A DNA stretch of 32,000 nucleotides. It comes from Synechocystis sp. PCC 6803 substr. PCC-P (GTDB lineage Bacteria > Cyanobacteriota > Cyanobacteriia > Cyanobacteriales > Microcystaceae). Location of the stretch: the NCBI RefSeq assembly GCF_000284455.1, contig NC_017039.1, forward strand, positions 1,650,001-1,682,000. Reading direction: 5' to 3'. Both the position numbers and the translations under genes were made by a program. The stretch's first letter is position 1. Each line of letters starts with the position of its first letter. Shown here piece after piece: positions 1 through 32,000 of the stretch. Below the pieces are notes generated by a model, which was not told the DNA's origin, did not search any database, and saw only the letters and a program-made list of their open reading frames with translations.

Positions 1-1386
1 GAATCTCTATCCACATTGCTGGGTTTGGGCAGGGCCGCCGGAGCGGATTTTGTTGAGTTTTTCCTCGAAAAGGTCAATTACGTCAGTTGCCTAGCGGAAG
101 ACGATGCCATTACCAGCCTCACCCCCCGACTCTCCAGTGGTTGCGGTGTCAGGGTTTATAAAGGCAAAGGCGACTGCTACGTTAGCACCAACGATATTTC
201 TTTCAATGGTCTCCGCACTGCGCTGGAAAAGGGTTTGTCAATTTTGGGCTTAACCTTACCGGCGGGCCAATCCTTTGTACCTGAACTGAACTTGGAAATG
301 TTGCGGGACTATGCCGGAGCCAAGGAAAAGGATCAATGGTTACACCGTTGTAGCCCCATGCAGGAAATGAGCGATATTTTGCTGGGAGCTAACCAAAAAT
401 TAGACCACTATGCTAGCCATGCCCAATCCCGACGGGCCGCCTATTTTCGCGATTGGCAGGAGGTTCTGGTAGCCGCTAGTGACGGCACCTTTGCCCGGGA
501 CATCCGCCTGACCCAATCCGTAGGATTTTCCCTTTTTTGTGCTGATGGCGAACACCGCACTTCCATCGGTAAGCGTTCTGGGGACACCAGTAATCCCGAC
601 TATCTACGCACTTGGGACGCAGAAACCTCTGCCCAGGAAGTCGCAGAATCCGCCGGGAAAATGCTCTACGCTGACTACGTGGAATCGGGCAATTATCCCA
701 TCATTATGGCCAACCAATTCGGAGGGGTTATTTTCCACGAGGCCTGTGGTCATTTGTTGGAAACCACCCAAATTGAACATAAAACTACTCCTTTCCTCGA
801 TAAAAAAGGGGAAAAAATTGCCCATGAAAACCTCACTGCTTGGGATGAAGGGCTGACAGATAACGCCTTTGGCACCATTGATATGGACGATGAAGGCATG
901 CCCACCCAGCGCACTTTGCTGATCGAAAATGGCATTTTGAAAAATTTCATCGCCGATCGCACCGGTTCTATTCGCACTGGCCATCCCCGCACCGGCAGTG
1001 GTCGCCGCCAAAGCTATGCCTATGCGGCCGCTTCCCGCATGCGTAACACCTACATTGCCCCCGGTAATTATTCAGTGGATGACATTTTTAATTCCGTCGA
1101 AAAGGGCATTTACTGCAAGCAAATGGGGGGCGGTAGCGTGGGAGCCACAGGGGAATTTAACTTTGCGGTTTCTGAAGCTTACCTGGTGGAAAACGGCAAG
1201 TTGACTAAACCCCTCAAGGGCGCAACGTTAATTGGCACGGCCACGGAGATTATGAATAAAATTTCCATGTCTTCCCAGGATTTGGGACTAGCGGCGGGAT
1301 TCTGTGGTTCCGTCAGCGGCAGTGTCTATGTCACCGTCGGGCAACCCCACATTAAGGTTGATGGTATTACGGTGGGGGGACGTTAG
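1..1386 (+). CDS. tldD: TldD-family metalloprotease (TldD/PmbA superfamily); 5' end runs off the window
   Basis: The frame is open from nt 1, and the track start at 16 is only a TTG. It has the HExxxH zinc motif HEACGH (HEACGHLLE) and the Gly-rich C-terminal TldD/PmbA block [15 protein letters not shown]. Stop TAG at 1384-1386. Confidence 0.9.
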
Positions 1387-1424
1387 TTTTCCTGGGAATT
1401 ACAAAATCTCCCTAATTCAACAAT

Positions 1425-2324
1425 TCAACTCAAGGTACGGGCGGAAACAAACCGCTCAATGCTTGCTAGGTCCCGGTGAATTTGAATATCTTGGTAGGCT
1501 CCACTAGCTCTCAAAAGTTCAGCAACCATGGGGGCCTGGCCGGTCATGATTTCCACCAACCAAAAACCTCCGGGCTTTAAATAAGTTGGCGATCGCCGAA
1601 TGAGTTGCTCCACTGCTTGCAGGCCATCGGGGCCGCCATCTAGGGCTAAAAGGGGTTCGTGCTTAATCACTTCCGGTTGTAACTGGGCCAATTCCCGTTG
1701 GGGAATGTAAGGCGGATTAGACACCATGCCCTGGACCTGGCCCTTCAGATGCTCTAGGGGTTCCCACCAATAACCTTGATGAAATTGAATCCGATCGCCA
1801 AACTGATTCAACTGGGCATTTTCTCTGGCGATCGCCAAAGCAGAGCCGCTGCAATCCACGGCATGGACTAGGGCCTGGGGAAACGTGGCGGCTAAACCTA
1901 GGGCAATGGCTCCACTCCCCGTACCCAAATCCACCCAATGGTCAGCGCAGTTAGACGGAGATAAGGCAGAATGCTCATGTTGCACTATGTCGATTATTAA
2001 CTCCGTTTCCGGCCGGGGAATTAGTACATCATCAGTGACTTTAATCACAAAATCACGCCACTGGGTTTGCCCCAACAGGTATTGCACTGGATATTTTTCC
2101 TCGACTCTTCTGCGCCAGCCCCGTTGAATATTTTCCCAAGTTTCTTGCAAAGCAATCTCTCGATGGGCAAAATCCTGCAACCGTAGGGTTAACCGGTCTA
2201 AATCCGTCCATCCCTGCAATAACCAGTTCAATTCCCCTGTTTCAATGCCATGGGCGATCGCCATTTGTCGGGCTGTGGCATACCAACGGGCAAATTCTTC
2301 ACCGGAGACAAAGCCCTTATTCAT
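1425..2324 (-). CDS. prmC: Release-factor glutamine N5-methyltransferase (HemK/PrmC)
   Basis: 299-aa ORF with ATG at 2324 and TGA at 1425-1427. It has the SAM-binding loop DLGTGSGAIAL and the catalytic NPPY motif (VSNPPYIP). Confidence 0.9.
   Translation of the reverse strand: MNKGFVSGEEFARWYATARQMAIAHGIETGELNWLLQGWTDLDRLTLRLQDFAHREIALQETWENIQRGWRRRVEEKYPVQYLLGQTQWRDFVIKVTDDVLIPRPETELIIDIVQHEHSALSPSNCADHWVDLGTGSGAIALGLAATFPQALVHAVDCSGSALAIARENAQLNQFGDRIQFHQGYWWEPLEHLKGQVQGMVSNPPYIPQRELAQLQPEVIKHEPLLALDGGPDGLQAVEQLIRRSPTYLKPGGFWLVEIMTGQAPMVAELLRASGAYQDIQIHRDLASIERFVSARTLS
1589..1596. repeat. HIP1 octamer GCGATCGC (first of at least 30 copies in the window)
   Basis: Exact GCGATCGC copies, counted by hand, start at 1589, 1828, 2254, 3079, 7061, 8611, 8882, 9917, 10422, 11713, 12289, 13720, 14364, 14932, 15312, 15818, 17508, 18240, 19588, 20170, 20677, 20854, 22767, 23739, 24026, 24648, 26313, 26856, 30941 and 31267. 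There are also many 7/8 variants. Roughly one copy per kb is the signature of HIP1-rich cyanobacteria such as Synechocystis. Confidence 0.9.
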
Positions 2325-2501
2325 TGTGTTTACGGGGGTTTACGGTTGATGGTGGCATACATGGCATGGGCAAACTTTGGCGCTTTTACTGCGGATGGGG
2401 ATTAATTAATTCTTTTCGCTCTCCGAAAGGTGGAAGTAGAATACAGTGGAGTGTCCCCTGGAACGCCAAGCAAACGGTTATTCCTCCCCCGGTCCTGCGC
2501 C

Positions 2502-3692
2502 ATGTCTGCTAGTCCCCGCCTCCACATTCTCCTCATTGAAGACAACCTGGCTGAAGCTCGCCTCCTGCAGGAAATTCTCAAAGGCTCCCCCAAGGAAAAT
2601 TTTGCATTCAACCATGTGCAAAGGTTGGGGGATGCTTTAACGGTTTTGGCACAGGGGGAAAAGTTTGACATTATTTTGTTGGACTTAACCCTACCGGACA
2701 GCCAAGGTCTAAATTCCTTGCCGAAACTGCAAAGCCATCCTCAAAATTTACCCATCATTGTCCTCACCCATTACCAAGACGAAGAATTGGCCTTAGAAGC
2801 GGTCCGTCAAGGGGCCCAGGACTATTTGGTCAAGCGGGACGTGAGCTTGGATATTCTCCTACGTTCGCTCCATTATGCCATTCAACGCCATTGCCTCGCG
2901 CGGGAATTGGCGGCGGAAAACCAGATCCTGAGTGCCAGCATTAAACGCCAGGAAAGGGAATTGTCCGAGGCGAAGGCAGCCAATAAGCTCAAGTCAGAGT
3001 TTGTTTCCATGCTTTCCCATGATTTCCGCAATCCCCTCAATACCATTCTTTTGTCGGCGGGCTTGTTGGAAGAAAGTGGCGATCGCCTGAGTAAAGGGCA
3101 ACAACATAATTATTTCAACATGATCCGCACCGCTATTAAGGATCTAGATGAATTATTGTCGGAGGTATTACTGCTGGGAAAAACGGAAAATGGCCAGCTC
3201 AGTTGTCAATTTGAATCCCTGGATTTACTTTACTTTTGCCAGGATTTAATGCGTTTGGTGAACAATGCCCAGCGCCAACCAAGGCCGATTCATTTCCACA
3301 CCCAAGGCAATCTGCAACAGGGAGTTTGGGATGCCCATTTATTGCGCCACATTATTTGTAATCTCCTCAGCAATGCGATCAAGTATTCTCCTTCTCCCAC
3401 CCCCATTTTGTTCGATGTAATTGCCGAAGGTAAAACCATGATCTTCCGGGTCACGGACCAGGGCATCGGCATTCCTCCCCAGGCCATGGCGGAATTATTT
3501 AATCCCTTTTTCCGAGCGGACAATGTGGAGGGGGTAACGGGTACTGGTTTAGGACTGGCGATCGTACAGCGTTGTGCCAATATCCATGGGGGAGAAGTGA
3601 CAGTGGAAAGCAAGGAAGGGGAAGGGTCCTGTTTTGCTGTGCGTTTACCGATTCTGGAAATTGCCGACAATGGCGATCGGTTCAGCCCCTGA
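2502..3692 (+). CDS. Receiver-first hybrid histidine kinase (REC - coiled coil - HisKA - HATPase)
   Basis: ATG 2502 (MSASPRLHILLIEDN) is preferred over the track TTG at 2430. The receiver has the phospho-Asp context IILLDLTLPD. Kinase motifs: H-box SMLSHDFRNPL, N-box LLSNAIKYS, G1 DQGIGI, G2 GTGLGLAIV. 396 aa. Confidence 0.85.
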   Translation: MSASPRLHILLIEDNLAEARLLQEILKGSPKENFAFNHVQRLGDALTVLAQGEKFDIILLDLTLPDSQGLNSLPKLQSHPQNLPIIVLTHYQDEELALEAVRQGAQDYLVKRDVSLDILLRSLHYAIQRHCLARELAAENQILSASIKRQERELSEAKAANKLKSEFVSMLSHDFRNPLNTILLSAGLLEESGDRLSKGQQHNYFNMIRTAIKDLDELLSEVLLLGKTENGQLSCQFESLDLLYFCQDLMRLVNNAQRQPRPIHFHTQGNLQQGVWDAHLLRHIICNLLSNAIKYSPSPTPILFDVIAEGKTMIFRVTDQGIGIPPQAMAELFNPFFRADNVEGVTGTGLGLAIVQRCANIHGGEVTVESKEGEGSCFAVRLPILEIADNGDRFSP

Positions 3693-3970
3693 GAGTATGC
3701 TGGTCAAGCTCCAATCTGCCCCTACATCCCCCAACACTAGAGGCTTGTGAATACGCTCTAGGGAACGGGGAAAATTTTATCAATGGTGGCTGAATAAGAT
3801 GGGACAAAGGATGGATAGGAGTGGACTAAGGTGGAGGAAATTCTATTTTTTTCCATGTTTAGAAGGGAAGTGGAAACGCTGAAACCCTTGATTTTACAGG
3901 TTTTTTGGGACTGACATGCCCTGGAGATTTCCCTATGCTGTAGTTATTGAAAGCAAAGGAACACCTCACC

Positions 3971-4168
3971 ATGTTTGCCTCCACCAACTACACCTCCACC
4001 GCCATCCGCAACTACACCATCGCCGCCGTCACCGTTTTAACCTTGAGCATGGGTATGGGTGAATTGTTCAATAATCCTAACCGCATTGCTACCCAAAACA
4101 CCATTGACAATTACAGTTCCTACATTGGCGCTGGTTTAGTTAGCTATGCCCAGTCTTCCCTGAAATAA
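3971..4168 (+). CDS. Small hypothetical protein (65 aa, one hydrophobic segment)
   Basis: ATG 3971 (the track starts at TTG 3947). AGGA at 3957-3960 sits 10 nt upstream. A promoter-like cTGACA (3911-3916) - 17 nt - TATGCT (3934-3939) lies just upstream. Hydrophobic stretch IAAVTVLTLSMGMG. No family recognised. Confidence 0.4.
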   Translation: MFASTNYTSTAIRNYTIAAVTVLTLSMGMGELFNNPNRIATQNTIDNYSSYIGAGLVSYAQSSLK

Positions 4169-4316
4169 ACTAAGGTTGCTGGTCTTTTATCCCCATTACT
4201 CCATAGCCCGCTAAGGCTTGCAGTAGTAAGACCCATTGGTCAATCATCGCTAAAAGTAAAAGCAGAAAATATTTAGTTCAAAGAAGCAAAGTTGGCGCAA
4301 GGAAATCAGCAACAGC

Positions 4317-4700
4317 TTAATCAGCGCCGTCAACCCACTGTTGCATTGCCTTACTGAAATCCGCTAACTGCTGATAGTGCCCCAATAGACGCTGTTGATA
4401 ATGGTGCTGTCGTTGAGGGGAGCGGGCCGATCGCCAGAAGATTAATTCCGTCGAGAGCAGGCGTAGGGTTCTTTGCAATTCCGTTTGTATGGATGACCAT
4501 GGTTGCGGTCCTTGGCAAGGCCAGTCTTCCATTGTGACGCTAAGGAAATGATGCTGAATGAAATCCCCCAGTTCGTCAACCTGTTTGGCCACCGTCGCCC
4601 CCTCAGCCCCAGGATCGGCCATGGTGCACTGACATTGATCCAACAATTGCTGAAATTCCCTAAGGCGATCGGGTAAATCGAGTGGTAGCGTAGACGACAT
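4317..4700 (-). CDS. Conserved-looking small cyanobacterial hypothetical protein (possibly PatD-like; weak recollection)
   Basis: 127 aa from ATG 4700 (the track start at 4736 is a TTG). The C-terminal half is helical and Q/L/R-rich (IQTELQRTLRLLSTELIFWRSARSPQRQ...). The family assignment comes from memory of similar annotated proteins, not from a diagnostic motif. Confidence 0.55.
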   Translation of the reverse strand: MSSTLPLDLPDRLREFQQLLDQCQCTMADPGAEGATVAKQVDELGDFIQHHFLSVTMEDWPCQGPQPWSSIQTELQRTLRLLSTELIFWRSARSPQRQHHYQQRLLGHYQQLADFSKAMQQWVDGAD

Positions 4701-4874
4701 TGCTCCGATGAATTTGACGGGGGTTGGGCGAATCAAGGTTAAAATAATGTTAAGGCTTGCTGATTATTAACTCAAACTTGTCGACCCTGTGTGGTCCAAC
4801 TCCCTGGGAAATCTCCTGGGGAGAGTATCGCTTTTACCTGTCCCTAGTAAAAGGAGCAAAAATCATTAATAACC

Positions 4875-4896
4875 ATTAACATTAATTAACATTAAT
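4875..4896. repeat. 10-bp tandem repeat ATTAACATTA x2.2 in the divergent intergenic region upstream of spoT
   Basis: Read directly: ATTAACATTA (4875-4884), ATTAACATTA (4885-4894), AT (4895-4896). It is embedded in a larger ATTAA-rich patch at 4864-4896. Confidence 0.9.
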
Positions 4897-4949
4897 CCCA
4901 AAAACCTGCACCGATACAGAAATGTCTGCTACAAGATAAATACGGGATT

Positions 4950-4977
4950 TTGACAAGCTAATAGCTGATACTATTTT
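4950..4977 (+). promoter_or_regulatory. Candidate sigma70-type promoter for spoT
   Basis: Perfect -35 TTGACA (4950-4955), a 16-nt spacer and -10-like TATTTT (4972-4977), about 95 nt upstream of the spoT ATG. Sequence pattern only. Confidence 0.3.
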
Positions 4978-5070
4978 TCCCCCGTTAATTGGCAATTATC
5001 GGCTTTTTTGGTCGTTTTTTCTGTTTTATAACTAGTTAGTGCAAACTACCCTAACACCCTCCCCAAAACT

Positions 5071-7353
5071 ATGAATGCCGTCGCCGCTCTGCCCACCCCC
5101 ACCATTCACACCACCTGTGCCCAAGACATTCACGATATTGAATTGCCCCAGTGGTTAGAGGATTGTTTACAGCAGTGGCAGAGGGAGATAGAACAGGGCC
5201 AGGACGAAACAACGGCGCCCCATTGTCTAATTTGTCGAGCGTTCTGTTTTGCCTACGATCTCCATGCCCAACAGCGGCGGAAATCCGGGGAACCCTACAT
5301 TGCCCATCCGGTGGCGGTGGCGGGGCTACTGCGGGATTTGGGGGGAGATGAGGCAATGATTGCGGCGGGTTTTTTGCATGATGTGGTGGAAGATACGGAC
5401 ATTAGCATTGAACAAATTGAAGCTTTGTTTGGGGAAGAAACGGCCAGTTTGGTGGAAGGGGTAACTAAACTCTCTAAATTTAATTTTTCTAGTACAACAG
5501 AGCATCAAGCAGAAAATTTCCGGCGTATGTTTTTGGCCATGGCCAAGGATATTCGGGTGATTGTGGTCAAGCTAGCCGATCGCCTGCACAATATGCGGAC
5601 CTTAGATGCGTTAAGTCCAGAAAAACAACGGCGCATTGCTAGGGAAACCAAGGATATTTTTGCGCCTTTAGCCAACCGTTTGGGCATTTGGCGCTTTAAG
5701 TGGGAATTGGAAGATCTTTCCTTTAAGTATCTAGAACCCGATTCCTATCGCAAAATTCAGTCCCTGGTAGTAGAAAAAAGAGGTGATCGAGAATCCCGTC
5801 TGGAAACTGTCAAGGATATGTTGCGCTTCCGCCTGCGGGATGAGGGCATTGAACATTTTGAACTCCAAGGGCGCCCCAAACATCTCTACGGCATTTATTA
5901 CAAAATGACCAGCCAGGATAAGGCCTTTGAAGAAATTTATGACATTGCCGCCCTACGCATCATCGTGGAAAGCAAGGGGGAATGTTACCGAGCTCTGTCG
6001 GTGGTTCATGACGTCTTTAAACCCATTCCAGGGCGCTTTAAGGATTACATCGGTTTGCCCAAACCCAACCGTTACCAATCCCTCCACACCACAGTTTTAG
6101 GACTAACTAGCCGACCCCTGGAAATCCAAATTCGCACCGAGGAAATGCACCATGTGGCGGAGTATGGTATTGCCGCCCATTGGAAATACAAGGAAAGTGG
6201 TGGCTCCGAAAATGCAACCCTCACCTCCACCGACGAAAAATTTACTTGGTTGCGGCAACTGCTGGACTGGCAGAGCGACCTCAAGGATGCCCAGGAATAT
6301 GTGGAAAACCTTAAACAAAATCTCTTTGATGATGACGTTTACGTTTTCACCCCCAAGGGCGAGGTGATTTCCCTGGCCCGGGGGGCCACACCGGTGGATT
6401 TTGCTTACCGCATCCACACGGAAGTGGGCCACCATATGAAAGGGGCCCGGGTGAATGGCCAATGGTTGGGGGTGGATACCAGGCTGAAAAATGGCGACAT
6501 TGTGGAAATTGTCACCCAAAAGAATTCCCACCCTAGTTTGGATTGGCTCAATTTTGTTGTTACCCCCAGTGCCCGCCACCGCATCCGTCAATGGTTTAAG
6601 CGTTCCCGCCGGGATGAGAATATTCTCCGGGGTCGAGAATTGTTAGAGAAAGAATTGGGCAAAACCGGTTTGGAAGCCCTGCTGAAATCAGAACCGATGC
6701 AAAAAACGGCAGAGCGATGTAACTACCAAAATGTGGAAGATTTGTTGGCTGGTTTGGGCTACGGCGAAATTACCTCCAATTCTGTGGTCAACCGTCTGCG
6801 GGAAAATAATGTCAACAACGTTAAAAATAGCCAGTCTAGCCAGGAAGTTACCCTAGCAAGTTCCCCCCAAGTCCATCCCCCTACTCCCCCTGCCACTGGC
6901 AAAGATAATTCGCCCATCGCCGGCATTGAGGGTTTGCTGTATCACATTGCTGGTTGTTGTCATCCGTTACCGGGGGAACCCATTATGGGGGTAGTGACCA
7001 GGGGAGCCCGGGGCATTTCCATCCATCGCCAGGGTTGCCATAACCTCGAACAAATGGACGGCGATCGCCTAATTCCGGTGCGCTGGAATCCCAACACCAA
7101 TAATCACCAAACCTATCCGGTGGACATTGTCATTGAAGCCATTGACCGGGTAGGGGTGCTGAAGGATATTCTTTCTCGCCTCAGCGACAACCACATTAAC
7201 GTCCGCAACGCCGATGTTAAAACCCATTTGGGACGACCCGCCATTATTAGTCTCAAAATTGATATTCACGACTATCAACAGCTATTGGGCATCATGGCCA
7301 AAATTAAAAATATGAGTGATGTGATGGACCTGCGTCGGGTAATTTCTGGTTAG
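5071..7353 (+). CDS. spoT: Bifunctional (p)ppGpp synthetase/hydrolase, RelA/SpoT homologue
   Basis: 760 aa. HD hydrolase domain (YIAHPVAVA ... FLHDVVEDT). Synthetase domain (RFKDYIGLPKPNRYQSLHT, EIQIRTEEMHHVAEYGIAAHWKYK). TGS region (VYVFTPKGEVISLARGATPVDFAY). C-terminal ACT-like region (VDIVIEAIDRVGVLKDILSRL). Confidence 0.95.
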   Translation: MNAVAALPTPTIHTTCAQDIHDIELPQWLEDCLQQWQREIEQGQDETTAPHCLICRAFCFAYDLHAQQRRKSGEPYIAHPVAVAGLLRDLGGDEAMIAAGFLHDVVEDTDISIEQIEALFGEETASLVEGVTKLSKFNFSSTTEHQAENFRRMFLAMAKDIRVIVVKLADRLHNMRTLDALSPEKQRRIARETKDIFAPLANRLGIWRFKWELEDLSFKYLEPDSYRKIQSLVVEKRGDRESRLETVKDMLRFRLRDEGIEHFELQGRPKHLYGIYYKMTSQDKAFEEIYDIAALRIIVESKGECYRALSVVHDVFKPIPGRFKDYIGLPKPNRYQSLHTTVLGLTSRPLEIQIRTEEMHHVAEYGIAAHWKYKESGGSENATLTSTDEKFTWLRQLLDWQSDLKDAQEYVENLKQNLFDDDVYVFTPKGEVISLARGATPVDFAYRIHTEVGHHMKGARVNGQWLGVDTRLKNGDIVEIVTQKNSHPSLDWLNFVVTPSARHRIRQWFKRSRRDENILRGRELLEKELGKTGLEALLKSEPMQKTAERCNYQNVEDLLAGLGYGEITSNSVVNRLRENNVNNVKNSQSSQEVTLASSPQVHPPTPPATGKDNSPIAGIEGLLYHIAGCCHPLPGEPIMGVVTRGARGISIHRQGCHNLEQMDGDRLIPVRWNPNTNNHQTYPVDIVIEAIDRVGVLKDILSRLSDNHINVRNADVKTHLGRPAIISLKIDIHDYQQLLGIMAKIKNMSDVMDLRRVISG

Positions 7354-7466
7354 TTTGGAGGCCCAGCCGATCACCATCCCCCACTAGAGGATATCCGCAA
7401 ATCCTAACATTGGGGGATTGAAAACTTAGCCTGGGGAATTATGGGCATTGCGTCTATGGCCTGCCT

Positions 7467-7500
7467 AAAAATAAAAAAATCCCCCGAAATATGGGAGATT
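7467..7500 (-). terminator. Rho-independent terminator of ahcY
   Basis: The minus-strand RNA reads AAUCUCCC-AUAUUUC-GGGGGAUU, an 8-bp stem including one G.U pair with a 7-nt loop (7478-7500). UUUUUAUUUUU follows it (complement of 7467-7477). The hairpin starts 39 nt after the ahcY stop. Confidence 0.7.
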
Positions 7501-7538
7501 GAAGGGGTTTTAGGTAAAAAATGAATCCGTAAACGGTT

Positions 7539-8828
<1,290 letters not shown>

Positions 8829-9045
8829 CTAAGAACTTTGCTTGAATGTGATATAACTTAACATTTTATCGGTCTGGAATGGCGATCGCCCCTTTGTCCA
8901 TTGACAGACGGTTAGCGCAGGTAGGCAAAGCTCTAATCTGATCCTAAATTTTCCTACCAAAGCTCTGGCAACCCTGCAGAACTTTAAACCTATCCCCCTA
9001 GGCTTGGGGCCAGGGGACTTTTCAAGCAACTCCTTGGGGCACTAT

Positions 9046-9073
9046 TTGGAAATGTGATAATGGGAGTTATAAT
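9046..9073 (+). promoter_or_regulatory. Candidate promoter of the 9097-9739 toxin-antitoxin module
   Basis: -35 TTGGAA (9046-9051), a 16-nt spacer and consensus -10 TATAAT (9068-9073). GGAG at 9083-9086 sits 10 nt before ATG 9097. Confidence 0.4.
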
Positions 9074-9096
9074 TCGCCTCTCGGAGAAAAGTTGAA

Positions 9097-9315
9097 ATGC
9101 ACTCATTGTCATCACTGGAATTTCCTGAGCTTAAAAGTGTTATTGCCCAATGTAATCTTGAAGAAAAACTTGAATTATTAGAACTTTTGGAAAAGGATAC
9201 TTTTGGCACCAGATTTAACAAATTTTTAAATTCTGTCAAAACTGACGAATTAACCTTAGAAGACATTACACAAGAAGTTGAATCGGTCCGGCAAGCTAAT
9301 TATCATGAACAATGA
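9097..9315 (+). CDS. Putative antitoxin (72 aa, acidic, helical) of a PIN-type TA pair
   Basis: A small acidic ORF directly upstream of the PIN gene and overlapping it by 11 nt (ATG 9305 vs TGA 9313-9315). No known DNA-binding fold recognised. It shares an EEK..LLE..L / L-E-D-I-x-x-E-V motif pattern with the hox-embedded antitoxin-like ORF at 23072-23326. Confidence 0.55.
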   Translation: MHSLSSLEFPELKSVIAQCNLEEKLELLELLEKDTFGTRFNKFLNSVKTDELTLEDITQEVESVRQANYHEQ

Positions 9316-9739
9316 AGTTATCCGGGTTGTAATTGATACGAATATCTGGATCAGTTTTCTAATTGGAAAAACTCTTCAAGGTTTAAATCAAGCCATCATT
9401 GATAACCAAGTGGTCATTTTATTCAGTGACACTTTGTTTACTGAGCTGATGGAAGTATTACACCATCCTAAATTCAAAAAGTACTTTTCCGGAACAGCCA
9501 TCCAAAATTTAATCGCACTGTTAAACGAAAAAGTTGAATTGGTTGAAGTGAATCTTCATTTTGACAGTTATCGAGACAAAAAAGATAATTTCTTGCTGGA
9601 TTTGGCAGTCTCAGGCAATGCAAATTATTTGGTGACGGGAGATAGTGACCTATTGACATTAAACCCATTTGACAATGTAGAAATTATCTCCTATCAACAT
9701 TTTCAAGCTATTATTTTAGCCATGATGGATAATCAGTAA
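9305..9739 (+). CDS. PIN-domain toxin (PIN_3 / TIGR00305-like putative RNase)
   Basis: ATG 9305 is preferred over the track start at 9278. The N-terminal VVIDTNIWISFLIG and C-terminal RDKKDNFLLDLAVSGNANYLVTGDSDLL blocks are typical of PIN_3 family toxins. 144 aa. Confidence 0.8.
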   Translation: MNNEVIRVVIDTNIWISFLIGKTLQGLNQAIIDNQVVILFSDTLFTELMEVLHHPKFKKYFSGTAIQNLIALLNEKVELVEVNLHFDSYRDKKDNFLLDLAVSGNANYLVTGDSDLLTLNPFDNVEIISYQHFQAIILAMMDNQ

Positions 9740-9766
9740 TTATTAATCGATGGATTAATATTTAAA

Positions 9767-10651
9767 TTAAATATCATTCACAGCGGTGATTTTTACCTCC
9801 GTTTCTAGTTCCGATTGCACCGTCAAACCTGTTTCCAGGAAAGTTTTCACCGGTGCCACTTCTCCCCCCACCGGACTGCAATAGGCGGGAATGGCACTGG
9901 CCACCAACGCAATATGGCGATCGCCAACCGCCAAACCATGGGTAGGGTCATAGCCCCGCCAACCAGCTCCAGGCAAGTACACTTCCGCCCAGGCATGGAG
10001 TTCCCATTGACTAATCTCCGGATCTCCCACTTCGTAACCACTGACAAACCGGGCGGCTAAACCCATGGCGCGACAGACTTCCATAAATAGCACTGTTAGA
10101 TCTCGACAGGAGCCTTCTCGACTGCGCCAAGTCACCCCCGCTTCCCAGGGCTCCCCGATAGCCCGCACTGTATAGGTACAATGTTCGTAGAGTTTTTGGG
10201 TCAAATTTTGTAAAAAGGCGATCGGTTGTCGCTGGCAATCATGGGCAATGTCCTGGGCTAGTTCCACGGCCACCGGATCAAGACGACCTTCGTAGGGCAC
10301 CAAGTAACCCCTCAATTGTTGAGCCAGGGATTGGGGATAGTCAAATGGTAGTTTTAATGCCCACGGTTCTAGCAAAAAGTTGAAGGGATTTTCCATGGTG
10401 GTTTGCACAAAGGATTCCACGGCGATCGCCAGCTTTTCTGTGGGGTCAGTGAACCATACTTTTTGTTCGCCATTGCCATCGAGGGTGGTGATTTCCGCTA
10501 AACCGGCAGGGAGGGGATCAATGGTTAGATTATAGGTCAGCAGATTTTGCCAACCATTACTGCGGGGTCGCAATCGTAAACGGTGAGGACGTAAATAAAC
10601 GGGCTGATTAAAGCGATATTCAGTGTGATGTTCAATGCGATAGGTTGCCAT
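9767..10651 (-). CDS. Transglutaminase-like cysteine protease superfamily protein (Bact_transglu_N + Transglut_core)
   Basis: ATG 10651 (MATYRIEHHTEYRFNQPV, a typical N-terminal transglutaminase-like region); the track start at 10696 is a TTG. Cys-His-Asp core: EGSCRDLTVLF ... HAWAEVYLPGAGWRGYDPTH. 294 aa. Confidence 0.85.
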   Translation of the reverse strand: MATYRIEHHTEYRFNQPVYLRPHRLRLRPRSNGWQNLLTYNLTIDPLPAGLAEITTLDGNGEQKVWFTDPTEKLAIAVESFVQTTMENPFNFLLEPWALKLPFDYPQSLAQQLRGYLVPYEGRLDPVAVELAQDIAHDCQRQPIAFLQNLTQKLYEHCTYTVRAIGEPWEAGVTWRSREGSCRDLTVLFMEVCRAMGLAARFVSGYEVGDPEISQWELHAWAEVYLPGAGWRGYDPTHGLAVGDRHIALVASAIPAYCSPVGGEVAPVKTFLETGLTVQSELETEVKITAVNDI

Positions 10652-10749
10652 AAAATCAGAAAATCTAGAGTTGATTATTGGAGGATATGCCGACAAAAAT
10701 TTTAAGAATTCTTAAATACTTTCAGGCTGTTTAGACTATGACGATGATT

Positions 10750-11313
10750 TTATTCTGAGAGCCAATCAAAAACTAAGCCAAAATTAATTTGTAGACTGGA
10801 AGCAAAGGTTGGCACGGGTAAAATTTGCTCCGCTTGGTCAAAAATATTCGGCTGTTTTCCTGAAATATAGGTAAAAATAATTTGCTCAGCAGGATCAATT
10901 AACCAACCCATTTCGCTACCATGGTTTAAACAGTGGAGAATATTTCTAATTACCCTAGTTTGGCTTTGATCTGGAGAAAGAATTTCAATGGCCCAGTTAG
11001 GTGCAAGGGGAAAAAAGTTGGCAATTTTACCGTCATCATCCCTGGGAATATTGGACCAAGCAAAAACAGACAAATCCGGCACAATGGAGCGACCACCAAA
11101 AGTACAGCGCAATTCGGGAAACGCCCTAGCAATTTTTCGGTTTTTCAGGGATGAATTGATGACTGCAACCAATTCTCCTTGAATGACACTATGTTTTCCT
11201 TGGGGCATAGGTTTTTGAATAACTTGTCCTTCAACATATTCCTGTGCCGGTTTAGTTTCTGGCAAATCAAGAAAATCTTTTAAGCTAATCGATGGGGGTG
11301 CAATTTGCAGCAT
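10750..11313 (-). CDS. Uma2-family (DUF820) PD-(D/E)xK putative endonuclease
   Basis: 187 aa with ATG 11313. Uma2 hallmarks: EYVEGQVIQKPMP...H, VPDLSVF, WAIEILSPDQ, GWLIDP. It lies 20 nt after the glycosyltransferase stop and 98 nt before the transglutaminase-like start, on the same strand. Confidence 0.8.
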   Translation of the reverse strand: MLQIAPPSISLKDFLDLPETKPAQEYVEGQVIQKPMPQGKHSVIQGELVAVINSSLKNRKIARAFPELRCTFGGRSIVPDLSVFAWSNIPRDDDGKIANFFPLAPNWAIEILSPDQSQTRVIRNILHCLNHGSEMGWLIDPAEQIIFTYISGKQPNIFDQAEQILPVPTFASSLQINFGLVFDWLSE

Positions 11314-11333
11314 ATTAATTCTGTAGTCATGGG

Positions 11334-12530
11334 TTAAGCAATTAAAGACTGATAAACTTCTAGGGTTTTACGGGCAGTGTTTTCCCAGGAAAAATCCTTA
11401 GACCTAGTTAAACTTTTTTGCCTTAAGTGATCCCGCCAATCCGTATCACTAACAATTTTTTCCAATGCTAACGCTAGAGCCTGGGTATCTTGGGGATCTA
11501 CTAATACACCACTGTCTCCCATCACTTCTGGCAAAGATCCAGCCCCAGCAGTAATTATCGGTAAACCAAAGTTCATTGCCTCCACCACTGGCAAGCCAAA
11601 ACCTTCATAAAAAGAAGGATAAACAAAAGCTGTCGCCCGTTGGTAAAATTCCCCTAGCCACTGGTTGGGCACATAGGCCAAACGATGAATCTGATCTTGA
11701 TAGGCAGAATTGGCGATCGCCGTGAGAATGGGTTCATATTTCCAGCCCAATTGACCGATGAGCACTAACTGGTGGTGGGCCTTAGTGACTTGTTTGAATA
11801 AATTAAAGGCTTCGATCAAGCCAACCACATTTTTTCGGGGTTCCAGAGTGCTGACAAAAAGAAAATAGGGCACTGCAAAATTGTAGGGAATGGTGGCTAA
11901 CAATGACTCATTTATGAATTTATTTTTTGGAGAACTTGGCTCTGTGGATAACTGTGAACCCCGGTAACGACTAGCTTGGGGAGTAACAAAAATTCGTTCT
12001 AGGGGAAACTGGTAATATTCGTTAATTTCCCGTTTTGTACTCTCTGCAAAGGTTAAAATTCCCTGGGCAAAGGGCAAACAACGCAAAATTCTTTGGTGGT
12101 AACGTTGCACAATGGGCGGAACGAATTCGGGAAATTTGAGAAAAGTTAGATCGTGAATTGTTAATAAATTGATGGCTTTTTGGCTAGGAAAAATATAATG
12201 GTCAATGCCATGGATAAGATCCGGTTTGTCTAGACGCTTCTCCAATAAATTCAAAATGGGATTGGGAAAATTAACTAGGCGATCGCTCAGGGTAACTGGC
12301 AACGGCAAACAAGTACAATCGGTGAATTCGGCCAGATGATGTTTTTTTTGCCAATTTCCTTGGCACCAATCTTTTAAGCCAGGTTGATAATAAATTTGTA
12401 GAGAAAATTGCCCTTGAAATTGTTGGCTATGTTGTAGTTCATTAAGGGCTCGCAGCAGACTGAGATTATAAAAACCGATACCACTCAATTGGCCCCGTAT
12501 TGCTGTAGCATCCACACAAACTTTTAGCAT
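11334..12530 (-). CDS. GT4-family (GT-B fold) glycosyltransferase, mannosyltransferase-like
   Basis: ATG 12530 (the track TTG is at 12536). 398 aa. C-terminal E-x7-E motif in PSFYEGFGLPVVEAM and overall RfaB-like organisation. Confidence 0.8.
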   Translation of the reverse strand: MLKVCVDATAIRGQLSGIGFYNLSLLRALNELQHSQQFQGQFSLQIYYQPGLKDWCQGNWQKKHHLAEFTDCTCLPLPVTLSDRLVNFPNPILNLLEKRLDKPDLIHGIDHYIFPSQKAINLLTIHDLTFLKFPEFVPPIVQRYHQRILRCLPFAQGILTFAESTKREINEYYQFPLERIFVTPQASRYRGSQLSTEPSSPKNKFINESLLATIPYNFAVPYFLFVSTLEPRKNVVGLIEAFNLFKQVTKAHHQLVLIGQLGWKYEPILTAIANSAYQDQIHRLAYVPNQWLGEFYQRATAFVYPSFYEGFGLPVVEAMNFGLPIITAGAGSLPEVMGDSGVLVDPQDTQALALALEKIVSDTDWRDHLRQKSLTRSKDFSWENTARKTLEVYQSLIA

Positions 12531-12581
12531 CACCAATTAATTTTGCTCACTGTTGATCAATACTTAGCAAATGTCAAAATT

Positions 12582-13718
12582 TTAAGCACAATCTTTTTCC
12601 AGGGGGAGGGTAAAGTAAATCTCTGCCCCCCTACTAACCGCAGTATTGAGACCAATTTGGCCACCGTGGGCCTCGACAATGAGCTTGCAAACGTATAGTC
12701 CTAAGCCCAGCCCAAGGGGATTGTTCTCCCGATCGCCGCGCTGATAACGTTCAAAAACTCGGTCAGCGATGGCCAGATCCACACCCACCCCATTATCTTT
12801 GACCCGACAGGTTAGGGTTTGGTCTATGGCGGTAACCGTAATGGTAATGCTCAACGGTTGGGGCCGGGGTAAAGGATTGTATTTCAGGCTATTGGCCAAT
12901 AAATTTTCCAGCACCCGCCAAATAAAGTTGGCATCTCCCATGATTGCGGGTAAATTTTCCCCCAGATTTAAATTAAGAGTTACTTCCTGCTCCCCCAACC
13001 CCAACGACCATTCCTCCGCAAAATCCCTCACTAGGGTGCCCAGATCAAGGCGTCGCAACACTAAGGGAACCCCCTGTTGTTCCCAATGCTGGCTTTCCAC
13101 CAGGGAATTGATCAAGGCTAATTGACGTTCACAACTGCGGGCCATCTGCTCTAGGGTTTGGCGGGGCAGGGAAAGTTCCGTTTGATCTGGATCGGCCCGT
13201 TTAAGGCAGTTATTGAGCACCATAGATAACCCCAACACAGGATTACGGAGATCGTGGGACACCACCCGTAGGGAAACCTCCAGGGATTGTTCCGCCCGCT
13301 TCCGTTCTTGGATTTCTGCTCGTAGTTGATGTTTTTGTTGTTGTAGTAGCAGTTGGTGTTCAATGCGGGCCAGCACTTCTTCCATTTGAAATGGCTTAGT
13401 GATGTAATCCGCTCCCCCCAGGTTAAAGGCTTTGACTTTATCAAGCACATTATCCAGGGCACTGATAAAGATAATTGGAATTTCTTGGGTGTGGGGATTG
13501 GACTTTAGCCGGGCACACATTTCATAGCCGTTCATGGTGGGCATGTTAACGTCTAGCAAAATCAAGTCCGGCGGGGACTGCTCAATACTTTTGAGGGCAA
13601 AATTAGCATTCAATGCTTTACGGATTCGGTAACCATGGGCGGACAAAAGGTTGGCCAGCAAACGTACATTGTCCGGGGTGTCATCGACGATAAAAAGGGT
13701 TTTACAGTCCGGGCCCAT
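12582..13718 (-). CDS. Receiver-first hybrid histidine kinase (REC - HisKA - HATPase)
   Basis: 378 aa with ATG 13718. Receiver LFIVDDTPDNV ... LILLDVNMPTMNG ... ITKPF. H-box VVSHDLRNPV, N-box LLANSLKYN, G1 DNGVGV, G2 GLGLGLYVCK. Confidence 0.85.
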   Translation of the reverse strand: MGPDCKTLFIVDDTPDNVRLLANLLSAHGYRIRKALNANFALKSIEQSPPDLILLDVNMPTMNGYEMCARLKSNPHTQEIPIIFISALDNVLDKVKAFNLGGADYITKPFQMEEVLARIEHQLLLQQQKHQLRAEIQERKRAEQSLEVSLRVVSHDLRNPVLGLSMVLNNCLKRADPDQTELSLPRQTLEQMARSCERQLALINSLVESQHWEQQGVPLVLRRLDLGTLVRDFAEEWSLGLGEQEVTLNLNLGENLPAIMGDANFIWRVLENLLANSLKYNPLPRPQPLSITITVTAIDQTLTCRVKDNGVGVDLAIADRVFERYQRGDRENNPLGLGLGLYVCKLIVEAHGGQIGLNTAVSRGAEIYFTLPLEKDCA

Positions 13719-13825
13719 GGCGATCGCCTGCGGGAATTGGTGGAGGGGGAAGAAAAGTTGAGTAAAAGTAGAAGTTGAACTGAATTTTCAACACCTGTTA
13801 GTACAGTTGGGAGCAATTAATTGGG

Positions 13826-15805
13826 TTACCCCGCTAGGGTCACCGCCCCAAAACTGGATTCAACCACTAGGAAAATCTGCTCAAAACGATATTCCCTGGC
13901 CCAGGTGGCCAATAGATGAGCTAAGGATGGGGACAAGGTCGGCAGGGACTCAACCAAGGTAATCAGGTCATCGTCATTGCATTCTAAAGCCATTTTTGCC
14001 ATCTTTTGTCGCCAGGACTGGGGAGTTTTAGCCAATTGTTCTGATAGGGACGGAGCCGTTATCACAGGAAATGGCCGGAGAGGGGAAGCCGGTGGTTGCC
14101 CCTGGGAAGGTAAAGCCACGGCCAGGTGTTTAGCCAGAAGGGCAATCAATTCTTCGGGGCGGAAGGGCTTACTTAAAAAGTCGTCACAGCCGGCGCTAAG
14201 AATTTCGGCCCGTTCCCCTTCAAAAGCACTGGCGGTGAGGGCAATAATGATCGTATGTTGACCTTGGGGGCTGGCTTTAATTTTTTGAGTAGTGCTCCGA
14301 CCATCCAGCACTGGCATTTGCATATCCATCAAAATTACCTGGGGATGCCAACTTTCCCACAGGGCGATCGCCATTTCTCCGTTTTCCGCTTCTTGGACAA
14401 CAAAGCCCAGACTAGTGAGTAATTGGCGCAGTAGTAACCGACTTTCCGGGCGATCGTCCACCACAAGAACTTTTTGATTGTACTGATCTAACGGCGGCAG
14501 GGTAACCGCTGAAGTTTCCGGGGTTGGCTTGGGGGCCGCCATCACCTGCACTGGAATGGCAAAAAAGAAAGCACTACCTTGATCGACCTTGCTCCTGACT
14601 TGAATTTGTCCCCCCATCAACTGAACAAATTTTTGGCTAATGGGCAGCCCTAAACCATTCCCCTGACAAGACTTAAGCCCCGTTTCTGTCTGGGCAAAGG
14701 GTACAAACAGTTCATCCATTTCATGGGCAGCAATGCCCGGCCCCGTATCCGACACTAAAAAATGAAGCCAGATGGATGCTCCTTGACCTTCATCAGTCTG
14801 GGGAGCGGTCAGGCATTTAACCTTGAGGGTGACACCGCCCTGGGCAGTAAACTTAATGGCATTGGCCAACAAATTAATCAACACCTGCCGCAATTTGCCC
14901 CCGTCAGTCTTAATCCATTCGGGCACCTCCGGCGATCGCTCCACTTTAAGGAGGAGTTGTTTTTCCTGAGCCCTTAGTTGGAAAAGAGCCTGGAGATTAT
15001 CCAACAAACGATGGCAATCAATGATTTTTTCATTGAGGGTGGTGCGCCCTGCCTCAATTTTGGACATTTCCAAAATGTCGTTAATTAGCTCTAATAAGTG
15101 CTCACCGCTCCGGTTGATGATATCTAAGGTGGGACGGTGGGGAGCCAAACTGGGATCCCGATGCAACAGTTGACTAAAGCCAATAATGGCGTTGAGGGGA
15201 GTGCGTAATTCATGGCTAATACTGGCCAAAAATTCCGTTTTAGCCCGATTGGCCGCATCCGCCGCTTCCTTAGCTTGGGTCAGGGTTGTCTCTGCTTGGT
15301 GCCGGGCCTGGGCGATCGCCAAAAATTGTCCCACCAGTTTGGCCAAGTTCAACTCCTCCGGGTTCCAACCATAGTTGTCGTGGAGATGAACCATGCTGAT
15401 GTAGCCCAACACCTGGGCATCCTTAACCATGGGCACCACTAGGATGGATTTCACCAGGTCAAATTGCAGGGAGACCTTATCCATCTCAGCTTCCGGCGGC
15501 ATTTGCTCCACATCCCTCACCAAAACGCCTTCACTATCCTGCAAATTGGCCCAGAGCCAAGGATAGGTGGCCACCGGTACTCCTTGAAAAGTTGATAACC
15601 GGGGGGCAATACCCACAGCACACCATTCTTCCGCCATGTGTAAACAGTCCTTGGCTGGGTCATGGTAAATCACATGGACCCGCTGACAGCCAAACAACAG
15701 CCCCAGTTGCTCTATGGCAAAACGCACCGCTGTGGCCCAGTCCTTTTCCAGCAAAGTTCTCGCAATTGCCCGCAGACAATCTTCCCGTTCCAACTTTTGC
15801 TCCAA
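13826..15805 (-). CDS. GAF-sensor hybrid histidine kinase (GAF - HisKA - HATPase - REC - C-terminal helical tail)
   Basis: 659 aa as tracked. The only upstream start is TTG 15805, so the start is uncertain. H-box [16 protein letters not shown]-box [13 protein letters not shown]1 DTGPGI, G2 [10 protein letters not shown]. Receiver [11 protein letters not shown] ... [13 protein letters not shown] ... LSKPF. The ~95-aa tail has no HxxKG HPt motif. Confidence 0.85.
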
Positions 15806-15950
15806 AACCTCCCCCCGGCGATCGCCTATCCTCCTAGGATTTGACCCATCTCACCAGTTGGGGACAGCCCCAAAGTGATACCCTTAAAGATGGCAAATTT
15901 GACCAAAACTCAACAGTAATCCTGTAGTCTAACTATAAACAAATTCCTAG

Positions 15951-17411
<1,461 letters not shown>

Positions 17412-17558
17412 GTTAATAACCTGGGGTCTAGGTTAGGAAATAGTTAGGGGGAATAGCAGTGGTTTTCTAGGATGACCATTGCCTGTTATCCCCCTTCTTC
17501 CTGGCCGGCGATCGCCAGTTGTTTGTATAGAAACGCTATCAAAGGGAAATTCCTAAAA

Positions 17559-17969
17559 ATGACGTTAACAGTACGGGTAATCACACCGGATAAGGTAGTT
17601 TGGGATGAGGAAGTGCAGGAACTCATTCTCCCCAGCACCACCGGTCAACTGGGTATCCTCAGTAACCATGCTCCCCTGCTCACCGCTTTGGAAATTGGCG
17701 TGATGCGGGTGCGCCCAGGTAAAGACTGGCAGAATATTGCCGTCATGGGGGGTTTTGCCGAGGTAGAAAATAATGAAGTTAAGGTATTGGTCAACGGCGC
17801 TGAATTAGGCACCACCATTGATGCTGAATCGGCCCGCCAAGCCTACACCGCAGCCCAGGGGGCTTTGGAAGAGGCCAACCGGGGGGAAGATAAACCCAAC
17901 CAACTGAAAGCTTCTAACAATTACAAAAAAGCTCGGGCTCGCCTGCAAGCGGCCGGTGGAGCCGTCTAG
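17559..17969 (+). CDS. atpC: F1 ATP synthase epsilon subunit (atpE in cyanobacterial nomenclature)
   Basis: ATG 17559 ([17 protein letters not shown]...) gives 136 aa, typical of epsilon. The track start at 17472 adds an implausible 29-aa extension. It lies directly downstream of the beta subunit gene. Confidence 0.9.
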
Positions 17970-18128
17970 TCGGGACGGTTGTCGTTGGTCAGCACCATGG
18001 CCCAACCCAGCTTGGTTAACCAAAGTCTTCCCGGTGTTAAGCACTGTTAGCATTGGGGAGGCTTTTGCCTTGGCACTAGTAACCGTTTTTGCTTCCGCCC
18101 CAGTCCCAGTGGCCCATGGGGACTAGGA

Positions 18129-19670
18129 ATGTCCGATCGCCTTGTTTGCCCTATGAAAAAACCTTGGAAAACTTCCCCAACAGTGGCTCCTAACGCTAAG
18201 CCCTGGCAACGATTCGTCCTGGTGGCCACCTTGGTGATGGCGATCGCCGTTTTTAGCAATGTTTATTTAACTCCAGCCATTGCCAGGGATCTGGAGAACC
18301 AACCCAAAACCCATGATCAGTTGACGTTTCCCCCCCTGCCGGAGATTAACCTGCCGGAATACGAACGTTACACTCTGCCCAACGGTTTGGTGGTTTATCT
18401 AATGCCTGACCGGAGACTGCCCCTGGTGTCGGGATCGGTGGTGATGCGGGCAGGATCCCGTTGGGAACCGGCGGATCAGGTGGGGCTAGCCCAGTTGACG
18501 GGCACCACCATGCGTTTGGGGGGAACAGAACAAAACTCCCCAGCCCAACTGAATAATTTATTGGAGCAAAAGGCCGCTGCCATTGAAACTAGCATTGGCA
18601 CCTCTTCCGGTTCTGCTAGTTTTTCCTCCTTGAGCAAGGACTTTGACCTAGTCTTTGACCTATTTGCCCAAGTTCTCCAAACCCCAGCCTTTGATGAAGC
18701 CCAGATTGCCCTGGCTAAAAACCAACTTCGAGGAGCCATTGCCCGGCGTAACGATGACCCTGGAGATATTGCCAGCCGGGAATTTAGTAAAATGCTTTAC
18801 GGCCCCACCAGCCCCTATGCCCGCACGGTGGAGTACCAAACCTTAGCCAATATCGACCGCCAGGCCATTATTGATTTTCATCGGCGCTACGTCCGTCCAG
18901 ACCAGATGATTTTAGGCATTGTGGGGGACTTTGACAGCGAAACCATCAAACAAACCATTGCGGAAAGGTTTGGTAATTGGCAAGGGTCGGGGACTGTTCC
19001 CCAGTTGACTCCCCCCAGCGCTAGCCAAGTTAACGACAGTGAAGTTTTTTTAGTTAATTTGCCCCACGTTACCCAAAGCAATGTTCTTTTGGGACAAATT
19101 GGCGGCATGGTGGACAGCCCGGATTACGCTGCCCTGTCGGTGATGAATGGGGTACTGGGGGGTTTTGCAGGCCGGTTGTTTAACAATATTCGCTCCACCC
19201 AGGGCTTGGCCTATAGCGTTTCCGGTAGTTGGCAGGCTGCCTATGATTATCCCGGTTACTTTCTGGCTGGGGGTCCTACCCGCACGGAAACCACGGTGCA
19301 ATTTCTCCAATCCCTGTTACAGGAGTTTGAAAAGTTACGCATCACTGAAGTAACCGCTGAGGAATTGGCCTATGCCAAAGATTCAATTTTAAATTCCTTT
19401 GTTTTTAATTTTGAAAGGCCGGGGCAAACCCTTTCCCGTTTGATGACCTACGAGTATTACGGTTATCCAGAGGATTTTATTTTCACTTACCAACAGGCGG
19501 TGATGGACACCACAGTGGAGGATGTGCAACGGGTAGCGGCTAAGTATCTCCAGCCCGAACAGATGATTGCGGTGATTGTGGGGCAAGGCGATCGCCTAAA
19601 GGATGAATTGGAAGCCCTAGACCGGCGGGTGCAAATGTTGGAAATTGCCATTCCCGAAGCTAGTAGTTAA
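18129..19670 (+). CDS. M16 (pitrilysin/insulinase) family peptidase homologue with signal-peptide-like N-terminus; zinc motif degenerate
   Basis: 513 aa. Hydrophobic N-terminal segment FVLVATLVMAIAVFSNVYL...AIA. M16 fold blocks (YTLPNGLVVY, RAGSRWEP, two-domain length). At the HxxEH position the sequence reads GLAQLTGTTMRLGGT. An alternative start is ATG 18153. Confidence 0.8.
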   Translation: MSDRLVCPMKKPWKTSPTVAPNAKPWQRFVLVATLVMAIAVFSNVYLTPAIARDLENQPKTHDQLTFPPLPEINLPEYERYTLPNGLVVYLMPDRRLPLVSGSVVMRAGSRWEPADQVGLAQLTGTTMRLGGTEQNSPAQLNNLLEQKAAAIETSIGTSSGSASFSSLSKDFDLVFDLFAQVLQTPAFDEAQIALAKNQLRGAIARRNDDPGDIASREFSKMLYGPTSPYARTVEYQTLANIDRQAIIDFHRRYVRPDQMILGIVGDFDSETIKQTIAERFGNWQGSGTVPQLTPPSASQVNDSEVFLVNLPHVTQSNVLLGQIGGMVDSPDYAALSVMNGVLGGFAGRLFNNIRSTQGLAYSVSGSWQAAYDYPGYFLAGGPTRTETTVQFLQSLLQEFEKLRITEVTAEELAYAKDSILNSFVFNFERPGQTLSRLMTYEYYGYPEDFIFTYQQAVMDTTVEDVQRVAAKYLQPEQMIAVIVGQGDRLKDELEALDRRVQMLEIAIPEASS

Positions 19671-19677
19671 TTGGGCC

Positions 19678-20892
19678 ATGGACCGCCAGGGGAAACAAAA
19701 AACGGCTCCAATAGAGGCTCTGGCTATGGGAGTGGTGGTCACTGGGCTAGCCCTGGACACTGCCTTGGGAGATCAATTACAAACTTGGACAAAGTTGTTA
19801 CAGGGAAAAACGGCCATCAAGCCCAAGCAACCTTTTATAAACTTGCCATCGTTCCCCTTGGCATTACAGGGAAATTATCCTCGTTCCCTGGGACAATTGG
19901 TTCCGCCCTTGGTGCAGGCCGCCATTGATGATGCCCAACTTGATCCCGCTGAACAACCCTGGGGAGTGGCGATCGGTTCTAGTCGGGCTAACCAATGCCA
20001 TTGGGAAGATTGGGTTGGGCGCAACATTAAGCCTCCGGTGGCCCCCAACTTTAAGCTTGTGGATTGGTGGCAGACTTTACCTGATCAGGCCGCCCGTTTA
20101 GCTGCCCAACTTCTACCGGAAGTAACGGTGATGCAATGCCCCATGGCCGCCTGTGCCACTGGGTTATGGGCGATCGCCCAGGGAGTGGAGTTAATTAGAA
20201 CAGGCCATTGCCAACGGGTGTTGGCCGGGGCAGTGGAAGCCCCCATTACACCGCTCACATTGGCTGGTTTTAGCAAAATGGCCACGCTAGCACCGGATGG
20301 ATGTTATCCCTTCGATCGCCAGCGCCAGGGTTTAGTGTTGGGGGAAGGGGGAGCTTTGTTAGTATTGGAAACCCGGGAATTAGCCCAGAAGAGAAAAGCC
20401 AGAATTTACGGTGAAATTTTGGGTTGGGGTTTTAGTTGTGATGCACTCCATCGTAGTACTCCTGCCTTTGATAACCACAGTGCCCAGCAAGCCGTGAAGC
20501 ATTGCCTCACCCGCAGTGGTTTAACCCCAGAGCAAATTGACTTGATTCATCCCCACGGCACTGGCACTCTTTTCAACGATCAACGGGAGGCCGCTTTAAT
20601 CCAAACTCTTTTTCCTCAAAATCCTCTCATTACTTCCAGCAAAGGGGCCACTGGCCATACCCTGGGCGCTTCCGGGGCGATCGCCGTAGCTTTGACTTTA
20701 TTAAGCCTTCATCAGCAAAAATTGCCCCCCTGTGTTGGTTTGAAAGAACCTGAATTTCCCCTCAACTTTGTCCGCATTGAATCAGTTCAGCCAGCAACTA
20801 GCCCTTTAAACTATGGTCTCTGCCTCAGTTTTGGCTTTGGCGGCCAGAATGGGGCGATCGCCGTGGGACACGCACCACTACCAACAAAATGA
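19678..20892 (+). CDS. Beta-ketoacyl-ACP synthase (KAS I/II, FabF-like) family protein
   Basis: ATG 19678 avoids overlap with the upstream stop at 19668-19670; the track start at 19645 is a TTG. The Cys-His-His triad contexts are present: MAACATGLWAI, HPHGTGT, KGATGHTLGASG. 404 aa. Confidence 0.85.
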   Translation: MDRQGKQKTAPIEALAMGVVVTGLALDTALGDQLQTWTKLLQGKTAIKPKQPFINLPSFPLALQGNYPRSLGQLVPPLVQAAIDDAQLDPAEQPWGVAIGSSRANQCHWEDWVGRNIKPPVAPNFKLVDWWQTLPDQAARLAAQLLPEVTVMQCPMAACATGLWAIAQGVELIRTGHCQRVLAGAVEAPITPLTLAGFSKMATLAPDGCYPFDRQRQGLVLGEGGALLVLETRELAQKRKARIYGEILGWGFSCDALHRSTPAFDNHSAQQAVKHCLTRSGLTPEQIDLIHPHGTGTLFNDQREAALIQTLFPQNPLITSSKGATGHTLGASGAIAVALTLLSLHQQKLPPCVGLKEPEFPLNFVRIESVQPATSPLNYGLCLSFGFGGQNGAIAVGHAPLPTK

Positions 20893-21050
20893 ACCGGACG
20901 TCAAGTCTCGTTGACAAAAATTAACATTATGTTTACTATAAAAAACATAAGGCTATGGAAACCCGACAGAATTCCTTTGCATGAACTATTAAGGGCACGG
21001 GTTCTAGGGGTTTCGGTACCTTCCATTGACATTGAGTTCTCCTAGATATG

Positions 21051-21077
21051 CCCTCGGTGATGCCGGGGTATTTTTTT
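21051..21077 (+). terminator. Intrinsic terminator-like hairpin plus T-run between the convergent KAS gene and hoxH
   Basis: CCCtCGG-tgatg-CCGGGG is a 6 G:C-pair stem with one bulged T (21051-21068). After 'ta' comes TTTTTTT (21071-21077). It lies ~160 nt after the KAS stop and 22 nt from the hoxH stop. Confidence 0.55.
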
Positions 21078-21098
21078 GACCGTCTGAATGTTTTTTGT

Positions 21099-22523
21099 TT
21101 AATCCCGCTGGATGGACTTAATTAGTTCCCCCTGAGGGTTAACTAAATCGATCATCAATGGCATTTGTCCCGCTGCATGGGTAGAACAACTAAGGCAGGG
21201 ATCATAACAACGAATACCCGCTTCCACCCGGTTTAAAAACCCTTCTTGCACATCATGATTGCGAATGTAGTGTTTGGCAATTTGGGCCACGGTTTTATTC
21301 ATGGCTAAGTTATTGTTGCCCGTGGCAATGATCAAATTCACTTTCTTAATTAGACCATCTTCATCTATCTTGTAATGGTGGAATAAAGTACCCCGGGGTG
21401 CTTCGCTCACTCCCACCGCTTCGGTACAATTAATTTCTGCCTTAGCTCGACAATTTTTGGACAAAATATCAGGGTCAGCCATTAACAATTCGATGGCTTC
21501 TAAACAGGCAAGAATTTCCACCAAGCGGGCGTAATGATAAAAGAAAGAGGACGTGGCCACACCTCCAGCCCGTTGCCGATATTCTTCTAATTCTTGGTCT
21601 GCTTCCGGGGTGCCAATGTGATGACAAACATTAAGGCGGGCAAGGGGACCAACCCGATAAATGCCATCGGGATAACCCAGAGATTTGTAGTAGGGAAATT
21701 TTAAATAGGACCATTTTTCCACCGATTCACCAATAAAATCAGCGTAATTATCTTCACTGAGATTGTCCGCGACAATATTGCCTTCACTGTCGGTAAACCG
21801 CAGGGAGCCGCCATAATGTTCCCATTCATTATTTTTCCCAACTAAGCCCATAAATAGGGAGGGAAATTTGCCAAATTCTGCCACTTCTGTTTGGAAGCGG
21901 TCCAACATATTTTTAAACAAATTTAAGGCTAAATAAACGGTTTCTTTTGCTTCTGGTAAACGGTCCACAATCCATTGTCTGCCTTCTTCCGACAACGGCG
22001 ATCGGACTCCACCGGGCACTGACCAAGCAGAGTGGATTTTTTTAGCTCCCAAAAGTTCAATTACCGTTTGGCCAAATTGCCGTAACCGAATACCTGCCCT
22101 AGCTAAATCGGGGTCAGCAGCAATTAAACCAAACACATTGCGAGTAGCGGGATCACTGTCCCAACCAAGCAGAAAATCAGGACTGCTGAGATGGAAAAAA
22201 CTTAGGGCGTGGGATTGGGTAATTTGCCCTAAATTCATTAAACGGCGCAGTTTTTCCCCGGCTGGAGGGATTTGCACCGCCAGTAACTTATCCCCGGTTT
22301 TAGCCGCACAGAGCAGATGGCTAACCGGACAAATGCCGCAAATACGGGCGGTAATACCAGCCATTTCCCACATGGGACGACCTTCGCAAAATTTTTCAAA
22401 ACCCCGATACTCCACCACATGGAAACGAACATCATCTACGTTGCCCTGGTCGTTGAGGAAAATGGAGATTTTGGCATGGCCTTCAATCCGGGTAACGGGA
22501 TCGATAACAATGGTTTTAGACAT
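21099..22523 (-). CDS. hoxH: Bidirectional NAD(P)-linked [NiFe] hydrogenase large subunit
   Basis: 474 aa. N-terminal RIEGH and [10 protein letters not shown] Ni-binding motif. C-terminal DPCLSCSTH, followed by a 25-aa extension of the type removed by the maturation protease. Confidence 0.97.
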
Positions 22524-22612
22524 GGGATTGATTATTGTTGATTTAGATATTTTTTGAGCAGTAAATATAGAAAGCCGGATCTTGTAATAAATATTCAGGA
22601 ATTTAAATCAAT

Positions 22613-23062
22613 CTAACTACTGTTAGCAATAACTAATTTTATTCTAGGGAAATTTTGTTGTACGGAATTGAACAGTTTTTTGTCACAGGTATAAAAATCT
22701 ATCTGCATTTTTTCTGCTAAAGCTAAATAATGGACATCATAGGCGGCTGACAATTGAAACTTTTCGGCGATCGCCAAAGCATCCTGGTGTAGTTCTGAGT
22801 TTGAATAAAGTTCAATGCCGAGATTAAAACTTTCTGTAAGAGCAATTTGGGCTTGAGTGTAGTTAATCTGATTGGTCTTGTTTAAACGCCACAAAACATT
22901 AGTCACCTCATAGTTGATTAGATCAGGAGCAACAATTTTAGTATTTGCGTTACACCATTTATTCCACATCTCAAGATAGATAGTTTCTTCATAATACCCA
23001 ACAAGAAGTCGGACAATAAAATTTGAGTCAATACAAATTGTGAAAGAAGTTTGGTTGGTCAT
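22613..23062 (-). CDS. PIN-domain (VapC-like) putative toxin embedded in the hox operon
   Basis: 149 aa with ATG 23062 and TAG 22613-22615. Acidic residues lie in the expected PIN spacing: ICIDSNF, INYEVTNV, AAYDVHYLALA, YTCDKKL. It starts 9 nt after the stop of the small ORF upstream. Confidence 0.8.
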   Translation of the reverse strand: MTNQTSFTICIDSNFIVRLLVGYYEETIYLEMWNKWCNANTKIVAPDLINYEVTNVLWRLNKTNQINYTQAQIALTESFNLGIELYSNSELHQDALAIAEKFQLSAAYDVHYLALAEKMQIDFYTCDKKLFNSVQQNFPRIKLVIANSS

Positions 23063-23071
23063 ACCTAAAAA

Positions 23072-23326
23072 TCATTTTCCAAAACAGGCTTGTAGAACAT
23101 CTTGGGTTCTTTCCTCACGCATTTCTTCGATGATTTCATCTATAGAAAGATCAAAAGGTTTTCCCTGACGAGAAGCATAAATTTCTTGGCGATTGGTTTC
23201 AATTTTCCCCAAAACCTCCTGCCAGTTGCTATTTTTTTCTGCCAAATGAGTTTCCAATAACTTTTGCTCCTCTGGGGAAAGACTTTGAATTATTTGAACC
23301 AAGGATTCTACTAATTGGGTATTCAT
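23072..23326 (-). CDS. Putative antitoxin-like small protein (84 aa) paired with the PIN gene
   Basis: ATG 23326 has a strong AGGAG (complement of 23335-23339) 8 nt upstream; the track start at 23356 is a TTG. The protein is acidic and helical (SLSPEEQKLLETHLAEK ... LSIDEIIEEMREERTQ). The toxin lies immediately downstream. Confidence 0.6.
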   Translation of the reverse strand: MNTQLVESLVQIIQSLSPEEQKLLETHLAEKNSNWQEVLGKIETNRQEIYASRQGKPFDLSIDEIIEEMREERTQDVLQACFGK

Positions 23327-23377
23327 TATTAAATCTCCTGAATAGCTATTTTGCAAACTGTTTAGAAAACTTGAATT

Positions 23378-23926
23378 TTAACCAAATTTGATCATTGCTC
23401 GCCCTTCCATGAGGGGATGTTCCCCATTTAATAATGGTTCTAGCGTTGCTCGAATACGGTGGGCATCGGGAGGACAACCGGGCATAAAAATATCCACCGG
23501 AATAACCTCATGTAGGGGAATAACCTTGTCTAATAGAGGCGGCACAATACCAGGTTCATCGGGCAGTTGAGGCGTCCCATCTCCCAGTTCAATATAGGCT
23601 CGGCGCAGAACCGGATCGCTACCTTTGAGCATATTACGCATACCGGGGACATTGGCGGTTACAGCACAGTCCCCAAAGGAAATTACTACCTTCGTTTTCT
23701 GTCTCAACTCCAAAGCTAACTCTAAATTTTCTTCGTTGGCGATCGCCCCTTCCACTAGGCAAACATCCACATTGTCCGGGTATTCCTTGAGATCAGAACC
23801 AACGGGACTGAAAACCACATCAACTTTTTGAGCGAGATCAATGAGCCATTCGTCCATATCAAGGAAGGACATATGACAGCCGGAACAACCAGCGAGCCAA
23901 ACGGTAGCAAAACGAATTTTAGCCAT
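23378..23926 (-). CDS. hoxY: Bidirectional [NiFe] hydrogenase small subunit
   Basis: 182 aa. Proximal-cluster Cys motif VWLAGCSGCHMS, plus GDCA and PGCPP Cys contexts. Confidence 0.95.
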   Translation of the reverse strand: MAKIRFATVWLAGCSGCHMSFLDMDEWLIDLAQKVDVVFSPVGSDLKEYPDNVDVCLVEGAIANEENLELALELRQKTKVVISFGDCAVTANVPGMRNMLKGSDPVLRRAYIELGDGTPQLPDEPGIVPPLLDKVIPLHEVIPVDIFMPGCPPDAHRIRATLEPLLNGEHPLMEGRAMIKFG

Positions 23927-23971
23927 GATTAAAAGTTTAGAAATGATGTTAAAAGTTCTTAAAAGTTCAAC

Positions 23972-24688
23972 CTACCTGACCCATTCCTTTTCTTTACGGG
24001 CAGTGGCTAAAAACTCCACCTTACGGCGATCGCCAATTTTTTCAGCAGTAGTTTCTCCTTTATGGAAGATAGAACCCGTGGGACAGGCATCCACACATTT
24101 GCCACAGGAAGTACAGGCATCAACGGTTCCCCAGGGCTGATTTAAACCAGAAACAATTTTGCATTCTGCGCCCCGGTAAGCCACATCCCAAACGTGGGCT
24201 CCCTCAATTTCATCGCAAACTCGCACACAACGGGTACAGAGAATACAACGGTTATGATCAATGCCAAACATGGGATGGGATAAATCCACTTCTCGCTTGG
24301 GAAATTGATATTTAAATCGGCTGTGATCCATACCCACCGTAATGGCCATATCTTGCAATTCACAGTTGCCGTTAGCCACACAAATGGCACAGACATGATT
24401 GCCTTCGGAAAAAAGTAATTCCACTGTCATACGTCGGTAATTTTGCAATTTTTCTGTGTTGGTGTGGACTACCATTTCTTCGCTCACAGCGGTAACGCAG
24501 GCGGGCATCAATTTATTCGTGCCTTCCACTTCCACCATGCACAAACGACAGGCTGCCGCTTCTGAAATCCCTTCTAAATGGCAAAGGGTGGGAATGGGAA
24601 CCCCTGCTTCTTTAGCCGCTTGCAAAATACTTGCGCCTTCTTCAATGGCGATCGCCTTATCATCAATGGTTAAAGTAACAACAGACAT
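23972..24688 (-). CDS. hoxU: Hydrogenase diaphorase moiety Fe-S subunit (NuoG N-terminal-like)
   Basis: 238 aa. 2Fe-2S ferredoxin-like N-terminus (CHLEGISEAAACRLC) and 4Fe-4S motifs (CILCTRCVRVC, CTSCGKCVDACP). AAGGAG lies 10 nt upstream of ATG 24688. Confidence 0.95.
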   Translation of the reverse strand: MSVVTLTIDDKAIAIEEGASILQAAKEAGVPIPTLCHLEGISEAAACRLCMVEVEGTNKLMPACVTAVSEEMVVHTNTEKLQNYRRMTVELLFSEGNHVCAICVANGNCELQDMAITVGMDHSRFKYQFPKREVDLSHPMFGIDHNRCILCTRCVRVCDEIEGAHVWDVAYRGAECKIVSGLNQPWGTVDACTSCGKCVDACPTGSIFHKGETTAEKIGDRRKVEFLATARKEKEWVR

Positions 24689-24714
24689 TGGCCAAAAACT
24701 CCTTTGAAAATGAA

Positions 24715-25353
24715 TTAACTAAATTGTTGAAGTAGCCAACGCATGACTTCTCCATGATTCGTTTGGCGTGTTTTTTGCAACGCCTCTTCCAAAACAGCTA
24801 AATTTAATCCAGGTAAAACTAAAGATTCTCGAATTTGGTAGCTCCCTTGGTTTTCCATTTTAAACCCCATGATTTTAGTGGCCTTCACATCCACAATCCA
24901 ATATTCTTTAACGCCTAACTCTTCATAAAGTAGCCGTTTTTTTCCTTGATCATCAGCTAAGGAAGTATTGGCAATTTCGATAACTAAATCTGGGGGAGGA
25001 TAATCATTTAAATTGACAATACCTGTTCCAGAGGGGATAGCCATAGCATTATCCCCCACATGGCAAGAAATATCAGGTTGTACCTCCCAATGACCGGGTT
25101 TACGATAACTACAGGTATCATTTCCGTTGAGCGGAATTTTCTTAAAAATTGCATACAGACTAATAGCGTTACTAATTAGGTAATGGTCTCTTGAATGATC
25201 GTTACCAACGGGAGACATTTCAATTCTCAACTGGTTTTGATAGTAGTAGAACTTTGCTTTGTCATAATCGGGATTTTCAGTGGCTTGGATAAATTCTTCC
25301 CAGGTGGCCTCAGTCCAAGTGTCACTTTTGATGGGAGCAGTTAAAACATTCAT
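24715..25353 (-). CDS. Uma2-family (DUF820) PD-(D/E)xK putative endonuclease embedded between hoxF and hoxU
   Basis: 212 aa with ATG 25353 and TAA 24715-24717. Uma2 hallmarks: QPDISCHVG, PPPDLVIEIANTSLADDQGKKRLLYEELGVKEYWIVDV, and LPGLNL near the C-terminus. The gaps are 40 nt to the hoxF stop and 26 nt to the hoxU start. Confidence 0.8.
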   Translation of the reverse strand: MNVLTAPIKSDTWTEATWEEFIQATENPDYDKAKFYYYQNQLRIEMSPVGNDHSRDHYLISNAISLYAIFKKIPLNGNDTCSYRKPGHWEVQPDISCHVGDNAMAIPSGTGIVNLNDYPPPDLVIEIANTSLADDQGKKRLLYEELGVKEYWIVDVKATKIMGFKMENQGSYQIRESLVLPGLNLAVLEEALQKTRQTNHGEVMRWLLQQFS

Positions 25354-25393
25354 GGTGTTTCAGAAAAGTTAACTGAGTGGATAAATTACCGAA

Positions 25394-26995
25394 CTAGACT
25401 TTGAGTAATTCTTCATATTCATGACGAAAATAGCGCAGGGTACTTATTACCGGATTAGGCGCACTCATCCCCAATCCACAAAGGCTAGTTTCCTTAACCA
25501 TATGGCAAAGATTTTCTAGTTTGATCAAGTCTTCTTGGGTAGCTTCCCCTTCTAAAAAGCGGGTTAAAAGGTCATAAAGTTGCACTGTGCCCGCTCGGCA
25601 GGGAATACATTTGCCACAGGATTCCGATTTGCAAAAATCCATATAAAACTGGGCCACGTCCACCATATTGGTGCTTTCATCCATGACAATCATGCCCCCG
25701 GAACCCATCATGGTGCCCAGGGCTAATAGGGTGTCATATTCGATGGGAGTATCCAATTTATCGGCGGGGATACAGCCTCCGGAAGGGCCCCCAGTTTGCA
25801 CTGCTTTGACTTGGCCACCATTGGGTACACCGCCCCCCATTTCCTCCACCACTTGTCGCACGGTGGTTCCCATGGGCACTTCAATCAGACCAGCGTTTTC
25901 CACTTTTCCTGTGAGGGCAAAAACCTTGGTGCCTTTACTTTTTTCCGTACCAATGGAGCCATACCAATCTCCCCCTTCCCGAATGATGGGTACAACGTTG
26001 GCGTAGGTTTCCACATTGTTAATCAGGGTGGGACTTTGCCACAAACCCGATTGGGCTGGATAGGGTGGTCTTGGTCGGGGCGTTCCCCGTTTTCCTTCCA
26101 CTGAGGCAATTAATGCTGTTTCTTCACCGCAGACAAAGGCACCGGCTCCTACTCGTATATCAATCTTGAAATCAATGGGAGAGTCAAAAATTTGGGTGCC
26201 CATCAGGCCATAACGTTTAGCCTGTTGGATCGCTTTTTGCAGTCGTTGGATAGCTAGGGGGTATTCCGCCCGCACATAAATGTAACCATGGTTAGCCCCC
26301 ACTGCATAGGCGGCGATCGCCATACCTTCGAGGATGCGATGGGGATCACTTTCCAACACACTGCGGTCCATGAAAGCACCGGGATCGCCTTCGTCAGCAT
26401 TGCAGATGACATATTTTTGCTGGCCGGGCATTTTGGCCACTGTGGCCCATTTCAAGCCGGTGGGATAACCGCCCCCACCCCGACCCCGCAGACCACTTTT
26501 GTTCATTTCCACGATCACTTCCTCTGGGGTCATTTCATAGACAACCTTATGAAGCTGTTCGTAGCCCCCTAGGGCGATGTATTCATCAATGGATTCGGGA
26601 TCAATCCGGCCTGAATTTTCCAAAGCAATATTCCTTTGCAGGGCGTAGAAGGGATGGTGGGGATCACCACTGATTAAGCCTGTTTCTGCAACTGCATCGG
26701 GTTTCTGCAATTTTTTGACAATATCCCCCACCTGGTCTGGGGTAACAAATTCGTAGAGTTGATTCCGGTCATCCACCGCCACTAGGGGGCCCCGGCCACA
26801 AAACTTCATACAGCCTACCCCACAGACTTCCACTTTTTCTTCCAATCCTGCTGCGGCGATCGCCGTGGTGAGATTTTTTTTCACCGTCTCCCCTTCAGAA
26901 GAAAGACAACCGGCAGCACTACAACAACGAATGCGAATTTTTGTTTGTTTCTCACGGCTTTTGGTGGCAATTTCCTTTAATTCTTTAATGTCCAT
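25394..26995 (-). CDS. hoxF: Hydrogenase diaphorase NAD(P)H-binding FMN/Fe-S subunit (NuoF-like)
   Basis: ATG 26995 gives 533 aa (the track start at 27019 adds 8 aa). FMN/NAD site GLRGRGGGGYPTG, 4Fe-4S motif SCGKCIPCR and an N-terminal thioredoxin-like 2Fe-2S Cys cluster. Confidence 0.95.
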   Translation of the reverse strand: MDIKELKEIATKSREKQTKIRIRCCSAAGCLSSEGETVKKNLTTAIAAAGLEEKVEVCGVGCMKFCGRGPLVAVDDRNQLYEFVTPDQVGDIVKKLQKPDAVAETGLISGDPHHPFYALQRNIALENSGRIDPESIDEYIALGGYEQLHKVVYEMTPEEVIVEMNKSGLRGRGGGGYPTGLKWATVAKMPGQQKYVICNADEGDPGAFMDRSVLESDPHRILEGMAIAAYAVGANHGYIYVRAEYPLAIQRLQKAIQQAKRYGLMGTQIFDSPIDFKIDIRVGAGAFVCGEETALIASVEGKRGTPRPRPPYPAQSGLWQSPTLINNVETYANVVPIIREGGDWYGSIGTEKSKGTKVFALTGKVENAGLIEVPMGTTVRQVVEEMGGGVPNGGQVKAVQTGGPSGGCIPADKLDTPIEYDTLLALGTMMGSGGMIVMDESTNMVDVAQFYMDFCKSESCGKCIPCRAGTVQLYDLLTRFLEGEATQEDLIKLENLCHMVKETSLCGLGMSAPNPVISTLRYFRHEYEELLKV

Positions 26996-27071
26996 GGGGT
27001 TTAAGCTCAATAACAACAAATCAAAAAATCAACTAGAAAAGATCAAGCAATCACCTGATACTTAATATCCG

Positions 27072-27593
27072 TTAACTGTTACTTAACCAAGGTTGTATCG
27101 CCGCCAATACCGCTTCGTCATTCTGCTTGCCCAACACTTTGCCGTCATAGACCACGGCTGGGGCAATGCCACAGGCTCCAATGCAACGGGCCGTCACCAA
27201 GGACATTTGTCCATCCTCTGTCGTTTCCCCCGGTTTCAGATGGACTTCCTGATCTAGGGTTTTCAGCAAATCCCCCGCCCCTTTAACGTAGCAAGCCGTT
27301 CCCAAGCAGACCACACAGGTATGTTTCCCACTGGGTTTAAGGGAAAAAAGATGGTAAAAAGTCGCCACTCCAAACACCCGGCTGAGGGGTAATTTAAGCC
27401 CCCGGGCTACGTAGAGCAGAACATCCTCTTCCAGGTAGCCAAAAATTTCCTGGGCTTTATGCAGGATTTCAATGAGGGCATCCTGATTAAATTGGTTGCG
27501 CTTCATGGTGGCGTCTAACACCTTAAAACGCTTGTCTCCACTAGGATGGGCCGCAGATGGGGGCACAGTTTGGCGATCGGTGGCAACGGTCAT
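27072..27593 (-). CDS. hoxE: Hydrogenase diaphorase 2Fe-2S subunit (NuoE-like)
   Basis: ATG 27593 gives 173 aa. NuoE-type Cys pattern CVVCLGTAC ... ARCIGACGIAP. Confidence 0.93.
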   Translation of the reverse strand: MTVATDRQTVPPSAAHPSGDKRFKVLDATMKRNQFNQDALIEILHKAQEIFGYLEEDVLLYVARGLKLPLSRVFGVATFYHLFSLKPSGKHTCVVCLGTACYVKGAGDLLKTLDQEVHLKPGETTEDGQMSLVTARCIGACGIAPAVVYDGKVLGKQNDEAVLAAIQPWLSNS

Positions 27594-27760
27594 GGAAAAA
27601 TCCTCAAAAAGGAGCAATACAGCAGATAAAAGATGATTGGGAGAGCCTAAACCAGGTAAATTTGATTGCGAAAGTTAGCCTGATTTTCACCCTTAGTCGG
27701 GAAAGAATTTGTGTGCCTCCACAATCTTGCCCACAATAACGAATGGAATCTCTAGTTGGT

Positions 27761-27798
27761 TGCCTTCATTGTTACATCAACTTTTAAAAAGTGAGCAA
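27761..27798 (-). promoter_or_regulatory. Candidate hox operon promoter (-35 TTGCTC, 18-nt spacer, -10 TAACAA)
   Basis: On the minus strand, TTGCTC is the complement of 27793-27798 and TAACAA is the complement of 27769-27774. This predicts a start near 27761-27763. That agrees with my recollection that the hox TSS in Synechocystis maps about 168 nt upstream of the hoxE ATG (27593 + 168 = 27761). Confidence 0.5.
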
Positions 27799-28253
27799 AT
27801 CTTTAGCTTTCTTCAATGTCGATTACTTAATCGGGATAATTTAGACAACGAAAAAGTTGTTTTAAGCAACAAAAATAGTTCAAATAAATTGCACTAGATT
27901 TTGTTAATATTTCGTAACTAAATTAATATCGATTACTTCCCTTTAGTGAATAAAGTTAAATATTGCTTGCCATTGTTGGTGGGATTTTGTACATTGAATA
28001 CATGGAGCCGAAGGGCTTCACTGGCAGATAAAAACAGCCACTTCCGTCCGAAAACCCTAGTTTAACAAGAGAGGTAAAACCGAGCTGTTTCTTTCTAAAT
28101 CTGTCTCGTTTGTTTCTCAGTTCATCGCTCAGATGACGGACAACACCCAAACCGAAAATAGTCGCAACCCCAATTGCTAGCCATGGGAGATAGGCACTGA
28201 CCTTGTATTAGGTATTTGCAGCTCCGGTCATGCTCGAAGAAAGGAGGGTAAGT

Positions 28254-28266
28254 CGAACTAGTTACT
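28254..28266 (-). promoter_or_regulatory. LexA-box-like imperfect palindrome far upstream of hoxE
   Basis: The plus strand reads CGAACTAGTTACT, so the minus strand reads AGTAACTAGTTCG. This fits the cyanobacterial LexA box RGTACNNNDGTWCB with one mismatch. It contains the perfect 8-bp palindrome AACTAGTT (28256-28263) and lies 661-673 nt upstream of the hoxE ATG. Confidence 0.45.
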
Positions 28267-28300
28267 AGGTTCTGGGTGTTGTTTGGAAGTGATTTCTAGG

Positions 28301-28332
28301 GAAAATATAAAGAAAAGAAAATATAAAGAAAA
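28301..28332. repeat. Perfect 16-bp tandem duplication GAAAATATAAAGAAAA x2
   Basis: Read directly: copy 1 at 28301-28316 and copy 2 at 28317-28332, identical. Confidence 0.95.
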
Positions 28333-28387
28333 GAGGATAGGAGAAATCTATTTTTTATGGTGAGAGGATAAAAGTTGAGTATTGTCG

Positions 28388-29020
28388 ATGAGTAGTTCGC
28401 CGAAGGTATTGAATCCTCAGGGCAAGCCATATGCTAGTGACACGAGTGATGAGGAGTGGAAGGTAATTGAGCCCAAGTCACCAGCCCAGCACCAAAAGGA
28501 TTTGGGCATCCTAGAGAGTTAGACCTACGAGAAATAAATTATCAATGCCATCTTTTATTTACAGCGCACAGGATGTCAATGGGAGATGTTCCCCTATGAT
28601 TTCCCTCCCCCATCAGACAGTATATAAATATTTTCACAAGTGGCAAAGGAAGGGAATTTGGCAACAAGTTCATGATGGATTACGTAAAGAGGTGAGAAAA
28701 AAGATAGGAAGAACTCCCAACTCTACTGTGGCAATGGTGGACTCCCAATCCGTTAAAACAACGGAAAAAAGGGGGAGGTATATGACTTTGATGGTGGCAA
28801 GAAAATTAAAGGACGTAAACGGCATATCGTAATTGAGGTCGTTAAGCGTTCATCTAAGGAATTTGAACTTTTAGCCGAGTGTTGGGTGATAGAGCGTACT
28901 TTTGGTTGGTTAAATCGCTATCGGCGATTAAGCAAGGATTACGAACTTTATACCGAAATAAGTTAAGCAATGATTTATGGTGCCCTCATCCGTATAATGC
29001 CTTCTCGTATTACTTTTTAA
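28388..29020 (+). mobile_element. Decayed IS5-family (DDE_Tnp_1, IS1031/ISL2-like) transposase remnant; includes track ORF 28545-28832
   Basis: Translation in shifting frames gives these blocks: MSSSPKVLNPQGKPYASDTSDEEWKVIEP / GHPRELDLRE / IINAIFYLQRTGCQWEMFPYDFPP / HQTVYKYFHKWQRKGIWQQVHDGLRKEV...DSQSVKTTEK / YDFDGGKKIKGRKRHIV-IEVVKRSSKEFELLAECWVIERTFGWLNRYRRLSKDYELYTEIS*AMIYGALIRIM. These are the conserved N- and C-terminal blocks of IS5-family transposases. They are broken by 4 frameshifts and an in-frame TAA (28964-28966). The central DDE core between GRKRHIV and the C-terminal block is missing. No terminal inverted repeats could be identified. Confidence 0.75.
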
Positions 29021-29028
29021 TTTTTACT

Positions 29029-29307
29029 TCAGAAACTAGCTCTTAGTTCCATTTGGGATTCTAACCGTTGCATTGCTAAAGTACCTTCATGTAGTCTTCT
29101 TTCTTCCTCTAAATAATCTTGGTACATTTTCTCGGATTTGATATTTTCTCGTGCATTCTGTATATTTTCAGATGATTGTCGTAGATTTGTTGCAAGAAAG
29201 AAGACAAGACCAAACAAAGAAAAAAGAACAACTGTGGGCAAAGATTCTATAGACGGAAAAATATCGATTTTATTTTTTGGTTTCAAATTTGTTTTCTGGT
29301 CTTTCAC
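29029..29307 (-). CDS. AT-rich orphan ORF (92 aa; one TM segment plus a charged coiled-coil-like tail)
   Basis: The ORF is open with only a GTG start at 29307 (the first ATG is at codon 61). TM-like PTVVLFSLFGLVFFLATNL, then a Glu/Arg/Gln-rich C-terminus. It directly abuts the IS remnant. No family recognised. Confidence 0.35.
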   Translation of the reverse strand: MKDQKTNLKPKNKIDIFPSIESLPTVVLFSLFGLVFFLATNLRQSSENIQNARENIKSEKMYQDYLEEERRLHEGTLAMQRLESQMELRASF

Positions 29308-29689
29308 TCTCTCTTCGCTAAAACCACACTAATAACATATGTCCCTAATGAAATAGAACTGGCATGTTTTAAAGATGAGCCACATTGGGGTTATTTTTTG
29401 TTTATTTTATTTTACTCTTTGCTAGGATAAATATCGGCATACTTAGGCATTAATTGTTACCTGTGACCGAAATTTTATATTTAATCCTCACTACCTTAAG
29501 ACTAGACTAAATTTTTAAAATGGACAAATTTTTTTAAAATTTAATGAACGAGAATTATTATTTGCAAATTGGCAATAATAGTCTGAAACCTAAACTATGT
29601 AATTCTGAGCACACGCAGAGCTTGGGGTAAAATAACCACGGTTGACTGCTCCACCAACAATCCACTAATCCACAAAAACTAGGTCTGTC

Positions 29690-31162
29690 ATGGTTTACAC
29701 TCCTGCTCCGATTAAATTTGGTACCGATGGTTGGCGGGGGGTAATTGCAGCAGAATTTACCTTTGAGCGGGTGGTGTTGGTGGCGGCGGCGGCGGCCCAG
29801 GTGTTGGCGGCAGAATTTGGTAGTAGTGGTCGGGAACATCGCTTAATTGTGGGATACGATCGCCGTTTTATGGCGGAACAATTTGCCCTGTTGGTGGCCC
29901 AGACAGTCCAGGAATTGGGTTTTGAAGTCTGGTTGAGTGAAAGTTATGCTCCTACCCCGGCCTTTAGTTGGGCGGCCCATCACGAAAATGCCCTGGGCGC
30001 ATTGGTGTTAACAGCCAGCCATAATCCCGCCAATTATTTGGGTTTAAAAGTTAAAGGAGCGTTCGGTGGTTCCGTGGGCAGTGACGTTACAGAAAAAATA
30101 GAAGCCCAATTGCAAAATTCCTTACCCCAGCCCCAAGCGGGAGGTAGTTTGCAATATTTTGATCCCTGGCCTAGTTACTGCCAAGGCTTGCAGGCAAAAG
30201 TAAATGTTCAACCCATTCGAGAAGCAGTTCAACAGGGAAAACTCCGGGTATTTGCCGATGTGATGCATGGCGCAGCCGCCAGTGGCTTGGAGCGGTTACT
30301 AGGTTGTCCCATTGATGAAATTAACGGCGATCGAGATCCCTTGTTTGGCGGTGCTTCCCCTGAACCTTTGCCCAAATACGTTCCTAAATTATTAGCAGCG
30401 CTGCAAACGGCGGCCAAAGCTGGTGGGCCAGAGTTACGGGTGGGTTTGATTTTTGATGGCGATGCCGATCGGATTGCCGCAGTAGACGGCCAGGGTAATT
30501 TTCTCAGTTCCCAGGGTTTAATTCCCATTTTGATTTACCACTTAGCTACCCAAAAAGGCCTCCAGGGAGAAATTGTTAAAACCGTTAGTGGCTCCGACCT
30601 AATTCCCAAGTTGGCAGAGCTTTACGGCATTCCCCTCACGGAAACGGCGATCGGTTATAAGTATATTGCTGATCGAATGTTAACCAGTCCAGTCTTGATT
30701 GGTGGGGAAGAATCCGGTGGCATTGGCTATGGGGGTCACATTCCTGAACGGGATGCGTTGTTATCCGCCCTATATGTGTTGGAAACAGTGGTACAGTCCC
30801 AACAGGATATTAGTGAACAGTATGGTCGACTCCAGGAAAAAGTCTGCTTTGTCAGTGAGTATGACCGCATTGATTTACCCTTGGCCAGCATGGATGTCCG
30901 CACTGCGTTGGTACAAACCCTAAATGAAAATCCCCTAACGGCGATCGCCGGAGAACAAGTGACAGATTTATTGACCACCGACGGCTACAAATTCCGTATG
31001 GCCGGTGGCGGTTGGTTGCTAATTCGCTTTAGTGGGACGGAACCTTTACTGCGGCTTTACTGCGAGGCTCCCACCAGTTCCCGGGTACAGACGGTGCTCC
31101 ACTGGGCAAAGGATTGGGCAAATGGGGTAACGCCTGCCAAGCCTGCACAATCATCTCACTGA
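29690..31162 (+). CDS. Alpha-D-phosphohexomutase (phosphoglucomutase/phosphomannomutase family)
   Basis: 490 aa. Phosphoserine loop TASHNP, Mg loop FDGDADR, sugar loop GEESGG, phosphate loop SGTEPLLR. From memory, the Synechocystis gene at this position (slr1334) was reported to act as a glucose-1,6-bisphosphate synthase rather than the main PGM. Confidence 0.9.
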   Translation: MVYTPAPIKFGTDGWRGVIAAEFTFERVVLVAAAAAQVLAAEFGSSGREHRLIVGYDRRFMAEQFALLVAQTVQELGFEVWLSESYAPTPAFSWAAHHENALGALVLTASHNPANYLGLKVKGAFGGSVGSDVTEKIEAQLQNSLPQPQAGGSLQYFDPWPSYCQGLQAKVNVQPIREAVQQGKLRVFADVMHGAAASGLERLLGCPIDEINGDRDPLFGGASPEPLPKYVPKLLAALQTAAKAGGPELRVGLIFDGDADRIAAVDGQGNFLSSQGLIPILIYHLATQKGLQGEIVKTVSGSDLIPKLAELYGIPLTETAIGYKYIADRMLTSPVLIGGEESGGIGYGGHIPERDALLSALYVLETVVQSQQDISEQYGRLQEKVCFVSEYDRIDLPLASMDVRTALVQTLNENPLTAIAGEQVTDLLTTDGYKFRMAGGGWLLIRFSGTEPLLRLYCEAPTSSRVQTVLHWAKDWANGVTPAKPAQSSH

Positions 31163-31355
31163 GGCGGTCCCTTTGGACGTAATCCAATAAACCATCCTCC
31201 GCCAGAATTTCCTGAACCACGTCATCCAAAGATTGGTCATGGGCCCGGGCCCAGTTGATAACCCCGGCGATCGCCACCGCCACTAATTCCTCGTTAGCGG
31301 GGAAACGGCGCAGGGCATCTAGTTCAGCGTAGGTTTTGGGGATGGCGTAGTGCAT
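31029..31355 (-). CDS. Hypothetical protein (108 aa) convergently overlapping the phosphohexomutase 3' end
   Basis: ATG 31355 and TAA 31029-31031. The first ~70 aa are helical and protein-like (AELDALRRFPANEELVAVAIAGVINWARAHDQSLDDVVQEILAEDGLLDYVQRD). The Pro-rich tail is encoded antisense to the mutase. The ORF contains a HIP1 site (31267-31274). Confidence 0.5.
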   Translation of the reverse strand: MHYAIPKTYAELDALRRFPANEELVAVAIAGVINWARAHDQSLDDVVQEILAEDGLLDYVQRDRLSEMIVQAWQALPHLPNPLPSGAPSVPGNWWEPRSKAAVKVPSH

Positions 31356-31426
31356 AGGGTTGGAAGCTTAGCACGGTTCTCTCCATTAAGCAATGGTTAA
31401 GTTGAAAATATTGCTCTGCAATGCAG

Positions 31427-31640
31427 TTAAGGCGAGATGCGAGTTAAGGAAAGCAGAAAATTTGGCAGTACATCTTCTCCCGACAAAGTATCTAGTTGTT
31501 CCAAAATTTCCACTGTTTTATAGAGAGAAACAACTCGGATAATCGGTTTGCCAGATGTCATGGCCGCACGCAAGTTGTCTCCAAGTCATTCCACATGGTT
31601 GATATCACCGTGGCAATATTTGCCAAACCGAGGTCAATGG
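31427..31640 (-). pseudogene. Possible degraded C-terminal fragment of a third Uma2-family gene
   Basis: The minus strand gives ...IDLGLANIATVISTMWNDLETTCVRP* in one frame. In the next frame it gives MTSGKPIIRVVSLYKTVEILEQLDTLSGEDVLPNFLLSLTRISP* (31561-31427). This pattern resembles the Uma2 C-terminal half (EYWIVD-like W-x-D, then ...G.D.L....LP.F.L.L..I). No intact N-terminal part is present. Weak, by eye only. Confidence 0.25.
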
Positions 31641-31795
31641 TAGCATAGAACTACTACGCAACTAGCGCCTCTCATTACTTTATTGAAACTCTTAGCTATT
31701 TTTTGCCTGATTGATCTTTGTTCCTTTGAAAATTGCCTGAAAGCTGATAATAGTTTGGCTCCCTTTTTGTTGAAATAATTCATTCAGATTTCTAT

Positions 31796-31839
31796 TTTTA
31801 TCAAACTGATTAACCCCTTTTATCAAACTGATCAACCCC
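31796..31839. repeat. 22-bp tandem direct repeat TTTTATCAAACTGAT(T/C)AACCCC x2
   Basis: Copy 1 at 31796-31817 and copy 2 at 31818-31839 differ by one T/C. Each unit contains the small inverted repeat ATCAAACTGAT (ATCA-N3-TGAT). Confidence 0.9.
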
Positions 31840-32000
31840 AACCTCAGTCGATAGACGTTGACTTGGGGACAGCAAGGGAGAATTTTGAAAATTGTGATTA
31901 CCTCACCATCGCAAATAATTCGTCAAAGGACTGCACGGGAATATCCGGTTTACTGACAATTTCAACAATTTTATTTTTAGCACTGGGGCTAAAGAGAGAT

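Follow-up and report, generated by a model that had tools for sequence, protein, structure and literature searches.

We identified the two genes between hoxY and hoxH in the hoxEFUYH operon of Synechocystis PCC 6803 as ssl2420 and sll1225, a pair published in 2016. Most probably they form a VapBC-like type II toxin-antitoxin (TA) module that was acquired horizontally and rides in the hox operon as a selfish or defence-type passenger. The window analysed here is a stretch of 32,000 nucleotides, in which gene families and gene order agree with the published description of the hox locus. The pair is the same locus as ssl2420/sll1225 in the catalogue of Kopfmann, Roesch and Hess (2016, Toxins 8:228, PMC4963859), and nothing essential differs. 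That catalogue classes sll1225 among the PIN toxins and calls the antitoxin ssl2420 'hypothetical'; the order is antitoxin-then-toxin, and the same arrangement is listed for PCC 6714. Kopfmann et al. also proposed that Sll1225-Ssl2420 stabilises the operon (PMC4963859), so neither the module nor the addiction hypothesis is new, as a first-pass annotation of this DNA had made them appear. New here are the clade-restricted distribution, the occurrence of the antitoxin family elsewhere, the mosaic divergence, the purifying selection and the non-conservation of a flanking repeat. The features of the region are as follows.

21099-22523, minus strand: hoxH, hydrogenase large subunit (PF00374 at 3e-29), downstream neighbour
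22524-22612, minus strand: spacer of 89 nt between toxin stop and hoxH ATG, containing the downstream repeat arm
22586-22608: downstream 23-nt arm of an imperfect inverted repeat
22613-23062, minus strand: sll1225, PIN-domain putative toxin gene, 149 aa, VapC-like (open reading frame and PF01850)
22767-22774: HIP1 octamer GCGATCGC in the toxin gene, read from the sequence
22800-23200, minus strand: hyper-divergent block covering the antitoxin 3' half and the toxin 5' two thirds
23072-23326, minus strand: ssl2420, putative antitoxin gene, 84 aa (open reading frame; no curated family)
23327-23377, minus strand: spacer of 51 nt between hoxY stop and antitoxin ATG, containing AGGAG and the upstream repeat arm
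23328-23350: upstream 23-nt repeat arm, overlapping the antitoxin ribosome-binding site
23378-23926, minus strand: hoxY, hydrogenase small subunit (PF01058 at 2e-30), upstream neighbour
24715-25353, minus strand: sll1222, Uma2/DUF820 nuclease-like gene between hoxF and hoxU (PF05685 at 3e-30)

Re-measurement reproduced the open reading frames and the 51-, 9- and 89-nt gaps reported in the first-pass annotation. The antitoxin ribosome-binding site AGGAG (23339-23335) lies 8 nt 5' of the ATG, and the antitoxin ends in a TGA stop, after which the PIN reading frame starts at a distance of 9 nt.

The product of sll1225 has a VapC-like PIN fold, and all four residues of its acidic site are in place. 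Its PF01850 score over residues 9-131 is 30.0 bits (cut-off 23.6), and the acidic quartet D12, E52, D109 and D127 is invariant across 21 homologues (27-89% identity). Among proteins of solved structure, PAE0151 is closest in sequence (entry 2fe1, E 1e-6). An AlphaFold2 model of the protein (pLDDT 89.8, pTM 0.84) gave PAE0151 as the top Foldseek match as well (E 3e-7, TM 0.72-0.81), followed by PAE2754 and by VapBC complexes of M. tuberculosis, Klebsiella and Shigella. The PIN domain with VapC-like acidic spacing, originally read off the translation by eye, is thus borne out by family profile, conservation and fold.

The putative antitoxin is a small acidic helical protein, as described before (pI 4.61, predicted all-helical). 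The family to which it belongs is uncurated and comprises a few hundred clusters: a search with the family profile retrieved 281 clusters at E<=1e-3. Assignment to a known family was tried and rejected, since Pfam, NCBIfam and PADLOC gave no family match and a PDB search with the family profile found nothing, although a fold too diverged for recognition may be present. None of 55 family members matched a known DNA-binding domain (AbrB, RHH, Phd/YefM or HTH). Docking of the antitoxin on the toxin was attempted by predicting both proteins as a single joined chain from a block alignment; the antitoxin portion was of low confidence (pLDDT only 47-80), and binding gained no support from this model. 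The 84-aa sequence is contained at 100% identity in a protein recorded for an unclassified Synechocystis, in keeping with the identification of the locus. A candidate natural antitoxin-toxin fusion (P0001, 237 aa) was discarded, because the DNA has a TGA stop which the gene call had read as Trp.

Homologues of the antitoxin with 52-54% identity are located directly 5' of related PIN genes in three other loci (L084, L086 and L092). The Chondrocystis pair is flanked by DUF1156 and HEPN_Swt1/DUF499 genes, a Tolypothrix pair lies 3' of a patatin gene, and a pair on a metagenome contig follows an AAA_11/AAA_12 helicase, its antitoxin and PIN genes overlapping by 4 nt. The antitoxin family thus accompanies this PIN subfamily as a unit of two genes, and the pairing is conserved as a module in at least three unrelated gene contexts. 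This recurrence upholds the original pairing of the two genes as toxin and antitoxin.

For the distribution of the pair we compared 71 cyanobacterial loci from other species in which hoxH lies downstream of hoxY. Homologues of the pair occupy the hoxY-hoxH junction in one of them, that of Synechocystis salina; the gap is no longer than 100 nt in 29, and other junctions hold CBS-CP12 (L002, L003, L043 and L052), CP12, PRK-like, YbjN, SNase or methyltransferase genes. Further carriers, all in or close to Synechocystis, are the metagenome contigs L081-L083 and FACHB-383 (L088), which has the pair in its hox operon; PCC 6714, CACIAM 05, PCC 7339 and LEGE 06099 are carriers as judged from protein matches alone. 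The pair is restricted to the Synechocystis 6803/6714/salina clade. It is not a general component at this position among the 71 loci, as an ancestral Hox gene would be. With one junction carrying the pair, 29 short gaps and other genes elsewhere, it follows that the pair was acquired horizontally and landed in the variable hoxY-hoxH spacer. In a search for an uninserted hoxY-hoxH site bearing one copy of the repeat, the nearest outgroups turned out to hold other genes (CBS-CP12 in L002 and L003) or short spacers that cannot be aligned (66 nt in L012, 227 nt in L004). The insertion boundaries are therefore not mappable against the spacers of these four loci.

The base composition agrees with a foreign origin. 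The hand counts behind the earlier claim of AT-richness were reproduced (G+C 16/60 in 22621-22680 versus 32/60 in hoxH 22321-22380), and the whole-gene values are 0.344 for the PIN gene and 0.373 for the antitoxin gene versus 0.477 for hoxY and 0.456 for hoxH. All Synechocystis copies of the cassette have a G+C content of 0.34-0.36 versus 0.475-0.49 in the flanks, which is 12-14 points lower. Together with its presence at only one of the 71 other junctions, this substantiates the initial suspicion of a foreign insert. The Uma2 gene sll1222 is a second foreign insert of the hox operon, with a G+C content of 0.388 and matches to PADLOC PDC-S17 and PDC-S03. It is mostly deleted in FACHB-383, where the operon is intact.

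The 15-mers at 22594-22608 and 23328-23342 read as the first-pass annotation had them and form a 14-of-15 inverted repeat. This repeat extends to 23-nt arms with 78% complementarity, longer than any other inverted pair in 22450-23450; a gapped alignment of the two spacers reaches at best 20/22 positions with one indel. In the shuffling check proposed together with the repeat, 12 of 5000 dinucleotide-preserving shuffles reached its score, as did 0 of 841 real segment pairs of the same spacing and 1 of 102 AT-rich real pairs. According to these scores the repeat is real and, for this single sequence, mildly unusual; it was chosen post hoc and is not conserved.

The repeat had been taken for the footprint of a mobile cassette, with 22586-22608 and 23328-23350 as the termini of a transposable unit or of one inserted site-specifically. 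Its length, its scores against shuffles and real controls and its position on either side of both open reading frames fit this reading, but the evidence already contradicts it. The downstream arm lies within a 38-nt stretch that is missing from S. salina (L001) and is also absent from FACHB-383. Around the same cassette in L081, L001 and L088 and around the homologous cassettes in L084 and L086, no comparable repeat scored above shuffles. The upstream arm is the antitoxin ribosome-binding site plus start codon, and the surrounding 51-nt spacer is about 90% conserved in S. salina. Only the two reading frames lie between the arms, with no transposase or integrase, no target-site duplication adjoining the arms was seen on reading the sequence, and in the 32-kb window the motif occurs at the two arms only. 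We consider insertion by way of these repeats extremely improbable. The flanking repeat is a lineage-specific coincidence between the antitoxin ribosome-binding site and a downstream spacer that has been remodelled, not a transposition scar, and the footprint proposal can be set aside.

A long-range RNA stem formed by both arms, a means of sequestering the antitoxin ribosome-binding site, was rejected as well, being little better than shuffles. The duplex energy was reached by 21 of 500 shuffles for the window and by 20-33 of 500 for L081 and L083, and L001 and L088 gave nothing. In the minimum-energy fold of a 951-nt segment the upstream arm pairs locally and not with the downstream arm. The arms of L081 show three differences, all G-U compatible; they were not counted as covariation because three transitions are too few. 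No RNA family from Rfam was found in the cassette; SNORD11 matched at E 0.13, which is noise.

Both genes of the pair are under purifying selection. Against L081 dN/dS is 0.12 for the PIN gene and 0.17 for the antitoxin gene (0.12-0.21 over all values for both genes), and dS resembles that of the flanking hox genes. The divergence is mosaic: block 22800-23200 is 47-64% identical to S. salina and FACHB-383, versus 82-95% for the rest of the operon and 82-84% for the toxin 3' third. Some relatives look decayed. The PIN protein of PCC 6714 is annotated with 118 aa and, because its start is placed at Met32, is devoid of D12; the antitoxin of strain B12 is annotated with 46 aa. The HIP1 site that had been noted at 22767-22774 is indeed present and is kept in L081, and is absent from L001, L088, L084, L086 and L092. 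The long residence deduced from it is weakly argued, since the site is only one base away from the S. salina allele and is missing in the distant homologues.

The pair is transcribed only within the hox message, according to published transcript maps and promoter swaps. It is part of the hox transcription unit and has no mapped start of its own, the nearest one lying 4435 nt upstream (PMC4963859). Replacement of the promoter upstream of hoxE raised all eight transcripts and the HoxH protein (PMC3933540). Production of hoxH message by read-through of the pair, surmised at first sight, is supported by both results. It had also been stated that the gaps around the pair hold no obvious terminator or promoter; accordingly, region 22300-23600 contains no terminator-like site and two promoter-like sites, versus 4.0 expected from shuffles. 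With promoter-like sites below chance and no start in the transcript maps, there is no sign of an autoregulated promoter or operator 5' of the antitoxin gene. A canonical autoregulated TA circuit is thus absent, because no DNA-binding domain is recognisable in the antitoxin and the pair lacks a promoter.

Based on these results we propose the following working of the module. The antitoxin would be translated in excess over the toxin, given its AGGAG at ideal spacing and a toxin gene that starts 9 nt later in the same frame and appears to lack a good ribosome-binding site. The antitoxin would then bind and block the toxin, a putative RNase. In this form the module probably persists as a selfish or defence-type passenger rather than as a component of hydrogenase function.

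The explanation proposed for exactly this locus by Kopfmann et al. (2016) is addiction, in which the pair penalises cells that lose the hox region and so keeps a dispensable hydrogenase operon together. The penalty would arise because a stable toxin outlives a labile antitoxin, as these authors hypothesised; their experimental tests of TA pairs covered four other pairs (PMC4963859). Addiction would suit the location between the two hydrogenase subunit genes, the retention across the Synechocystis clade with a dS like that of the flanks, and the intact PIN catalytic site. Against this stands a mutant in which the whole operon including the pair was swapped for a resistance marker: it has no hox transcripts and grows like wild type, so the loss is not lethal in the laboratory. 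Moreover, hoxY and hoxH stay adjacent without such a module in 29 of the 71 other cyanobacteria, and the neighbouring Uma2 insert was lost in FACHB-383 with the operon intact. Addiction therefore seems unlikely to us. We regard as distinctly unlikely that the pair is a phage defence module acting by abortive infection and using the hox transcript for low-level expression. The genes adjoining the homologous pairs (DUF1156, HEPN_Swt1/DUF499, patatin, AAA_11/AAA_12 helicase) are typical defence-island neighbours, the Uma2 insert matches PADLOC candidate families, and the hyper-divergent central block, perhaps the TA interface, fits diversifying pressure; however, neither the PIN protein nor the antitoxin matches any PADLOC model, and a weak, microoxia-induced promoter would be an odd choice for a defence gene.

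The absence of an own promoter, the purifying selection on both genes and the transient induction of sll1225 together with the hox genes on entering dark microoxic conditions could also point to redox-timed growth control, as raised in the first-pass annotation, in which shut-off of hox transcription would free the toxin and couple hydrogenase expression to a transient arrest of translation or growth. We consider this very improbable, because strong constitutive or temperature-switched over-expression of the eight genes left growth at the wild-type level, deletion of the operon had no growth phenotype under standard conditions, and the module also occurs in unrelated, non-redox contexts in other cyanobacteria. 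A more speculative variant, to which we give marginally less credence, is a redox-history timer: since a promoterless module is made only in the microoxia-induced hox burst, the end of the burst could leave the PIN RNase briefly unopposed, and it would brake translation on return to oxic light. If this were true, a TA module would be wired as a timer of redox history instead of an addiction element, and the block of 47-64% identity within an operon of 82-95% would mark allelic diversification of the timer.

The preferred reading, a VapBC-like passenger, invites comparison with VapBC15 of M. tuberculosis, VapBC of Shigella and Salmonella and VapBC2 of Rickettsia. Shared with these systems are a PIN toxin of ~130-150 aa with four acidic residues, a small antitoxin gene directly preceding the toxin gene in the same orientation, and the structural matches to VapC chains. 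The pair departs from VapBC in lacking its own promoter or operator and in having an antitoxin in which no domain of the AbrB, RHH, Phd or HTH type is recognisable. The closest solved relatives of the PIN protein are the archaeal PAE0151 and PAE2754, not bacterial VapC. A non-hydrogenase gene inserted on the same strand among hox genes is also known from CBS-CP12, which is co-expressed in the hox operons of Nostoc PCC 7120 and Synechococcus PCC 7002 (Hackenberg et al. 2018, PMC6142219). Genes of the CBS-CP12 type, however, regulate redox or metabolic processes and can plausibly be linked to hydrogenase physiology, whereas the pair described here is probably a selfish-type module.

Unrelated genes have thus landed repeatedly in the hoxY-hoxH spacer across cyanobacteria, and the pair adds one more TA module riding inside a host operon, as was already pointed out in 2016. 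The locus is relevant chiefly to engineering of the Synechocystis hydrogenase, where over-expression or deletion of the operon also affects a nuclease-like Uma2 gene and a probable RNase toxin with its antitoxin. Phenotypes ascribed to the hox operon, for example peroxide tolerance, could be confounded by these passengers.

The PsrR1 sRNA lies just 3' of hoxH, which also fits the identification of the locus. At the other end of hoxH, the toxin-hoxH spacer includes a degenerate copy of the gene start: 22524-22550 matches the first 27 nt of hoxH at 19/27 positions.

By gene order and gene names this locus is the hoxEFUYH operon of Synechocystis sp. PCC 6803, which has been described as octacistronic and transcribed from one start site, 168 bp ahead of hoxE (PMC3933540, PMC4264147). 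Within the window the relevant genes are:

27019-25394, minus strand: hoxF
25353-24715, minus strand: Uma2/DUF820 gene, between hoxF and hoxU
24688-23972, minus strand: hoxU
23926-23378, minus strand: hoxY
23326-23072, minus strand: 84-aa ORF (ssl2420, antitoxin)
23062-22613, minus strand: 149-aa ORF (sll1225, PIN toxin)
22523-21099, minus strand: hoxH

The layout described in the first-pass annotation is correct throughout: spacers of 51 nt (hoxY to the 84-aa ORF), 9 nt (between the ORFs) and 89 nt (149-aa ORF to hoxH), an AGGAG 8 nt ahead of the ATG of the 84-aa ORF, a HIP1 site inside the toxin gene (22767-22774), and hand-counted G+C of 16/60 in a cassette stretch versus 32/60 in a hoxH stretch. 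Over whole genes the G+C content is 0.344 in the 149-aa ORF, 0.373 in the 84-aa ORF and 0.456-0.495 in the hox genes. The toxin ATG lies 9 nt past the antitoxin stop and is preceded only by a poor AGG 2 nt ahead of it. Both ORFs share the same reading frame, with the TGA and two codons between them (23072-23074, 23060-23062). A database protein of 237 aa (P0001) that resembles a natural antitoxin-toxin fusion is a gene-calling artefact in which TGA was read as Trp; the stop is present in the underlying DNA (L091).

The 149-aa protein matches the PIN family PF01850 with 30.0 bits (Pfam gathering threshold 23.6), and among proteins of solved structure the nearest in sequence is PAE0151, a PIN protein of Pyrobaculum (E 1e-6). 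With 21 homologues as input, AlphaFold2 gave a model with a mean pLDDT of 89.8; a Foldseek search with this model retrieved PAE0151 and PAE2754, followed by many VapC chains from VapBC complexes. Asp12, Glu52, Asp109 and Asp127 are invariant in homologues of 27-89% identity, and the catalytic site is therefore intact. These results bear out the earlier proposal of a PIN toxin with VapC-like acidic residues.

The 84-aa protein has a pI of 4.61 and is predicted, with low to moderate confidence, to form four helices. Searches of Pfam, NCBIfam and PADLOC gave no match to it. It is, nevertheless, not an orphan protein but a member of an uncurated family: when 1.84 billion representatives were searched with a profile, 281 clusters reached E<=1e-3 and 66 reached E<=1e-10. 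The family profile found nothing in the PDB, and none of 55 members scanned carries a DNA-binding Pfam domain. In Chondrocystis NIES-4102 and in Tolypothrix, PIN homologues are immediately preceded by small ORFs with 52-54% identity to the 84-aa protein, and a metagenomic antitoxin homologue shares a 4-nt overlap with the PIN gene that follows it. Thus, the pair is a conserved two-gene module of a VapC-like toxin and an antitoxin of an uncurated family; fold, intact acidic site and conserved pairing together uphold its assignment as a toxin-antitoxin system. In Chondrocystis NIES-4102 the homologous pair (L084, 2738-3426) lies between DUF1156 and HEPN_Swt1/DUF499 genes on the same strand, another case of the module inside an apparent multi-gene system.

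We compared 80 cyanobacterial hoxY loci. In 71 of them hoxY is followed by hoxH, and the spacer between the two is at most 100 nt long in 29, 100-200 nt in 5 and at least 200 nt in 37. Among these 71 loci, homologues of the pair occupy the spacer only in Synechocystis salina LEGE 00031 (L001). The remaining long spacers carry quite different genes on the same strand as hox:

CBS-CP12 fusions, hox strand: L002, L003, L043, L052
plain CP12, hox strand: L063
PRK-like kinases, hox strand: L049, L071
YbjN, hox strand: L018
SNase-like nuclease, hox strand: L023
methyltransferase, hox strand: L029

Several of these occupants are Calvin-cycle regulators; CBS-CP12 within hox clusters has been published previously (PMC6142219). 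Three Snowella loci (L010, 6556-6792; L011, 6569-6793; L015, 6569-6793) and the related Merismopediaceae locus L005 (2969-3193) share a conserved ORF of 74-78 aa in a 278-nt spacer, which has no Pfam match and looks hydrophobic by eye. In a Xenococcus MAG (L051) the spacer measures 1.8 kb, and a PIN_8/PIN_12 protein (7205-7903) and a 155-aa partner (6686-7153) are encoded there on the strand opposite to hox; a different PIN gene was thus inserted independently between hoxY and hoxH.

The pair is an insertion at hoxY-hoxH, acquired horizontally into a variable slot. Its foreign origin, suspected from the base composition, is corroborated by the G+C deficit together with the presence in only 1 of 71 junctions. 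The deficit amounts to 12-14 points in all Synechocystis copies, and homologous cassettes in other hosts have a G+C content of 0.37-0.43 versus 0.41-0.49 in their flanks, which fits a donor of lower G+C and little amelioration. An identical order of the eight genes is found in close relatives, namely three metagenome contigs (L081-L083) and strain FACHB-383 (L088), and protein matches indicate further copies in strains CACIAM 05, LEGE 06099, PCC 7339, PCC 6714 and B12. In the nearest Synechocystis outgroups (L002, L003) the slot holds CBS-CP12, and the Uma2 gene after hoxF is already present in L003 and in Snowella (L010). The Uma2 insertion is therefore the older one, and that of the toxin-antitoxin pair is confined to Synechocystis proper.

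The two 15-mers at the cassette ends read as first reported and extend to inverted-repeat arms of 23 nt (22586-22608 and 23328-23350) with 78% complementarity; there is no longer inverted pair within the kilobase. A gapped arm alignment of 20/22 was reached in 12 of 5000 dinucleotide shuffles and in none of 841 real pairs at equal spacing. The interpretation of this repeat as the footprint of a mobile cassette, however, did not survive comparison with relatives. In S. salina a 38-nt stretch that includes the downstream arm is absent, and no flanking inverted repeat above shuffles was found in L001, in L088 or in the cassettes in unrelated contexts of Chondrocystis (L084) and Tolypothrix (L086). 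In L081, with a cassette of 89% protein identity, the arms have diverged at three positions; the flanks give no inverted match above shuffle level. The upstream arm coincides with the antitoxin's AGGAG-ATG region, a stretch that is conserved independently of any repeat. There is no transposase or integrase between the arms, and no target duplication beside them was seen on reading the sequence. We regard the repeat as coincidental, favoured by the way in which the downstream spacer was remodelled in the 6803 lineage. A long-range RNA stem between the arms was also considered; it received marginal support and is not part of the minimum-energy fold.

Within the downstream spacer, the last 27 nt before the hoxH ATG (22524-22550) match the first 27 nt of hoxH (22497-22523, minus strand) at 19/27 positions, the sole tandem 27-nt pair of at least 70% in the 32-kb window. 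This degenerate copy occurs only here, in L081 (18/27) and in L083 (17/27); 67 other cyanobacterial loci, S. salina included, score 7.1 on average and 11 at most. It looks like a scar that local duplication or recombination left at the downstream junction of the cassette. At the other end of hoxH, an Rfam match to the photosynthesis regulatory sRNA PsrR1 (21001-21073, plus strand; 63.6 bits, gathering score 42) adjoins the gene on the opposite strand.

Relative to L081, dN/dS is 0.17 for the antitoxin and 0.12 for the toxin, and dS of the pair (0.46-0.48) is not far from that of the flanking hox genes (0.32-0.38). Both genes have therefore been inherited with the operon under purifying selection, with a looser constraint than on the flanking hox genes (dN/dS 0.04-0.05). 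Identity to S. salina and FACHB-383 changes along the cassette in a mosaic pattern. It is about 82-90% over the end of hoxY, the spacer and the 5' half of the antitoxin, 47-64% over the region 23200-22800 (antitoxin 3' half and the 5' two thirds of the toxin), and 82-84% over the 3' third of the toxin (about 96% over the best stretch); the rest of the operon and this last third are 82-95% identical. This pattern suggests allele replacement by recombination or fast (co-)evolution of both proteins, and the divergent block may represent the toxin-antitoxin interface. The copies in PCC 6714, with a toxin annotated from Met32 and thus without Asp12, and in B12, with an antitoxin annotated as 46 aa, look decayed.

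The module is not new. Kopfmann, Roesch and Hess (2016) included sll1225, as a PIN protein, and ssl2420, as a hypothetical antitoxin, in their list of this strain's type II systems and published a functional hypothesis, stabilisation of the operon; they placed the pair, without a transcription start of its own, inside the hox transcription unit and noted the same arrangement in PCC 6714 (PMC4963859). The four pairs whose toxicity they tested were others (PMC4963859). This paper was the only one found to join hox operon, toxin-antitoxin and Synechocystis. Direct support for read-through into hoxH comes from Ortega-Ramos et al. (2014), who replaced the promoter upstream of hoxE and saw all eight transcripts shift together, with HoxH protein following (PMC3933540). 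Together with the missing start for the pair (PMC4963859), this result bears out the proposal that hoxH is expressed by reading through the pair. In the region 22300-23600 we found no terminator-like sites and two promoter-like hexamer pairs, below the shuffle mean of 4.0.

By analogy with general VapBC behaviour, the antitoxin would be translated in excess from its strong ribosome-binding site, bind the toxin and block its RNase activity. Only depletion of the antitoxin would allow the toxin to act. Self-maintenance, defence, stabilisation of the operon and a redox-linked function are candidate roles. Strong constitutive expression of all eight genes gave wild-type-like growth, and replacement of the whole operon including the pair gave a healthy mutant (Ortega-Ramos et al. 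2014, PMC3933540); the latter speaks against strong addiction. According to a 2024 study, sll1225 is one of the genes transiently induced alongside the hox genes under dark microoxic conditions. We rank highest a passive selfish or defence-type passenger. In other hosts one copy of the same module lies between DUF1156 and HEPN/DUF499 genes, another adjoins a patatin gene and a third a helicase gene.

The second insert of the operon, the nuclease-like Uma2/DUF820 gene, has a G+C content of 0.388 and matches the PADLOC candidate defence families PDC-S17 and PDC-S03. FACHB-383 has lost most of it. Its dS relative to L081 is 0.056 versus 0.33 for the flanking hox genes, which points to a recent exchange of this segment between lineages.
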